Of a stretch of 64,000 bases of DNA, positions 1 through 64,000 are shown piece by piece. The DNA is from a virus. Taxonomy: Duplodnaviria > Caudoviricetes. Where the stretch lies: the IMG/VR virus record IMGVR_UViG_3300033073_001045, positions 1 to 64,000 of that record, one strand, 5' to 3'. Position numbers and translations under genes: made by a program. Numbering within the stretch: the first letter of the stretch is position 1; each line of letters opens with the position of its first letter. The notes under the pieces are model-generated. The model saw only the letters and a list, made by a program, of their open reading frames with translations. It had not been told where the DNA came from and searched no databases.

Positions 1-170
1 TCTGCAGGAACTGGAAGTGCAATTGCAGTTGCTGCTGTTGTACCAGCAGTTGCAGGTGCCGAACCACCAACCGTAAGAGTTGTAGTAGCAGCACTTGCAG
101 GTGTTGCAACAAGTGAACTCAAGGTAATGGCTGCAACCACACCAAGAGCGATTTTCTTAAATGACTTCAT
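1..170 (-). CDS. Secreted/surface protein, N-terminal part (runs off the window)
   Basis: Translated by hand: MKSFKKIALGVVAAITLSSLVATPASAATTTLTVGGSAP..., a Sec signal peptide with an ASA cleavage motif. AAGGAGA RBS upstream. Not in the ORF track. Confidence 0.8.
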   Translation of the reverse strand, partial: MKSFKKIALGVVAAITLSSLVATPASAATTTLTVGGSAPATAGTTAATAIALPVPA

Positions 171-218
171 TTAATTTATTTCTCCTTAATATATCCACCT
201 CTAGATGAGCGTGGAATT

Positions 219-407
219 CTAGTTTAATTCATTTATCTTGACATGAAAAGAACATGGGTCCCCACCCTCATTCCATTCTTGTTCTTCTTCGTCTGTAAGC
301 GGAGGACCTTCATGCGTATTGCAAAATACATCAGATATCCATCCCCTGTCATAACCATTTTTAAGCCATATTTCAAATTCTAAAAAGTTTGATTCTTCTA
401 GATCCAT
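219..407 (-). CDS. Hypothetical acidic protein (C-x2-H ... D-P-C motif)
   Basis: 62-aa ORF overlapping the thioredoxin stop, in operon context. Confidence 0.7.
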   Translation of the reverse strand: MDLEESNFLEFEIWLKNGYDRGWISDVFCNTHEGPPLTDEEEQEWNEGGDPCSFHVKINELN

Positions 408-700
408 GATTCTAGCTCTTTCATCAAAACATGTTTTGGCATTGCCCCAACAAGTGTCTTTACTGGTTGACCAGATTTAAATAATACCATACTTGGTATT
501 GACGACACCCGATATTCTTTAGTTTTAATAAGATTTTCATCAATATTTAATTTACCGACTAGTAGGTTAGTCTCATTTTCTATTTCTTCTAGGATTGGGG
601 ACAGCTTTTTACACGGTCCGCACCACTCTGCCCAAAAATCCACTAAAATTAAATCATTGTTTTTTATTGCATCGTCAAACGTGTCATCTGTTAATATCAT
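398..700 (-). CDS. trxA: Thioredoxin
   Basis: DFWAEWCGPCK active site and SIPS cis-Pro motif. Start moved to ATG 700, which lies 6 nt after a TATACT -10 box. Confidence 0.95.
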   Translation of the reverse strand: MILTDDTFDDAIKNNDLILVDFWAEWCGPCKKLSPILEEIENETNLLVGKLNIDENLIKTKEYRVSSIPSMVLFKSGQPVKTLVGAMPKHVLMKELESWI

Positions 701-706
701 AATCAA

Positions 707-735
707 AGTATACAAAATACGCTAGCCGCTGTCAA
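707..735 (-). promoter_or_regulatory. Housekeeping-sigma promoter, leaderless, for thioredoxin
   Basis: TTGACA-N17-TATACT-N6-ATG. Confidence 0.85.
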
Positions 736-768
736 TAGCAAATAATATATATATTGTATAATATATAT

Positions 769-1395
769 ATGATAGATTACGCACCATATAAAGCCCTAAA
801 GGCATCAAAACCAATATCAAATGAAGACTTTCCAGTTAAAGTTATAGACGATGTGCTGTCGCCAGATATAATTAAATATCTATATGATAGCATAAAAGAT
901 GATAATGAAGTGATGCAAGACTGGGGCGGCAGGAAGTCGTATTCTATGGCTTTAAATCCTATTTTTGCTCGTAGGGTAAATGAGATTGTTAAACAGCATT
1001 CTGGAAAAGATGTATATTTAAAAGAATTTTTCTTTTTAAGATACACACTAGACTATGGCTACGAAAGTAAACTATTCCCACACTGGGACAGCAGAGAGTC
1101 TCAAAGAATAACTTTTGATATACAGCTAAATGCTGATGAAGACTGGGGCGTAGTAGTAGAAGGTGAAACATACAGACTAAAGTATAATCAAGCATTGCTT
1201 TTTTCAGGAACACAACAAATTCACTGGAGAGAAAATTTAAAACTAAAACCAGGAAGCGTTATTGACATGATAGTGTGTAATCTTGCTTATACAAAAGACA
1301 TACCTTTAGATCCAAATCAAGCAGAAATTCTTGAAGAACGAAGCATGTTTCTTATGGAAGAAACTGGAATAGGTAACAAGCCTATAGAAGCTTAG
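769..1395 (+). CDS. 2OG-Fe(II) oxygenase-like protein (paralog 1)
   Basis: LFPHWD (HxD) ... QQIHWRE (distal His). Start set at ATG 769, 6 nt after TATAAT. The only plus-strand gene called. Confidence 0.75.
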   Translation: MIDYAPYKALKASKPISNEDFPVKVIDDVLSPDIIKYLYDSIKDDNEVMQDWGGRKSYSMALNPIFARRVNEIVKQHSGKDVYLKEFFFLRYTLDYGYESKLFPHWDSRESQRITFDIQLNADEDWGVVVEGETYRLKYNQALLFSGTQQIHWRENLKLKPGSVIDMIVCNLAYTKDIPLDPNQAEILEERSMFLMEETGIGNKPIEA

Positions 1396-2249
1396 TGGTA
1401 TATCCCGTGTTCTACTGGATGATTACATCTATGCATGAATCGGTCAATAGGTCCATGTGGTTTACCAAGATACTTTTGTCCTGGAAACAAATCTCTAATA
1501 GAGTTACAAATATGATGATCGCATTCTTCTGTATGTAGCATTTCTCCAAGAACTATAGTAAGAAGTGTTGTATCATTTATTTTTTTAATATCTGGATGAT
1601 TTTTAATATTGTTGGCCCAGTCTGTTATAACAAATTCTTTATCTGTTGTAAGATTACAGCAAAGCGCAACAAGCTTATTGGCCACATTTTCTCCATTAAA
1701 CTCCCACCTAAACTGAGTATCTATAATGTCTAAAACCTTTGGGAAATCCTTGCCCCATATATAAACTGTTGTTGTATGTGTTATATCTTTTAGTGGGGGA
1801 AACTCAATCTCAACATTTTTTGGCTCAATAGTTGGGTGTATAAAAACTCTTCCATTTGATGTTCCGCTTGTTACAAGAGCCTGTATTCCAGCATTAGCTC
1901 CTGGTAAAACAACATAGTCTAATCCATAACGGATACACTCTTGGATAAACTGAATGCCTGGATCAGAAACTGCAAGCTGACCTTCTGACGATACCATCAA
2001 AACAGATTTTCCAGATCTAATTAAATCTAAAACTTCATTTACCTGATCCCACTCTGCATGGCATGAGTGAAAGCTCTTTAGCATCCGCTTTTCTGTTTTA
2101 ATTTCATACTTATCTGTTAGCATATCGATATAGGTTGTAGGGTAGTCTATGTACATAACGTCACAGGTTTTTAATGCATCAAGCATTCTTATTGTTATAT
2201 CGTCCATGTTGCCTAGGGGCATAGACCCAACTATTAATTTACCACTCAT
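1392..2249 (-). CDS. RsmI-like SAM-dependent methyltransferase (tetrapyrrole methylase fold)
   Basis: MPLGNMDDITIRMLDALKTCD, VSSEGQLAVSDPG and VLPGANA resemble the RsmI motifs TPIGNLxDITxRAL, VSDAGTPxISDPG and PxPGxxA. His/Cys-rich C-terminal tail. Confidence 0.8.
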   Translation of the reverse strand: MSGKLIVGSMPLGNMDDITIRMLDALKTCDVMYIDYPTTYIDMLTDKYEIKTEKRMLKSFHSCHAEWDQVNEVLDLIRSGKSVLMVSSEGQLAVSDPGIQFIQECIRYGLDYVVLPGANAGIQALVTSGTSNGRVFIHPTIEPKNVEIEFPPLKDITHTTTVYIWGKDFPKVLDIIDTQFRWEFNGENVANKLVALCCNLTTDKEFVITDWANNIKNHPDIKKINDTTLLTIVLGEMLHTEECDHHICNSIRDLFPGQKYLGKPHGPIDRFMHRCNHPVEHGIYH

Positions 2250-2851
2250 TTTTTCTCCTTTAAATTATATCTATTAACATCATTTGGTACCATCTTATCA
2301 CGCATTTGTTTTCTAGTTTGTTCTGGAAGAGCAAAAAACTCTTTAGCTTTAATTAAAGCCTCATGTCCTTCTGGAGCCAAATTAACAAATATTACTATTA
2401 AATAATCTTTTTCATCTGTAGATGGGTATGCTGGACGAGAATGGTAGTCTTCATCCCCTTTTAAAAACATCCCAGAATTTGGTAGGCTTGGAAAATACTC
2501 ACCTTCTACTTCCAATGGCCAGTCTATGGTAGTGTCTATAACAATATCCATTGTATGCGTTGCATAGAAATTATCTTTATGCCTACCAAGTGATGGAATA
2601 CATCCATCTTTTATTTGGTATTTAGCACATTGTGTATAAACAATGTCAAGGTCATCTATGCCAAAATTCTCTCTAGCTTTTTTAATAATTAAAGATTTCA
2701 TTGGCTCTGGAAAAAATACTCCATGATAGTATCTTCCATATGCGGTAGCATATCTAAAGTCTTCAAAAGAGTCTATTTGAGAGAGTATAAATGATTTTAG
2801 ATCATTAAATTCTTTCTCTTCAAATAGATCCTCTTTTAAAAAAGACTTCAT
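2246..2851 (-). CDS. 2OG-Fe(II) oxygenase-like protein (paralog 2)
   Basis: LGRHKD ... DWPLEVEG ... DYHSRP, the same motif layout as paralog 1. Confidence 0.7.
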   Translation of the reverse strand: MKSFLKEDLFEEKEFNDLKSFILSQIDSFEDFRYATAYGRYYHGVFFPEPMKSLIIKKARENFGIDDLDIVYTQCAKYQIKDGCIPSLGRHKDNFYATHTMDIVIDTTIDWPLEVEGEYFPSLPNSGMFLKGDEDYHSRPAYPSTDEKDYLIVIFVNLAPEGHEALIKAKEFFALPEQTRKQMRDKMVPNDVNRYNLKEKK

Positions 2852-3057
2852 TATTTATCTTTTAGCTCTTCCGCTGCAGCATTAAACTTATTCATAAATT
2901 CCTGAATTACAAATAAAGTAGTTTCATGTGCATTTCTTGACATTGCGCTAAAGGCCTGTTGATTCTTTTCATCATCTGGCATAGCAGAAAGCCATTTTTG
3001 ATACAGACCCTCTGCTACCTCTCCAATGATCTCATCCATTACCGTCATTTCAGCCAT
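2851..3057 (-). CDS. Hypothetical protein
   Basis: 68-aa ORF overlapping both neighbours. Confidence 0.7.
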   Translation of the reverse strand: MAEMTVMDEIIGEVAEGLYQKWLSAMPDDEKNQQAFSAMSRNAHETTLFVIQEFMNKFNAAAEELKDK

Positions 3058-4183
3058 TTAATTTTGCCAACCATTGTGCTTTAGTTGCAGCAAGCTTATC
3101 TGCTGCTGTTTTTACTGCTGCATCGTATTCTGCCTGCGCTGCTGCAATTGCAGCATTTACTTCTGCCTGTAGGGCAGCCTTTGCTGCTGCGTCTGCTGCT
3201 GCCTTTTGCGCTGCTAATTCTTGTGCAGTTGGTCCAGTGGGTGTAGATGTATTTGCTGAAATAGCAGCAGCCACATCAATAAGTTTATTGTACTTACCCT
3301 GACGACCAACAGTTTGTTTTGATGTTAGTCTCATAAGAGCAATAATATCGTTCATTGAAAGGTTTGGTTTTGCAGACCTAATAGCAACATACTTTGCTGC
3401 TGCAGCCTGAATTGCTGCTGATGAGCCAGAAATATTCTTTGATACATTACCTGGACCAGCAATAGTATAATAACCTAGTGCAAAGAAATCAAGTTTAGCA
3501 TCATCGTAATTACTGTTAGCAGCAATTTCATTATTTCTGTCAACGTATCCAACTGAAACAGATGAATCAATGCATGCTGGCCAATCAAGTCTTTGATAGT
3601 CTCTTCCATTTCCAGATGGGAAAAATACTGGAATGTTATTTGATGCCAATGCTTCTACTGAAGCTTTAGTATTAGGTGTCTTTGGACAATAGTCTGTTCC
3701 AGCTACGCCAAGATTATGATGTCCCTGAGCCATAGTAACAGCCTGAATATTATACTTTGCTGCATTTGAGTTTACCCAATTAAGCGCATTAAATACTGTG
3801 GATTCAAATGCAGTTTGTCTTGCACCAGTATTAGTATTACCAATAATCTTAATAAATACTACATTGATGTCTGGATTCTCTTGAAGGAGAACAGATGTCA
3901 TGAATGTACCGTGATCAAAACCATTTAAATTAATTAGGTTAGATGGCATAGATGCCGATCCAGGACCCTCCATAAAATTTTTTCCATTGGGACAAGTTGT
4001 CCAGTCAAGAATACATACCTCTTGAATAATTTTACCTTGAAATGCTGGTAACGATGTGTCAATTCCAGTATCTAGAATTGCAATAGATGGCTTAACTTCA
4101 GCCGATGCCTGCTGAATAGAAAATGATACAGCAGATGACAATAATGTAATAGATAGTAAAGCAGTTATTAGTTTTTTATTCAT
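3050..4183 (-). CDS. Secreted subtilisin-like serine peptidase (S8) with Ala-rich C-terminal tail
   Basis: Signal peptide; ILDTGID (Asp), HGTFM (His), SGN oxyanion motif, SGSSAA (Ser). Confidence 0.85.
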   Translation of the reverse strand: MNKKLITALLSITLLSSAVSFSIQQASAEVKPSIAILDTGIDTSLPAFQGKIIQEVCILDWTTCPNGKNFMEGPGSASMPSNLINLNGFDHGTFMTSVLLQENPDINVVFIKIIGNTNTGARQTAFESTVFNALNWVNSNAAKYNIQAVTMAQGHHNLGVAGTDYCPKTPNTKASVEALASNNIPVFFPSGNGRDYQRLDWPACIDSSVSVGYVDRNNEIAANSNYDDAKLDFFALGYYTIAGPGNVSKNISGSSAAIQAAAAKYVAIRSAKPNLSMNDIIALMRLTSKQTVGRQGKYNKLIDVAAAISANTSTPTGPTAQELAAQKAAADAAAKAALQAEVNAAIAAAQAEYDAAVKTAADKLAATKAQWLAKLNG

Positions 4184-4189
4184 ACAGGT

Positions 4190-4218
4190 ATTATATAAAA
4201 ATTAAACTTGCTTGTCAA
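4190..4218 (-). promoter_or_regulatory. Housekeeping-sigma promoter, leaderless, for the subtilase
   Basis: TTGACA-N17-TATAAT-N6-ATG. Confidence 0.85.
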
Positions 4219-4363
4219 TAGACTGATACCATTTACCAGCATCCATTTTAGGAGATGATTCAGATTCAACATACTCTTTAAACATTTGAGCCAACATATT
4301 AATTTTTCTTGACAATATGTCAACTTCATGCTGTAATTCTTCAATCTTTAATTTGTTTTTCAT
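4202..4363 (-). CDS. Small hypothetical coiled-coil protein (53 aa)
   Basis: Translated by hand: MKNKLKIEELQHEVDILSRKINMLAQ...; ATGA overlap with the upstream stop. Confidence 0.65.
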   Translation of the reverse strand: MKNKLKIEELQHEVDILSRKINMLAQMFKEYVESESSPKMDAGKWYQSIDKQV

Positions 4364-4713
4364 TCCATTTTCTCTTTATCTAATAATGTTGGTGCTGTTG
4401 CATATGTTCCACATTCAGCACACTCCATGTCTAAGAAATAACTAGACACCTCATAGTCTTTGAATATAACTCCAACTCTCCATACTGTTGATCCACATAT
4501 ACATTCATGAGTAGGTGTTCCACGAAGATCCATTTTACGAGACTCTTGCTCTTCCGCCATTTGGATAATAGACTCTATTTCTTCATTTACAAGTCTTTCT
4601 TCTTCTTTATTAATATAATAAAATCCAAAGTCATATCTTGATTTAATAATTCGATAGAACTTAAATACAACATATGCCATCCAGGCACCAAAAGAATAAA
4701 ATAGTATCTTCAT
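4360..4713 (-). CDS. Membrane-anchored Zn-ribbon protein
   Basis: N-terminal hydrophobic helix; CxC ... CxxC. Start at ATG 4713, 6 nt after TATAAT. Confidence 0.7.
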   Translation of the reverse strand: MKILFYSFGAWMAYVVFKFYRIIKSRYDFGFYYINKEEERLVNEEIESIIQMAEEQESRKMDLRGTPTHECICGSTVWRVGVIFKDYEVSSYFLDMECAECGTYATAPTLLDKEKME

Positions 4714-4727
4714 ACTACCATTATACA

Positions 4728-5285
4728 TCAAATTTGAATGTAAGTAAATGGAGGGGCTACAGCCATATTAAACTCTGATGCAGCTTCTAGAGCAGCTTTA
4801 ATTCTAAGCTTTGGATTCTTTTGATTTTTGGTTGCATACAATGCGCCAAGTGCAATTTGTCCACCACTTCCCTCTGCCATGTAGTTAACAACATTTTCTC
4901 CAACATGAAAGTCTTCATCTATAGTAAAGATTCTACCTTCAACTCCAACTATAAATATTCCTCCAGTGTCTTCATCTGAAGGTGATCCTATTGAACCATA
5001 TCCATTATCTTTAAATGCTTGTTTAACAGAATCAATAAATTTAGTTCTCATAAACTTATCTAGTCCAGAGTTAGTTTTTGTTGGAGTGTACTTTGGAGGT
5101 GTCCAAGAATACTGCAGGATTTGTCCCATACGAAATGAATCAGTAAAGGCAATACCGTACTGTCCAATCTTAAAACATTTTGGTTCTTTTCTAGAAAGTA
5201 TCCATCCAGTTTTATCATCTGATGCAGCATGATCAGATCCCATATAAACTGTTCCATTTTGGGCAATAGCAACTATACATGTCAT
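4728..5285 (-). CDS. Ntn-hydrolase, proteasome-beta/HslV-like protease
   Basis: N-terminal M-T-C-I-V-A ... GSD and AEGSGG...ALGAL. Thr2 becomes the N-terminal nucleophile after Met removal. Confidence 0.8.
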   Translation of the reverse strand: MTCIVAIAQNGTVYMGSDHAASDDKTGWILSRKEPKCFKIGQYGIAFTDSFRMGQILQYSWTPPKYTPTKTNSGLDKFMRTKFIDSVKQAFKDNGYGSIGSPSDEDTGGIFIVGVEGRIFTIDEDFHVGENVVNYMAEGSGGQIALGALYATKNQKNPKLRIKAALEAASEFNMAVAPPFTYIQI

Positions 5286-5317
5286 AAATACAGTATACTA
5301 TTTATAAATTTAAAGTG

Positions 5318-5626
5318 CTAGCCCTCTAAATCCAGATGTATTTCTGCATGGGTAAGCTTAATTAGGGTATCTTCAAGCTCAGCCCTAACTTTTATAAGCT
5401 CCTGCAGAGCGTCATAATATTTATCTTTCCACTCATCAAGGTCTTTTTCAAGCTTATATAATTTAATTTGAAGGTCTTTAAGCTCAATCATTAATCCGTC
5501 ATGTTGCTTTTCCTGCAACCTTATAGATTCTGCCTTTTTATTTTTTTTATGTGAAATGATAGAGGCAAATAAACCACTCAGCATTGAGGCTAGAATAGTT
5601 ATAGCTATCTGGGTATTAGCATTCAT
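5318..5626 (-). CDS. Membrane-anchored coiled-coil protein
   Basis: N-terminal TM helix followed by a heptad-rich region. Confidence 0.65.
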   Translation of the reverse strand: MNANTQIAITILASMLSGLFASIISHKKNKKAESIRLQEKQHDGLMIELKDLQIKLYKLEKDLDEWKDKYYDALQELIKVRAELEDTLIKLTHAEIHLDLEG

Positions 5627-5656
5627 TATAACTATATTATACAGTAATAATGTTTA

Positions 5657-5893
5657 TTAAACTAATAATTCAGATGCAGATATTTCAGTTCCAATATACT
5701 TTCTTTTAATTATAAAATCTTTAACGTAATCTGAGCCATTCTGTCTTCCCGCCAATATAATCGTCCATCTTGGCTCAAATTTTGATTCAGCACAGGTGCC
5801 ACACAAAAGAAGATTAATCGGCAGCAACGAAGACTTTTTTATAGATAGTTCATTTTTGCTTTTATTGCAGCTGTAACACAGTACTCTTTCCAT
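5657..5893 (-). CDS. Zn-finger hypothetical protein
   Basis: CxxC ... CxxC. Confidence 0.7.
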   Translation of the reverse strand: MERVLCYSCNKSKNELSIKKSSLLPINLLLCGTCAESKFEPRWTIILAGRQNGSDYVKDFIIKRKYIGTEISASELLV

Positions 5894-6205
5894 TTATTTA
5901 ACACCAGCTCCCTTTTTACTTGGCTTCCCCTCAAGCTCTACTCTAACTCCGTATGACTCCAAAATATTTTTTACCATTTCTATGTATTCAATCACCCTTA
6001 TTTTAAATGATCCTTCGTATGTAGAAAAATTATCCTCATACAATCTAATTGCTAAAAATTCTGGATACTTAACAATATCCATCTGTAAATTAGGCACTGG
6101 ACATTTAAGCTCTCTAATTTTTTTTGCCATTTCTTTTGTATAAAAGGTTGGCTTATTAGGCTCTCCAGTCCACTCATTTATTCCATATTTAAAATGATTA
6201 TTCAT
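5894..6205 (-). CDS. Hypothetical protein
   Basis: Coupled to whiB in the operon. Confidence 0.7.
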   Translation of the reverse strand: MNNHFKYGINEWTGEPNKPTFYTKEMAKKIRELKCPVPNLQMDIVKYPEFLAIRLYEDNFSTYEGSFKIRVIEYIEMVKNILESYGVRVELEGKPSKKGAGVK

Positions 6206-6506
6206 GATGCTTCTTTAGTCTTTTCCACACATCTTTTGTTTTATGTGCATTTTTAACTTTATCAACAGATCCAGAAGTCAAATAAACACCACCCCATACG
6301 CCATAATCATTATTTTCTACTCCATTATCATGACATATTTTTATTACTGGACAAGACATACACGCCTCATCAATTCCTTTTGCCGTACTAATATCAGTTT
6401 CATATTTGTCAAAAAATAAGTTTGTGTCCATTCCACGGCATAAAGCAAAATCATACCATTTTGGATCTTCCTTATCTATGCCAAGATCACTTAAAATATT
6501 TGACAT
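6198..6506 (-). CDS. whiB: WhiB-family Fe-S transcription factor
   Basis: ALCRG..LFF, CMSCPVIKIC and YGVWGG: four Cys plus G[VI]WGG. Start moved to ATG 6506. Confidence 0.93.
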   Translation of the reverse strand: MSNILSDLGIDKEDPKWYDFALCRGMDTNLFFDKYETDISTAKGIDEACMSCPVIKICHDNGVENNDYGVWGGVYLTSGSVDKVKNAHKTKDVWKRLKKHHE

Positions 6507-6723
6507 ATTTTTTAGGAAGCTTCCAAACACCACTATTATTTACTAGCACCCTGTGTGCAGTACCCCATACATTGTATTTAAACATACCGTTTGGAGAACT
6601 ATATCCTGCGGAATCTTTATTCCATATTACTAGATCATAATTATCCCAAAAAGATTTTGAAGACTTGGTATCAAATCTTTTAATGAATAACTCTACTCCA
6701 GCTTCATTTAAAACTAACATCAC
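6487..6723 (-). CDS. Hypothetical protein
   Basis: 78-aa ORF, overlap-coupled. Confidence 0.7.
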   Translation of the reverse strand: MMLVLNEAGVELFIKRFDTKSSKSFWDNYDLVIWNKDSAGYSSPNGMFKYNVWGTAHRVLVNNSGVWKLPKKYVKYFK

Positions 6724-7307
6724 ATATACTCACTTAAATATTTAGTTGATAGGAGTTTCATATCAACTCTATGCTGGTTTGTTATATCTTCCGCCTGAGT
6801 ATCTTCCATATGACAAAATATCATATCCAAATACTGATCTTTTTCTAACTGTATTTTTGGCCTCCAGTGTATCTGATGTGTGCCAGAAAACACTAAAGCC
6901 TGATTATCTTGCAAGATATACTCTTTACCATCTACACAAATTGGCCATTTAATATTCCCACCAATTTGTATATCAACAGTAAGCATAGGTTTTTTAAAAA
7001 CCTTATCATAGTGCGGTGGTAACCATGGCTGATTTCCACTTTCTATAGTATATCTTGCAAACTGTACTGCGCTTGCCTTTATGTCTAAATTATACACTAT
7101 TTTAACAGCATTTTCAATAGACAAAAATATATCTTCTGCTTCAGAATTACGTGAATCAAATTGATCTATGTAGAATGCAATTTGCCCGTAATTATTTGGT
7201 AATTTTATTTTATCGTTTGGGCATTTGTCCACCCAAGAATAAATTCTTTCTATTTGATTATCAGTAAAAATATTAGAAATAATTTTATTCTCAATGCTAT
7301 AAAACAT
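6720..7307 (-). CDS. 2OG-Fe(II) oxygenase-like protein (paralog 3)
   Basis: LPPHYD ... DIQIGGNIKWP ... QALVFSGTHQIHWRP. Confidence 0.75.
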   Translation of the reverse strand: MFYSIENKIISNIFTDNQIERIYSWVDKCPNDKIKLPNNYGQIAFYIDQFDSRNSEAEDIFLSIENAVKIVYNLDIKASAVQFARYTIESGNQPWLPPHYDKVFKKPMLTVDIQIGGNIKWPICVDGKEYILQDNQALVFSGTHQIHWRPKIQLEKDQYLDMIFCHMEDTQAEDITNQHRVDMKLLSTKYLSEYM

Positions 7308-8017
7308 TAATATGACCTTAGATGACTTGTATCTTCACCCTCATTAACCCATAAATTTTTAGAGTCTTCTGGGTTATAATGCATTTGTCTTTCTGGAGCC
7401 CCAGCATCAAATGTCCACCAAATTGGCATTGTGTATCTTATGCCGTCCTCTACTTCTGTAACAATGTGATTATATGCATTGTTTGCTGGGAACATGACAA
7501 GATCTCCAGCCTCTGGCTTAATATCTAAATCATAATCTGGGAACTGAATATGCCCTCCAGTATAATCATCATTTGGGTATATCAAGGCAGTTATGTTTAA
7601 CTTATAGTAGTTAGACTTCATCAAAGGATCACCATTAGGATATTGGCAATCAGAATGTAATGCTGAACCCATAGTAGGACTCCATTTAATAAAATGAAGT
7701 TCATTCCATGGTTTCTCAAAAAGCTTGATGTCATATTTATCTACAAAGTTTTTCTTAGCAACATCAAATAACATCGTTTCATATTTTTTAATTAATGCTG
7801 CAACTTCTGGATTCTCTTCTTTAACCTCTAGGTGTCTCAAGCTTTTGCCACCAGAAAATTCTGGATCGTTTCTATGTGTATTTAAATAATCAACAATCTT
7901 AACTCTATCTGATTCATCTAAAAATTTTTTAACAATAATAATATTGTCTTTTGATTTACCTATTTTATCAAAGTAAGCCTGGTAATATGACCAAACTTTT
8001 AAATCATATTCATTCAT
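7307..8017 (-). CDS. Prolyl-4-hydroxylase-type 2OG-Fe(II) oxygenase
   Basis: ALHSD ... YPNDDYTGG ... HIVTEVEDGIRY. Start moved to ATG 8017 (AGGAG RBS). Confidence 0.85.
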   Translation of the reverse strand: MNEYDLKVWSYYQAYFDKIGKSKDNIIIVKKFLDESDRVKIVDYLNTHRNDPEFSGGKSLRHLEVKEENPEVAALIKKYETMLFDVAKKNFVDKYDIKLFEKPWNELHFIKWSPTMGSALHSDCQYPNGDPLMKSNYYKLNITALIYPNDDYTGGHIQFPDYDLDIKPEAGDLVMFPANNAYNHIVTEVEDGIRYTMPIWWTFDAGAPERQMHYNPEDSKNLWVNEGEDTSHLRSY

Positions 8018-8741
8018 TTTTGCTCCTAATCTTGTTAATGAAATGAGTGTATATATCTTTCTGTGAGTGCAAGTCATTGTCTGTGCTAAAAAAACAATTA
8101 AACTCAATTAAACATAAAAGTTCCGATGTATTTTTATCCCAGGTGGTCCATAATAAATTTATATCTTTTGCTGCACAATATGACTCTAGGATATGAGCAT
8201 ATCTAATGTAATTTACTGCTAATAGATTTAATGGAACATCATTTGGGATTGCCATTGCGTTATGCTCGATTCCATTTTCAGACTGAAGCTGCCTATACAT
8301 CTTAGGCTTGTATACTTTACCTTCTGGCCAATAGCCATACTGTCTAATTATTTCTGGCATCAATACAAATAGTTTTGAAGGCGCTCCATGCTTATCAACA
8401 TACTTAATTATATTCGAAACGATCTTCTGTGGATCTGCTCCTGGATATGCTAGGCTTCTAAATGTTCCAGTTGTTCCAAGATAGTATCTGTACAAATTGT
8501 ACGCCCAAGCATCATTTAGATCTTCATTAATTGGTAGCGTATACTCACATCCAGCAAACAGAATATGATCTGACTTTGAAATATCTGTAAACTCATCACA
8601 TCTTAATCCATTTGAGTTAAGTAGGTACTCTTTATCTTCCATCCAGGGTGTAGGAAATTCAACCATGGGCTCTATATCTTTTGAAAGCCAGGCCTGGTAT
8701 TTTGGGTTAAGATCAAGAATTTGATCTTTATAAGATAGCAT
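8010..8741 (-). CDS. SGNH-hydrolase-like protein (expected Ser replaced by Glu)
   Basis: NSNGLRCDEF ... ILFAGCEYT resembles the phage 'NxxGFR..GCSxT' family. Confidence 0.5.
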   Translation of the reverse strand: MLSYKDQILDLNPKYQAWLSKDIEPMVEFPTPWMEDKEYLLNSNGLRCDEFTDISKSDHILFAGCEYTLPINEDLNDAWAYNLYRYYLGTTGTFRSLAYPGADPQKIVSNIIKYVDKHGAPSKLFVLMPEIIRQYGYWPEGKVYKPKMYRQLQSENGIEHNAMAIPNDVPLNLLAVNYIRYAHILESYCAAKDINLLWTTWDKNTSELLCLIEFNCFFSTDNDLHSQKDIYTHFINKIRSKNE

Positions 8742-8767
8742 TAAGCTTAGCCCCTACCGACTATATA

Positions 8768-8796
8768 ATTATACATCCCAGAAATTGAGGTGTCAA
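8768..8796 (-). promoter_or_regulatory. Housekeeping-sigma promoter
   Basis: TTGACA-N17-TATAAT. Confidence 0.85.
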
Positions 8797-8945
8797 GAGT
8801 TATTTTTTTCTTTTATAGATATTATTTTAATTGATTTAATTTCGTCATCTGTTATAAATACATCATTTAAATATTCCTGAGCATCTTCTACAGTAAATGC
8901 CTCAACCTCTACTGACACCTCTAACTTAATTGAATATTTATTCAT
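8793..8945 (-). CDS. Small hypothetical protein (50 aa)
   Basis: Translated by hand: MNKYSIKLEVSVEVEAFTVEDAQEYLNDVF...; ATG 6 nt after TGATATAAT. Confidence 0.75.
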   Translation of the reverse strand: MNKYSIKLEVSVEVEAFTVEDAQEYLNDVFITDDEIKSIKIISIKEKNNS

Positions 8946-8957
8946 AACTTAATTATA

Positions 8958-9248
8958 TCATTTTGATGCTTTTTTATCTACTGATGCAAAAGCCTCATTT
9001 ATTTCGGCTACAGTAAGCTTGCCATCATCTAAAAAGCCACGTGCCAGCTTTTCAACTACGGAAGCAACACCAAGTGTTCCAGCCAATATAACTGCTTTGG
9101 CTGTGCTAATTCCAACAACTGCCCCAGCCCCAATAACTGATAATCCAGACGCTGCAAATACAGCCACTATTCTTGCAAGAATATTATTAATGCTTGCTAT
9201 AGCTCCTCCACCAACATATGTAGGCTCTTCAATATTTTTCTTTGCCAT
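8958..9248 (-). CDS. Small membrane protein (holin-like)
   Basis: Two hydrophobic helices and a charged C-terminus. Start moved to ATG 9248 (GAGG RBS). Confidence 0.6.
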   Translation of the reverse strand: MAKKNIEEPTYVGGGAIASINNILARIVAVFAASGLSVIGAGAVVGISTAKAVILAGTLGVASVVEKLARGFLDDGKLTVAEINEAFASVDKKASK

Positions 9249-9249
9249 T

Positions 9250-9438
9250 TTATTCCTCATTTCTGAAATCTTTAATTCGATTTCTAATTAACCAAATAAC
9301 AAATGCATACATTATTACTTGGCCGATTACTGTTTTAGCAGATCCAGTCAGCACTAGCCAACCAGCAAACAGACCTACCAGTGTCCATATCTCGTCAACA
9401 ATATCTGAAAAGATTCCACTAATTATTCTTTTAATCAT
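9250..9438 (-). CDS. Small two-TM membrane protein
   Basis: WTLVGLFAGWLVL and VIMYAFVIWLI helices; GGAGG RBS. Confidence 0.65.
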   Translation of the reverse strand: MIKRIISGIFSDIVDEIWTLVGLFAGWLVLTGSAKTVIGQVIMYAFVIWLIRNRIKDFRNEE

Positions 9439-12061
9439 TTCCGAACCTCCTTCTAAAAGCAACCAAAGCTGCTGTTATGACTAAGATTTTCTTTGCTTTT
9501 TTTCTTGTTACTGGACTCATATCATTTCCGATATTAGCCAATGCTGTATACGCTGCTCCAACTGCTTGAATTGCTTCTCCAGCACCAGGAATTGCTTCCA
9601 AGGCAGCTGGTAAAAATGTACATTGCTCAACAGGATGCTCTACTCCGTTTACATCAATATGTATTTCTAATCCATCCTTTGTGATTGTTTCGCAAACATA
9701 AGTCATTATTACTGGAACTGCAATATCTGGTGCGTTAAATGTTGTACCACCAGGTTGTCCAATAAATGTATCTTGAGTTGTAATAGCCTCTGGTGGAATT
9801 GGTAAGCCAGATCCAGGTGGTGGGGGTGGTGGTGTTAATTTTCCATCTTCACCTACAACTTGTGGTTGTGATTTAGTTCCATAAAATTCAATACCGCCAT
9901 TTTCTACACCAGGCTTGTCAACTTGAACCTTTGCAACAAGTGCTGATGTTGGTGCTTCTTTAACTACTGTATCTGAAAGTTGATCTGGACTATTTGGTTT
10001 TACACCAATCTCTTCTGCCTTTGCTCTATCTGCAGCAGCTTTTTCTGCTTCTGCTTTAGCAGCATCTTCCTTTGCCTGTGCATCTTTTGCTGCTTGCTCT
10101 GCTGCTTTTTGTTCTGCTGCTGCTTTATCTGCCTCTGCTTTAGCATTTGCTTCTGCCTGTGCCTTTGCATCTGCTTCCGCCTTTGCTTGTGCTTCTGCTT
10201 GAGCCTTTGCTTCGGCTTCTGCCTTAGCATTTGCTTCTTCTTGGGCTTTAGCCTCTGCCTCTGCTGCTAATCTTTCAGCCTCTGCCTTTGCTTCTGCATC
10301 AGCCTTTGCTTGTGCTTCAGCCTCTGCTGCCTTTGCAGCCTCTTCTGCTGCTATACGATCTGCCTCTGCTTTTGCTGCAGCCTCTTCCGCTGCTTTAGCC
10401 TCTGCTTCGGCTTTTGCTGCTGCTTCGGCAGCGGCTTTTGCTTCTGCTGCTGCTTGGGCTGCAGCCTGTGCTGCTGCTTGTGCAGCGGCTTCTGCTGCTC
10501 TTGCTTGTGCTTCAGCAATTGCTCTTGCTGCTGCCTGACGCTGTTGTTCTTCTAACGCAGCCTGTGCAGCATAAGTTGCTTGGGCATTTGAAACATTTGT
10601 TTGCATGGTTTGAACAGATGTATTTAAATTAGAGATAGCCATTGACGCTGAAACCTCTGCTGCTTGTGCAGTAGACTGCAAGTTTGTTAGGTTTTGATTT
10701 GCAGTTGTTAGGTTTTCGTTGGCTGTTGTTAGGTTTTCATTAGCAGTTGTTAGGTTTTGTTGTGAGGTTTGTAACACCTGATTAGATATTTGAAGATCAT
10801 TTTGAGCAGTCTGGACAACCAATGTTTGTTGAGCAACTACATTTGTTTTATCTGTGACTACATTTTGAGCAGTTGTTTCTGCTTGTTGTAATGTAGTAAG
10901 TGTTGCTTGCTCAGTATTTAATGTTTGAGTTGCTGTAGCCAGAGTTGCTAATTGTGTAGCACTGGCAGTAGATGTACTAAATTCAGATGCAGGAATAATT
11001 TCCCAACTACCATTACCCGTATAGCGTTTTAACGCAACATTTGCCCCTCCGCCATTTTCATAAAACCAAAAATCTAATGTTTTTCCAACATTTGCTGTTG
11101 TATTAATAGCAGCAGTTGATCCGCCACCACCTTTGTCGTACCAGTCATTAATAACTAATTGTCCATCAAGATAAAGTTTTGTGCCATCATCTGCTGGTGC
11201 ATAGATCCATTGAGTGCCTGTATATTGAGGTGTCCAGATGCCTTGCCATCTAACTTGAAAATCTTCAGGAATAACATTTGCTGGTCCTCCGCCACCCCAC
11301 TGTTCGTCAATTCCATTTGTATCAGTTGTAGTATATTTTAATACGCCAGCACCTAGTGGTGGTGCGTTATTATATCCAGTATCTTGATAAACTGTCATTG
11401 TTAAACCAGGACTTGTATTTGCATCAACTACTGCTTGTGCTGCATCTTTATTTGTTTGTGCTGTTGCTACTACTGGCTCTTGTGCATCTACCGCTGCTGA
11501 TGCCTGTGTCAATGTGGTCTGGGCATTTGTAAGATTTGTTTGTGCTTGCTCTAAATTTTGATTAGCGGTTTGTAATGCCTGAGTATCTGTTGCTACCTGT
11601 GTAGTTGCTGTTGATACTTCTTGGGTAGCCTGAGTAACTGCTGTTTCTGCCTGAGAAACTGAGGCGGTAGCAGACTCAACTACTACCTGCTGAAGAGATA
11701 CATTATTATTTGCTGTACCCAAATCAGTCATAGTGGTCATAACTGTTTGAATATTTTGATTAACAGCGTCAATAGATGATTGAGCTACAGTAATAGCTTG
11801 ATCTACGGAAGTTGGATTTGAAAGAGTGTTTGCTTGGGTATCTATTGTTTGAAGTGTAGATTGAGCTTCTGATACCGCTGTTTGAGCTGATATAACACTT
11901 GTTTCAGCTGTTACTTGTATTGTTGCCGTAGATGTATCTGATGTTGGAGGTGAGACTTGAACAGTTACTACTTCATCAGCATTTGCAGTATCTGGCCCAA
12001 AAAGGAAAAGCCAGCCGATTATAAAAAGGCTGGTTGCAAAATACTTTAACTTTCTACTCAA
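9431..12061 (-). CDS. Large secreted/membrane-anchored protein with PA14 domain, coiled-coil stalk and Ala/Glu/Lys repeats
   Basis: Signal peptide (ANA). PA14 motifs F.VRWQG, ADDGTKLYLDGQLVINDW and FYENGGGA. C-terminal basic-hydrophobic-basic segment. TTG start with AGGAGA RBS. Confidence 0.8.
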   Translation of the reverse strand: MSRKLKYFATSLFIIGWLFLFGPDTANADEVVTVQVSPPTSDTSTATIQVTAETSVISAQTAVSEAQSTLQTIDTQANTLSNPTSVDQAITVAQSSIDAVNQNIQTVMTTMTDLGTANNNVSLQQVVVESATASVSQAETAVTQATQEVSTATTQVATDTQALQTANQNLEQAQTNLTNAQTTLTQASAAVDAQEPVVATAQTNKDAAQAVVDANTSPGLTMTVYQDTGYNNAPPLGAGVLKYTTTDTNGIDEQWGGGGPANVIPEDFQVRWQGIWTPQYTGTQWIYAPADDGTKLYLDGQLVINDWYDKGGGGSTAAINTTANVGKTLDFWFYENGGGANVALKRYTGNGSWEIIPASEFSTSTASATQLATLATATQTLNTEQATLTTLQQAETTAQNVVTDKTNVVAQQTLVVQTAQNDLQISNQVLQTSQQNLTTANENLTTANENLTTANQNLTNLQSTAQAAEVSASMAISNLNTSVQTMQTNVSNAQATYAAQAALEEQQRQAAARAIAEAQARAAEAAAQAAAQAAAQAAAEAKAAAEAAAKAEAEAKAAEEAAAKAEADRIAAEEAAKAAEAEAQAKADAEAKAEAERLAAEAEAKAQEEANAKAEAEAKAQAEAQAKAEADAKAQAEANAKAEADKAAAEQKAAEQAAKDAQAKEDAAKAEAEKAAADRAKAEEIGVKPNSPDQLSDTVVKEAPTSALVAKVQVDKPGVENGGIEFYGTKSQPQVVGEDGKLTPPPPPPGSGLPIPPEAITTQDTFIGQPGGTTFNAPDIAVPVIMTYVCETITKDGLEIHIDVNGVEHPVEQCTFLPAALEAIPGAGEAIQAVGAAYTALANIGNDMSPVTRKKAKKILVITAALVAFRRRFGND
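10020..10570 (-). repeat. Low-complexity (A/E/K/Q) helical repeats
   Basis: AKAEAEAKA-type iterations; GCT/GCA-rich DNA. Confidence 0.85.
10685..10758 (-). repeat. 21-bp tandem repeat (NLTTANE/Q, about 3.5 copies)
   Basis: gttgttaggttttc repeats with a 21-nt period. Confidence 0.8.
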
Positions 12062-12068
12062 CTAGGTA

Positions 12069-12113
12069 TCTCCTAAGTAATGCAATATTTTTGCTTACTT
12101 AGTAATTATAGCA
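12069..12113 (-). promoter_or_regulatory. Extended -10 promoter plus a hairpin overlapping the SD of the PA14 gene
   Basis: TGCTATAAT followed by CTAAGTAA-GCAA...TTGC-A-TTACTTAG(GAGA). Confidence 0.6.
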
Positions 12114-12128
12114 GAATGTTAGTTTAAA

Positions 12129-12317
12129 CTACTTAGGATTATCTGTTTTATAAAAACCATTACCCTTAAACTGTATCCCAAAAGATGAGAATGTTCTAAT
12201 CATATTTGCTTCACATTCTTCACAAAAGTATCCTGGATCATCTTCAGATATTGATCTTGTTACAGAAAGTATGGCATGAGAATCATCTTCGCTACATTTA
12301 TATTCATATACTGGCAT
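12129..12317 (-). CDS. FmdB-family zinc-ribbon protein
   Basis: MPVYEYKC ... CEEC ... FKGNGFYKTD. Confidence 0.9.
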   Translation of the reverse strand: MPVYEYKCSEDDSHAILSVTRSISEDDPGYFCEECEANMIRTFSSFGIQFKGNGFYKTDNPK

Positions 12318-12520
12318 TATTTTCTACCCCAACTAATCTTATCCCATACTCTTTCATGCCAATAGTATACAGCAACCTTTACTACAGTTTCCCAAAATGC
12401 AATAAGTGTTGCTAGGCTTCCTTTACCAGTAATCACATACACTACAAGAAATGAGGTTAATGTTCCAAAAACTCTATACGTCCACGCTTTGACAAACGAT
12501 CTTTTTTTAGTTACCTTCAT
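12317..12520 (-). CDS. DUF2061-family membrane protein
   Basis: RSFVKAWTYR ... YYWHERVWDKISWG. Confidence 0.8.
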   Translation of the reverse strand: MKVTKKRSFVKAWTYRVFGTLTSFLVVYVITGKGSLATLIAFWETVVKVAVYYWHERVWDKISWGRK

Positions 12521-12605
12521 TATTATCCTTATCTTTAAACATTGACTCTACCATTCTGTCTTCAGCATCCGCAATGCCTTTACCAAAATTAGATACCCAA
12601 TTCAC
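12507..12605 (-). CDS. Possible 32-aa peptide
   Basis: GTG-start ORF (MNWVSNFGKGIADAEDRMVESMFKD...) that fills the gap and overlaps both neighbours. Confidence 0.35.
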   Translation of the reverse strand: MNWVSNFGKGIADAEDRMVESMFKDKDNNEGN

Positions 12606-13350
12606 GACGTTTTTCAGTAGCTGAAATAGCATGTATTGTTGCCCCCAAATCTATTTGCTCAATTTTATAACCAACGTCACGACCATAAACTATATTAGTA
12701 ATGTTTGGAAGTCTTAGTACCATTGAGCCGTCCATGAATTCATCTTTAGCAATATACTCTTTAACTTGATCAAATGTTAAAGGATCTTTTTCGCTAGTCT
12801 TATATGTATTGCGGACACCAAGAAGAACCTGCTTAGTTCTCTTACCAGCCTCTTCGTACAAAGCATGATGTCCTTCATGCCATGGCTGGTATCGCCCAAG
12901 CATCAATGTAGTAGGAGCAGACCAATCATGTAGCTTAAAGTACTGAATAATTACGGTAGCCTTTTGATCTTGATCTAGTTTATGGTCTTCAAATGTTGCA
13001 TCGAATTCTTCTGGGCGTTCAAACATTTTGTTAGTATCTTCAAAGCGGCCTTCTTTAATTGTGTCCATGAAGATCAAGATATCTGGCTTGCCAAACGCTG
13101 CACGTGTTAATTCTGTTGGGCAAACGAAGTCAACAATAACTGGTGCCACACCCTGCTTTGCAATGAGACGTGCCATCTCACCCATTCGTCTTGCCTGCTC
13201 TAATCTATCTTCAGGAGTAAATCCAAGATCAGAATTTACTGTTGCTCTAACTTCATCTGCATTTAAATGAATAGCATTAATTCTTTCCTTTAAAGCCTTT
13301 GCTAACTGTGTCTTACCTGAACCTGGAAGTCCAATTATTTGAATGATCAT
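12589..13350 (-). CDS. cysC: Adenylyl-sulfate (APS) kinase fused to an HxGH nucleotidyltransferase domain
   Basis: GLPGSGKT P-loop and DLGFTPEDRLEQARR APS-kinase signature; C-terminal GRYQPWHEGH ... ISATEKR. Confidence 0.8.
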   Translation of the reverse strand: MIIQIIGLPGSGKTQLAKALKERINAIHLNADEVRATVNSDLGFTPEDRLEQARRMGEMARLIAKQGVAPVIVDFVCPTELTRAAFGKPDILIFMDTIKEGRFEDTNKMFERPEEFDATFEDHKLDQDQKATVIIQYFKLHDWSAPTTLMLGRYQPWHEGHHALYEEAGKRTKQVLLGVRNTYKTSEKDPLTFDQVKEYIAKDEFMDGSMVLRLPNITNIVYGRDVGYKIEQIDLGATIHAISATEKRRELGI

Positions 13351-13351
13351 T

Positions 13352-13948
13352 TTATCTCGCATTACTTGCTACATGTGGTGTCAAAATGAGATTAGGGCAA
13401 TCCCATAGAGGATGATCTGCTGGCAATGGATCTGGATCTACCTGATCAATCGCAGCAAATATTCTGTCTTTATGTAATTCTTCTACTAGGTCCATTGTAT
13501 TTACAATAGGACCCTTACTCATATTAATAAATAGTGATCCATATTTCATTCGTGAAAATACATCTTTATTAAACATATTTATAGTTGTTTCATTTAGTTC
13601 CGCCAAAACTATTACTACATCAAAACGCTCTACGTTATCAAAATACTTGTCTATTATTAAAGACCCTTCACTACCTGTGCGTGAAAAATTTGTTACCTGT
13701 GCTCGTGGCGCAAATGATTTAATAGCTTGCATTCTCTTGCCAATATGTCCATTACCAATTACGGCAATCATTTTGCCATCTAAGCTTTGCTGCTGGCTAA
13801 AGATCCATCTTTTATTTCGTTGATTTTCTAGGTACATTGGAAGACCCCTATAAGCAGCAATAGCAAGCCCTATAGTAAATTCTGCTGTGAGGACTGCGGT
13901 ATCATGGTTTCTACCATCAAGTCCTCTATCTTCGTTTATGTATCCCAT
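13352..13948 (-). CDS. D-isomer 2-hydroxyacid dehydrogenase, NAD-binding domain only
   Basis: VIGNGHIG, FINMSKGPIV, AAIDQVDPDPLP and LILTPHVA. The N-terminal substrate-binding domain is missing. Confidence 0.75.
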   Translation of the reverse strand: MGYINEDRGLDGRNHDTAVLTAEFTIGLAIAAYRGLPMYLENQRNKRWIFSQQQSLDGKMIAVIGNGHIGKRMQAIKSFAPRAQVTNFSRTGSEGSLIIDKYFDNVERFDVVIVLAELNETTINMFNKDVFSRMKYGSLFINMSKGPIVNTMDLVEELHKDRIFAAIDQVDPDPLPADHPLWDCPNLILTPHVASNAR

Positions 13949-13965
13949 TTATATCTTTCTGTTAG

Positions 13966-13993
13966 TGAGCCGTTTAGAGACATGCTCAGGTCT
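13966..13993 (-). other. Candidate H-type RNA pseudoknot
   Basis: AGAC-C-TGAGC-AT-GTCT-CTAAACG-GCTCA: S1 AGAC/GTCT, S2 TGAGC/GCTCA. Confidence 0.45.
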
Positions 13994-13994
13994 G

Positions 13995-14020
13995 AAAAAC
14001 ATAGCCCACTAGTGGCTATG
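13995..14020 (-). terminator. Intrinsic terminator after hsp20
   Basis: CATAGCC-N7-GGCTATG-TTTTT. Confidence 0.7.
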
Positions 14021-14026
14021 GTTGTT

Positions 14027-14446
14027 CTACTTAACTTTAATTGTTTTTGGTTTCTTTTCTTCTGGAACAATGCGTTCAACATTGACATGAAGCATTCCAT
14101 CTTCAATCTTTGCGCCAGTCACTTCCATATATTCTGCAAGAGCAAATGTTCTTGTGAATTTACGTGAAGCAATACCTTTGTGTAGGTACTCTCCATCAGA
14201 GACTTCTGCAATTTCACCCTTGACAATAAGTGTGCCGTTATCAACCGACACCTCAATATCATCTCTTGTGAAACCTGCTACCGCAATTGATACCTGAAAA
14301 GTATCCTCGTCTAGCTTTAGCACATCGTATGGAGGATATGATTGACGTGATGCCATGCTATGCACATTAGCCATTCTATCCAACTCTCTGTTAAAGCCTA
14401 TAAAAAACGGATCCTTAAATAGATCCAGTGCAAATTGTGTTACCAT
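14027..14446 (-). CDS. hsp20: Small heat-shock protein (Hsp20/IbpA family)
   Basis: SYPPYD, AVAGF, YLHKGIASRKFTRTF and A..EDGML. Start moved to ATG 14446 (AGGAG). Confidence 0.95.
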   Translation of the reverse strand: MVTQFALDLFKDPFFIGFNRELDRMANVHSMASRQSYPPYDVLKLDEDTFQVSIAVAGFTRDDIEVSVDNGTLIVKGEIAEVSDGEYLHKGIASRKFTRTFALAEYMEVTGAKIEDGMLHVNVERIVPEEKKPKTIKVK

Positions 14447-14453
14447 TTTATTT

Positions 14454-14515
14454 CTCCTTTTAAGCAAGTAATATAGCTACCCCCATTTGGCAGGTAGCTA
14501 TATTATTATACCATT
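14454..14515 (-). promoter_or_regulatory. Extended -10 promoter and ROSE-like RNA thermometer in the hsp20 5' UTR
   Basis: AATGGTATAAT; a 12-bp hairpin; then CUU(G)CU-UAAA-AGGAG, pairing the SD with a bulged G. Confidence 0.7.
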
Positions 14516-14534
14516 TAGTTAACTAGAGTAGCAA

Positions 14535-14942
14535 CTACTTTTTTGCTTTTGCCCTTGCTTTTGCAAGTGCTTCAAAGTCTTTTACCTTAGTATCACCTAA
14601 ATATCCCCAGGCATATCCATCGGCAATCATTTGATCATTAATGGAGACCGTCTGGTCATCTATGAATATCCAGCCAAGAATTCTTCCATATTTTTCAGAC
14701 GAGTCCATCTTCTCCGTTTTGATTTTAACAGATTTTGCATCTTTTAATTTATACTTTAAATATTCTTTTGCCTCAAGACCCAACTTTTTCTCTGCAAGAT
14801 CTTTTGTTCTTGATTCTGGAGTATCAATACCTGCAAGCCTAACTCTTGATGAGAATAGTATGTCGAAGCCTAAATCAATTAAAACATCAATTGTATCTCC
14901 GTCGACTACGCTTTCTACTTTTCTAACATAATATTCGTACAC
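14535..14942 (-). CDS. Thermonuclease (SNase-like)
   Basis: VVDGDTIDV, RVRLAGIDTPE, EKYGRILG. Confidence 0.9.
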   Translation of the reverse strand: MYEYYVRKVESVVDGDTIDVLIDLGFDILFSSRVRLAGIDTPESRTKDLAEKKLGLEAKEYLKYKLKDAKSVKIKTEKMDSSEKYGRILGWIFIDDQTVSINDQMIADGYAWGYLGDTKVKDFEALAKARAKAKK

Positions 14943-15619
14943 TATTTACCCCTTATTTTTTCCCATTCATATTCTACTTCATCAAATAAATTTCTTGATT
15001 CGGCATATTTTTTTGCATAAATTTTTTCTATATCCTTGTATTGTCCCTCTGTTACATAATTAGTTTTATTTTTACTTGTAAAAAATAAAAATAACATGTA
15101 AACAAATTCACCATCATTAAATTTTTGCGGAGTTCTCCAGTGTACTTGATTTTCAACATCTATAGCTAAAGCATCTCCATTTTTTAAAATTATAGGCTCA
15201 TTGTTTACTGCTAATGGCCAGTCTACATTGCCTCCTATTTGAATATCTAGTAAGAAAGCAACATTGGTTGGATGATCCACGTGTGGAACAAGTTGCGGTA
15301 CCCCATATTCGTTAGAATATTTTACTATTGAAAAATACTTTAATTCTGCTTGATCATCAAAAGTATGAACACAGTCCATAATTTTTGATAGCGTTGATGG
15401 CTTAAACATTTCAAAATCATGATTCGGCAAAGATAGGTGTATTTTTCCAAAATGTTTATCTATTTGAGAATCGGTGTAGTGATCATATATCTCATCCCAT
15501 GTAAGCTCTTGTATGTCTTTGGAATTTGTAATCTTTAACTTCTTATTGGCAATACTTCTAATGCCAATAAGCTCGTCTTCATCAAATAAACTTCTGATGG
15601 TTATAGGAAAATTAGGCAA
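14942..15619 (-). CDS. 2OG-Fe(II) oxygenase-like protein (paralog 4)
   Basis: LVPHVD ... DIQIGGNVDWPL ... QVHWRTP. Confidence 0.75.
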   Translation of the reverse strand: MPNFPITIRSLFDEDELIGIRSIANKKLKITNSKDIQELTWDEIYDHYTDSQIDKHFGKIHLSLPNHDFEMFKPSTLSKIMDCVHTFDDQAELKYFSIVKYSNEYGVPQLVPHVDHPTNVAFLLDIQIGGNVDWPLAVNNEPIILKNGDALAIDVENQVHWRTPQKFNDGEFVYMLFLFFTSKNKTNYVTEGQYKDIEKIYAKKYAESRNLFDEVEYEWEKIRGK

Positions 15620-15621
15620 CC

Positions 15622-16206
15622 TTAAACCTTTTTCGTTACCTTTTTAGCTACAGGTTTTTTTACTGGTGCTGCTGCTTTTTTTGCAGGAGCTTTTGCTGGT
15701 TCTGCTTTTTTTGCTGGAGCATCCCAATCTGGACGTGCTACAGCCATTACTAATGAATACGGTCTCTTCTTTTCAAACGCACCATCTCCATTTGACTGAC
15801 TTCCCTTTTTGTCACCTGAAGTATTACCTTCGTATGTGATCAAATTTTTTCCGTCATTTTTTACAACAATTCCAACATGTTCTGTATCTGTTGGGTTCTT
15901 GTCAAAATTAAAAAATACTACATCTCCAGGCTCAGCTTGCCCAATAGGAACAATTCTTTTATTTTTTGCAAACCATTGTGCTCCAGCGTCACAGGATGCA
16001 AATCCTTTCTTGCTTGAAGCAGCAACAAGATGAACTAGCCCTGCGTCATCAAAACAACCAGACACAAACATTGCACACCAAGGCTGGTGATTTAGTCCAT
16101 ATCTTTTACCAAAGATTGTGTCGTTGTTTGGACCCTCTGTATATTTTTCATCTATATATTTCTTAGCTGCAGCTAAAACTTTTGCTGCATTTGGGTGTAT
16201 TGCCAT
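15622..16206 (-). CDS. CHAP-domain peptidoglycan hydrolase (endolysin) with Lys/Ala/Pro-rich tail
   Basis: PWCAMFVS, HVGIV, EGNTS; tail PAKKAEPAKAPAKK. Confidence 0.85.
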   Translation of the reverse strand: MAIHPNAAKVLAAAKKYIDEKYTEGPNNDTIFGKRYGLNHQPWCAMFVSGCFDDAGLVHLVAASSKKGFASCDAGAQWFAKNKRIVPIGQAEPGDVVFFNFDKNPTDTEHVGIVVKNDGKNLITYEGNTSGDKKGSQSNGDGAFEKKRPYSLVMAVARPDWDAPAKKAEPAKAPAKKAAAPVKKPVAKKVTKKV

Positions 16207-16218
16207 TTTTTCTCCTTA

Positions 16219-16632
16219 TTATTTTCTTAATTTATATGCATACTGATTTAATAGTTTTGGAAGGTACCTGCCAAGACCAGCTGCTTGATGTTCAAAAAAT
16301 AGAGCATATTTTTTATCGAGTTGCGTGGCGGCTACTAATTTTAAAATATACTCTTCATCTATAGGGAAAAACCATTTTATATAGTGTTCAGCAAACATAT
16401 CAAATCCAATTTCTGCTTCTTTTGAAGTTAGATCTGCTTTGGTATGTATTAAATTTGCAAGATATTTATTTAATGCATACGCTTCTTGGACCATTACGGA
16501 CCAATCGTCTTTTGTATATGACGCAATTCTTTCTTTAGCTGAGTGCAGCATTGGGCTATTTGGCATATTTTTTTGCCACTGTTTCCAAAGTAACCTACAT
16601 GTTACTGGTGCTCTATCTAAAGGATTTTCCAT
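16219..16632 (-). CDS. Stand-alone TipAS-like (antibiotic-recognition domain) protein
   Basis: ERIASYTKDDW ... GLGRYL resembles TipAS EKTASYTKEDW ... GLAAYM as recalled. Leaderless promoter TGATATACT-N6-ATG. Confidence 0.7.
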   Translation of the reverse strand: MENPLDRAPVTCRLLWKQWQKNMPNSPMLHSAKERIASYTKDDWSVMVQEAYALNKYLANLIHTKADLTSKEAEIGFDMFAEHYIKWFFPIDEEYILKLVAATQLDKKYALFFEHQAAGLGRYLPKLLNQYAYKLRK

Positions 16633-16644
16633 AATTATAGTATA

Positions 16645-16722
16645 TCATTTATCTGTTTCTCTACATTTTGGACAAAATAACATGCCCCTTGGATTCCCGC
16701 ATTCACACTCCATACTGCTCAT
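16645..16722 (-). CDS. Possible 25-aa Zn-binding micro-protein
   Basis: MSSMECECGNPRGMLFCPKCRETDK; ATGA-coupled to the upstream stop. Confidence 0.5.
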   Translation of the reverse strand: MSSMECECGNPRGMLFCPKCRETDK

Positions 16723-17099
16723 TTTTGTAAGTATCTCCACGCATCTCCTGTTTCTGGATCTTCGTGCCACATGTAATCCCAATACGGAATACCTTTATCA
16801 TCATAATCATCCCAGCCAAGACCGTCATCTAATTTAAAATCTAATGGAAAATTCCATTTATATAAGGTTCCCCATTTAGAATATGGTTTGTCAAGGTAAT
16901 AATAAAACATAAAGCCAAATTTTTCCATCAAAAAATGATGGAATTTATAGGTATTCCATTCATATGTGTAACGATCATTGGCCCTGAGACCTATATTAAA
17001 AAACCACATTGATACAGGATGAAATACTTTATTTGCTACCCATCGCAAAGGAATAATTTTAGTTTTGTGTTCTGGTATAAATACATCTTCTCTATACAT
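16719..17099 (-). CDS. Hypothetical aromatic-rich protein
   Basis: 126-aa ORF with AGGAGA RBS. Confidence 0.7.
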   Translation of the reverse strand: MYREDVFIPEHKTKIIPLRWVANKVFHPVSMWFFNIGLRANDRYTYEWNTYKFHHFLMEKFGFMFYYYLDKPYSKWGTLYKWNFPLDFKLDDGLGWDDYDDKGIPYWDYMWHEDPETGDAWRYLQK

Positions 17100-17572
17100 T
17101 ATTTCTCCTTATGTGTTGCCCAATAATATTGACATCTATTACAGCATGGTTTATTAAACTTATTATCCTTGGCAGAAGCAAAATGTGCATAATAAACTGG
17201 ATCTTTGCGATATAGGTTAGCTCTATGTGTAATTACAGTTCTGTTGAATGCTTCTTTATTCTTTGCAAATGCTGGTTTCCCATCACCCCAAATCTTGCCG
17301 TAAGACAGTTTGAGAGCTTTTAAGTTATTCAAATTGTTCTCTGTTTTAATGCCACGATGATTTGCCTCATTGACCATAGCCATAGTATAACGCCACAATT
17401 CATTTTCAGCACCGTCCCACATCAATACTGCAGGATGGTTACGCCAAGCTTTTCCATTGGTTGATATAACCTTAAGTATCTGATAGCATTCTAATATTTG
17501 CTTATTTAATCTTTTATTATCTAAAGCCTCAGCACAATCTGCTGGAGTCGAATAGGGTAGAAAAGTTTGCAT
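17099..17572 (-). CDS. MSMEG_6728-family / pyrimidine-dimer DNA glycosylase-like protein
   Basis: MQTFLPY ... LDNKRLNKQILECYQIL ... HPAVLMW ... HRANLYRKDP. Confidence 0.85.
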   Translation of the reverse strand: MQTFLPYSTPADCAEALDNKRLNKQILECYQILKVISTNGKAWRNHPAVLMWDGAENELWRYTMAMVNEANHRGIKTENNLNNLKALKLSYGKIWGDGKPAFAKNKEAFNRTVITHRANLYRKDPVYYAHFASAKDNKFNKPCCNRCQYYWATHKEK

Positions 17573-17578
17573 GGCTTT

Positions 17579-17607
17579 ATTCTATATAATGCATGCAGTA
17601 TTGTCAA
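17579..17607 (-). promoter_or_regulatory. Housekeeping-sigma promoter, leaderless
   Basis: TTGACA-N17-TAGAAT-N6-ATG. Confidence 0.8.
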
Positions 17608-17618
17608 TAGTTTTAGAT

Positions 17619-17735
17619 GATTAATAGGTCTACGAGCAGACTAACCTACTAATCTGATATATGAGGATTTACTATCGCCCGTTGTCCTCCAGTTGTCCCC
17701 GTCGGGAGTCAGTCTCTATACCTGCAACGCAACCT
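17619..17735 (-). ncRNA. Candidate structured RNA at the 3' end of the tRNA operon
   Basis: Locally GC-richer non-coding tract with stems TCCC/GGGA and GAGGA/TCCTC and an 11-bp terminal hairpin GATTAGTAGGT/ACCTATTAATC. Confidence 0.4.
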
Positions 17736-17743
17736 TAATATCG

Positions 17744-17816
17744 TGCCTCTCACTGGATTCGAACCAGTGCTGTATGGATTTTAAGTCCACCGCCTCTACC
17801 GCTGGGCTAGAGAGGC
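17744..17816 (-). tRNA. tRNA-Leu(TAA), short variable arm
   Basis: GCCTCTC/GAGAGGC acceptor stem, anticodon loop CT-TAA-AA, T-loop TTCGAAT; no encoded CCA. Confidence 0.9.
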
Positions 17817-17818
17817 CG

Positions 17819-17891
17819 TGTCCCCAGATGGTCTCGAACCATCGACCCGCAGATTAAAAGTCTGCTGCTCTACCAACTGAGCTATAGGAAC
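17819..17891 (-). tRNA. tRNA-Lys(TTT)
   Basis: Cloverleaf; loop CT-TTT-AA. Confidence 0.93.
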
Positions 17892-17892
17892 G

Positions 17893-17964
17893 CACCCCTG
17901 GCTGGAATCGAACCAGCGACCAACAGATTAGAAGTCTGTTGCTCTTCCGCTGAGCTACAGAGGT
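17893..17964 (-). tRNA. tRNA-Arg(TCT)
   Basis: Cloverleaf; loop CT-TCT-AA. Confidence 0.93.
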
Positions 17965-17965
17965 A

Positions 17966-18041
17966 TGGCTGGGGATGCAGGCATCGATCCTGCGACATTC
18001 GAATTAACAGTTCGACGCTCTACCATCTGAGCTAATCCCCA
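17966..18041 (-). tRNA. tRNA-Asn(GTT), CCA encoded
   Basis: TGGGGAT/ATCCCCA stem; loop CT-GTT-AA; atypical T-loop ATCGATG. Confidence 0.9.
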
Positions 18042-18045
18042 TTAG

Positions 18046-18119
18046 TGCAGCAGGTAGGACTCGAACCTACGATTACCGAATTATGAGTTCGGGGCTTTAA
18101 CCAACTAAGCTACTGCTGC
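18046..18119 (-). tRNA. tRNA with CAT anticodon (Ile2/lysidine type or elongator Met)
   Basis: GCAGCAG/CTGCTGC stem; loop CT-CAT-AA; lacks initiator features. Confidence 0.9.
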
Positions 18120-18127
18120 ATTTAATA

Positions 18128-18156
18128 ATTATATATTTATTCAACTGGCTTGTCAA
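18128..18156 (-). promoter_or_regulatory. Promoter of the tRNA operon
   Basis: TTGACA-N17-TATAAT, 8 nt before the first tRNA. Confidence 0.85.
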
Positions 18157-18376
18157 TATCATTTTCAACAATTTGTTGAACATACTCTGAAAAATGTTTT
18201 CTTATTCCACCCATTGGTCTTGAACCAAATTCATCCCATAGTCTTTTATACTCTATGATATTTTGTAGTGTGGTTGGGCAAACCACAATACCGTTGTATG
18301 TTTTCATTACTGTAGGTAGTGGAACATGTTTTGTACAACACTTACATTGCTTTGCTAACTCTTGATATTCGTTCAT
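18137..18376 (-). CDS. Hypothetical Cys-containing protein
   Basis: 79-aa ORF following the terminase. Confidence 0.7.
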   Translation of the reverse strand: MNEYQELAKQCKCCTKHVPLPTVMKTYNGIVVCPTTLQNIIEYKRLWDEFGSRPMGGIRKHFSEYVQQIVENDIDKPVE

Positions 18377-20175
18377 ATTATCTGCATCCTGTCCATAGCT
18401 TCTTTTAAATGTTCTGGCATTTTAGGCGCCCTAATCATATTATAATGTGACACCTCTCCATCATCTGGCTTACCAAAATCTGCTTCGTAGTTCATCGATT
18501 CGTACGTATGAATATTTATTTGATCGTTGTTATCTGGCCTAGTTCTACTTATTGCATTAAATATAGATCCGCAAACAGCGTCAGCTAAGTCTTTAGACCC
18601 TTTACGTGGGTGATCAACTTTATCACGCATAATTTTAAGTTGCAAAAGTTCATCGATAAGCAGTGGAATATGCGGACCATGCAAACGTTCCTCAAGAACA
18701 ACCATAGCCATGTCATCATAGTGTTTTTTTGCAACAGAAAGAATTTCAGTATTAATTCCATAAGACTTAAGCTGCTGCATCATATCATGTGAATTCCATC
18801 GGTCAAATGTACACACAGCAATATTAAACCCTCTTGTTTTAAGAGCCAATATATAATCTTTTACTTCAGTAAAATCAACTGACTTATCTGCAGTTGGCGT
18901 CCAGTACCTTACTGCATCTACAGATATAATAGGTGCTGGTTGTGAGTATTCGTTAGTTACTTTAACATTAACCCACCTATCAACATGCGCTAATGCTACT
19001 GCACAATGGTCATGCTTTTGAGCCAAGTCAACGTGAATAAAATATTTTTTATCTGGATCTGGTATAAACCAGTTTTCAAGTCTTCCAAAGCTATCTACAG
19101 CTAATCCAGTATTACTAAATGCTTTCTCTACCTTTTCTCTAGACTTGAAAAATGCGTCAATCATTTCTGGTGGCATGCATGCAAATCTACCAAGTGCATC
19201 TAAAGAGTTTTTATAAAAGTCTACCTTAAAATCTTCAATTTTTTTAGTTGGATTAACTTCCCATGTTGGCCTTTTAAGAGCATAAGTCTTTGGGTAAAGG
19301 TAAGAAATAATATGGTCTTCTTCCCAATCAACTGTTATCTCATTGCCCTCTGTGCCGTCTGGAAGATCATCGTCCATTTTAAGAGTCTTACTTCTAACTA
19401 TTGTTTCTTTTTCTGCAATTACAGATTCATAAAACTTTTGTATAGGATCATTCTTAAATCTAGGGAATGAGAGCAAGATAACTTTACCAAAATCTGGAAA
19501 ACGAGACATAACTGATGCACGGTACATATCATATATTGCATCTGCCGTTTTAGCCTGATCGTGGCCAGTTGTGTTTTCCATAGCAAAACCAGATATCTCA
19601 TCAAGGATAACCGTAATAACGTTATATCCTTCCCAAGCCTCTCTTTGCGAGTGACCAGAGTGAACTGTTATAGCTTTGTCAAACTTCATCTCTGAAGCCT
19701 TTTGATCGTACTTTCCCTGGAACCAAGGCGATCTTTCAATTCTAGTAATAAATCCTTTAAAGAAAACGTTTGAAGCCTGCTGTGCATTGATAGCAATATT
19801 CAGGATATCAATTGAGTCTCCTGGAGGCTTACCGTAATATGTTGCTGGATCCTTGAGACATAGCAAAAGATACACCATATATGCCACTGAAATTGTTGAT
19901 GAGTAGTCTTTGCCAGAACCCTTACCAAGCTGAGCAATAACTTCATTACATGTTTGCTTGAATCTTCGTTTACCTTCTTCTTCACCGTAAAGTTTTACTA
20001 GTGTAGACTCTTTATAAATTTGAGATGACTTTTCAATAAGCTCATATTGCAAATCAGATAAAGGTGGAAGCCCAAGATATTTTGGGCTTGTTACAAACTC
20101 TCTTAAATCTACTGGCTTCTCTTCAAACTCTTCGCCATCTAGAATGTCAATTAAATCAGAGAAATCAAATGACAC
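18373..20175 (-). CDS. terL: Terminase large subunit
   Basis: GKGSGKD Walker A, VILDE Walker B, RNase H-like IHVDLA ... FDRW ... KDLADA. Start likely GTG 20175 (GAGGAG). Confidence 0.9.
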   Translation of the reverse strand: MSFDFSDLIDILDGEEFEEKPVDLREFVTSPKYLGLPPLSDLQYELIEKSSQIYKESTLVKLYGEEEGKRRFKQTCNEVIAQLGKGSGKDYSSTISVAYMVYLLLCLKDPATYYGKPPGDSIDILNIAINAQQASNVFFKGFITRIERSPWFQGKYDQKASEMKFDKAITVHSGHSQREAWEGYNVITVILDEISGFAMENTTGHDQAKTADAIYDMYRASVMSRFPDFGKVILLSFPRFKNDPIQKFYESVIAEKETIVRSKTLKMDDDLPDGTEGNEITVDWEEDHIISYLYPKTYALKRPTWEVNPTKKIEDFKVDFYKNSLDALGRFACMPPEMIDAFFKSREKVEKAFSNTGLAVDSFGRLENWFIPDPDKKYFIHVDLAQKHDHCAVALAHVDRWVNVKVTNEYSQPAPIISVDAVRYWTPTADKSVDFTEVKDYILALKTRGFNIAVCTFDRWNSHDMMQQLKSYGINTEILSVAKKHYDDMAMVVLEERLHGPHIPLLIDELLQLKIMRDKVDHPRKGSKDLADAVCGSIFNAISRTRPDNNDQINIHTYESMNYEADFGKPDDGEVSHYNMIRAPKMPEHLKEAMDRMQII

Positions 20176-20701
20176 TAGACTCCTCAATTACAACTGCTTC
20201 TACAACACCAGTTATCTGGGACAACCTTTTGGCAACATCAATTTTACATTTTGGACATGAAGATGTAACCTCTTTTAATATGCCTACAAGAATTTCCTGC
20301 TTTTTTTCTGTTTCAGCAATCTGTGCCGCAATCTCTGTATTCTCTAGAATGCCAACAGACTGCAACATAGCAATTCTTTTTGTTTCAATATCAGCAATTA
20401 GCTTTAAAGCTCCAGATTTTACAGCCAAGGCACCCTGTGTATCAGCATCTTCGACTGTCTTCCATGCCTCTTTAATGAGCATGGCATAGTGTTGATCTGC
20501 CCCTGATATAGCCTCTTTAGCCCTATCCCTAGAACTACTATCGTTGTGAACAATTGACTTCCACTCGTCTATAAGGGTTACTACGTCCGCCCTCTTCATT
20601 CCAGTACTGGTTGCTATCTGCGTAGGCGTAGAGCCCTTTAGAAGCTCTTCTACAACCATGTTCATGCGGTCATAATGCTCTGCTAATTCTATTTCTGCCA
20701 T
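20165..20701 (-). CDS. HTH protein, probable terminase small subunit
   Basis: N-terminal HTH (TPTQIATSTGMKRADV) and coiled coil, directly upstream of terL. Leaderless promoter TTGCAA-N17-TATAAT-N6-ATG. Confidence 0.6.
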   Translation of the reverse strand: MAEIELAEHYDRMNMVVEELLKGSTPTQIATSTGMKRADVVTLIDEWKSIVHNDSSSRDRAKEAISGADQHYAMLIKEAWKTVEDADTQGALAVKSGALKLIADIETKRIAMLQSVGILENTEIAAQIAETEKKQEILVGILKEVTSSCPKCKIDVAKRLSQITGVVEAVVIEESSVI

Positions 20702-20716
20702 ATATAGATTATACTT

Positions 20717-21058
20717 CTAGTCGACTGAAATTGCAAGTCGCTTAGCTATCTTAAGTAAGATTAAATAACCAATCATATCGTCAATATCATTGTCACCTGC
20801 AAAACCTGACCCATTTTTAATCCTATTTATCTTGTCATCAATTCTGATCTTAATCTGCTCTTGATTGTCCGCCTGAGAAAATATACGGATTGGACTCAGG
20901 GCTGAGTCGCCGTATGAGATATTCTTTTTAATAAGCATCTCTGCAATTTCCAAACACTCTGAAATAATCTTGTGTCCAGAAGGAGCTTCTGTTGCAATTA
21001 ATTGTAGGTCAGTAACCCATGCTTGGTATCCGCTGTTTTTATTTGGGTAGCCTGTCAT
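20717..21058 (-). CDS. DUF1599/Nmad1-like all-helical nucleotide-associated protein
   Basis: KKNISYGDS ... RIDDKINRI ... DMIGYLIL. Confidence 0.65.
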   Translation of the reverse strand: MTGYPNKNSGYQAWVTDLQLIATEAPSGHKIISECLEIAEMLIKKNISYGDSALSPIRIFSQADNQEQIKIRIDDKINRIKNGSGFAGDNDIDDMIGYLILLKIAKRLAISVD

Positions 21059-21201
21059 CTTTTCCTCATCAATTCAAATTTTTCTAAATATCTCTGTATG
21101 GTCATAGCAGAGACACCGCACTCTTTACCTATTTCTGTAACTGTTTTCTTTTGGACTACATACCTTCTATATAGCCACTCTTTACTTTGATAGTACTTCA
21201 T
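21055..21201 (-). CDS. Small HTH DNA-binding protein (48 aa)
   Basis: Translated by hand: MKYYQSKEWLYRRYVVQKKTVTEIGKECGVSAMTIQRYLEKF; ATGA overlaps at both ends. Confidence 0.8.
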   Translation of the reverse strand: MKYYQSKEWLYRRYVVQKKTVTEIGKECGVSAMTIQRYLEKFELMRKR

Positions 21202-21764
21202 CGTTCTGTTAATATTTGGTTAGCATAATGTGCAATACCAAAACTATCTGCAACATCAAAATCCACCACATTTAAATTATACTTTCTATTAAAATAGTCA
21301 GCAGTTCTTTGCTTTCTCATATTTCTTAATTGATTCTTGTACCATGAGTCCGCATAGCCTGGGTTTGCTAGTCTTATAGCAGACTTTTCATCTTTTGTCG
21401 GATTTTTGTTGCCAATATACGCCTGCCAAGCGGTAGGGCTAATAGTAATAACCCTTGCACCAGTAGACATAAGTTCAGCAATAACAACTCCATATACATA
21501 AGATAATTTTATCACGGCATCTGGTGACCTGACAAGTACTGCACCTTCGACTGCTATATAATCAGACTTTAATTCATCAAGCATTACATGCATTCTAACC
21601 TTAGCATCATACATTTTTTCATATATATCTGATCCAGACAACTCAATTTTTCCCCATTTAATTGGCACATCATCTTCCATAAGACAAAATGCTATCGAGT
21701 TTGTGGACGCATCTATACCTAAAACACGGTGTGCTTTTGACTTTACAAGATCACTCAATTTCAT
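21198..21764 (-). CDS. RuvC-like Holliday junction resolvase
   Basis: VLGIDAS, IAVEG, DVADSFGIA. Confidence 0.8.
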   Translation of the reverse strand: MKLSDLVKSKAHRVLGIDASTNSIAFCLMEDDVPIKWGKIELSGSDIYEKMYDAKVRMHVMLDELKSDYIAVEGAVLVRSPDAVIKLSYVYGVVIAELMSTGARVITISPTAWQAYIGNKNPTKDEKSAIRLANPGYADSWYKNQLRNMRKQRTADYFNRKYNLNVVDFDVADSFGIAHYANQILTER

Positions 21765-22029
21765 TTATTATATCCATAATCATTTTTTTAGATTTAAAAT
21801 CAGTACTTTTTTCACATGAAGCACATATCTTAGACTGATTATATCTACTTAATTGTGATTTACATATTGCACATATACGTATAGCACCATTTTTAATTGC
21901 TTTTTTTTCGTAGTACTTTTCCATTATTCTCTTATTTGTTGCAATCCTACAACATTCATCTGAGCAATATTTTTGATTATGAGTTTTTGAATTAAACTCT
22001 ATACCACATTCCTTGTTGGCGCAAATCAT
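21751..22029 (-). CDS. Multi-Zn-finger protein
   Basis: Multiple Cys pairs. Confidence 0.7.
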   Translation of the reverse strand: MICANKECGIEFNSKTHNQKYCSDECCRIATNKRIMEKYYEKKAIKNGAIRICAICKSQLSRYNQSKICASCEKSTDFKSKKMIMDIINEIE

Positions 22030-22817
22030 AGCTTTGGAACCTCAAATAATTCTATCTGTACTGTACCAATTTTAGAATCTTTAGCGTAGCATTCTTTTTT
22101 AATTGGGCAGTAGGTGCAAGGCATTTTTGACTTTGTAGATCCAGGTGGTCTCATTGGTATGTCTCCGTTATTAAAATTATCCCATACCTCCTGCATCCAT
22201 ATAAATAAACCATCAATTATTTCTTTATTCTTTTCATTCATCGAAACTGGAATGATAAGTACTTCCTGAGTATTTTTATTTTCATAAAGAAAGAATCCTT
22301 CTTTTGCATTCTTTAGCTTCATGTATGTCAATAGCTGCAGCATATGATTTGGTGACGACTTCATCTCTGATTGCCTTGTATCCCATACCTCTTGCTTTGC
22401 TGTTTTAATTTCGCCTATAACTGTTTCACCATCGTATTCCATAATTAAATCAATGAATCCACGTATAGGCGGATACTCATTTATAATTTCCTCTTCATCA
22501 CGAACAAATTCTGGCATTGTTGAAATTAGTTTTTGCAATCTTTCATGAGCTTGTGTGCCCTGTGCCATATTTGCAATTGCAACTGCATCATTGTCATCGA
22601 TAAAAACTGCTCCGCTAAATGCCATATACCAATATCTAGGACAATTACCATGTCCATACCCAAGTGAACTAGGGCTAAAAGACTTTTTTGTCATATATCC
22701 ATCTGCTCTTTTTGTATTTCTATATGACTCATCAAGTAATGCAGCAAATTTTTCTGGGTCAAAGAATTTACCAGTATGTTTTTTAAACTTAAGGTTCTTT
22801 ACAATATCTCTAGCCAT
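22026..22817 (-). CDS. Cas4-like PD-(D/E)XK exonuclease
   Basis: CPR..., GTQAHE, GFIDL, EIKT, QLLTY and the C-terminal CxxCxxxxxC Fe-S motif. Confidence 0.85.
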   Translation of the reverse strand: MARDIVKNLKFKKHTGKFFDPEKFAALLDESYRNTKRADGYMTKKSFSPSSLGYGHGNCPRYWYMAFSGAVFIDDNDAVAIANMAQGTQAHERLQKLISTMPEFVRDEEEIINEYPPIRGFIDLIMEYDGETVIGEIKTAKQEVWDTRQSEMKSSPNHMLQLLTYMKLKNAKEGFFLYENKNTQEVLIIPVSMNEKNKEIIDGLFIWMQEVWDNFNNGDIPMRPPGSTKSKMPCTYCPIKKECYAKDSKIGTVQIELFEVPKL

Positions 22818-23156
22818 TTATGAGTTATACCTAACGACATACTTAAGTGCATCTACAAGTTTGTCTATAGACTCTTTCAGAGAATAATATACATTCTTTT
22901 TATTATTATTTGCTGTTCCAGCCTTATCTTTAGCCACTGTAGAATAGTATGACGCTAGTACAGCAAACTTAGTTGACATAGCCTGTAATTCCATAATTAG
23001 AGTTGGTGATTTGGCAGAAGGGACGTCTGGATTCATAAGTAGCTTAACCACGATAGCCAAAGCTTTATCTAAATGCTCATCTTTCATAAAGTCATGTAGA
23101 TCATTAAACTCTGTAATGTTGCTTATAAGCTCTAATGTATTCTTATCTTCTGTCAT
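22818..23156 (-). CDS. Hypothetical helical protein
   Basis: 112-aa ORF in the recombination operon. Confidence 0.7.
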   Translation of the reverse strand: MTEDKNTLELISNITEFNDLHDFMKDEHLDKALAIVVKLLMNPDVPSAKSPTLIMELQAMSTKFAVLASYYSTVAKDKAGTANNNKKNVYYSLKESIDKLVDALKYVVRYNS

Positions 23157-23253
23157 TTTTCACCTTTTCTTTTTTATCTAACTTATCAATGAATAACCCT
23201 AAAGGATATCCTAAAGAAAAACCAACCATGACACCACATATAAACATTAACAT
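23143..23253 (-). CDS. Small single-TM protein (36 aa)
   Basis: Translated by hand: MLMFICGVMVGFSLGYPLGLFIDKLDKKEK...; TAATG overlap. Confidence 0.6.
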   Translation of the reverse strand: MLMFICGVMVGFSLGYPLGLFIDKLDKKEKVKNDRR

Positions 23254-23408
23254 TAAATAAACCTCTGAACTATACCATAGCCTATCCATAGGCCAACAAT
23301 TCCCATCAGTCCTGCAAATACTGGCGGTGCTGGAATAGGTAGCTTAAATACGCTAAAAATTCCTCCCACTGCAATTCCAGTTAATGTAGTATAAATAATC
23401 TCTTTCAT
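23253..23408 (-). CDS. XapX/DUF1427-family small membrane protein (51 aa)
   Basis: Translated by hand: ...GGIFSVFKLPIPAPPVFAGLMGIVGLWIGY; GGAGG RBS. Confidence 0.8.
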   Translation of the reverse strand: MKEIIYTTLTGIAVGGIFSVFKLPIPAPPVFAGLMGIVGLWIGYGIVQRFI

Positions 23409-23707
23409 TGGTTATCCTCCCAAAATTGGACCAGTTCCTCTAGGACCGCCCATTCAATAATTCCAAGACGAACCTTGGAATCATTTCCTATAATAATCTT
23501 TAATGCTGGGTGCATGTCTCTACTTACCTTAAAGGTATCTGTACAGATTTTTGCCCACACATCTTTATTTAATGTAAATGACTTTGAAGCCTCTTTATAA
23601 TCTACAAGAAACTGATTCCATTTTGCATCACCCTTTTGGTAATCTCCCCTACCGCTATTCTTTTGTGGCTTTGCGCCATCTCTTTTTACTTCAGATCTTT
23701 CTGACAT
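23405..23707 (-). CDS. PD-(D/E)XK nuclease, Hjc/resolvase-like
   Basis: E ... NSGRG ... KGDA ... DYKE. Confidence 0.6.
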   Translation of the reverse strand: MSERSEVKRDGAKPQKNSGRGDYQKGDAKWNQFLVDYKEASKSFTLNKDVWAKICTDTFKVSRDMHPALKIIIGNDSKVRLGIIEWAVLEELVQFWEDNQ

Positions 23708-23904
23708 TAGCCAACCACATACTTTGTCTCATGCCCATCTTTACACGTCCAAAACATCTCCATTGTTTGCTTATTAAATGAATACTTATCTACATATAAA
23801 TCGCATTTTGAACATGGCCTCATTTGCTCTATGATTTCAACATTTGGATCTAGTGGAACATTCTCTATGCTTGACTCTTTTAAAAAATCATTAAGTCTTG
23901 TCAT
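23707..23904 (-). CDS. Small Zn-ribbon protein
   Basis: CSKC ... C..GH. Confidence 0.65.
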   Translation of the reverse strand: MTRLNDFLKESSIENVPLDPNVEIIEQMRPCSKCDLYVDKYSFNKQTMEMFWTCKDGHETKYVVG

Positions 23905-24889
23905 TGATTTCACCAATTAGTTTATCTACAACATCAGGATTATCTCTGAGATATGCAACAGCCTTTGCTCTTCCTTGAAGTCTTTCTCCATTTACAGTAT
24001 ACCAAGCACCACCCTTTTCAACTGCACCAACCATCTCTGCAACATCAAGAGTTTCTCCAACACGATCTACCCCTAATATTTCTCCTTGGTAGTAGAAGTC
24101 ATACTGTCCAGATAGATTTGGTGGTCCAAGCTTGTTGTAATCAATAATCCAATTAACTGGTCTTCCGACTCTTTGCTCAATAATTTTATCGCCAACTTTA
24201 ACGCCAGCCTTGATAGCATTAGCCTCAGCCTCGGAAGACCAAAGCTTAATGACTGTGGAGGAAAAGAATTTGACTGCCATTCCTCCCGTAGGTATGTGGC
24301 TGGCATGCATAGACCCAAATTGGTTTCTTTGTTGGGAAATGAGAACAAGTAATGTATTTTTGTTTGCATAATTTAACATTTTGACAGCGTGTGTCATATC
24401 CTTTGCTTCTGCTCCGATTTGCTTAGTATCTTGCAAATCCTTCATTTCGTTTCCATCTTTTTCAAAATAGATTGCTGGTAGTAATGCTGAGATTGAATCT
24501 ACAACAATTATATCTACTCCAGCATCCATGAGCTTTGTGGCCACATCAACCATATCGTTAACAGTTTTCGCTGGTGAGTAAATAAGGGAAGAAGAATCTA
24601 CTCCAAGAGACTCCGCCCAAGATTGATCGTACGATGCTTCAGCATCAATCCAAGCACATGTCTTTCCATCTTTCTGAGCCAAAGCAATCATTTGCAAGCA
24701 AAATGAAGACTTTCCAGCAGACTTATTGCCCCAAACAAGCACTTGTCTGCCAAAGCCAAGACCTCCTTTAAGCGCCATGTTTAGCCCAATGCTAGGTGTA
24801 ATTTGTTTTTCAACTTTAACATCCTGGGCAGCCTGTACTCTTGCTCTTGTTTTTGGATCTAGTGTAGCTAAAATATTATCTATAGTCAC
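23891..24889 (-). CDS. recA: RecA/UvsX recombinase
   Basis: GNKSAGKS, WIDAE, IVVDSISAL, PTGGMAVKF, KGGAWY, QGR. Confidence 0.93.
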   Translation of the reverse strand: MTIDNILATLDPKTRARVQAAQDVKVEKQITPSIGLNMALKGGLGFGRQVLVWGNKSAGKSSFCLQMIALAQKDGKTCAWIDAEASYDQSWAESLGVDSSSLIYSPAKTVNDMVDVATKLMDAGVDIIVVDSISALLPAIYFEKDGNEMKDLQDTKQIGAEAKDMTHAVKMLNYANKNTLLVLISQQRNQFGSMHASHIPTGGMAVKFFSSTVIKLWSSEAEANAIKAGVKVGDKIIEQRVGRPVNWIIDYNKLGPPNLSGQYDFYYQGEILGVDRVGETLDVAEMVGAVEKGGAWYTVNGERLQGRAKAVAYLRDNPDVVDKLIGEINDKT

Positions 24890-24923
24890 AGTTATTTATC
24901 TTTCTCTTTCTATTAGTATAGCA

Positions 24924-25304
24924 TTAAAATAGGTTGCCGTGAAGTCTTTGTCTGTTATTATTTATTTGCATTTTTTTAAACAATTGTTCGTCTAAACTAT
25001 GCTCAATAAATCCAGCATTACGCATTGCTGCATATAAATCTAATAGTCTAATTAAAACGTCTGCCATTTCTTCTACAACTTCTTCAGACCCCTTATTTTT
25101 ACGGATAGCCTCCAAAACTTCAGTAACTTCCGAATGTACAAGAGCAAGTTTATTGCCCAACTTATCATGGTTTTTTGGACCATCCCAGAACCCCTTTTCT
25201 ATAGCTGTTTCGTGTAAAATTGCTGCTAGGGCATCTAAACCATAGTCAGTAACTAAAGAAATTGATGAACCCTGTGAAGGTGGAATTGAACTGCTAGTTA
25301 TCAT
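24924..25304 (-). CDS. MazG-like nucleotide pyrophosphohydrolase
   Basis: HSEVTEVLEA ... EEMADVLIR. Confidence 0.85.
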   Translation of the reverse strand: MITSSSIPPSQGSSISLVTDYGLDALAAILHETAIEKGFWDGPKNHDKLGNKLALVHSEVTEVLEAIRKNKGSEEVVEEMADVLIRLLDLYAAMRNAGFIEHSLDEQLFKKMQINNNRQRLHGNLF

Positions 25305-25503
25305 TTGATTCCTTATCTCTTAATTTAAATACAAATGTTTTTTCATCATCATTATAGTCTACCTGCAGTTCTTTATTTTCTGCACCAGCATTTATAAATT
25401 GATCGGTGGCAACCTTTATCTCACCAATTGTTTCTAATATTGATACCAGAATTTTTGAAACATTCATATCTGCAAATATATCTTGCGGAGTCTGTTCACT
25501 CAT
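25294..25503 (-). CDS. Hypothetical protein
   Basis: 69-aa ORF coupled to dnaE. Confidence 0.7.
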   Translation of the reverse strand: MSEQTPQDIFADMNVSKILVSILETIGEIKVATDQFINAGAENKELQVDYNDDEKTFVFKLRDKESNDN

Positions 25504-28500
25504 TTTATTTCCTTTACCATCATTGTTCCATCATCCAGTGTGGATAATACAACTTTACACTTCATTCCATCTCTCATTTTTGCAAGAGACATTTTATACA
25601 TTGTTGGGAATACGATAACTCTTGTCAATTCCTTGTCTTTATTTGTAAGTATAATATGGCTCATCATCTTTCCAGCTTTAGTTTTATATGGAGTAAATTT
25701 AAGCACAACATATTCATCTTCTTCTATCTTATAATTAGATCTAAATAAATAGTCTACAAACAGGTCCTTTGAGCCCTCTTCAATATCCTTAACGGCAACA
25801 AAGCTAGCAATTCTATTATCACCAACAATCATAAAGTACATTTGTCCTACTTCAATTTGAGTATCTTCGCTATCAAATAGACCAATAGATCCAGTTTCAT
25901 CAACAAGCTCAACTCTTGACCAACCAGTTCCTCTTTTAATGGACTTAACCATTCCAAACATAACAAATGAGCCAAGGTCATCAAAGTCTTCAATTGGTCT
26001 TGCTTGAGCTTTTACTCTTGGTGGTAATCCATAAAGATTAAATGTAGGTATTCCAAGATACTCGTAGTAGTTATCTTTTTCATTACCTAGTCTTGGGTTA
26101 TCTCCAAAAGCTGCTGCGCCAATAGCATTTAATGAAGCTACTGCACGACTATTAATTCCGCTCCCCTTTTTAGAAGCCTTGGATACAAAATCAGAATAAC
26201 TTGGGTATGGTCTAAGTTCAATTATCTTATTTGCAATACTATCAGAGATGTATTTAACTTCAGCAAGACCAAATCTAATTGCATTATCTTGCAAAGAAAA
26301 GTACATCTGAGATTCATTTACATGTGGAAGCAATACCTTTAGTCCAAGTCTTTTTGCTTCAATTAAATATTCTGTTCTAGCATCCTTATCATTTTCATTC
26401 TTAAGGATTGAAAACATGAATTCAAGAGGATAATAAGTTTTGAGCCAAGCAGTATAATAAGAAAGCATGGAATAAGCAACAGCATGAGAGCGGTTAAAAG
26501 AATAACCAGCGTGAGCTTCAAACATATGCCAGAGGTTTTCGGCCTGCTTCTTAGTAATGTGCTTTGAAGCGCCATCAATAAATTTATCTTTGAACTGGTC
26601 GAACTCTTTTGCATCCTTCTTTTTACCAATAATCTTGCGGACCTTATCAGCCTCAGACCAAGACATCCCTCCTAAATATACGCATGCTTGCATAACCTGC
26701 TCTTGATATATAATAACACCGTATGTGTTTTCTGTAAAAGGCTGCATAATTGGGTGAGTATAGCTGACCGACTGATCACCGTGCTTACGCTTAATATAAT
26801 CGTCACCAACTGTTTTCATTGCACCAGGTCGCACAAGAGCATTTGATGCTGCTAAATCTTCAAATTTATCAACACCCATCTTAATCAAAAGATTTGTATA
26901 TGGTGTTGCTTCTGCTTGAAATACTCCCTTTGTATAACCCTCATTAAGCATTTTATATACCTTTGAGTCATCAAGCGGCAATGATGAAAGATCAATTGTT
27001 TTACCATGTCTATCCTTAATAGACTTTAAAGTGTCAGAAATAACAGATAACGTTTTAAGGCCTAAAGCATCTAGTTTAATAAGACCTATATCCGCAACAG
27101 TATCCATATCATATGCCACGACAGGAATTCTTCCTGATACTTTATCTTGGGAATCCTCACGAGATTCAACTGGGGCAAACTTTCTAATATCATCTTTTGC
27201 AACAACTACACCAGCTGCGTGTACACCCACAGATCTAATTCTTCCACGAAGTCTTTCTGCCAACCACAAAACCTCTGGATACTTTGCTCTAAACTCTTTT
27301 GTATTCGGAGATTCTACAAAGTCTTCAAAAGTATCAATTTGCTTAAGGGCTCTATTAACTTCCTGTAATGGTACCATGAATACACGAGCAGCATCTCTAA
27401 TAACGCCCTTATCTTTAAAGTAAGTATATGTAGAGATAGAAGCAACGTGCTTAAATTTCTTTTTAAGGTAATCCTTAACTTCTTTTCTTCTGCGATCTTC
27501 AAAGTCAGTATCAATATCAGGAAAGTCATTTCGTTCTGGGTTAATAAATCGGAAGAAAAGCAAATTATATTTGATTGGGTCTACGTCGGTGATACCAAGG
27601 GCATAGCAAACTAATGATCCTGCAGCAGAACCACGGCCAGGACCAACACGAATATCATTTTCTTTTGCCCAGTTAATCATGTCACCAACTACTAGAAAGT
27701 AAGATGCAAAATTCTTTGACGCAATAACGCCAAGCTCTTCATCTAATCTATCCTTATACTCTTGAGTTGTTAGGCCTAGTCTTTCAATTCCTTCTTCTGC
27801 CAGCTGTCTTAGCTTTTTATCTGCGTTTGTTTTTGGTACTGGAAGCAAATCAAGATTCTGATTAAAGTCATACTCCCCAACTTTATCTGCAATCTCCATT
27901 GTATTTGTGTAGATGTCTGTTCTAGAAATACCAGACTCTAGAAAGTCAGACTCAATCTCTGATCTTGTTTGAATAAACAAGTTCATATCCTGAAAAGAGA
28001 TTCTTCTATCTGGATATAGATAGTTAAATCTTTCAAGCATATCATTCATATTGCGTGACATTTCAAAGTCAGAGTCTTTATCTGCTTTAGGTGAAGTAGA
28101 AAGAATAAGCATGGCTTCCTCTAGCACCTTGTCTTCACCCTTTGCAAAGTGTGCATCACCAGTAGCAACTGGTTTAATCTTTAGTTCATCCGCAAGCTCA
28201 AGAAGCTTTTCATTTACTTCTTTTGGATTGTGAGATTGGACCTCAATGTAAAAATCATCACCAAAAGTTTGCTTAAAATCTTTGAGTAGAAGCTTTGCTT
28301 CAGAGAACTCCTGGCGTTCAATAGCCTTACTAATAAGACCATTAAGGCATCCGCTAAGTACAATAATACCTTCCGCATATTCCTTAAGCACCTCCTTATC
28401 AATTCTGGGTTTATGATAAAATCCTTCATTCCATGCAATCTCTTGCAAAATATTAATATTCTCTAAACCCTTTTTGTTTTTTGCTAGCAAAATAATATGG

Positions 28501-28766
28501 TTATAGGCCTGAACTGACTTATCTGTTTTAGAAGACCTATCAAATCTATCTGTTGGCGATATGTACGCCTCTACACCAAGAATAGGCTTAATGCCTAAAT
28601 CTCTAGCAGCAATCTGCATGTCACGGTGTGATGATAGTGTACCATGATCTGTAATAGCAATTGCTTTTTGTCCAGCATCTAGTGCTGCCTGACATAACTC
28701 TCTTGGGGAATTAAGCCCATCCATTAAAGAGTAATATGAGTGCACATGCAGGTGTGTAAAGCTCAT
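25500..28766 (-). CDS. dnaE: DNA polymerase III alpha subunit
   Basis: PHP motifs HLHVHS and TDHG; GPGRGSAAGS, PDIDTD, KLDALGL, GVFQ, YSFNRSHA. Start moved to ATG 28766. Confidence 0.96.
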   Translation of the reverse strand: MSFTHLHVHSYYSLMDGLNSPRELCQAALDAGQKAIAITDHGTLSSHRDMQIAARDLGIKPILGVEAYISPTDRFDRSSKTDKSVQAYNHIILLAKNKKGLENINILQEIAWNEGFYHKPRIDKEVLKEYAEGIIVLSGCLNGLISKAIERQEFSEAKLLLKDFKQTFGDDFYIEVQSHNPKEVNEKLLELADELKIKPVATGDAHFAKGEDKVLEEAMLILSTSPKADKDSDFEMSRNMNDMLERFNYLYPDRRISFQDMNLFIQTRSEIESDFLESGISRTDIYTNTMEIADKVGEYDFNQNLDLLPVPKTNADKKLRQLAEEGIERLGLTTQEYKDRLDEELGVIASKNFASYFLVVGDMINWAKENDIRVGPGRGSAAGSLVCYALGITDVDPIKYNLLFFRFINPERNDFPDIDTDFEDRRRKEVKDYLKKKFKHVASISTYTYFKDKGVIRDAARVFMVPLQEVNRALKQIDTFEDFVESPNTKEFRAKYPEVLWLAERLRGRIRSVGVHAAGVVVAKDDIRKFAPVESREDSQDKVSGRIPVVAYDMDTVADIGLIKLDALGLKTLSVISDTLKSIKDRHGKTIDLSSLPLDDSKVYKMLNEGYTKGVFQAEATPYTNLLIKMGVDKFEDLAASNALVRPGAMKTVGDDYIKRKHGDQSVSYTHPIMQPFTENTYGVIIYQEQVMQACVYLGGMSWSEADKVRKIIGKKKDAKEFDQFKDKFIDGASKHITKKQAENLWHMFEAHAGYSFNRSHAVAYSMLSYYTAWLKTYYPLEFMFSILKNENDKDARTEYLIEAKRLGLKVLLPHVNESQMYFSLQDNAIRFGLAEVKYISDSIANKIIELRPYPSYSDFVSKASKKGSGINSRAVASLNAIGAAAFGDNPRLGNEKDNYYEYLGIPTFNLYGLPPRVKAQARPIEDFDDLGSFVMFGMVKSIKRGTGWSRVELVDETGSIGLFDSEDTQIEVGQMYFMIVGDNRIASFVAVKDIEEGSKDLFVDYLFRSNYKIEEDEYVVLKFTPYKTKAGKMMSHIILTNKDKELTRVIVFPTMYKMSLAKMRDGMKCKVVLSTLDDGTMMVKEIK

Positions 28767-28972
28767 TAGTATCCGCCTAAACATTCATTTCTTGTATGAT
28801 AAAGTCTAATCTTAGTCATTATTTTTTTATTTGGTGCATATAACTCTTCACCACAACATGCGGTCTTTAAATACCACTCTTTTGCAAAAAAGTCATATAC
28901 TAATCCGCTTTTATTCTTGTATTTATTTGCTACAAAAGTTTCAAAAGGATCTGGTATTTCATATGAAATCAT
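28766..28972 (-). CDS. Hypothetical protein
   Basis: 68 aa; leaderless start. Confidence 0.7.
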   Translation of the reverse strand: MISYEIPDPFETFVANKYKNKSGLVYDFFAKEWYLKTACCGEELYAPNKKIMTKIRLYHTRNECLGGY

Positions 28973-28978
28973 GTGATG

Positions 28979-29007
28979 ATTCTACTAAATATTACAGGGG
29001 CAGTCAA
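28979..29007 (-). promoter_or_regulatory. Leaderless promoter for the dnaE operon, -35 embedded in the hairpin
   Basis: TTGACT-N17-TAGAAT-N6-ATG. Confidence 0.75.
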
Positions 29008-29026
29008 TAGACTGCCCCTGTAATAT
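28989..29026 (-). terminator. 17-bp perfect inverted repeat after ssb
   Basis: ATATTACAGGGGCAGTC-N4-GACTGCCCCTGTAATAT. Confidence 0.8.
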
Positions 29027-29032
29027 ATTTAA

Positions 29033-29704
29033 TTACCAGTCCATGCTGCTACTTGTAGCAGATGACTCTTCACTATGTCCGCCTTCGCCTGCAAAGAAGG
29101 CCTCTTGTTCAGTGTAAGGTAGGTCACGTACAGCTGTTGTCTCCAAATCATAAAGCTCCAAGCCTGAAGCATCAAATGGAGTTTCATCCTTGGCTAGAGG
29201 AATGATTGTATAGCTTGTGTCTGTCTTTGTGCCTGTGCGCTTAATGCGCCACATTAGATTTGTGATTGATCCCATTTCACCAGCATACTCAATGAGTGTT
29301 GGTGTGATTGTCTTTCCGCTGGAACCCTGTGAAAGAATTGCTACATACGGTTCTTCCTTGCCGTCATCAATAAGGACATTGATATAAAGTCGTGAGCGAC
29401 CTTTCCATCCAGCCTTATAGTCTTTACGATGCTGTTCACATCCGTAGCACTTACCCTGATCGTCCATAGAGCATAGGCCCTTACGTCGATAATCCTTTGG
29501 GTTTGTGTGCTCTACGGCAATAAAGCCAAGACCCTTTTCCGCATCATATGTTGGCGAATCTGGATCAAGTTCCTGAAGGAATCTTACTTTAACGCTTTCT
29601 GCATCTTCAAGCTTTGCCCAACGTGCCTTAACTCCGTCGCCACCGCTTGCCTGTGGTTTATCCATTACCTTATTTAGGTCTTTTAGTCCTTTAACGATAC
29701 CCAT
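29033..29704 (-). CDS. Single-stranded DNA-binding protein (gp32-like)
   Basis: KVRFL, H..C..CxxC Zn site, RTGTKTDTSY and an acidic tail ending in Trp; lies between primase and polymerase. Confidence 0.75.
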   Translation of the reverse strand: MGIVKGLKDLNKVMDKPQASGGDGVKARWAKLEDAESVKVRFLQELDPDSPTYDAEKGLGFIAVEHTNPKDYRRKGLCSMDDQGKCYGCEQHRKDYKAGWKGRSRLYINVLIDDGKEEPYVAILSQGSSGKTITPTLIEYAGEMGSITNLMWRIKRTGTKTDTSYTIIPLAKDETPFDASGLELYDLETTAVRDLPYTEQEAFFAGEGGHSEESSATSSSMDW

Positions 29705-29744
29705 TGTATCTCCTTAGTTATAGTTGATGGTATAGATCCATCTG

Positions 29745-30755
29745 TTAGTTTTTGTTATCATGGGCCCAAGATTGATATTCAATATTGGATACCGCATTAT
29801 TTATGCAGGCTTTAATTTCTTCATCAGTCATATCGCCAGCATCTTTTGCGTCATGTGGATATATCTTACCATATTCATGGGAAGCCCACAAGATGTCTTT
29901 ATTTCTGAGCCTGCTGCCTATAGAGTTACCCAACTCTCTTCCAGCTAAATCAGAATCCGTCATAATTATTATCTTATTAAAATACCTGTTTAATAGATTT
30001 AAGTTGTCTTGGGAAATGTGTCCACCAAGCGTAGCAACAACATTTGGAAAGCCAGCCTGATGAACACGGATAGCATCAAAGTTAGACTCAACTATGATTA
30101 CATTGCTACCAATTCTTTTAGCTCTATGAATGTTAAACAATGTCTTGCTCTTTGGAAGATTATTGCTATTCTTAAACCTTTTATCTGATATAGACCTTCC
30201 TACAATACCAACTGGAATTCCATCTGGACTATGAACTGGTGTCACAACCATCCCCATTGCATTTGAGTATCCAAGCTTAAAGTGTTTCATTGACTCTTCG
30301 TTAATGCCTCTAGATACAAGATAGTCTCTAGCATTTTTATTTCCAGCAAGATCAGCATGTAGTCTATCTAAAGTTTCCTGTGGGAATTCAACAAACTCTG
30401 GCTTATCATCAAGCACTGAATTTAACTCATCTTCAAAAGAATCTGTCTGAATTTTTCCATGAGACATAATTAATCTAAGTGCTTGAAAATCATTAACCTG
30501 CATCACTCTTTTTACAAGCTCTGTAATATTGCCAGACTCACCACATGATGGATTAAAGCATATCCAAGCACCAGAAGACTCATTAATACTACAGCTTGGC
30601 GTGTGAGTATTATTATGAAATGGACAATAGAAAGCTATCTGATCGCCGACCTCAGTAGATAAATTTAAACCAATTGTTTTTACAATTGCTTTAATCTGTC
30701 CTGCTGCATAGTACGTGGAATCAACTTCCCTTGTGATATGCCCTCTAGCCCCCAT
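29745..30755 (-). CDS. dnaG: DNA primase (CHC2 Zn finger + TOPRIM)
   Basis: CPFH ... C...C; IVESNFD; DSDLAG; KDAGD. Start uncertain (30755 or 30806). Confidence 0.9.
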   Translation of the reverse strand: MGARGHITREVDSTYYAAGQIKAIVKTIGLNLSTEVGDQIAFYCPFHNNTHTPSCSINESSGAWICFNPSCGESGNITELVKRVMQVNDFQALRLIMSHGKIQTDSFEDELNSVLDDKPEFVEFPQETLDRLHADLAGNKNARDYLVSRGINEESMKHFKLGYSNAMGMVVTPVHSPDGIPVGIVGRSISDKRFKNSNNLPKSKTLFNIHRAKRIGSNVIIVESNFDAIRVHQAGFPNVVATLGGHISQDNLNLLNRYFNKIIIMTDSDLAGRELGNSIGSRLRNKDILWASHEYGKIYPHDAKDAGDMTDEEIKACINNAVSNIEYQSWAHDNKN

Positions 30756-30982
30756 GCCTTCTTCTTTCCTACATATACTCCATGGATAGTCATTAAAAAC
30801 TTCCATGTTTGACCGTCAAATTCTACCGAAAATGCTGGGTCTATGTCAAGTACCCTAACATATCCTTTATCACGCATTTGGTGAGACAACATGCTTTCGT
30901 ATTGATGTTTTATTCTGATCATATCAGAATCATCCCTAAAGACTACATCAACTTGAAACCTTTTAATTCTTTTGTGCGTCAT
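30680..30982 (-). CDS. Hypothetical protein
   Basis: ORF between helicase and primase; start probably ATG 30982. Confidence 0.6.
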   Translation of the reverse strand: MTHKRIKRFQVDVVFRDDSDMIRIKHQYESMLSHQMRDKGYVRVLDIDPAFSVEFDGQTWKFLMTIHGVYVGKKKAWGLEGISQGKLIPRTMQQDRLKQL

Positions 30983-32207
30983 CCTGGAACGGATTCTCGT
31001 AAATCTCTTTAATAACACCCCTGTTGATGTCCCAGTCTAAGAACATATTAAACTCTTGTCCATGTCTGTTCTTTCTGCTCACAACCTCAATCATATTTGT
31101 ATTGGTATACTTATGGATTGCAATAGCCATATCAGCATCGTATTCAATAGCCTTTGACCAAGCAACCTGAGAAAGCATTGGTGGATTATCCTGATCTGCA
31201 ATGTCATCCATTGTTGCTGCTGTGATGTCAATTACTGGTATATTATTTGTCATGGCAAGCATTTTAAACTCACGAGACACATTCATATTACGCTCTGTAG
31301 CACCACTGCTCTTTTTATTATCAGAGAATAGCTGGTGATAATCTAGAATAACAAGGTCTGGCTTATGCTGGTCGATCTTTGCTTGTACAGTATTGGCATT
31401 AACTTCGCCCATGCCTTCATTGGAGACAAGAATAAAGCCGTTCTTGTTTTCAAACTTTTTATTACCCCAAGATCTTAGATTATCTACATTGACATCTCCC
31501 TTTGCAAAATCGCTAGCTCTAAACAAACCAGAGCCCATCATGGTATATATTCTATTACGCATATCTTCTGGGGACATTTCAAGAGATATAATCATAGGCT
31601 TAAAGCCCTGCTCCCAGGCTTTGCATGCAAGATATGAGGTAAACCATGTCTTACCACGTCCTGGCCAGCCTATGGCCACGATAAGGTGTCCTGGAGCCAT
31701 TCCTGTAGGGTATGCTTTATCAATTGCTTCAAAACCAGTTAGAATTCCTGGACTTCCACCCATTGCTGCTGATCTCTCTTTAACTGAGAGAAAATGTCTT
31801 TCTGCATCATCCAAATCCGTTACGTCAATATCTCTTACGTTATTTGTAAACTTGGAAAGTTGAGACAGCTTTACTTGCATGTCGCTAATAACTCTAGATG
31901 CGGCATCTTCTTTTAAGGAGGCACCGCTCTGCAAAATAATATTTTTTAATCTAGCAGTAAGAAATTCATTCTTAAGTTTATCTAAATAATACCCAGTTTC
32001 TGCGCTTGTATCCACTGGATCAAAATCTTTAAAGCGTTCCATAAGAACCCCAACTTCTGGAACAGCCTTAAATTTGTAATAATAAGATTTTAACGAATCC
32101 CAGATGTCTCTATGGGATGTAAAAATATCATCAATATTATCCGCCAATAATGTACTAATATCTTTATTTTTACATACAGCAGAGATTAGCTCTGACTCAG
32201 TATTCAT
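30963..32207 (-). CDS. dnaB: DnaB-like replicative helicase
   Basis: GWPGRGKT, SLEM, ILDYHQL, IEYDAD, KNRHG. Confidence 0.92.
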   Translation of the reverse strand: MNTESELISAVCKNKDISTLLADNIDDIFTSHRDIWDSLKSYYYKFKAVPEVGVLMERFKDFDPVDTSAETGYYLDKLKNEFLTARLKNIILQSGASLKEDAASRVISDMQVKLSQLSKFTNNVRDIDVTDLDDAERHFLSVKERSAAMGGSPGILTGFEAIDKAYPTGMAPGHLIVAIGWPGRGKTWFTSYLACKAWEQGFKPMIISLEMSPEDMRNRIYTMMGSGLFRASDFAKGDVNVDNLRSWGNKKFENKNGFILVSNEGMGEVNANTVQAKIDQHKPDLVILDYHQLFSDNKKSSGATERNMNVSREFKMLAMTNNIPVIDITAATMDDIADQDNPPMLSQVAWSKAIEYDADMAIAIHKYTNTNMIEVVSRKNRHGQEFNMFLDWDINRGVIKEIYENPFQDDAQKN

Positions 32208-32524
32208 TCTTCACCGCCCTCTACTAACTTTTTAGTTGCCTCTAATAAGGCTTTACGATTTTCAAAATCTTTTTCAAGCTGAGACTTTAAGTCGTCAATT
32301 TTATCAAAATTGTAAAAAAAGAAATTAATGGGGTGCCCAGATTTTGATGTTTTAAAATAGTATATTAAAAGCTCCTTGGCTCTGTCAAAACCAACGCTAT
32401 CAATTACATCTTGCATTGCCCATTTTTCACGAAACTTATTTAGTCTACATGGCTTATTATATTTTTCTTTATAAAGAGTTTCATATAAACTCAATAAAAT
32501 ATATGGTTCTTTATTATTTGCCAC
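32204..32524 (-). CDS. Hypothetical protein (possible helicase loader/initiator)
   Basis: Position upstream of the helicase; function inferred only. Confidence 0.6.
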   Translation of the reverse strand: MANNKEPYILLSLYETLYKEKYNKPCRLNKFREKWAMQDVIDSVGFDRAKELLIYYFKTSKSGHPINFFFYNFDKIDDLKSQLEKDFENRKALLEATKKLVEGGEE

Positions 32525-32717
32525 TCTTTAGCTCTTCTTCTACTTCACGTGTTTTTTCAACTAATTTAGATTCTACAAATCCATAAACACGTTCTGTTGC
32601 AGCGTCGACTGTTTCACCCTGTCTCACATCGTCCTCAACCCCGACACCAATTTTAATACTTTCATAATTTCCAAGATTTCTTGTAAAAGAAAGATCTACC
32701 TTAACTCTTGTTGTCAT
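32514..32717 (-). CDS. Hypothetical phage protein
   Basis: TRNLGNYESIKI motif; AAGGAG RBS. Confidence 0.7.
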   Translation of the reverse strand: MTTRVKVDLSFTRNLGNYESIKIGVGVEDDVRQGETVDAATERVYGFVESKLVEKTREVEEELKSGK

Positions 32718-32818
32718 TTGTGCTCCTTCATGTGTCTAGACAAACTATCGTGACCAAAAATTCCCCAACGAAGTTCCCACTCTTTTTTACAGACTGGGCA
32801 AATAATAAGCCTGCTCAT
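32714..32818 (-). CDS. 34-aa C2H2-type zinc-finger micro-protein
   Basis: Translated by hand: MSRLIICPVCKKEWELRWGIFGHDSLSRHMKEHK; starts immediately after the upstream stop and overlaps the downstream start (ATGA). Confidence 0.65.
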   Translation of the reverse strand: MSRLIICPVCKKEWELRWGIFGHDSLSRHMKEHK

Positions 32819-33304
32819 TTATTCCGCCTTCCATACTGGTACAAACTTTCCGTCTTCGGTCTTAGTATATAATATAAAGTTATTTTTGAGAAGGGCCTTT
32901 AATTCTGTTTTGGATGGTAGCTCATTTGAGTGACCAGCTTCAAGCAGAAATTCATGCAAACCAAGAATATCTTTTTGACTAAACATATATTGTGACCATT
33001 CGGTATTGTCTGGATCGCTTATTGAGTATATTTTACTTGGTGGCGGGATCTTGCCATCTAAAATATAATTTTGAATAGTTACACGGTGCCTATTTAAAAA
33101 TAAACCTACTTGAGCCACTGTATATGCATTTTCCATATTCTTTTTTACATCAGAATAAGAATACATTACTCGCTTTCTGTCTGGGTAACACCACGCAACC
33201 ACTTCATCCTTTGATCTAGATGACCTGATTACTTTATGTATTTTTTCATTTAAGAAGAAATACCGTAAAACTTTTGATTTGCTGTTTCTTTTTGGTCTAG
33301 CCAT
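32819..33304 (-). CDS. HTH (MerR/excisionase-like) DNA-binding protein
   Basis: YTVAQVGLFLNRHRVTIQNYILDGKIPPP. Confidence 0.7.
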   Translation of the reverse strand: MARPKRNSKSKVLRYFFLNEKIHKVIRSSRSKDEVVAWCYPDRKRVMYSYSDVKKNMENAYTVAQVGLFLNRHRVTIQNYILDGKIPPPSKIYSISDPDNTEWSQYMFSQKDILGLHEFLLEAGHSNELPSKTELKALLKNNFILYTKTEDGKFVPVWKAE

Positions 33305-33435
33305 TTTCCAAAAGCACTCGTTTCTTTATTAATCATCCATCTTTTACCGCACATAATACAGAATAGTTCCATGTGTAGTTTTTGAGAAAAAACTCTATCT
33401 ACAAAAACTCTTCCTTTACATTTTCCGCACCACAT
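33250..33435 (-). CDS. Zn-ribbon protein
   Basis: CGKC ... CIMCG. Confidence 0.7.
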   Translation of the reverse strand: MWCGKCKGRVFVDRVFSQKLHMELFCIMCGKRWMINKETSAFGKWLDQKETANQKFYGISS

Positions 33436-34235
33436 TATAGCGTAAACAACTTCCCGTCAACGACACATGAATAGTCAGGAGCAACGTGGATCATCTGAAT
33501 ATGTGGGTAGTCGTTAACAATATGAGCGATTGCAAAACCCTTTTGCCAATCGTGATGTTGCATATACTTCATTCCATCTGACTTCTCATCACACATGTGA
33601 CCTAATTCGTATCCACGAAGTGTTTCACCTTCTCCATTGTTTCTAAGTTCGTATGTAACAAGGTGTGATGCAATTCTATGTGAGTGTCCTCTGATTAAAG
33701 AGATCTGAAGGTCTTCCATATCCTTACGTACTGAGCCAGTGGATGCAATTGAGAGTCCATGGTGTACATGGATATCTCCAAATCGGCGCTTAGGCAATTC
33801 GTTATAATAAATATATTCATACCCCAATGAATCTAGACTCCATAGGGCCTCTGGTGTAACCTCGCTGATATAGTCTGGAAGCTTTGCATCAACATAGTTA
33901 AACACTCTAATGTCGTGGTTTCCAAGTGCCGAGAATAGCTGTGCGTCTGGAAGCATTTCTCTTGTCTTTGCATAAAAATCTCTTGCGCCTTTTGCTTCAT
34001 GGCGCATCATTGGAACAATTAAATCTTTGCTATCATTCTTATGATAGTTTAAAAACTCTGCCGAACGTCCTTCTGTGTACTTGCTGTAGCAAGCCTGATC
34101 ATCAGTATCACCAAGGTAGTCAACAACATCTGGTTTAAACCACTTCATTACCTTGAACCAAAGTGCGATCATCTTGTCATCCTGATATGGAAATTGCTGG
34201 TCGGATGAAATCATCCACTTTAAATCGTTACTCAT
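33435..34235 (-). CDS. Calcineurin-like metallophosphoesterase
   Basis: SDQQ, LGDTDD, GNHD, HHG, GHSH. Confidence 0.85.
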   Translation of the reverse strand: MSNDLKWMISSDQQFPYQDDKMIALWFKVMKWFKPDVVDYLGDTDDQACYSKYTEGRSAEFLNYHKNDSKDLIVPMMRHEAKGARDFYAKTREMLPDAQLFSALGNHDIRVFNYVDAKLPDYISEVTPEALWSLDSLGYEYIYYNELPKRRFGDIHVHHGLSIASTGSVRKDMEDLQISLIRGHSHRIASHLVTYELRNNGEGETLRGYELGHMCDEKSDGMKYMQHHDWQKGFAIAHIVNDYPHIQMIHVAPDYSCVVDGKLFTL

Positions 34236-34251
34236 TATCTGCCTTTATACG

Positions 34252-34276
34252 AAAAAAGTCACGAGTGCGTGACTTT
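34252..34276 (-). terminator. Intrinsic terminator/attenuator
   Basis: AAAGTCACG-CACT-CGTGAC-TTTTTT. Confidence 0.7.
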
Positions 34277-34277
34277 G

Positions 34278-34318
34278 ATGTTACACCGTAAGTGTAACAT
34301 ATTGAGTTATATTGTCAA
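34278..34318 (-). promoter_or_regulatory. Promoter with a palindrome over the -10 and start site
   Basis: TTGACA-N16-TACACT; ATGTTACAC-TTACG-GTGTAACAT. Confidence 0.6.
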
Positions 34319-34322
34319 TAGA

Positions 34323-34760
34323 TTATGCTAGTGTTCCAGATGCAAACATTACAAAGTCCATGGTTCCTTTAGTTGCCCCAGCTCCAGATCTAACAACAAA
34401 TTTCATTGAAGTTGTTGACACTGATACTATAACTGGATGAACTCTCATTTGTGTCTCAGTGGCCGTTGCTGGACCCTCTACTTGTATCCAGCATGCTGGT
34501 TCAGAAACAAAAGGCTTTTCAAATGTCCATGTATAATAAGCAGATGGAGTATTTGCTGGATTTACGCTTTTTGTTACTTTTTTAGATAAAATTGTACTTG
34601 CTACTTTTGCAGAAGATGTATCTGTTTGGTTAGTGATTTGAATCGCAGAGGATGACTCACCCTTTGCAATGAGCTCAATATTGCTAGCAATTGTTTTCAG
34701 AAGAGCAGCTGTTACTGGATCTCCATCATTAATTGGCATCTCTTTGATTGTTATCGCCAC
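34323..34760 (-). CDS. Tail-fibre-associated protein (H-type lectin/gp53-like C-terminus)
   Basis: WTFEKPFVSEP ... VSTTSMKF; GTG start with GGGAG RBS. Confidence 0.55.
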   Translation of the reverse strand: MAITIKEMPINDGDPVTAALLKTIASNIELIAKGESSSAIQITNQTDTSSAKVASTILSKKVTKSVNPANTPSAYYTWTFEKPFVSEPACWIQVEGPATATETQMRVHPVIVSVSTTSMKFVVRSGAGATKGTMDFVMFASGTLA

Positions 34761-34761
34761 T

Positions 34762-34911
34762 TTATTCTCCCTTTGGCTCTTCCTGAGCTTTCTGGCTATT
34801 AACCAGTTCTGTAATTTCTGCACGAAGAATTGCTACATGTGTCTCATATTGTGAGACCAATTCACCAATTCTCTGTTGAAGCGCCTGTACTACTAGTTCT
34901 GCTTTTTCCAT
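34762..34911 (-). CDS. Small coiled-coil protein (49 aa), possible fibre chaperone
   Basis: Translated by hand: MEKAELVVQALQQRIGELVSQYETHVAILRAEITEL...; AAGGA RBS. Confidence 0.7.
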   Translation of the reverse strand: MEKAELVVQALQQRIGELVSQYETHVAILRAEITELVNSQKAQEEPKGE

Positions 34912-34944
34912 TATATTCCTTTTCTACTTAAATGAATCATACCA

Positions 34945-37722
34945 TTAAGCTCCAATAGCGTCAAGTCTATTTTTTATTTCTTTTATGGCTAAAACTAAAT
35001 ATGCAGATAATCTGTCATAAGAGACAGACTCAATCTCTCCAGCATCATTATAATTAACTATTGTATTTAATTCTTGGATTTCCTCTACATCCTCAGCAAT
35101 TAAACCTGAAGTCAAAACTGGTATTGAATCTCCCATAAACTCTTGTTTATACTTAAATGTAGCTGGTTTTAGCTGACTAATAATGTCTAAATATCCAGTC
35201 TCATTTAAATATGATATGTTATCTTTATATCTAATACTTGATGAGCTAACACGCATATAACCAGATGAATCCTGAACAATAGTGGTACCACTATTTACCC
35301 CTAAAGTATTTGCGTATATATTTCCTGATGGTAACAATTTGGTTTTCATGGTACCAACAGTGTCATTTGCTGCACCGCTATGTCCAACCATAACAGATCC
35401 ACTTATTCTTACGTCATTCCACCTATATGTTTGTGTACCTAAATCATAATTTGCGCCACCACCCCAATATGGGTAACAGTGTGATGTCCACCCACCAATA
35501 GTAGTATTTTTAAATCCAATAGAACCAACAACTAATCCTGTTACACCATTTAGTGTTCCTTGACTATCAATATAAGCAGCTGTATCTGTTGCTGTATTGA
35601 CAGCCAGCCTTCCACTAAAAGTTCCAGATGCTCCAGTAATATTTCCTTTAAATACTGCGTTGCCGCTAGAATTTATAGAAAATAAAGTAGCTCCAGTAGA
35701 ATCATACGCTGCAATTCCTGCACTATTTAATATAACCATATTAGCGCCAGGTGTAGCTGTAGTATCAGTATTGATCTTAAATCCGCTAGATGTAATTGTT
35801 ATTCCGTTAGAATTTATTGATGTTACTTGATTTTGTGCATTTGCTATTAAATATCCACCAGCTTCAAGTTTTGTATTTAATGCAGTTTTAGTGGCATATG
35901 TAGTATCTGTTCTTTGTGTCCAAGATGCTCCAGTCCAGGTTTTTATAATGTTTCCGTTGGCTGTATCTATCCAAATATCTCCAACTCTTGTTGCTGTTGG
36001 TGTTGTATCTTGAGCAAAAGTAGAATTTTTTGTAGCCAAAGATGTTGTAGTGGCATATCCGCTTAAAGATGCAACAGTAGCGTAATTAGATAATGAAGCA
36101 GTTGTCGCATAGCCATCAATTGTTGAGCTTGAAAAAACAGCTCCAGTAGCATATAGCTTTCCATTTTTATCTACCCTAAATGGAGCATTTGCTGCTGTCT
36201 GAGAGCCAACCCAAATTCTATATGTGGCATCGCTTGCACTTAATTTAACAATTGATGCCAGTGTTCCACTTGTATCACCTACTGTAAGATTACCGTTGCT
36301 TTCAAGTTTTGTATTGCTACTATAGATAGATCCTGTTGTTTGAGCAGTTCCATCTATTGTCCATCCACCTATATAGCCCTTACGTGCATCAATCTTTCCA
36401 TCTGCTGCTTGTATTGCTACTGTTTGTACACCAGCTGAATCATGTGCAAATAGTCCGCTTGGCTGCATAACAACTCTTCCAGCAGTTAAAGACCCAGCAT
36501 ATATACTTCCAGTAGTTACTTCTAAATTACCAGTAAACGTTCCACCTGTTGCATTTATTTTGCCAGTTGTATATAAATCTGATCCGTCCCAGTATAAAAA
36601 TGATGTAGCGCTTCCAACCCTAAACTGACCAGTATTTAGCCAATAATTATGACCACGATTTGTTGTAGATTTATTTAATATGATTCCACTATAAGTTCCA
36701 TCTACCTGAGATGGGGTAGTCGTCGTTGAAGTATTTATTGACTGTGATATGCCAGTGCCGATTTTAAATAAGTCAGCAGTTTTTCCACCAATAGATAAAA
36801 TTGATCTTAGCTGTGCCCAAGCATCAGAAGGTGCAGTTGAATCAACGTATGGGCCCATAGTTTTTGTTACGGCAGTAGACCAACTGATTGCATTAAATGG
36901 ACTTACCGCTGTAACTTGATAATAATATAATGTATTTGGAAGAGCGCCAGTTACAGTAAATCTAGTTGTAGCTTTTCCGTCAACTTTGCCATATTCCCAT
37001 AAAGGATTTGTAGTGGTGGCTGGATTTTGAGTTGTCCACCTAATTGCATAGCCATTAGTATTTGAATCTGTGTTTGCTGTCCATGTTATTACTATGCCAG
37101 CATTAAATCCAGTTAAGTCTGCAGCATCCTGAACCATAGTTCCAGAAGTTGAGCCTGGTGCGGATGGCGCAGTTGTTGTGTCAACTTCTGCATTGAGTGG
37201 TGTTACTGGACCAGCAGTAGTTTCAGATATATTTGTATCAAGCCACCTATCTCTTGTTACAACCTTAACCCATCTTGGTGCAAAGTCTGGTGTATTTATA
37301 GACATACTGTTTGCTGTACCAACATAAACAATGTACTGTTCTCCAGCAAATGCACCAGTTAAGCTTTCATAAACTATTACATCTTCATGTTCACTTCCAG
37401 CCTGAAAATCAAACTTGACTCCATATGATTTAAGTCCTGGTGTCAAAACTAAATTCAATACTGGTTTTGTTAAATTAGGGATATCGAACGTGGTCTCAAT
37501 CCACGGCGATAAATCTCCCTGTACTTCTGCACCAGTAGTTTCATCTTTATAAATATAAGCAGCCTGAAATCTATATTTTTTATATTTTACTAAAGGTAAA
37601 TCAATTATTTTTGTGTAGGATGATGCACTTACAGACGATGCGGCTTTAATCGCATCTTCTGTCTTTATTTGTAAATCTGGAGGAAGTGATACTCCTCCGC
37701 CACCACCTAATGAATCCAACAT
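34945..37722 (-). CDS. Tail fibre/spike with FN3 domain and C-terminal intramolecular chaperone (peptidase S74)
   Basis: ALPNTLYYYQVTAV (FN3); SSIRYKDNI ... GLIAEDV ... LAIKEI (S74). Confidence 0.85.
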   Translation of the reverse strand: MLDSLGGGGGVSLPPDLQIKTEDAIKAASSVSASSYTKIIDLPLVKYKKYRFQAAYIYKDETTGAEVQGDLSPWIETTFDIPNLTKPVLNLVLTPGLKSYGVKFDFQAGSEHEDVIVYESLTGAFAGEQYIVYVGTANSMSINTPDFAPRWVKVVTRDRWLDTNISETTAGPVTPLNAEVDTTTAPSAPGSTSGTMVQDAADLTGFNAGIVITWTANTDSNTNGYAIRWTTQNPATTTNPLWEYGKVDGKATTRFTVTGALPNTLYYYQVTAVSPFNAISWSTAVTKTMGPYVDSTAPSDAWAQLRSILSIGGKTADLFKIGTGISQSINTSTTTTPSQVDGTYSGIILNKSTTNRGHNYWLNTGQFRVGSATSFLYWDGSDLYTTGKINATGGTFTGNLEVTTGSIYAGSLTAGRVVMQPSGLFAHDSAGVQTVAIQAADGKIDARKGYIGGWTIDGTAQTTGSIYSSNTKLESNGNLTVGDTSGTLASIVKLSASDATYRIWVGSQTAANAPFRVDKNGKLYATGAVFSSSTIDGYATTASLSNYATVASLSGYATTTSLATKNSTFAQDTTPTATRVGDIWIDTANGNIIKTWTGASWTQRTDTTYATKTALNTKLEAGGYLIANAQNQVTSINSNGITITSSGFKINTDTTATPGANMVILNSAGIAAYDSTGATLFSINSSGNAVFKGNITGASGTFSGRLAVNTATDTAAYIDSQGTLNGVTGLVVGSIGFKNTTIGGWTSHCYPYWGGGANYDLGTQTYRWNDVRISGSVMVGHSGAANDTVGTMKTKLLPSGNIYANTLGVNSGTTIVQDSSGYMRVSSSSIRYKDNISYLNETGYLDIISQLKPATFKYKQEFMGDSIPVLTSGLIAEDVEEIQELNTIVNYNDAGEIESVSYDRLSAYLVLAIKEIKNRLDAIGA

Positions 37723-38694
37723 TTAAAAATTAATTCCTAACCTATATTCGATATCCATTTCTTTGCCAAGCTCTTTAATTTGCGGGCTTGTTAATACTGA
37801 TCTACTTATCATTCCATAATCTGTTCTAAATGAATCTTCATCATTAATTCTTAATCCATCAAACAAAACAACTGAATCTAAACCAGTATTTGCTTTAACT
37901 CCAACTGAAATTTTTTTAATATCTTTTGTAGGTGACCCAACGTTGTACCCTGTTGTGTCATCAACATCTATGTTATTGTATGGATATCTTAGGTTTATTT
38001 TAGAAAGCCTATTTTTAATTGAATCTCCTTGAAATCTAACTTCATAGTAGTCTGTGTCAGAACTGTACATTCTAATAAACACATAGTCTAAATTCAAATC
38101 TGTTTGTCTATAGGCCAAAGTTAAACTATCATTTGCGCTATATCCAGTAAGATCTATATCTGTTGTATAGGAGTATTCCTTGATTGCGCCATTTTCAGAT
38201 GTTACGGACATCCAGTTGGTTCCTATAGGTGGAACTGGATCTGTTTCTGATTGTGCTGGAAGAGAAACCTCATCTAACCAAAATAAAGGATTTTCAAAAG
38301 TTGAAATAATTTGGCTTTGATAATCAGAGCTGCCAAAAGAAATAGATGGGAATATACCTACCTCATAAATATATCCAGCAACATCTACTGGCAAAGTTGC
38401 TTTATATACAACTGCATATGATGATACTCCAGTTGCTGCATCTGTCTGAATATCTGAACTTTCAATGGCAGCTCTTATTCTATAAAATTCAAAATCAAGT
38501 TGTGTATTATTAACGGATGCCTCTGAAGTTCCAATACCAATTGCAATATCTTTTGACTGGCCAGCGCCGACACCAGCTAAATACTGAGTAAGAAATCTTT
38601 TTCCAAATTTGGTAATTATGTTTTTATTTCTTGATATCTCTTTGCCGTCTTTATAAAATATATATGTTCCAGTCATATTTAAATTATTGTCCAT
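37723..38694 (-). CDS. Minor tail/baseplate protein
   Basis: NIITKFG ... IAIGIG ... LDFEFYR; position in the tail cluster. Confidence 0.6.
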   Translation of the reverse strand: MDNNLNMTGTYIFYKDGKEISRNKNIITKFGKRFLTQYLAGVGAGQSKDIAIGIGTSEASVNNTQLDFEFYRIRAAIESSDIQTDAATGVSSYAVVYKATLPVDVAGYIYEVGIFPSISFGSSDYQSQIISTFENPLFWLDEVSLPAQSETDPVPPIGTNWMSVTSENGAIKEYSYTTDIDLTGYSANDSLTLAYRQTDLNLDYVFIRMYSSDTDYYEVRFQGDSIKNRLSKINLRYPYNNIDVDDTTGYNVGSPTKDIKKISVGVKANTGLDSVVLFDGLRINDEDSFRTDYGMISRSVLTSPQIKELGKEMDIEYRLGINF

Positions 38695-39040
38695 AAACTT
38701 TAGCCCCCACTACCGATTCACCAACATGGTTTTTAACGTTAATTGTAAATCTAACAAAATCATTTCCATTGCCGTCACGAACTTTTTCCTTTTTTAATAT
38801 AGTAATATCCGATAGATATGGAGCTTCTAAACCAGTAGGTTCATTTGGATCATCTGGACTATCTGGATCATCTGGGTCATCTGGGTCAGGTGCACCAACT
38901 CCACTTGATTTTCCCGTTAAAGTGTTACCAGGAACAACATTTACCAGATCAGATTTAAGTACGTCAATTAAAGGGTCGCCCTCAATTAAATTAAATTTGG
39001 CTGACCGTACTAGTTTACCAGCTGGAGTATTTTTGCTCAT
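38684..39040 (-). CDS. Small virion protein with PDD repeats
   Basis: PDPDDPDDPDSPDDP; leaderless TGGTAGAAT-N6-ATG. Confidence 0.6.
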   Translation of the reverse strand: MSKNTPAGKLVRSAKFNLIEGDPLIDVLKSDLVNVVPGNTLTGKSSGVGAPDPDDPDDPDSPDDPNEPTGLEAPYLSDITILKKEKVRDGNGNDFVRFTINVKNHVGESVVGAKVYGQ

Positions 39041-39057
39041 ATTAACATTCTACCATT

Positions 39058-42000
39058 TCATTCAGTATAAATCGATCTAGCTTTGATGGATGTTGTGCCG
39101 TTCAAATCAGAGCTATTAGATACCTCTATAATAACATACTTGCCCACCGTTTGACCAGTGTCTTCTGACGAGTAAAAATTATTAGATGGGTATGATATTT
39201 CAACCACATCTCCTATTTTAAGAAGCGGATTAAAGAACGTCTCAATTGAAACAACTCTCTGCTGCTTTGACCATTGTTTTTTAATCCAATCATGTAAGGA
39301 TTTTGCTTCACTTTCTTTTTGAAGCCACGTTGACTCAAATGCAATGCCTTGTTTTTTATCCTCTTCAGAAGCATTTATATCTACATACTCAAATGGGTCT
39401 TTTGGAAGCACGTAATTACCAACAACTATAAATCTTTTATCGGCACCGTCTGCAAGTTCTGTGAATGCGCCTGAGTTATTCATAACAAAAACATCCATGG
39501 AAAATGAATCTAATGATTCCCCAATTACAGTAACATTTGGATTTAAAATTGTTTGAGTATACTTTGGTGTTCCAGGGGAATAGTAATATCTGGTTTGAAT
39601 TCTTCTTATTTCTCTTGCAACTGGACCAAATTCTTTAAGCCATACTGGAGAATCTGTTACATTTGCTTTACCGCTGAACACAAAATCTGAAAAATATTTT
39701 ACAATTGCTGAGTTGGCACCAAGGTATCCTTGATATAAATTATATGATTGATTTTGAGTATATTCTGAATCAGATATTGGTTTAACATAAATATAATCAT
39801 ATGATACTGGACCTTGATATGAACATAAAGCAATTTTTTTTGTTATGGTTAATGGTGTTTTGTCATGTATAGCAAATGTAGTATTATTAAACATTATTTT
39901 AAATACTAAATTTCTTTCAGTACCATTTTTTATTGTTTCGTTTACTTTTATATCTACTCTATATAGCTCTCCGCCAGATATTCCAGTTATAGCAGATTTT
40001 CCAGAATTTGTCTGAGTGTCGCTCATTTCTACAAGTTTACCAGCAACAATCTTATACATAGTTATATCTCTATAATTTTTATCCTTGGTAACATTTTGAC
40101 TAGTATTTATACATAAAAAGTATCCACTAGTATTATCTTCATTTAAGCAAAAAGCAATTCCACCCTTTGTTCTTTGTTCTGCAGTATCTTGACCAGATGC
40201 AGTTTTTAATAGAGGAAAATACATGCTAGTCCCAATTACAAAATTTTTGCTAGCAAATGATCCTTGATCATTTGTATAATTATTTACTGGCCCGTTAGTA
40301 AAGTCTTGTTCTATTGTATTTGGAGACACCATAGTTAATAAATTGTTATCTGTATATATAGTTGTTACTACACCGTCCTTATCAGTTGATTGCGCTGAAA
40401 CAGTATTAGGTGCAAATATAGTCATCATAGATCTTGGAACATCTTGCGAAAAGTTTTCTGACCACTGATTATTTTTAGCTGGTATGGTGTCTAACGTAAA
40501 CTTAGTATTGTTTAAAGAAGACGTACCAGACTTAGTATCTAAAATTCTTCCAGACCACTCAAGCTTCAATTTTTCAGTATTTACTTCATGTGCTATTGGA
40601 GCTGGTAGGACACCAAATGCATTTCTTGTTTTAATTCTATACTGAGAGTCTGGTGCAAATGTATTTGGCTTGGAAAGTCCCTCAAACTTGCTTATATCTG
40701 AATCACTTGTTATCCAAACATATTTTAATCCAGATTCATCTACTGGCATGTAGTGAAACTTAATTGCATCATATTCTATTATTTCTTGATTTATTACAAG
40801 GTATCCAGAATATGCATTTAACTTTGTTGCATACCCGTCGATAACAATTGGCTGAAGTGTGACTACGCCAAGAGGTGCAGCTCCAGTTCCATTTAAATCT
40901 GGCTCAGGTGTTGCAGATGCTGGTAATGAATTTATAAGTGCAGCTGCACCCAAAATCATTACTGGTGCATCATATAAGTCATCAGCATTTTTTCCAGCAT
41001 ATGAAGAAGATAATCTTGGAGTATATGATATTTTAACTGTTTTTACAGATGGAACATCTGAAGAATTCATTGCTATTATGTTAGATAGATTGAGTCCCTT
41101 ATTGTCGTATCTAAATTTAAAATCTGACGTTCTATTTTTAAATATATACTCTCTGGTATAAAACTGTAAAATATTGTTCTCATCAAAAGTTGCAATCATC
41201 TGAGTATCTTTACAAAGATCTTGAATGTGTTGCCAAACGGTTTTAGCATTATCCGTGTACCAATAGTATGGTCGAATACTAGATGTATCTGGATCAGCCT
41301 TATTAAAGTTATAGTTTGTAAATCCTACTGAATCAAGAAGTCTTCTAACTATAGACTGAGAGGATGATTCCTGTATAACTATATCTGGAGGGAATATTTC
41401 CTGTAATTCTTTAGCCCCATCTAATGCTTGGGCGGAAACATTTCCAAATTCATCAATACTATATTCTGATAAAAAATATATTCCTTGTTTTATATTTTCA
41501 GATCCTATTTGAAAAAATGGCCTAATAATAATATCTTTATAAAAGTTTGTTTTTGTAGTATCAAATGCATAAGTTTTGTCATAAGAGAAACAAGATTTAT
41601 CAAAAAAATTAAACGAGTAATCAGAATAGTTTGAGGTTACGTTGCCCACTGGTAATAGTCCATCAGCTTCATCTGACGCATTTTTTGTTATATTAAATGA
41701 CACTAGGTTGTCAGATATATCTTTAACATATCTTCCAGACATTTCAATTATTCCGATATAGCCGTTAGCAACTGTTACTGTATTGATCTGAAGAGATAGT
41801 TTGCTTATATTTATTGGTGACGACGGTGATATAAATTCTGTAGTAGTCCAACTTGTTCCATTATAATATAAGTTTAAAATACCATCTGATGGTATAGATA
41901 CTGTTGCATTTGATGCAATTGTTAATTCACCGCCAGATATTTGAGTAGCTTTTATAGACCATGTTGCTGGAAGTCCGTGTGATGATTCAAATTTAATGGT

Positions 42001-42468
42001 TACCTTATTAATTGCGGCTGTCTTTGCTGCTGGATAATTAACACTAATTATACAATTAGATAGTGATGTTCCAGATGCTTTTGGTGTTACCCAATATTTA
42101 TAAGCTGTTTTAATTCCAGGCAAATACATGCGTGTAGTATAAGCTTTATCTGCAGAATATGTAATTGTTTTAGATGCAGATGGGTCGCCAAGAATAAAAT
42201 ATTGAATACCAGACCCTTGTGGTCGTCTTGGATTAATTATTGATGCGATTGGAAATAACTTTGTGAATGGTTTATACGTTGATCCATCACTAGCTGTTTT
42301 TGCAACTTCTAGGTCACCTTCAGGTTTTGCATCTGTTCCATTTGGACCACGTACTGTAACACCATCAATTAAATCATTCATATTGTATTCAAGCCAACAT
42401 TTTGGCGTCATGCTAATTGATGCAGATTGATTAATAGTATCTAATGTTGTCTGTGTTACATTAATCAT
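39058..42468 (-). CDS. Large minor tail (hub/tip) protein
   Basis: 1136 aa, two genes after the tape measure; C-terminal NPLLKIGDVVEI motif typical of tail hubs. Confidence 0.75.
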   Translation of the reverse strand: MINVTQTTLDTINQSASISMTPKCWLEYNMNDLIDGVTVRGPNGTDAKPEGDLEVAKTASDGSTYKPFTKLFPIASIINPRRPQGSGIQYFILGDPSASKTITYSADKAYTTRMYLPGIKTAYKYWVTPKASGTSLSNCIISVNYPAAKTAAINKVTIKFESSHGLPATWSIKATQISGGELTIASNATVSIPSDGILNLYYNGTSWTTTEFISPSSPINISKLSLQINTVTVANGYIGIIEMSGRYVKDISDNLVSFNITKNASDEADGLLPVGNVTSNYSDYSFNFFDKSCFSYDKTYAFDTTKTNFYKDIIIRPFFQIGSENIKQGIYFLSEYSIDEFGNVSAQALDGAKELQEIFPPDIVIQESSSQSIVRRLLDSVGFTNYNFNKADPDTSSIRPYYWYTDNAKTVWQHIQDLCKDTQMIATFDENNILQFYTREYIFKNRTSDFKFRYDNKGLNLSNIIAMNSSDVPSVKTVKISYTPRLSSSYAGKNADDLYDAPVMILGAAALINSLPASATPEPDLNGTGAAPLGVVTLQPIVIDGYATKLNAYSGYLVINQEIIEYDAIKFHYMPVDESGLKYVWITSDSDISKFEGLSKPNTFAPDSQYRIKTRNAFGVLPAPIAHEVNTEKLKLEWSGRILDTKSGTSSLNNTKFTLDTIPAKNNQWSENFSQDVPRSMMTIFAPNTVSAQSTDKDGVVTTIYTDNNLLTMVSPNTIEQDFTNGPVNNYTNDQGSFASKNFVIGTSMYFPLLKTASGQDTAEQRTKGGIAFCLNEDNTSGYFLCINTSQNVTKDKNYRDITMYKIVAGKLVEMSDTQTNSGKSAITGISGGELYRVDIKVNETIKNGTERNLVFKIMFNNTTFAIHDKTPLTITKKIALCSYQGPVSYDYIYVKPISDSEYTQNQSYNLYQGYLGANSAIVKYFSDFVFSGKANVTDSPVWLKEFGPVAREIRRIQTRYYYSPGTPKYTQTILNPNVTVIGESLDSFSMDVFVMNNSGAFTELADGADKRFIVVGNYVLPKDPFEYVDINASEEDKKQGIAFESTWLQKESEAKSLHDWIKKQWSKQQRVVSIETFFNPLLKIGDVVEISYPSNNFYSSEDTGQTVGKYVIIEVSNSSDLNGTTSIKARSIYTE

Positions 42469-42926
42469 TAGATTTCTTCCAGAGATATATCAACGTTCCA
42501 AAATTCTTGTGGGTCTAGTCCACTTTCCATCTTTACATTTCTTCTAATAACATTAAATGAGGCAGACTGAAAGAAGGCTGTAAATATCTCATCTCTAGCA
42601 GAGACTCCGTTGTAAGATACTTTTACCTTAAAAGAACCCTTTCCTTTATTTAAATAAAAGGTTTTAAGATCTTGAGCTCCCATTCCACCATCTATTGTCA
42701 TAGAAGAAAATGATGGAATCATGCTCCATGAGGTGCTAATAGTTTTTTTATCAGCAATATGAATTTTTCTTAATGAGCCATTTGCCATTCTTGCTGTTTG
42801 CTCATGCCTATATATATCTGTAGAAATAGCTGACCTATTATGCTCAGACAACTTTGTCCATGTTGGTGTACTAGTTGTTGAGGTATCAATAAACAATGCT
42901 GATCCTACTGGTAGTGTTAAGCTCAT
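42468..42926 (-). CDS. Distal tail protein-like
   Basis: RMANGSLR; C-terminal ISLEEI; immediately follows the tape measure. Confidence 0.65.
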   Translation of the reverse strand: MSLTLPVGSALFIDTSTTSTPTWTKLSEHNRSAISTDIYRHEQTARMANGSLRKIHIADKKTISTSWSMIPSFSSMTIDGGMGAQDLKTFYLNKGKGSFKVKVSYNGVSARDEIFTAFFQSASFNVIRRNVKMESGLDPQEFWNVDISLEEI

Positions 42927-45900
42927 GTATTAATCCTCACGTTTTTAGAAGTTCCTACCATTTTAGCATTAGTTTTTATGCTATCCTGTAGGAACTCATA
43001 GGCTGCAACCTTTGCCTTCATTACTAATTGATCTTCATTCATTCCAGGCGCAGCATGAATATGTTGTGTATATTGAATTGTTGTTCCAGAGTGTTGCTGG
43101 GCGCTTCCCATTTGAAGTGCGGCTTTATTTACATCATATCTTGGAGAGCTAAATGGTATCTTTGCTAGGTTAGGAATAATCATTCCTCCAAACGCCATTT
43201 CTGGGCCACGGTCTCCAACAATTGTAGGGATGTTTGGATCTAGCTTCATTGTTCCGTATCCAGCTTTTTCTATATTCCAAGTATTATACTGTCCCTCTCC
43301 AGTTACTCTCCACTTTTTACCATTTTTATCTAGGAACTCAAGTCCCTTTCTAATTTGACCAGTCTGAATTCCAGCAGCATTTAGGTTGCCAGTACCTACT
43401 GTTGGATTTTTTGTGCTTGGGCTTATAGCAAAAGATATAGACTTCAAAGCTTGACCGTTCTTATCTACATTAGGACCAAGGTCAACTTTTTTACCATTGA
43501 TAATTATGTCTCCGCTGCCCATTGTAATTCCCTTTGAAGAAAGTGCGCTAGTAACTGCGTCAATCGGCTTACCCATCAATTTGAGAGCCTCAGATGCAAC
43601 ATCTACACCCTTTAAATCTCCCTTAATTACACCAGCAGCCTTGCCAGTTGTAAGGAGACTTGATGCATCCCCCTTGCCAGCCTTTGAATCCTTAATATAC
43701 TGATCTACAGTTTTGCCAGCAGCTATTGCATTCAAAACAAGTGTGGTCATTGCTTTATTAAAATCTTCTATCTTCTGTTTTTGTGTAGCAATCTTTTCAC
43801 CAAGTTTACCTAGATTTTCTGAAGCTAACGCAGCATTATCTGCAAGTTTTTCATTTGCTGAGTTTATTGCATCCATCTTTGCTTGAAGAGGTTTATTAGC
43901 GGCATCTCTAGCATTTTCGATAGCAGCTCTTTGAGAGTTGTACTGCATTGTACTCTGTATGCCCTTCATATCAAGGGACAACTGCTGTGCTTCTGCGGTA
44001 TTGCCTGTGGCTACTGCTGCTTCATATGCAGCCTTTTTCTTTTCAAGTTCTCTAGCTAAATCTGATTCTTGTTTTGCAGCATCAAGAGCTTTTAATCTAG
44101 CATCAGCAAGTTTATTATTTGCATCTATTTGCTTTTGTAGAGCTCTTAGCTGATCTCTTGTGCTAATTTGCTGAGCAACAGACTGACCCCTTGCTGCCTT
44201 TTGTAAAGCCTTATATTGATTTTCTAATTTACCAAGATAAGCGTATTGTTCTTTTAAAATACCAGTTTCATTTTGTTTTGCAATAGTAGCACTTGCAACA
44301 TCAGCTACTCTAGATAATGCAGCCACTGCTTCTGATCCAAGATTTGCAAGGTTGCCAGTAAATCCTTTAGCAGCTAGATTCATTTTTTGCCATAGGCTTA
44401 CTAGTGTATCGGCTGGATTAATAACCTTTTTAAGTGCTGGATTTTGTTTGATCATTTCTTCTCTGGTGGCTTGAGTTAATTTAACCTTTGATGCCTCAAG
44501 ATTATTTAATCTTTGTAACATTTTTTCTTGTGCTTCGTACTCTGTAAGAATCTTAGTATTACCAGTCTTGTCAGCCTTTGCTGCTTTTTTACTACGATCA
44601 ATTAAATCTTGGATGCCAGTATCAATTGCTGTCAATCCTGTATTTACTTGGTTTGCGCCTTCTCTTCCACCTTCTGACGCAGCAGTCTTATATCTAGATA
44701 CAGCTCTAGCAGCAGCATCTTGCTTTGTTTCAATTCTATTAAATCCAGCATTTTGAATTGTATAGCTAGATGCAGTTAAAGCTTTATTAGAAACTTTAAA
44801 CATTGCCCAGATTTTCTTTGTTGCTTCTTCTGCTGAAAGACCAGCAGCCATTAGTTGAACCTTTAAATCTTCTGCAAGTTTTTTAGTATTCTTTTCTCCC
44901 TTTGTTTGATTAATTAATTTAATTTGATCACTGTATGTTTCTTTAACTTCTTTTCTAAGCTTCTTATATTCTTCAATTGTCATTTTAATTGGGGTGCCAG
45001 CATTTTGCATGCTTTCGTATAGCAGTTGATTTTTTTCTCTTAAAGCTTGAATATTTGCAGCAGTCTCTGCTAGTTTACTGCTATAGTCTGTATACTTAAG
45101 CCCAGCTTTCTTTGCTGCCTCTGATGTAAGTCCATACTGTAGCATTCCAATTCTTAAATGCTCATTATGATCTTTCCATCTTTTATTTGCAATAATCAGT
45201 GCTGTGGCACCTATTCCAACTGCAAGATTTAAACGTGTAAGCGCCTTAAGTCCAAATCCAGCAAGTCTAGCAAATTTGCTTGTACTTCCAGATAGAGATT
45301 CAAGTTTACTTCCATACGATGTTAAGTTTCTTAAATCTTTACCATTAACAGAAACCCCTTCAACTGCTTTTGTTGCTCCTATTGGTGCAGTCCATTTACC
45401 CTTAGAGGTAATAGGTGCCTTAGATCCGCCACCGCCCATTGAACCCATTCCAAGCATAGAGCCAAGCATTGCTCCAATCATCTCACCGCCAGGGATACCG
45501 CTCATCTTTCCAAGTGTTTGACCGCCAAACATTCCAAGCATTTGCATCATCATTAGCTTAATCATTCCTCCAGCATTATATCCATTTGGAATAATGCCAC
45601 CAGAATTTCTTGGCACAAATATTTCTGGTCCATTTTCGCCAACAATATATGGTTTATTTCCAGATACTGGTCCGCCCATCTCTCTACCCTCAAGCTTAAA
45701 AATTAATTGTTTTAATGAATCTGTTAATGGGGTTTCTTTCTTTGACTCCCAATTGACATACTTCTTTTTAAGTATGTCTCTATCTATGTCAGATAGCCTT
45801 CTACGAGCCTCTGGAGCCGATAAGAGAGACGATGCGGCAGACCTTATAACAGAGTCTAGAACGCTTGGTTCTAAGGCCTTTATTAGGCTTCCAGCGGCGT

Positions 45901-48900
45901 TCTTAGTATATCCATATGGCATCTCTTTAGCTAATTCTGCTGCAAATTTATCATACAAGAAATTTTGAGCCCTCTTTGTTAAACCACTCTTGCCAAATAA
46001 TTTTTCGCCCATTCCAATTGTTAATGAGTTTACGCCCCATGGAGCTGACTGATACATGCCTGGCTTTGGCTCTCCAGTTGGTCCAAATCCAGCACCAATT
46101 CTAAACATTGCTCTACCTTTTGTTACATTTCCAATTAAACCACCAATTGCAAATCCATTTGCTGCTGTTTTAAATGCAGCATCTGATAAGCTAACAGAAT
46201 GACCTGATTGTCTACGCTTAAGTTCATCTGCAGCTAACAATTTTGCAATTGCTGCTGGAGTCATAGGCTTGGCTTCTGAAACCTTTACAGATGAATGAAT
46301 ACCGTGAAGTTCTCTCCAATTTACAGATCTTGCATCAGATAATCTTTTTATCATTGCGTTATAAATTACTTTTTCTTCTGCATTTAAATCAAAAGAAGAA
46401 ATTGTTTGTTTTAATTTTGGAAGTGCTTTGTCTATTTCTTTTATCATTCTGTCATGATATTGATCTGCAGTCATACTCTTTGGTACATCGACTGTTGCCT
46501 CGGCAAAGAATTTTTTAGCACCACCCTTTACACCAAGCAAATTAATAACAGCCTGATCTTTCATTGAAGGCATAGTTGCAGAGTAATCTCTTAATCCAGA
46601 AGCAGCGCTAAATACACCAGCTGGTCCAACATCGGCCAAAATATCTCCAGAAAGATTTCCTTTGGCTAAATCTTTATCTCCACGCAATGCAGAGGCAACT
46701 AACTGTTTAAAATATTGATCTGTTGTAAATTTTCCATCTTGCTTTGCAAAGGCTTCATCATATTTAGATTCAAGAGCAAGTAGTCTTCTTTTACCCATTG
46801 GGTCTGTTGGGTCATTTATTACAACAACTTTTTGTTTTGGAGATTTTAGTCCGTGGACATCACGAGCAATTTGTGTTGCTCTTAGTTCTGCTAGAGCAGC
46901 CTTTTCATCAAGAACTGGCTTTACAAATACTTTATCTCCACCCTTTGAATATATACCACCAATTCCTGGAACTGGGAAGCTTCTCCCAGATGTAGGCTCA
47001 AGCAAATCATCATATTGAGTTACTGGCTTATGTGCAAATCTTGATTCTGCAACAGCAGCACTTGCTTTCTCCATTGCAATTTTCATAGCTCTTTGCTGTT
47101 CAACTTGTTTAATTGCTCTAGGCATTCCTAAAAATAGTCTGCCTACTCCACCACCGCCAAATAATTTTTGTGCAAATATTTGTCCACCACTATTTGCTGC
47201 ACGTTCAAGGTGTGCAAATCCAAGAGCTCTAGATGCTGCTCCCCTTCTCATAAGTTTAAATAAACTTGGGAGTGAAATTATTCCTTTACTTCTATCTAAA
47301 ATTGCTTGAGGTACAGTTGTTCCAAATCTTTTTAGCCAAGCATTATCTTGTAGCTTAATAGCTTTATCTGTCATTAGTACTTCGTCTGGGAAGTAAGAGA
47401 AAGATCTTTGTCCCTTAATCATTAATGCTCTTCTTACATCATTAGCGGCTAGATTTAAATCGGCTTCTCCCCAAAATGCTTGTCCAAAGTTACCAGCAGC
47501 CTTATAACCCCATTTTGCATCTGGGCTTGTATGTGTACTGTGTAAGTTTGTAGCTGATACCTTGCCGTATTTATCAATTACCCAATTACCATTCTTTGAT
47601 TCAAATCCTAAATCTTTAAATAGCCTATCTACAAAATCTTTACCGCCAAATTTATCTGGATTATTTCTTATATGATCAAGCATTTCTGCAGTAGGTCTAG
47701 CATCACTTGCACCTATTCTTGCAGCCGCATTGGTATTAAGTTGTCTACGCTTTAATGGCTCTAGTCCAGCATTTGCATCTTTTACAATTTTAACTGCTTT
47801 TACAAATTGCTTTTCTCTTATCTTTCTCCAAGCATTTTTATCTATAGTACCATTTTCAGTCATTGCGCCTTTAGGTTTAGGCAGCATAGCCTCTTCATAA
47901 TTTTGTGTAGCTATTCTAACAGCATCATCAATTGCAATTCCTTTATTATTTAATACTGTTGCATCATGCATTATACTTCTATGCTGTAGTTCTTTTTGCC
48001 ATCCACCATTTTGCATTGCATTTTGATATCTTTCTTGTAAACGAAGAATTTTTTTCCATGTTGTCCAATCTGGATTTCCACCAGACTCCAAACCAAATCC
48101 AGTTTTTCCAGGACCTCCATTTAGCGCATACATCAATGGCATATTTTTTTGTGCAATGTCTGCAGGAACAACTGCTTCTCCTGGAGTCAATACGACAGGT
48201 ACGTTTCCTCCAGAATTTCTATATACTGGTCTTCCACCAAGTAAATCTTGAATTATTGGCATGTTTGCCTGTGTACCAGCTTTATTTATTACAAACGATC
48301 CAGCCTCTGCTGTTGTATGATACGTGTCAGTATTTCCAGTTCCTGGAACAATTCCACCCTTTGCAAGCTTAGGCTTTGTTGTTTGAATATTATATCCAGC
48401 TCCAGAAGTTCTAACGCCACCAAGCGCTCTTGCAATTCTATCTGCTATTTCTTTTGTTGTTCCCTTATGAAACATTTCTTTCATGTTTGACTTGCCAGTA
48501 ACTGGATCAACAACTGGCTGTGATGTTAATGGTACTGTAGTTAAATTTGCAACTCTTCCCATAGATGCGGCAGTCATGCTTGCTGTCTCTGCAAGCATCG
48601 CTTCTACTGTTGCGTTGAGCTGAATTATTTTTGCTCTTGCCTGATCTACTGTTATTTTATTTGCTTGAACTTCAGCAACTATAGCCTGAACTTCTCTTGC
48701 AGCCAAATCTGTTATTTCAGAGAACTGAGGAAGTAGGGCCTGATATGCATCTGTTAAACTAGAAGTCACTGTTCCAGTTGCCATTACTTCTGTCTTAAGG
48801 GCTTTTATTTCTGCTTCTGACTGCATGGCAATTGCAGCTGTCATCGCATGCCACTTAGCAGCCTCCTGGGCAACAATTCCAGTAGATGTGCCATTAATCG

Positions 48901-51070
48901 ATGTGACTCCAGGAATTTTTGGCATATCGTCGCTCATATATGCCTGTGGATTTTTACCAATTCTAATATTTACTGGCTTTGAACCTGGAACTGTTCCAAA
49001 AATTGTTCCCATCTGTGCAATTCCAGAAGGAATTAAATGCGACATGTCTCTTGAGTGTGGTTTACCTACAAGTGGATTATCTTTATCTACAACTCTTCCA
49101 CCAGCGCTACCTGCTGCAAGCACTGTTCCAGCAACCGTTGATATCGCAGGTTGAACTGCAACCTTTGCTGAATTTGCTTTTGTTTCTAAATCTGCTAAAG
49201 ATTGTGTAAGAGTATTTACAGCATTTGATAATACTATTGTTGCTTCTGAGTCAGAATAAAATGTTGTTGCAAGTCCTTTAGCGGCAGCATCTGCAGCAAT
49301 AATCTCTGGAGTTAATAACTTAAATCCTTGTCCGCCCTTAGCTATTTGGCGAAGATGAAATATTCCTTTGATTACATATCCAATAAAGTTGCCCATAACA
49401 CCAGTAAGCATGATGAGTGGACCTGCAATTGCTGTGAGTCCGCCAAGTGCATTTAAAAATGTTTTAACTGGACCAGGAAGATTTTCAAAAAACTTAATAA
49501 TTCCATCAACAACCTTTAATACTTTTGTGCTTACTTTTAAGAACTGTTCGCCAGCTTGAGCAAGATCAGCTTGAACTGTAGCCCAGGCTCTCTTAAATTG
49601 ACCAGATGCTGACTCTGTCATCATCTTTAATTCTCGTTCTGATATGCTAGCTAAATCAGATACACTAGCTTTCATTAAGTCCATAACCTGCAATGTTTGA
49701 GATCCAGATTTACCAAGGTTTTCAAAAAGTGCAGACATTCTTGCATATTGAAACTTTCCAAATAGCTGTTCAATTGCTCTTGACTTCTGCAATGGGTTTA
49801 GTTGATCCAACGCAGATTGTAAATCAAGAATTGTTTGTGTTAAATTTCCAGCATTTGACGAAACAATTTGTTCAAGGTTAATTCCAAATCCAGTAAACAT
49901 TTCTTTAGCAACTTTTGTTGGATTGATGAGTGAAGCCATTGCTGACTTAATAGCATTTGCACCTTCTGAGGCATTTACTCCACCTTCTTTCATTGCTGTA
50001 AGATAAAGGGCTAAGTCTTTTACATCCCCACCAAGAGACTTAACAACTGGACCAGCTTTTGGAATTGCTTCAACTAAATCTGCAAGGCTTGTTGATGTTT
50101 GGTTTTCAACTGCGTTAAGGAAGTCAATAGACTCTGTTAGCTGATCTGTATTTTGTTTAAATGCATTTTGAATAGCAAGTGTTGCCTTCATTGCATCTTG
50201 TCGCTCTACTTCTCCAAGCACTGCAAGTCTAGATGTTTGTCTTGTTGCTTCTAGCAGCGCATTGCCTTGCTGACCAGTTGCTGCGAGGTCAGCAGCAAGA
50301 GCGATAGTATCTTTATAAGCAACACCATATGAACTTGCTATCTCTTTTGCTGTAGCAGAAACATCTTTTCTTACTTTTGCAAGATCTTGTGAGGATACTG
50401 CAGCGAGACCTCCATAAACTTTTGTTAATCTTACAAGTTCTTGATCTGCTTCTCTAAATGCTTTTTGTGCTGCAGCTCCAAATGCAACAAGAGGAACTGT
50501 TAGACCAACTGTTAATTGTCGACCAGCCCACTGTGTATTTTTACCCCAGTTAATTAATTGATTTGATCCATCAAGCATTACCTTGTTCATAATCGCAGCT
50601 TCTTGTCTTGCGATTGCCATCTTGTTTTTTACTTCGTCAAGGCCCTTTGCAACCATAATATTGTATTGCATTATTCCCTGTGCATTTTTACCAACAGGTT
50701 GTACTATGGCTTGCTGTAGCATGACCTGCTGTTTAGCAAGATCTCTAATTAATGTGCTTGTTTTTTTAGTGTGGCCGTTCCAAGCGTTATAATATTCGTT
50801 TAGCTTAAGACGGCCACGATCTAAATTTTTACCAAACTTTTCTACATCTGATGATAGAGAAACAAAGTGTGAAGAAAATTGCCCAGTAGATCTCATTGTT
50901 TCCGCAAATGATTTATTCATTACGGCAATTTGATTTGCTAGCTTAGAGTTTGTTCCAGCTGTTGTTTCTTGCAGTTTTATGAGTTGGGCAGTAGTTGCAG
51001 CTAGCTGTGTTCGTAAACTGCTAAAATCTGCATTGGCGGTAATGTTGGTCGTGATCAAATTATCTGCCAT
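42923..51070 (-). CDS. Tape measure protein with internal cargo domains
   Basis: 2715 aa; TP901-type TMP core (LTVGLTVPL ... ); follows the tail chaperones; repeated xxGG motifs flank inserted modules. Confidence 0.92.
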   Translation of the reverse strand: MADNLITTNITANADFSSLRTQLAATTAQLIKLQETTAGTNSKLANQIAVMNKSFAETMRSTGQFSSHFVSLSSDVEKFGKNLDRGRLKLNEYYNAWNGHTKKTSTLIRDLAKQQVMLQQAIVQPVGKNAQGIMQYNIMVAKGLDEVKNKMAIARQEAAIMNKVMLDGSNQLINWGKNTQWAGRQLTVGLTVPLVAFGAAAQKAFREADQELVRLTKVYGGLAAVSSQDLAKVRKDVSATAKEIASSYGVAYKDTIALAADLAATGQQGNALLEATRQTSRLAVLGEVERQDAMKATLAIQNAFKQNTDQLTESIDFLNAVENQTSTSLADLVEAIPKAGPVVKSLGGDVKDLALYLTAMKEGGVNASEGANAIKSAMASLINPTKVAKEMFTGFGINLEQIVSSNAGNLTQTILDLQSALDQLNPLQKSRAIEQLFGKFQYARMSALFENLGKSGSQTLQVMDLMKASVSDLASISERELKMMTESASGQFKRAWATVQADLAQAGEQFLKVSTKVLKVVDGIIKFFENLPGPVKTFLNALGGLTAIAGPLIMLTGVMGNFIGYVIKGIFHLRQIAKGGQGFKLLTPEIIAADAAAKGLATTFYSDSEATIVLSNAVNTLTQSLADLETKANSAKVAVQPAISTVAGTVLAAGSAGGRVVDKDNPLVGKPHSRDMSHLIPSGIAQMGTIFGTVPGSKPVNIRIGKNPQAYMSDDMPKIPGVTSINGTSTGIVAQEAAKWHAMTAAIAMQSEAEIKALKTEVMATGTVTSSLTDAYQALLPQFSEITDLAAREVQAIVAEVQANKITVDQARAKIIQLNATVEAMLAETASMTAASMGRVANLTTVPLTSQPVVDPVTGKSNMKEMFHKGTTKEIADRIARALGGVRTSGAGYNIQTTKPKLAKGGIVPGTGNTDTYHTTAEAGSFVINKAGTQANMPIIQDLLGGRPVYRNSGGNVPVVLTPGEAVVPADIAQKNMPLMYALNGGPGKTGFGLESGGNPDWTTWKKILRLQERYQNAMQNGGWQKELQHRSIMHDATVLNNKGIAIDDAVRIATQNYEEAMLPKPKGAMTENGTIDKNAWRKIREKQFVKAVKIVKDANAGLEPLKRRQLNTNAAARIGASDARPTAEMLDHIRNNPDKFGGKDFVDRLFKDLGFESKNGNWVIDKYGKVSATNLHSTHTSPDAKWGYKAAGNFGQAFWGEADLNLAANDVRRALMIKGQRSFSYFPDEVLMTDKAIKLQDNAWLKRFGTTVPQAILDRSKGIISLPSLFKLMRRGAASRALGFAHLERAANSGGQIFAQKLFGGGGVGRLFLGMPRAIKQVEQQRAMKIAMEKASAAVAESRFAHKPVTQYDDLLEPTSGRSFPVPGIGGIYSKGGDKVFVKPVLDEKAALAELRATQIARDVHGLKSPKQKVVVINDPTDPMGKRRLLALESKYDEAFAKQDGKFTTDQYFKQLVASALRGDKDLAKGNLSGDILADVGPAGVFSAASGLRDYSATMPSMKDQAVINLLGVKGGAKKFFAEATVDVPKSMTADQYHDRMIKEIDKALPKLKQTISSFDLNAEEKVIYNAMIKRLSDARSVNWRELHGIHSSVKVSEAKPMTPAAIAKLLAADELKRRQSGHSVSLSDAAFKTAANGFAIGGLIGNVTKGRAMFRIGAGFGPTGEPKPGMYQSAPWGVNSLTIGMGEKLFGKSGLTKRAQNFLYDKFAAELAKEMPYGYTKNAAGSLIKALEPSVLDSVIRSAASSLLSAPEARRRLSDIDRDILKKKYVNWESKKETPLTDSLKQLIFKLEGREMGGPVSGNKPYIVGENGPEIFVPRNSGGIIPNGYNAGGMIKLMMMQMLGMFGGQTLGKMSGIPGGEMIGAMLGSMLGMGSMGGGGSKAPITSKGKWTAPIGATKAVEGVSVNGKDLRNLTSYGSKLESLSGSTSKFARLAGFGLKALTRLNLAVGIGATALIIANKRWKDHNEHLRIGMLQYGLTSEAAKKAGLKYTDYSSKLAETAANIQALREKNQLLYESMQNAGTPIKMTIEEYKKLRKEVKETYSDQIKLINQTKGEKNTKKLAEDLKVQLMAAGLSAEEATKKIWAMFKVSNKALTASSYTIQNAGFNRIETKQDAAARAVSRYKTAASEGGREGANQVNTGLTAIDTGIQDLIDRSKKAAKADKTGNTKILTEYEAQEKMLQRLNNLEASKVKLTQATREEMIKQNPALKKVINPADTLVSLWQKMNLAAKGFTGNLANLGSEAVAALSRVADVASATIAKQNETGILKEQYAYLGKLENQYKALQKAARGQSVAQQISTRDQLRALQKQIDANNKLADARLKALDAAKQESDLARELEKKKAAYEAAVATGNTAEAQQLSLDMKGIQSTMQYNSQRAAIENARDAANKPLQAKMDAINSANEKLADNAALASENLGKLGEKIATQKQKIEDFNKAMTTLVLNAIAAGKTVDQYIKDSKAGKGDASSLLTTGKAAGVIKGDLKGVDVASEALKLMGKPIDAVTSALSSKGITMGSGDIIINGKKVDLGPNVDKNGQALKSISFAISPSTKNPTVGTGNLNAAGIQTGQIRKGLEFLDKNGKKWRVTGEGQYNTWNIEKAGYGTMKLDPNIPTIVGDRGPEMAFGGMIIPNLAKIPFSSPRYDVNKAALQMGSAQQHSGTTIQYTQHIHAAPGMNEDQLVMKAKVAAYEFLQDSIKTNAKMVGTSKNVRINT

Positions 51071-51079
51071 GTATATATG

Positions 51080-51451
51080 TTACTCCCTGCGGTATCCTAA
51101 TCCTGCTCCGATACCAAATCCAGCTTCCGCTGCAAACTCTCCTTGAAGTGATGCAACATCATCTGCTGATGCCGTTATTCCAAGGGCCCTTCTTCTTATA
51201 TCTTCAAATGAAGACTTAGCCTCATCTGTATTATCTTCATTTAAATCAATGCCTTGTATTGATGCCAGGAATTTTCTTTTCTCTGATTCAGTTTTTTGCA
51301 TTGATTTAATTGTCTGGATAAGCTCTGGCATTGAAAGATTTTCTTCTATTTCTTCGTAATTTTTCCAATTACCTAAAAGAAAAACTTCTCCTTCTAAAGC
51401 GGCTAGATCTAGTTCTGTCCAGCCAGTACTGCTGCCGCTAGAAGGTTTGGG
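51080..51451 (-). CDS. Tail assembly chaperone, frameshift extension (GT portion)
   Basis: The -1 frame is open from the slippery site: PKPSSGSSTGWTELDLAALEGEVFLLGNWKNYEEIEENLSMPEL... Confidence 0.75.
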   Translation of the reverse strand, partial: PKPSSGSSTGWTELDLAALEGEVFLLGNWKNYEEIEENLSMPELIQTIKSMQKTESEKRKFLASIQGIDLNEDNTDEAKSSFEDIRRRALGITASADDVASLQGEFAAEAGFGIGAGLGYRRE

Positions 51452-51741
51452 TCGTCCATCTTAATTCCACCGCATACTTCAAGAATACGATTAATTGTTG
51501 GGACATCTAATGTGTCTTCAAATGCATCTTTATCTGCTACAAGATCTGGTAGCTGTTTACGTAAAGCAATTCCACATGCTTCAATAAGGATTGTTAGTGT
51601 TTCGTCTTCTGTTTTTACTTCTTGCGTCTTTTCAATTACCTTCATAAAATCACGAAGCTCTTTAATTGTTAAAGGCTTGAGTTTTACGACTGAACCATTT
51701 TGTAGTTGAATTTCTTCAACATCATATACTGTAGTTGCCAA
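51409..51741 (-). CDS. Tail assembly chaperone (G)
   Basis: Between the major tail protein and tape measure; LKPLTIKELR; TTG start with GGAGG. Confidence 0.85.
   Translation of the reverse strand: MATTVYDVEEIQLQNGSVVKLKPLTIKELRDFMKVIEKTQEVKTEDETLTILIEACGIALRKQLPDLVADKDAFEDTLDVPTINRILEVCGGIKMDDPNLLAAAVLAGQN
51445..51451 (-). other. Programmed -1 frameshift slippery heptamer C-CCA-AAC
   Basis: XXXYYYZ heptamer in the correct phase near the chaperone end, with an open -1 frame. Confidence 0.75.
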
Positions 51742-51800
51742 TTTATCCTCCTAGGATTTTGTCTTAATTATTGTATCATATACAAAATACAAGGGCAATA

Positions 51801-51826
51801 GAAAGCCCCCTAATTTCTTAGGGGGC
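51801..51826 (-). terminator. Intrinsic terminator after the major tail gene
   Basis: GCCCCCTAA-GAAA-TTAGGGGGC-TTTC. Confidence 0.8.
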
Positions 51827-51849
51827 ATCTATTAATTAAATTATTTTAA

Positions 51850-52536
51850 TTAGACTGTCAAAACACGGTCTACGATGAAACCGTATTCCTGACCAGCGTT
51901 TGCTGAGTCACCTGATGGAAGCAAACGGAATGTAACTGGGAATGTTGATGCTGCGTTACGAGCCAAAGAGAACTGTGACTGCTGTACAGAAAGAACACGA
52001 CGTGCATAATATACACGCTCAGTTGCTGTTGCCTCTGATGTTGGTGCCTGACCTACTGCAATAAGCTGACGCTCTGTTGGAGCCTCACCAAGTGCACCAC
52101 CAGCAAGACCGAGTTTGTCTGTTGCTGTTAGTCCTGTTCCTGATGATGCCAATGTTGTTGAGCGCTGACCAAATACAGCTAGAACGTTCTCAAGAGTACC
52201 TTCTGCCATTTCTGTTGCGATCATAACTTCCATTGACTCCTTGAAGAGCTTTGCTGTATCAAGAAGCTGATCTACTGTTACTGAACCGTATGATGGGTTG
52301 TATGTAACCTGAAGACCGTTATTTGTGTAACCTACGTTACGATATCCAAATGTACCAGCTGTCTGGTCGATATCATTAAGTGTTTTGGTAAAAGAGATAC
52401 CAGACTCATAAGCGTAATCGCCCTGACCTGGTTCTGCATTTTGCACATAGTCTGAATCGGTTACGTCAATGTTTGAAATAAACAATGGTGACGCACCAAC
52501 AAGAATATTTTTAGCATTACCTACGTTTTGTGCCAT
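51850..52536 (-). CDS. Major tail protein
   Basis: VGYTNNGL ... VDQL ... FPVTFRLLP; strong RBS and position. Confidence 0.85.
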   Translation of the reverse strand: MAQNVGNAKNILVGASPLFISNIDVTDSDYVQNAEPGQGDYAYESGISFTKTLNDIDQTAGTFGYRNVGYTNNGLQVTYNPSYGSVTVDQLLDTAKLFKESMEVMIATEMAEGTLENVLAVFGQRSTTLASSGTGLTATDKLGLAGGALGEAPTERQLIAVGQAPTSEATATERVYYARRVLSVQQSQFSLARNAASTFPVTFRLLPSGDSANAGQEYGFIVDRVLTV

Positions 52537-52654
52537 GTTGTAAAACCTCCTGTTAAATAAATAAATATATATATATTGATTTTTTCAAATCAAAAGCTGG
52601 CTAGGCCCTTTTCCTCTATGTCTAATTTTAGAGCACAATACTCTAAAAAGCAAC

Positions 52655-53164
52655 TTAGGCGAAGCGTCCTAGTCGATCAGTAATTCTTGAATATTTTACC
52701 TCAATCATTACATCTGTTGATAGGAACCCCTGGAGCTCTTGGGAGGGCTCTGTTGGGGTAGTTTCGATAACCATAGTATTATGGAATATGATTTTATTTG
52801 TATTTCTTGATAAGTTTAAGTCTCTTGCCGAATCGTCCATTCTTCTAAATACGTCTAGCATAAGGTTTCTAATGGCATTAATTTCTGAGACATCTGTTGA
52901 ATATATTGTAAATAAAAGCTTCTCGCAGCATATTAGCCAGTTGTCCTCATATGTCATTCCTACCTTATCGTAGACGATATGAGTCTTCCCGCTCAAAAAT
53001 TGATTAAGCTCTGGTGATTGCTGGACTGGAATAATTGGAATTATCTCGTTCCCAGTATTTTCAATATAATAATCTGAAGACTTAACTAGTTTATTAAGTA
53101 CTAGCTCTTCCCAGAGGTGCCTTCTTATTTCATACATAGCGTCTATGTTATAGTCGATTGTCAT
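52655..53164 (-). CDS. Tail terminator/completion protein
   Basis: Directly upstream of the major tail gene. Confidence 0.55.
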   Translation of the reverse strand: MTIDYNIDAMYEIRRHLWEELVLNKLVKSSDYYIENTGNEIIPIIPVQQSPELNQFLSGKTHIVYDKVGMTYEDNWLICCEKLLFTIYSTDVSEINAIRNLMLDVFRRMDDSARDLNLSRNTNKIIFHNTMVIETTPTEPSQELQGFLSTDVMIEVKYSRITDRLGRFA

Positions 53165-53952
53165 AGTGCTCCTCCAAATGATGTTGTTAATGCTGCCTCT
53201 GCTTGAAGCCTTACTGCATTTGCAGAGAATGAATATTTAACTTTCTTTATATCTGATGGCAACTTCATAGCCTTTACCATCTTTGAATTAAATATAGACT
53301 GAAAGCCAGAATTTTTAATTGCAGAGCTTACAAGCGGTCCAGAAAAATATTGACTATATGCCAATACAAATTGGTTTCTGGATGCTGTTCCGCCTGGTCT
53401 TTTTACCATGACAGAAGATCCTTTTGGCATGAATACTGGGATACCATCTATTTCAAATACAAGTCTTTCTGCAGACTTTGGTCTAATTACAATAGGCATT
53501 CCTTCTTCCATAACTGAAGCCTTATTGGCAAAAATATATTTCTTTCTTTGCTTTTTATTTTTTGATGGCACGGATGTCTTTGATAGCTTGTACTCAAAAT
53601 CTAATTTAAATGAAAGTCCTGGACCGTCTAGCTGTCTTAACTTAAAAAGTCTTGCTTTTTGATCACCAGTTTTATTCCACTCATAAACATGATGAAGAGA
53701 CTTTGGCTTTATTCTTGCCTTTGAGTCTACATACTCACCGAACTCCTTATCTATCTGAGTAAATATTGTTTTCTTAAATAGTCTTTGAAATGCAGCATTT
53801 GCTTCTAGCTTAGCAAGGACATTTGATTGGTAATATAGGAATGCAGATATCTGTGCAACACTACTATCTTTTATTACTCCAGAAGACTTTGCTCCGACCA
53901 TCAGTCTTTCAAGACCGCTGGCAGCTTGAAGGAGAGCTACGTTAGATTCCAA
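53161..53952 (-). CDS. Neck/tail completion protein
   Basis: Position in the head-tail cluster. Confidence 0.5.
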   Translation of the reverse strand: MESNVALLQAASGLERLMVGAKSSGVIKDSSVAQISAFLYYQSNVLAKLEANAAFQRLFKKTIFTQIDKEFGEYVDSKARIKPKSLHHVYEWNKTGDQKARLFKLRQLDGPGLSFKLDFEYKLSKTSVPSKNKKQRKKYIFANKASVMEEGMPIVIRPKSAERLVFEIDGIPVFMPKGSSVMVKRPGGTASRNQFVLAYSQYFSGPLVSSAIKNSGFQSIFNSKMVKAMKLPSDIKKVKYSFSANAVRLQAEAALTTSFGGAL

Positions 53953-54370
53953 TTTGCTGATTCTCCGACCTAAAGGCTATAGAGTTATAAGCCAATATAT
54001 TTCCGAATGGATCTGTAATAGGTGTAGAGCTAGCTATCTCAAAAACAGTTGGTGTCTGTGTAGGCCAATTTAATTCTTTCCAAATAACATTGCCAGAAGA
54101 ATCTCTAATGTTAGTGACCTTTTCTCTGTATGTTATTTGCTCAGATGTCCTAATTTCAATTACTTGCTCATTTGAATACTTTGAACCCATGCTTTGTTTA
54201 TCTCCAGATCGTGCAGTAGATGACTTTGAGATAGTTCCTGTGGCTGTGCATGGCATAGTTTTTGAATACGACCACTGTTTCTTTATGGCCCCAGTAAGCT
54301 CGTCTTGCTCATCCTCTTGAACATATATGTCAAGATCCATGGTCATTAATGAATCTACTAGGCCGTTCAT
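53942..54370 (-). CDS. Head closure/stopper protein
   Basis: Size, position and beta-rich pattern. Confidence 0.55.
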   Translation of the reverse strand: MNGLVDSLMTMDLDIYVQEDEQDELTGAIKKQWSYSKTMPCTATGTISKSSTARSGDKQSMGSKYSNEQVIEIRTSEQITYREKVTNIRDSSGNVIWKELNWPTQTPTVFEIASSTPITDPFGNILAYNSIAFRSENQQIGI

Positions 54371-54371
54371 A

Positions 54372-55358
54372 TTATATAACTACCATTGAATTTATGACAT
54401 AAGGGTAAAGTAACTGATCGGCGTAAGCATTTCCAGTTCCTTTATATGCATCTGATGCATATTCAAACTGCCAATCAAATGTCTTAATTGTCTTAAGATA
54501 TTTGTTTGTCCAAATTCTATCTTTAGAGAAATAGTCTCCTATTAATTGAATAGCGGCTTGTTCTACATTGTCTGGGACTTCAGCCCAACCAAACTTACCC
54601 TGAACTCTGTATTTAACATCTTTAATAAAAGCTCCATTATATGAGTCATTAATTGATGGTGGTACCATTCCATTTGCTGTATATACGCTATTGTCTAGCG
54701 AGTTAGCTCTATCTACTCTTAATCCAAATCCAGTCTCAGAAACAATAGGTGCAAACATCCAATTATTTATACTATTAATATTGTCTATCAGTAGAATATC
54801 ATTTGCGTACAATTCATGTATTCTGTCTATTTTAAATGGCAGTGGCAGTATATCTGATCCAGACCCAATAACTGTTTCTGTACCATCGTATAAATAAAAG
54901 CGTTGCCCAGTGTAATTCTCAATTACTTTTCTGGCAAACTTTTCAGCCATTATTAATTCATGATAGCTCTTATACATTGGGTCTGATTGATCTGTGCCAA
55001 GACCAAGGTCTTGAACGACTTCAGCTAAAGAAGCATATGGTGTCACTACATCTACAAATGTTTCATGAAGAATTTCGTTAGAATCTACAGAGTATTTCCA
55101 AATTAGCTTTAAATTTTTGTTTCTACTTGTTAAAGCATATGGTATATTGATTTGGTATGAACCATAATCAACCTCTGATTTGTATGCTACTAAATCTTCT
55201 TCAACTGGCACTAGTGGACTAATTGATGGGACGATTGCTGGGTCCTGTGTTATATCATAAATATCAACCAGAACATCGCTATCGGCATCGACTATTGTCC
55301 CGCCCCAAAATATTTTTGTTGATGCTGGGGCGCTACTATTTTTATATACTTCTGCCAT
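54372..55358 (-). CDS. Head-tail adaptor protein
   Basis: A...IENYTGQRF ... GWAEVPDNVEQAAIQL ... LLYPY. Confidence 0.7.
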   Translation of the reverse strand: MAEVYKNSSAPASTKIFWGGTIVDADSDVLVDIYDITQDPAIVPSISPLVPVEEDLVAYKSEVDYGSYQINIPYALTSRNKNLKLIWKYSVDSNEILHETFVDVVTPYASLAEVVQDLGLGTDQSDPMYKSYHELIMAEKFARKVIENYTGQRFYLYDGTETVIGSGSDILPLPFKIDRIHELYANDILLIDNINSINNWMFAPIVSETGFGLRVDRANSLDNSVYTANGMVPPSINDSYNGAFIKDVKYRVQGKFGWAEVPDNVEQAAIQLIGDYFSKDRIWTNKYLKTIKTFDWQFEYASDAYKGTGNAYADQLLYPYVINSMVVI

Positions 55359-55373
55359 TTATAATGTTAACGC

Positions 55374-55769
55374 TTAGTGATAGAAGTCTTGAACTTCCTT
55401 TGGTGTCGCTAAACGAAAACCCTCCTCTTTATCAAAGATTTTCTGAGCATCTTCTTCTGACATTGCTACAAACGGGTGATCCTTTGTAAATGTATGTTTT
55501 AGGATATCGTATCTAGCATTTGCTCTTGTCATTCTTACGAGTACTGAGTCTTTAAGATCAACAGACTTTGGATCAAACTTTGGAAGTATTTCAATTTCTT
55601 CTGTATTGTCTTCTATATCCTGCATTGTCTTTTGATATACAGACCATGTTACGCCTTCTTCTGAAAGAGCGGCAATAATGTCTTTCTTACTTTTTAGACC
55701 TTCTGTATCAACAGCAAATTCTGTTGCAATAGCTCTTAGTTCTGCTACCTTTAATGTGTCAAACGACAT
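55374..55769 (-). CDS. Hypothetical protein with Rho-N/HeH-like N-terminus
   Basis: LKVAELRAIA ... KKDIIAAL. Confidence 0.6.
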   Translation of the reverse strand: MSFDTLKVAELRAIATEFAVDTEGLKSKKDIIAALSEEGVTWSVYQKTMQDIEDNTEEIEILPKFDPKSVDLKDSVLVRMTRANARYDILKHTFTKDHPFVAMSEEDAQKIFDKEEGFRLATPKEVQDFYH

Positions 55770-55823
55770 ATTATTTTCTCCTTTTTCTAGGTTCTTTAAT
55801 TATAGCATTGTTAAATTTAAATG

Positions 55824-55854
55824 AAAAGCCCCCAAAATTAATTGGGGGCCTTTC
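55824..55854 (-). terminator. Intrinsic terminator after the major capsid gene
   Basis: GCCCCCAA-N-TTGGGGGC-TTTT. Confidence 0.8.
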
Positions 55855-55875
55855 GGTAGTTTAATTCTTAATTAA

Positions 55876-56925
55876 TTAAGAAGCAACCTTAACGTTCTTT
55901 ACGACTACCCAAGCATCTGCTTGCTCGATTTGAACACCAACACGAGTATACATTGTGTACTCGATTGAGTCCTTGCGAGGCCAGAAGAAGCGGTAAACAG
56001 TTACGTCACGCTTGATACCAATAACTACGTTATTTGGGAATGTCAAGTGAACATCACCGTGTGAGCCTGTTGCGCCATCGTAATCACCTGTTTGTGTCTC
56101 AGGAAGAAGTGGAACTTCAACGATTGGAATACCGAATGCATATGGAGCAACGTATCCTGCTGGTCCACCAAGAACTGGAACGTCGCCACGAATGATACCT
56201 GAAGCGATATCCTGTGGTGTTACGTTCTGAATGTTCTGTGAGTTTGAGTACAAGTAGTCTTGGATAAGATTTGATCCAGACAAGAAGCGAAGGTCTGTAC
56301 GACGCTGCTTGTACTTACGAGGCAAAGCCTTGAGAGCAGAGTTGAATACTGCACGATTTAGGCCCTGACCTTCTGCGTCAACAACGTGACCATAAGTCTT
56401 TGCCTTCTTTACAGCGCCATCAAATGACTTGTAAAGTGCGTCTCCTGTAAGAGAAGAGTCACCATTAAGAATAACATCTTCGATGTCATTTCCTGCTTGT
56501 GTTGCCATCATACGTGCAATATGATCTTCAAGATCTGCACCTTCGATGTTATCTTCTAGAGATTCAGTTGAAAGCTCCCAGTCCATGCGAAGCTTCTTTG
56601 TTGTGAGAGAGATCTTAGAGAATGTTACTCCGCTGTTAGTTGCGGTATTCTCGCCTTCTGATGCAAGCTTTACAAGCTTCTCACCAATAGACATACGATC
56701 AATTTCAGTTGTATCAGCTTTCATACGGACCGTACGTGCAACCTTACCAATTACGGTAGCGTCGAACATATAATCTAGAAATCTAGCTGATTGTTCTGGG
56801 TTAAGGAGACCACCATTTCCATTTTCGGAAGCTGTGTGTACTCCTGCACCACCAGTTGAAGAGCCAAAGCCAGTTGATACTGTTGTACCTGCTGCTGCGG
56901 CCTTTTCTAATAGTTCATTACTCAT
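55876..56925 (-). CDS. Major capsid protein (HK97 fold)
   Basis: GGLLNPEQ ... ELSTESLEDNI ... ILNGD; follows the protease-scaffold; terminator downstream. Confidence 0.9.
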   Translation of the reverse strand: MSNELLEKAAAAGTTVSTGFGSSTGGAGVHTASENGNGGLLNPEQSARFLDYMFDATVIGKVARTVRMKADTTEIDRMSIGEKLVKLASEGENTATNSGVTFSKISLTTKKLRMDWELSTESLEDNIEGADLEDHIARMMATQAGNDIEDVILNGDSSLTGDALYKSFDGAVKKAKTYGHVVDAEGQGLNRAVFNSALKALPRKYKQRRTDLRFLSGSNLIQDYLYSNSQNIQNVTPQDIASGIIRGDVPVLGGPAGYVAPYAFGIPIVEVPLLPETQTGDYDGATGSHGDVHLTFPNNVVIGIKRDVTVYRFFWPRKDSIEYTMYTRVGVQIEQADAWVVVKNVKVAS

Positions 56926-56942
56926 TTTTTTTTCACCTACCC

Positions 56943-58352
56943 TTAGTTTGAAAAGATTTCATTTACGGAACCGAGGAAAGAACCGTTCCATTTTGATTTT
57001 GATTGTCTTGCTATTCCTTCTGATCGGCCAAGATCTGAGGACTTCTTAATTGCTGTATCGCCTTCTACGGCATCTACACGCTTTTGAACACTATCAATAG
57101 TGCCCTTTATTTCTGACACAGCTGCACTAAGTGCGCTATGCTTTTCTGCCAACTCTGTAATTTGGCCATTGATGCTCTTGCTGAATGACTCTACAGTTTC
57201 TTTTATTTCTGAAACCTGTGCAGCATTAGCTTCTGTAGCCTTTACTAGAGTCTCCGAGAAAAATCCCTTAAGGTCGCCCAACATTTTTGCAAAATCAGGT
57301 TCATCAACCGTGACTTCTTTTGTTTCGGCTGCTTTTTCAACGGAGTCGGCAGGAGTTGTTTCGACTGATGCTGGTGCATCTTCTGAAACTACATCAGACT
57401 TTTCAATAGCTACTTCTGCTTCAGATACAACATCTTCTGCTTCTGTAACGACTGAATCTTCAGCAACTTCAACAGCTGCTTCAACGACTGATTCTGGTAC
57501 AGCTGTTTCAACTGGAGCTTCGACTATTGCCTCTGCTTCTTTGTTAACATTAAGCTTTTCCATCTCATTACCTCCTTCTGCGTTTGCCTGTTTTGCAATT
57601 GTTTGTGTTTCAGGCAACGTCAATCTTGACTTCTTAAATGAATCAAGAATTTTATCTATTTCTTTTGATTTAGATGCGTCTGAACTTTCTACCCATCCAA
57701 TTAATGTAGCTGGTTTACCAGATACTGGTGACTCAAATGTTTTTTCTGTCGACATAAAAACAGAATCACTTTCTTCGCAATAAAAAATATTTTCTGTAAC
57801 AACTTCTGTAGCCATTCCCTTGTATACAACTTGTCCGTTCATCTTTTCAATAGAAAAAATATTACATAGCTGGTTTGCTGGTGAGTCTACAATTGATAGC
57901 TCTATGAGTTCATAATTTTTAATAAATCTTACTTGCTCGCCTGTAGATTTATTAATTTCGTTGTCTGCTTCTAAAATCTTTCCGCCTATTGAAAATCCTG
58001 ATAGCGTTCCATCGAGAACTTTTTCCCATGTATCTTGTGCGCCTTTTGAAATATATGATGTAACATAAACTCCATTATAAAACTCTTTTGTTTTTTGATC
58101 ATAATAAGTTTCTGGTCTAAAAGAAACTACCTTGCCAACTGCAAGTGGCTGATGCATCTCACGAAGATTTCCTCTAAACGATTCAAACGCCTTCATGCTT
58201 GCTTCTGCTGTAACAACATCGCCAGTTTGATCTACGTTGTCTAGTGTCGCAAAACCAGATACAGTTCTCTGTTCACGATTTACTTTCGTGAATGGTACTG
58301 ATAGGTGTACGTTGTCGCCATTACTGGACCACAGGGCCTTTTCAATGTTCAT
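56943..58352 (-). CDS. Prohead protease fused to an acidic scaffold
   Basis: VSGFAT, REMH, GFSIGG and ELSIVDSPAN; Glu/Ala-rich coiled-coil C-terminus. Confidence 0.9.
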   Translation of the reverse strand: MNIEKALWSSNGDNVHLSVPFTKVNREQRTVSGFATLDNVDQTGDVVTAEASMKAFESFRGNLREMHQPLAVGKVVSFRPETYYDQKTKEFYNGVYVTSYISKGAQDTWEKVLDGTLSGFSIGGKILEADNEINKSTGEQVRFIKNYELIELSIVDSPANQLCNIFSIEKMNGQVVYKGMATEVVTENIFYCEESDSVFMSTEKTFESPVSGKPATLIGWVESSDASKSKEIDKILDSFKKSRLTLPETQTIAKQANAEGGNEMEKLNVNKEAEAIVEAPVETAVPESVVEAAVEVAEDSVVTEAEDVVSEAEVAIEKSDVVSEDAPASVETTPADSVEKAAETKEVTVDEPDFAKMLGDLKGFFSETLVKATEANAAQVSEIKETVESFSKSINGQITELAEKHSALSAAVSEIKGTIDSVQKRVDAVEGDTAIKKSSDLGRSEGIARQSKSKWNGSFLGSVNEIFSN

Positions 58353-58405
58353 ATGGTTAATTTTATATTGTTATTTACTATAACGCAAATAGCAGTTGAT
58401 TAAAC

Positions 58406-59992
58406 TTATTTGACTTTTGGACCATCGCCTTTTGCATTTCGGCCTTCCCCATTTTTATCTGGGGCATTTTTAGCACGTTCCTGGTCTCTTGATCTATTCC
58501 CAGTAGACTTGGCATTTTGATCTGCTGCCTGCTGAGGCTTTAATTCTACTACTTCGTCTCCCCCATCAATAGGAACCATATTTTTTCTAATTCGAACTTC
58601 GTTTGGAGTTATGACCTGCATTCTCAAGTAAATTTCATCAATTTGGCTTTGAGTAATTTCATCAGTAAGGCTGAGTTCATTGAATTTTAATTCAACAACA
58701 TCTGTCTTTTCTGCAATTAAATAATTAAGCTTTTTCTCAAGTCTATCCTGAGCTGGACGACAAACTTGCTCTTTAAATGTTTTATCAGCATCACGAGCAA
58801 CTGCTAGATTTACACCCTCTGGCGTTCCAATTTTATTAATTGGGACACGGTGGGCCAAAAGGATTTCATCTCTATTTGTTTTACGATAAATATTAAATGA
58901 TGACTCCTGCTCTCCTGCCTCAATTGGCTCCATCTTAAATTCAGTCTTTGAGTCTGGTGTGTCTGCTGGAAGAGGAATATATAGAGATCTGTGATTCTTT
59001 CCTTTAAGTCCAACCTGGAAAAATTCTAGAAGCTTTCTTTCTGATTCTGGTGAAAGTTTTGCTCCCTTAACTGTAATAATATATCTTGGTACCGCTTTAT
59101 TTTCAAAGTAGTCAAGGTTATATCTTCCAGCAAATTCATTACCAGCTAGCGCTTGCTGAGCAGCAATAATATCTGGAACACCATAGTAGTTATTCATTGG
59201 TGTATATTTCTTCAAATGAATAATCTCATTTGGTCGATCTTCTTGTCCAGCAATTGGGCTTGGCGTTTCCATATCGCCAAAGTTTCTAAAGAAAACAGCC
59301 TTGCCGTAAAGAAGTTGTATGAAACCATCACGCAATCTTCTTACACGCATTGTCTTGGCTGGTATATGACCAATGTAGCCGATATCTCCAGCAACTGTAC
59401 GACCAATCTCAATGTAACCATTACCAGTCGCCTCAAGGTCTGTATAGGCCTTTATGAGGGTCTCTGTAAAAGACTCTTCTTCGTTGCAATCATCTAGCCA
59501 TAAATCAAGCTGTGTTTTAATTCTATTAATCTTTGCACGTGCTCTATCTAATTGTTTTTGATCAGTAATAGCATCCATTGCATCTTTTGTTTTTGGAGTT
59601 TCTGTAAATGTATATCCAAGACCAACAATATTTGAAACTTTTGCATTAATTGCAGCATAATTATATGTTGATATTTCATAAATCTTTGAAAGATATTCAA
59701 GGTTATAAGTTGGCTCGACAAGATCAAATAACGCATATCCGCTGATAGCTTGCTGCATTAGATTTTGCTGTGTGCCTACTCCAGAGGTACCAACAAAAGA
59801 TTTTGAAAAATCTCTATTTACCTTGCGTCTAAATGTTGATCCAAGCCCACTTAATTTTTTAATTTCTTCTAGGCCAATATTAAATGGATCTTCATGCTCT
59901 GCTTCTTTTTTAAAAGAAAACCAATCTGCAGAATTAGATATATCTATTGTATTTGAGTCTTCTGACTCATCTTCTATAAATTCAGCTCTCAT
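58406..59992 (-). CDS. Portal protein
   Basis: TGNGYIEI, EIIH, YYGVP, YFENKAVP, HRVP, ITPNEVR. Confidence 0.92.
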   Translation of the reverse strand: MRAEFIEDESEDSNTIDISNSADWFSFKKEAEHEDPFNIGLEEIKKLSGLGSTFRRKVNRDFSKSFVGTSGVGTQQNLMQQAISGYALFDLVEPTYNLEYLSKIYEISTYNYAAINAKVSNIVGLGYTFTETPKTKDAMDAITDQKQLDRARAKINRIKTQLDLWLDDCNEEESFTETLIKAYTDLEATGNGYIEIGRTVAGDIGYIGHIPAKTMRVRRLRDGFIQLLYGKAVFFRNFGDMETPSPIAGQEDRPNEIIHLKKYTPMNNYYGVPDIIAAQQALAGNEFAGRYNLDYFENKAVPRYIITVKGAKLSPESERKLLEFFQVGLKGKNHRSLYIPLPADTPDSKTEFKMEPIEAGEQESSFNIYRKTNRDEILLAHRVPINKIGTPEGVNLAVARDADKTFKEQVCRPAQDRLEKKLNYLIAEKTDVVELKFNELSLTDEITQSQIDEIYLRMQVITPNEVRIRKNMVPIDGGDEVVELKPQQAADQNAKSTGNRSRDQERAKNAPDKNGEGRNAKGDGPKVK

Positions 59993-60327
59993 TGAACTTT
60001 TCCATTTCTTAAAATTGAATCTTTATAGACGCCAATATCTAACGGATCTGGTGTAAGACCCCACTTAAGCCTTTCATTTTGATGTTCAAACTCTTCATCA
60101 TCAATTTTGCGTCTTCCTGCTAAAAACTTAGGTTGTCCTACATCTATTCCATACGAACGGACTTCTCTTGCAAGTGCGTCAATTCTAGAACGATTGCCTT
60201 TCTTTGAAGTTATCGATAAGAAATTTCCATCGTCATCACCAATCCATCTTCCATCTGGCATTTCCCAGACATATATTCCAAGGGTTGTTTCCTCGATGAT
60301 CTGACTTTTCTGATTCAATATGTTCAT
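59989..60327 (-). CDS. Hypothetical protein upstream of portal
   Basis: 112 aa; ATGA-coupled to the portal gene. Confidence 0.7.
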   Translation of the reverse strand: MNILNQKSQIIEETTLGIYVWEMPDGRWIGDDDGNFLSITSKKGNRSRIDALAREVRSYGIDVGQPKFLAGRRKIDDEEFEHQNERLKWGLTPDPLDIGVYKDSILRNGKVQ

Positions 60328-60392
60328 ATAGTACTAATTCTACCATTCTTTAATATCAAAGTCCAGATTTTGTCTTAGACATTTACAATATT

Positions 60393-62204
60393 TTATATAT
60401 TTGTCCCAATAGGGTCCCTAGTTATAAGAAAAAACGGCAAATTGTCTGTTCCTGTGTTTTTTTCTACTAAAGTAATCCCTGTATCTTCTACTGATATCAT
60501 GCCCAGCCCTATATATTTGGAATAATGATTATTCACCATATCTGATGTAAGCTGATGGTCGTATATTGCCAGGTTATTGTACATTGTTCCAGTACCCCAT
60601 GACAAGCCGTCTTGACTTTCATTAATACGCATATCTGTACTTGCAGACTCATTCAAAATAATAACTACGTGGTGCTGGATCCCTTCGGCAAAAAACTCAT
60701 TTATATTTGTAGCGTCGGACACGTTTACATTATTAACATAAATGGCGTCTATTCCAGTTTTAAGTATTAGCCCAGACGAGTCCCAAGACAATGACTCATT
60801 ATTAGTCGAAAGTAGCACACATGGTCCAGAACCTGGTGTAAAAAACATTTCTACAGACATTATATTCATTTCAGAATTTATGCTAAATCCATGACCATCA
60901 TACATCCTTAATCCATTATTACTGTTGTAGGATAGCACACGAGAATTACTTTTTGGTAGACAATATTCATAATCGGAGTATATTTTATCGTTAGAGTTAT
61001 CTCCATAAAATGACTTATCAATAAAAAATAAAAATTCAATTGATCTTAGCACTGGCAAATATTTTGATGTGTCTTCTGAATTCATTCTTACTTTAATATA
61101 CATTACATCTTCAAACTGTTGATCATTTTTATTAAAAAATGGTATGGATTTTCCATTTGTACATGTAGTCCAATTTATATTATCTAAACTTACCTGAACA
61201 GATATTCCATCTGTATCACCATCCCAGTATACTTGTGAGGATGAAAGCCCAAGATAGTTTGGAATAACAACGTAGTCTGTAAAAATAAATTCTTTTGTTT
61301 GTTGATCTGTTGTTTTTTCAAAGTACAAGTACTGTTGATCTGTTGATAATTTAACGCTATCATTAGAAACATCAGACCATTTTTTTGAAATAGGATATGA
61401 ATAAGAAAATGTATGTCTCATTCTATCTATATTCATACTAAATAAATGTCCTCCATCTGGATACACTATTTGTGATGCGTCAACCGATTTTGTGCCAGCA
61501 ATGTAGTGTTTTGCTATTTGTGCTTGCGTCAGTTCTAATTTATAAAAAGCTATGCCATCTATCATAAATCTAATATCAGATTGACCAGACTTGAACGATA
61601 TACTGTTATTAGTAAATTTATAACTATTTAAAGAAAGTGAATTTTGAAGATTAGAGTTTATATATAATGAAATTTTATTTGTTGTAAATACACCAACTAC
61701 ATGAATTGCTTCTCTGAGAGAAAATGTGCTATGAATTTCATGCGATCCTACTGAAAATATAATATTACCATTTTCATAAAATATTCCTATATTATTTGAT
61801 GGGTCACCAAGAAGTGTTATTCTTGATTCAGAATGTTCTGTTATTAAAAACCATCCTTCAATACTAAATGTATTGTCTGAATAATCCTTTGAACATATGC
61901 TATTTACTGGATAATATATTAAAGTATCTGGTAAAACTTCTGTACCACGTTCCCCGCCATGATGTATAGGCATTATCTTTTTTAACGATGCATCAGTAGA
62001 AAATCCATCGTTAAAATTACCAGAAAAATCATATACTGGAAGCCCACTAATTGCAGAATATGACACTCCGTTGTCTTTAAGATCTTGGTATGTTGCATAT
62101 TTTACTGTTAGTCCACTGTATGTTCCAACATCTCCAGAAGAAACTTCATCTAATTCATAAAAAGCAATAGGTTTATCTTTAAGGACAGTATATTTGTATG
62201 ACAT
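60393..62204 (-). CDS. LamG/concanavalin-like domain virion protein
   Basis: PIAFYELDE, FSIEGWF, HVVGVF ... LYIN, IAFYKLELTQAQIAKHY. Confidence 0.7.
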   Translation of the reverse strand: MSYKYTVLKDKPIAFYELDEVSSGDVGTYSGLTVKYATYQDLKDNGVSYSAISGLPVYDFSGNFNDGFSTDASLKKIMPIHHGGERGTEVLPDTLIYYPVNSICSKDYSDNTFSIEGWFLITEHSESRITLLGDPSNNIGIFYENGNIIFSVGSHEIHSTFSLREAIHVVGVFTTNKISLYINSNLQNSLSLNSYKFTNNSISFKSGQSDIRFMIDGIAFYKLELTQAQIAKHYIAGTKSVDASQIVYPDGGHLFSMNIDRMRHTFSYSYPISKKWSDVSNDSVKLSTDQQYLYFEKTTDQQTKEFIFTDYVVIPNYLGLSSSQVYWDGDTDGISVQVSLDNINWTTCTNGKSIPFFNKNDQQFEDVMYIKVRMNSEDTSKYLPVLRSIEFLFFIDKSFYGDNSNDKIYSDYEYCLPKSNSRVLSYNSNNGLRMYDGHGFSINSEMNIMSVEMFFTPGSGPCVLLSTNNESLSWDSSGLILKTGIDAIYVNNVNVSDATNINEFFAEGIQHHVVIILNESASTDMRINESQDGLSWGTGTMYNNLAIYDHQLTSDMVNNHYSKYIGLGMISVEDTGITLVEKNTGTDNLPFFLITRDPIGTNI

Positions 62205-62207
62205 GTC

Positions 62208-63269
62208 CTAGGCCTCTTCTAGTGCTTTAACTCTCGCTGTAAGCTCTTGTACTGCTTTAATTAATGGAGCTATAAACTCTTCATATCTTAGTGCTTGTTC
62301 TGAATTAATGTCTTCCTTATCGAGTAGAACCCATCCAGCAAAATCAACGCCAGCCTCATCAATAGCAGTTTTTACTTCTTGTGCAATTAATCCCCAGTGT
62401 GTTCTAGTTCCAGGAATAGACTGTCCATCTTCAGTAACTGAACCTTCAATAAATTTATAACTAACTGGACGAAGATCATTAATAAAATTAAGTCCTAAAG
62501 ATGAATCCTCTATGTTTGTTTTTAATCTTAAATCCGATGTATTTATTGTTCCAGTATTTGAATAGATTGTTTTCCAAAATCTATTTCCTATAACATTTAC
62601 CGTAGCATCTGGTGGCTGTCCAAGTGATATTAAATTATTAAATTGCGGGTACCAGTTTGCCGATACACCGTATGCATAGTTACCTGAGCCATCTGGAATT
62701 TTTAAGCTAATTAAATCTGTAATAGGATTAATACTTGCGTTTGCTCCAGCTGTGCCAGCTACGCCCTGTGGTCCCTGTGGTCCCTGTGGCCCTGTTGGTA
62801 TAATAAAATCTAAAAGCACATTACTAGAAGTTCCAGAATTTACTACTGAAGCATTTGATCCAGCTGCGCCAGTAGTAGTCGAATTAACTACTATTGTTGC
62901 TGCAGCATCACCTTTTGGTCCTTGAGGCCCAACTGGACCAACTGGACCAGTATCACCAGTGTCACCTTTTGGTCCCTGTGGTCCCTGTGGTCCATCGCCA
63001 CCAATTACGCCATCTACTCCCCTAGGTATTTCAAAATTTAATATTGCGGAAGAAGATGTTCCAGTATTTGTAACCTTGGCTTGTTCTGATGATGCAACCG
63101 AAGTAACCGTTCCGATACTTATTTCTGCAGCCACTCCTGGTTCACCTTGCGGACCAGGGTGTGCATCTAAATATGCATCAACATCTGCTGCTAAGTATCC
63201 AAGGTCTCTTGGAACATCTGGGGTGTCTGAATATTGCGGGTATCTGAACCCTTTCCCTGTTGTACTCAT
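62208..63269 (-). CDS. Collagen-like fibre protein with C-terminal S74 chaperone
   Basis: G-P-X triplets; SDLRLKTNI ... GLIAQEV ... LIKAVQEL. Leaderless TGGTATAAT-N6-ATG. Confidence 0.85.
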   Translation of the reverse strand: MSTTGKGFRYPQYSDTPDVPRDLGYLAADVDAYLDAHPGPQGEPGVAAEISIGTVTSVASSEQAKVTNTGTSSSAILNFEIPRGVDGVIGGDGPQGPQGPKGDTGDTGPVGPVGPQGPKGDAAATIVVNSTTTGAAGSNASVVNSGTSSNVLLDFIIPTGPQGPQGPQGVAGTAGANASINPITDLISLKIPDGSGNYAYGVSANWYPQFNNLISLGQPPDATVNVIGNRFWKTIYSNTGTINTSDLRLKTNIEDSSLGLNFINDLRPVSYKFIEGSVTEDGQSIPGTRTHWGLIAQEVKTAIDEAGVDFAGWVLLDKEDINSEQALRYEEFIAPLIKAVQELTARVKALEEA

Positions 63270-63301
63270 TTTTAAATTATACCACCTTGATCTTTATCAT
63301 A

Positions 63302-63982
63302 CTAGTGTCCTCCAACATGAAGAACCTGTCCAGTCAGACTGGATGAACGTTTATCCATGAGAAGTTCAACTAAATTTGCCACATCGTCTAAATCAAAAAG
63401 CCTTTGAATTATCTGACTTGATATTGCAGTTTGATCTCCATTTATAAGGTGTTTACGGGTAAGCCCAGTTATTATTGGACCTGGAGCTATACAGTTAGCC
63501 CTTATATTTGTATGCGAAAGTTGTTTTGCAAAACCCTTAGTAAAAGATTCTACTCCAGCCTTTGAAGCAGAATACATAGTTGCTTCATTGGCCATATGAG
63601 CGGCAAGACTAGATATATTTATTATTGCAGTGTGTTCTTCTGGATCCATGTTTGAAAGGAATGCCTGACATGAATTAAATACCCCATTTAGATTTGTATT
63701 AATGACATCATAAGCTTTATCTTCAAAAAAGAATCCAGCTGGTGTTGGCTCATATATGCCAGCACAATTTATTAATACGTTAACCTTTTTGCCAGCATCT
63801 AATATCTTTTTTGATATTTTGTACATCTGCTTTAAGTCACGAACATCAGCTATTTCTGTATCAAAATCTGGCTCATATTGAGGTTTATATAAAGATATTC
63901 CAAGAACATCATGGCCAGCAGAATGAAGTCTTTGCGCTATGTGCTGTCCCATGCCTGAACCAGATCCAGTTATAACTATCAT
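63302..63982 (-). CDS. Short-chain dehydrogenase/reductase (FabG-like)
   Basis: TGSGSGMG, INCAG, NISS, YSASK, NCIAPG. Confidence 0.9.
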   Translation of the reverse strand: MIVITGSGSGMGQHIAQRLHSAGHDVLGISLYKPQYEPDFDTEIADVRDLKQMYKISKKILDAGKKVNVLINCAGIYEPTPAGFFFEDKAYDVINTNLNGVFNSCQAFLSNMDPEEHTAIINISSLAAHMANEATMYSASKAGVESFTKGFAKQLSHTNIRANCIAPGPIITGLTRKHLINGDQTAISSQIIQRLFDLDDVANLVELLMDKRSSSLTGQVLHVGGH

Positions 63983-64000
63983 TCTGAACCGTCCGAATAG

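Follow-up and report, generated by a model that had tools for sequence, protein, structure and literature searches.

A predicted atypical kinase domain embedded in a phage tape measure protein

A long tape measure gene with a conserved internal domain

The window (the whole stretch of viral DNA that was analysed, 64,000 nucleotides in length) contains a gene for a tape measure protein (TMP), and tail genes border it on both sides. Several features place the product among the TP901-type TMPs: the PF10145 module, the position within the tail cluster, the great length and the presence of hydrophobic segments. In a PHROG profile comparison, residues 1-850 are covered by TMP PHROGs. The features discussed in this report are collected in Table 1.

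Table 1. Coordinates in the window of the tape measure gene, its segments and the predicted catalytic elements
Feature	Position	Strand	Basis
TMP gene P0001, 2715 aa	42923..51070	(-)	one uninterrupted ORF
TP901-type TMP module PF10145, aa 239-438	49757..50356	(-)	Pfam E 6e-29
Upstream hydrophobic, membrane-type segment, aa 537-571	49358..49462	(-)	Kyte-Doolittle 19-aa windows >1.5
Variable cassette immediately upstream of the kinase, aa 1001-1300	47171..48070	(-)	low identity among close TMPs
Predicted kinase-fold domain, aa ~1345-1600	46271..47038	(-)	AlphaFold2 model and structural neighbours
Gly-rich nucleotide-loop region, aa 1362-1380	46931..46987	(-)	conservation
K1384, predicted ATP-anchoring beta3 lysine (VFVKP)	46919..46921	(-)	126/126
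E1395, predicted alphaC glutamate	46886..46888	(-)	126/126
Predicted catalytic loop D1465-K-D1467-L-A-K-G-N1472	46655..46678	(-)	conservation
D1480-V-G1482, predicted metal-binding DxG (DFG equivalent)	46625..46633	(-)	conservation
Gly/Met-rich segment, aa 1836-1885	45416..45565	(-)	read from translation
Downstream hydrophobic segment, aa 1943-1961	45188..45244	(-)	hydropathy 1.67

Of the 150 kinase-bearing representatives, 112 share the N-terminal stretch of aa 151-520, in which the PF10145 module lies, as a homologous region; those that lack it are mostly fragments. A similar hydrophobic segment upstream of the kinase is found in all 102 near-full-length TMP relatives and one downstream in 90 of them, and the order of N-terminal module, hydrophobic segment, kinase and hydrophobic segment is likewise kept in 90 of the 102. 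Among close TMPs, identity in the kinase is 72-89%, which is as strong a conservation as that of the essential N-terminal part, whereas the mean identity of the cassette immediately upstream is 17-29%. This cassette is common to only 18 protein clusters. An AlphaFold2 model of residues 1001-1334 gave a pLDDT of 44, hence we make no fold call for this region, and because its alignment was shallower than that of the kinase model (16 rows versus 42) it serves as a partial negative control only. Further downstream, the block from residue 1801 to 1900 contains 25 glycines. Some of the relatives' kinase-bearing TMPs also hold envelope-directed cargo (Peptidase_M23, OmpA-like), an observation that counts against action on the cytoplasmic side.

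Fold model and conservation of the predicted catalytic residues

The modelled construct comprises TMP residues 1335-1615 (window 46226-47068), and the AlphaFold2 model has a pLDDT of 92.7 and a pTM of 0.89. The 'universal core' of PKL kinases consists of two lobes, namely an N-lobe beta-sheet with helix C and a helical C-lobe (PMC1261164). The domain model has this two-lobed fold, including a helical C-lobe (helices 169-259) that aligns to kinase C-lobes. In a structure search with the domain model (VIA), the best 50 PDB neighbours listed are all kinases, and the alignments to them span both lobes (model residues 12-254). The top neighbour is CotH (Z 12.2, rmsd 3.8 A, 213 aa aligned), followed by CtkA (Z 10.9), MavQ (10.1) and PI4KII (10.0), with HipA, HipT and LepB at Z 9.2 each. 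A Foldseek search against the PDB was marginal (best E 3e-3, to CtkA), and kinases again dominate the list. A feature search of the ESM Atlas with a protein language model led to HipA_2, LepB_N and PI3_PI4 clusters, and the neighbours in BFVD are large phage proteins annotated as PI3/4K, ADP-ribosyltransferase or portal. It is very likely that the domain adopts a kinase fold of the PKL type.

Model strand 38-42 and its two flanking loops fall within the Gly-rich region, which extends to the start of strand 45-52. Within this region G1362, S1364 and G1372 are invariant and Y1374 is present in 98% of representatives. The predicted anchoring lysine corresponds to model residue 50, in the strand (45-52) that precedes a long helix, and the predicted alphaC glutamate to model residue 61, in helix 55-72. 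The catalytic loop comes directly after helix 116-129. Its D1467 is kept in 125 of 126 representatives and N1472 in all 126, L1468 is found in 99%, and D1465 in 95%, with Asn otherwise. The spacing of five between Asp and Asn is the same as in HRDxxxxN and DxHxxN. In the DxG element, D1480 is present in 126 of 126 representatives and G1482 in 122, where Ser replaces it otherwise. Thus, the Lys, Glu, Asp, Asn and Asp expected of PKL kinases occur in order and in their canonical elements.

Of 126 diverged homologues, with identities as low as 28%, 125 keep the complete set (K1384, E1395, D1467, N1472 and D1480). There are only nine invariant columns among the 256 of the domain, and four of the nine belong to this predicted catalytic set. 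The position that holds His in DxHxxN is Ala in the TMP loop and is not conserved across homologues. The domain is basic, with a median pI of 9.2 among the 126 representatives.

The initial annotation had placed a kinase-like domain inside the 2715-aa TMP, and the fold model and the conserved residues confirm this. The four strings that it quoted are present at residues 1371-1385, 1391-1411, 1457-1473 and 1477-1482 (window 46625-46960), it was correct about the replacement of His by Ala, and the helical TMP filler that it named as the alternative structure was not what the model returned. The loss of the putative catalytic residues among homologues, its other ground for rejection, was not seen either. 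The same annotation had allowed for either a kinase or a pseudokinase. The first of these is supported, and a pseudokinase is unlikely because the catalytic residue set is intact. We consider it probable that the domain is catalytically active as an atypical kinase.

Relationship to known kinases and distribution of the family

Searches of Pfam with the domain at E values up to 10 matched no kinase family. An adenosine-deaminase match (E 0.097) was judged spurious. No match was obtained with NCBIfam or PHROG models, and searches of PDB sequences (phmmer, 16-sequence profile) gave chance matches only. HipA_2 (PF20613) is unmatched at E values up to 10 throughout the whole phage record, and comparison of the 126-sequence profile with Escherichia coli HipA by hhalign, both global and local, gave a probability of 0.2% or less. 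Thus, none of the Pfam, NCBIfam, PDB or hhalign comparisons revealed a sequence-level link to characterised kinases. Judged by these searches, the domain is a sequence family that Pfam, NCBIfam and PHROGs do not represent.

All the copies of the domain that were found lie in TMP-type proteins or in pieces of such proteins. There are 169 clusters of the family at 50% identity and at least 897 at 90% identity, and 309 stretches on IMG/VR contigs match it. It is absent from 50,697 cultured-phage records (tblastn at 1e-5). One protein from this collection, gp39 of Roseobacter phage CRP-4 (tblastn E 6), was ruled out by an hhalign probability of 0.7%. A profile search of genome contigs recovered a single record with the domain, a MAG labelled Bifidobacterium. 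Its G+C content of 41.7% makes the label doubtful, and the record therefore carries no host information. The portal and the N-terminal part of the TMP are closest to those of Streptomyces and Gordonia phages, but the G+C content of the phage (36.6%) is unlike that of Streptomyces.

The assignment of the domain to the HipA/PI3-PI4-kinase class, which had been suggested from the motif order, holds for the atypical-kinase fold group but not for the named families, since no HMM matches and it is CotH that ranks first among the structural neighbours. CotH of Bacillus cereus (PDB 5jd9/5jda, PF08757) resembles the TMP domain in fold, with both lobes aligned, and is likewise an atypical PKL kinase that works in a large protein assembly. 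However, the two share only 10-11% identity, there is no PF08757 match at E values up to 10, and CotH is a stand-alone bacterial protein whereas the TMP domain is part of a virion protein. HipA, HipT and Helicobacter pylori CtkA (PF07804, PF20613) share with it the fold and the order Lys ... DxxxxN ... DxG, and HipA_2 clusters dominate its feature matches in the ESM Atlas, but the TMP domain lacks both an HMM match to PF07804 or PF20613 and the His of DxHxxN. No antitoxin partner and no N-terminal HipA subdomain were noticed. PI4KII alpha, VPS34 and the Legionella proteins MavQ and LepB (PF00454, PF18640) align with Z 9-10 over 185-219 residues. Here the PF00454 match, the GDRHxxN ... DFG signature and the helical or C2 accessory domains of PI3/4-kinases are all lacking. 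A lysine in an FKP motif and the lack of His in the catalytic loop are features of type II PI4Ks as well.

Kinases are also known from polyvalent proteins, which are multidomain, are predicted to be associated with virions or transfer, and whose kinase is proposed to act on proteins of the host during entry (PMC5512222). Those kinases, from elements of Verrucomicrobia, Chlamydia and Bacteroidetes, are described as devoid of the entire C-terminal kinase subdomain through loss, and tape measure proteins do not occur in that paper (PMC5512222). The TMP domain differs from them in retaining its helical C-lobe. The T7 protein kinase is produced from the phage genome as it enters the cell and is not known to be borne by the virion. 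This enzyme (gp0.7) provides a precedent for the phosphorylation of host proteins early in infection (PMC5512222).

Possible roles of the predicted kinase in the tape measure

In the literature consulted, TMPs figure as rulers and as builders of a channel, and the enzymes that it names inside them are cell-wall (peptidoglycan) hydrolases that act outside the cytoplasm (PMC1796659, PMC12617516). TMPs are ejected first and make a trans-envelope channel (PMC12617516). In TM4 gp17 (Mt3), T5 pb2 and the TMPs with M23 or transglycosylase modules, a catalytic module sits inside the ruler and is used at infection, as has been described for the enzymatic motif Mt3 (PMC1796659). Deletion of the 114-aa motif of TM4 yields tails that are ~20 nm shorter (PMC1796659), and an embedded module therefore counts toward the length of the ruler. 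At ~260 aa, the kinase domain is more than twice the size of that motif. Moreover, a kinase requires ATP, which implies a role on the cytoplasmic side, unlike that of the hydrolase TMPs.

Since the TMP enters the cell before the DNA, the virion probably delivers the kinase to the host. By analogy with general TMP biology, delivery of an effector would then take place ahead of phage gene expression, and this step is an inference. We somewhat favour the interpretation that the domain is an active atypical kinase carried as cargo of the TMP, delivered at infection and directed at a host target; that it acts in the newly infected cell has, in our estimate, an even chance of being correct. Perhaps the domain, like the remainder of the TMP, travels inside the tail tube in a form that is extended and non-native, and is expelled with it before the DNA. 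The hydrophobic segments that flank the kinase would insert into the cytoplasmic membrane, and the domain would refold on the side of the membrane where ATP is present and phosphorylate its target before any phage gene is expressed. CotH, CtkA and HipA act on proteins, and this target might likewise be one; PI4KII, MavQ and LepB point instead to a membrane lipid or an envelope precursor as a possible target.

Judging from the usual sizes of kinase domains and tail tubes, we estimate that three to six folded copies of a ~28-kDa domain should be too large for the lumen of the tail tube, and storage would therefore have to be in an unfolded state, with refolding afterwards. We know of no precedent for this with a domain so large. 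A broader and more tentative reading, for which we would put the chances slightly below even, is that, across a large clade of uncultured siphophages, the TMPs serve to bring an ATP-dependent effector into the host. The kinase, in three to six copies, would be threaded through the tail and would regain its fold on the cytoplasmic face of the membrane, where it would phosphorylate a protein or a lipid of the host prior to transcription of phage genes.

One alternative is that the membrane-inserted domain phosphorylates a lipid or a lipid-linked envelope precursor, such as phosphatidylinositol if the host is actinobacterial, and that the resulting local remodelling of the membrane opens or stabilises the DNA channel. 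The lipid kinases among the top neighbours listed (MavQ, PI4KII, VPS34 and LepB, Z 9-10), the LepB_N and PI3_PI4 clusters, the basic character of the domain, its flanking hydrophobic segments and the affinity of the portal and TMP N-terminal part to Streptomyces and Gordonia phages are all in keeping with such a role. We nevertheless regard it as unlikely, given that the protein kinases CotH, CtkA and HipA score equal or higher, that GDRHxxN is absent, and that an actinobacterial host is unproven for a phage that differs from Streptomyces in G+C content.

A second alternative, which we also hold to be unlikely, is that the kinase is morphogenetic. It would be active in the producer cell, where it would phosphorylate the TMP, tail chaperones or other virion proteins and control tail assembly in the manner of CotH and the spore coat, with no role in the next host. 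The rank of CotH among the neighbours accords with this, the cytoplasm in which the TMP is made contains ATP, and neither refolding nor membrane sidedness would pose a difficulty. However, a folded kinase would need to be unfolded or enclosed while the tube assembles on the TMP by polymerisation, we identified no obvious acceptor region that is conserved and rich in Ser/Thr, and the conserved placement between two hydrophobic segments better fits a membrane role during entry.

It is considerably less probable that the domain performs other chemistry or none, as a nucleotide-binding switch, a pseudokinase scaffold, or a PKL enzyme that AMPylates or transfers another group. AMPylation and glutamylation are known for PKL folds, according to the KINtaro paper (PMC10870513), and the His of DxHxxN is missing here. 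No SelO- or SidJ-type structure is among the best 50 neighbours listed, which argues against such a reading. Pseudokinases typically lack part of the Lys/Glu/Asp/Asn/Asp set, but this set is complete in 125 of the 126 representatives.

Taken by itself, the motif string is a weak argument for a kinase. A loose regular expression (G.G..K..E..DxxxxN..DxG) matches 52 of 500 shuffles of the TMP, or about 10%, and has one extra chance match in the TMP itself, at residue 991. It is the conservation of the catalytic residues together with the kinase-fold model that lifts the observation above chance, and the idea of a chance motif within ordinary helical filler is refuted by the high-confidence alpha/beta two-lobed model, by the occurrence of kinases alone among the structural neighbours listed, and by catalytic residues that are invariant over 126 clusters.

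The literature searched yielded no description of a tape measure protein that carries a kinase. A conserved kinase at this location implies either that the TMP reaches the ATP side as a carrier of an effector or that tail assembly is controlled by phosphorylation, and either would be new. Delivery as cargo, if true, would for the first time within that literature assign to a TMP an enzymatic activity directed at the cytoplasm, and would pose a biophysical puzzle of how a domain of this size survives storage in the tail tube and refolds after ejection. The domain would also add a new family to the PKL kinases, one that is abundant in metagenomes and missed by current domain databases. Some relatives carry two different kinase modules; in relative P0256, a weak match to PF00454 (E 0.008, below the cut-off) is confined to the second, different kinase-like module.

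Predicted fold of the domain inside the tape measure protein

The initial annotation proposed that a HipA/PI3-PI4-kinase-like domain is embedded in the tape measure protein (TMP) of this phage, and the predicted structure is indeed a kinase fold. An AlphaFold2 model of aa 1335-1615, built with a 42-row alignment, has a pLDDT of 92.7 and a pTM of 0.89, and its secondary structure matches the kinase plan (see table). The adjoining TMP segment, aa 1001-1334, gives a pLDDT of 44 and serves as a partial internal control, its alignment having 16 rows versus 42.

All 50 matches listed by a Foldseek-independent search of 48,161 PDB representatives are kinases. They include CotH (Z 12.1, 217 aligned residues), MavQ (Z 10.0, 223 residues), PI4KII alpha (Z 10.0, 216 residues), CtkA (Z 9.7, 196 residues), Fam20/Golgi casein kinase (Z 9.2, 205 residues) and HipA (Z 9.1, 185 residues), followed by PI3K/PIKK, actin-fragmin kinase, Rio and Bud32. 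Foldseek alone is marginal against the PDB (best E 3e-3), with kinases dominating its list, and realignment of its candidates is concordant (Z 12.2 for CotH, 10.9 for CtkA, 10.1 for MavQ, 10.0 for PI4KII and 9.2 for HipA/HipT/LepB). In BFVD, the strongest matches (E about 1e-4) fall on large phage proteins of uncultured Caudovirales, Mycobacterium phage Onyinye and haloarchaeal tailed viruses, with annotations as PI3/4-kinase-domain, ADP-ribosyltransferase or portal-fusion proteins; proteins of Gordonia phages come next (E about 1e-2). A language-model feature search with the domain returns the HipA_2, LepB_N and PI3_PI4 clusters.

The four sequence strings originally read as kinase motifs are all present, at TMP aa 1371-1385, 1391-1411, 1457-1473 and 1477-1482. 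The order of such motifs is by itself weak evidence, and the string is not diagnostic, because a loose kinase-motif regular expression matches 52 of 500 shuffles of the TMP as well as a meaningless site starting at aa 991 (window 48098 region). No other feature suggests a kinase at the latter: most of the matched stretch (from aa 1001 on) was modelled with a pLDDT of only 44, and conservation within the TMP is lowest there.

Coordinates of features in the TMP and its kinase-bearing relatives
Feature	Location	Remarks
TMP gene	window 42923-51070	minus strand; one ORF, 2715 aa
Hydrophobic segments	TMP aa 537-571 and aa 1943-1961	
Gly/Met-rich stretch	TMP aa 1836-1885	
Small N-terminal beta-sheet	strand at model residues 45-52	AlphaFold2 model; contains K1384 (residue 50)
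Long helix	model residues 55-72	AlphaFold2 model; bears E1395 (residue 61)
Two further strands and short linker	after helix 55-72	AlphaFold2 model
Helix before catalytic residues	model residues 116-129	AlphaFold2 model; directly followed by D1467...N1472 (residues 133-138) and D1480 (residue 146)
Helical C-lobe	model residues 169-259	AlphaFold2 model
Extra cargo, example	relative P0253, aa 2198-2291	further examples in other relatives' TMPs of 3,070-4,190 aa
Second kinase-like module	relative P0256, aa 150-367	
Second kinase-like module	relative P0138, aa 3650-3820	
Second kinase-like module	relative P0149, aa 746-913	

A new sequence family with a conserved catalytic set

Among TMP-length proteins, a word-seeded search with aa 1340-1640 finds at least 897 clusters at the 90% identity level; the top 120 share 73-99% identity over the kinase domain. 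With aa 1310-1640 as the query, HMMER run exhaustively over 1.84 billion representatives finds 169 clusters at the 50% identity level (E < 1e-30 for 142), and the matched proteins are almost all 1,500-4,500 aa long. The short matches examined (P0127, P0240 and others) begin or stop inside the kinase domain and therefore look like fragments.

When the domain is excised from 126 representatives and aligned, nine of its 256 columns are invariant, and four of these are K1384, E1395, N1472 and D1480. D1467 is shared by 125 representatives, G1482 by 122 and D1465 by 120, the others having Asn in place of D1465. Of the 126 representatives, 125 retain the whole Lys/Glu/Asp/Asn/Asp set, even where identity to the query falls to 28%. 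As initially remarked, the position two residues after D1467, which is His in HipA and PI3K, is Ala here; this position is not conserved in the family.

The domain has no match in Pfam, NCBIfam or PHROGs, none among PDB sequences by phmmer and profile search, and none among cultured phages; PF20613 has no match anywhere in the phage record. The HipA/PI3-PI4 assignment stands for the fold (Z 9-10 to HipA and PI4KII) but not for sequence-family membership, given the lack of a Pfam match and an hhalign probability of 0.2% against E. coli HipA. Within the protein-kinase-like (PKL) superfamily, the domain lies structurally closest to the group around CotH, CtkA, PI4KII and HipA, and it is a member of none of those sequence families. 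The lack of library matches indicates a PKL-fold family that is absent from current domain libraries, and the TMP kinase domain adds a new PKL sequence family.

Architecture of the tape measure protein

The N-terminal third of the TMP is of the TP901 type (PF10145 at aa 239-438, E 6e-29), and TMP PHROGs cover aa 1-850. Tail genes flank the TMP gene: those downstream encode minor tail proteins, while an Ig-domain protein and members of small PHROG families of unknown function are encoded upstream. A homologue of aa 151-520, which contains PF10145, is present in 112 of 150 kinase-bearing representatives. All 102 that are near full length have a hydrophobic segment ahead of the kinase, around aa 540-570, and 90 have a second one behind it; the kinase itself typically begins near aa 720. 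The kinase domain is basic (median pI 9.2).

In a set of 45 close full-length TMPs, conservation of the kinase domain is 72-89%, comparable to that of the essential N-terminal part. Directly upstream of it, aa 1001-1300 (window 47171-48070) are 17-29% conserved among TMPs that are otherwise 70-90% identical. This stretch is common to just 18 protein clusters, has no Pfam match and looks like one among several exchangeable cassettes beside a fixed kinase. Repeated Gly-rich 'GG..VPG.G' and 'GE.GPE..VP' motifs bracket the central region (window 45563-45724, aa 1783-1836, and aa about 900-1000), and one matches phrog_30701.

Extra cargo in the TMPs of relatives includes Peptidase_M23, OmpA-like PF00691 and one weak HAD_PNKP match, such that cell-wall-directed and nucleotide-dependent modules share one polypeptide. 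In three relatives, the TMP holds another kinase-like module that is unrelated to the first and has a canonical DTHPGN...DLG signature; the module of P0256 has a weak PF00454 match (E 0.008, below the cut-off). This suggests that kinases are recurrent TMP cargo.

Possible function, precedents and host

TMPs lie stretched out along the lumen of the tail tube and fill it, with six copies in Ur-lambda and three copies of the C-terminal part in several other phages, and they leave before the DNA and make a trans-envelope conduit (PMC12617516). In phage TM4, an enzymatic motif embedded in the TMP adds to ruler length and promotes infection (PMC1796659). Most likely, the kinase would be kept non-native within the tail tube, exit with the TMP and fold after the flanking hydrophobic segments enter the cytoplasmic membrane. 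It would then phosphorylate a target in the host with ATP from the cytoplasm; the target could be of either class because the structural neighbours split about equally between protein and lipid kinases. The main rival to this virion-delivered effector is a role in morphogenesis, like that of CotH, played in the producer cell. A pseudokinase, the other form of effector initially suggested, is disfavoured because the catalytic set is intact.

Full-text literature searches return no report tying a tape measure protein to a kinase. Kinases have been predicted in phage 'polyvalent proteins' by Iyer et al. 2017 (PMC5512222), a paper that never mentions tape measures; however, that family lacks a C-lobe, whereas the TMP kinase model has a helical one. 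We rate the TMP kinase as a variant of what is already known, both for enzymes carried in TMPs and for effectors delivered by the virion.

The sequence comes from an IMG/VR virus genome of 104 kb with an estimated completeness of 94%, and the window has a G+C content of 36.6%. The portal is 56-58% identical to portals of large Streptomyces siphophages, and the nearest counterparts of the TMP N-terminal part are in Streptomyces and Gordonia phages, followed by those in Enterococcus and other Gram-positive phages. On these sequence affinities, a Gram-positive, possibly actinobacterial, host is plausible. The sole GTDB genome contig with the kinase domain (CAZCDW010000001.1, 85 kb) encodes a TMP of > 3019 aa and comes from a MAG labelled 'uncultured Bifidobacterium sp.'. 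This label looks doubtful because the locus has a G+C content of 41.7%, and the contig is probably of phage origin and binned with the wrong organism.
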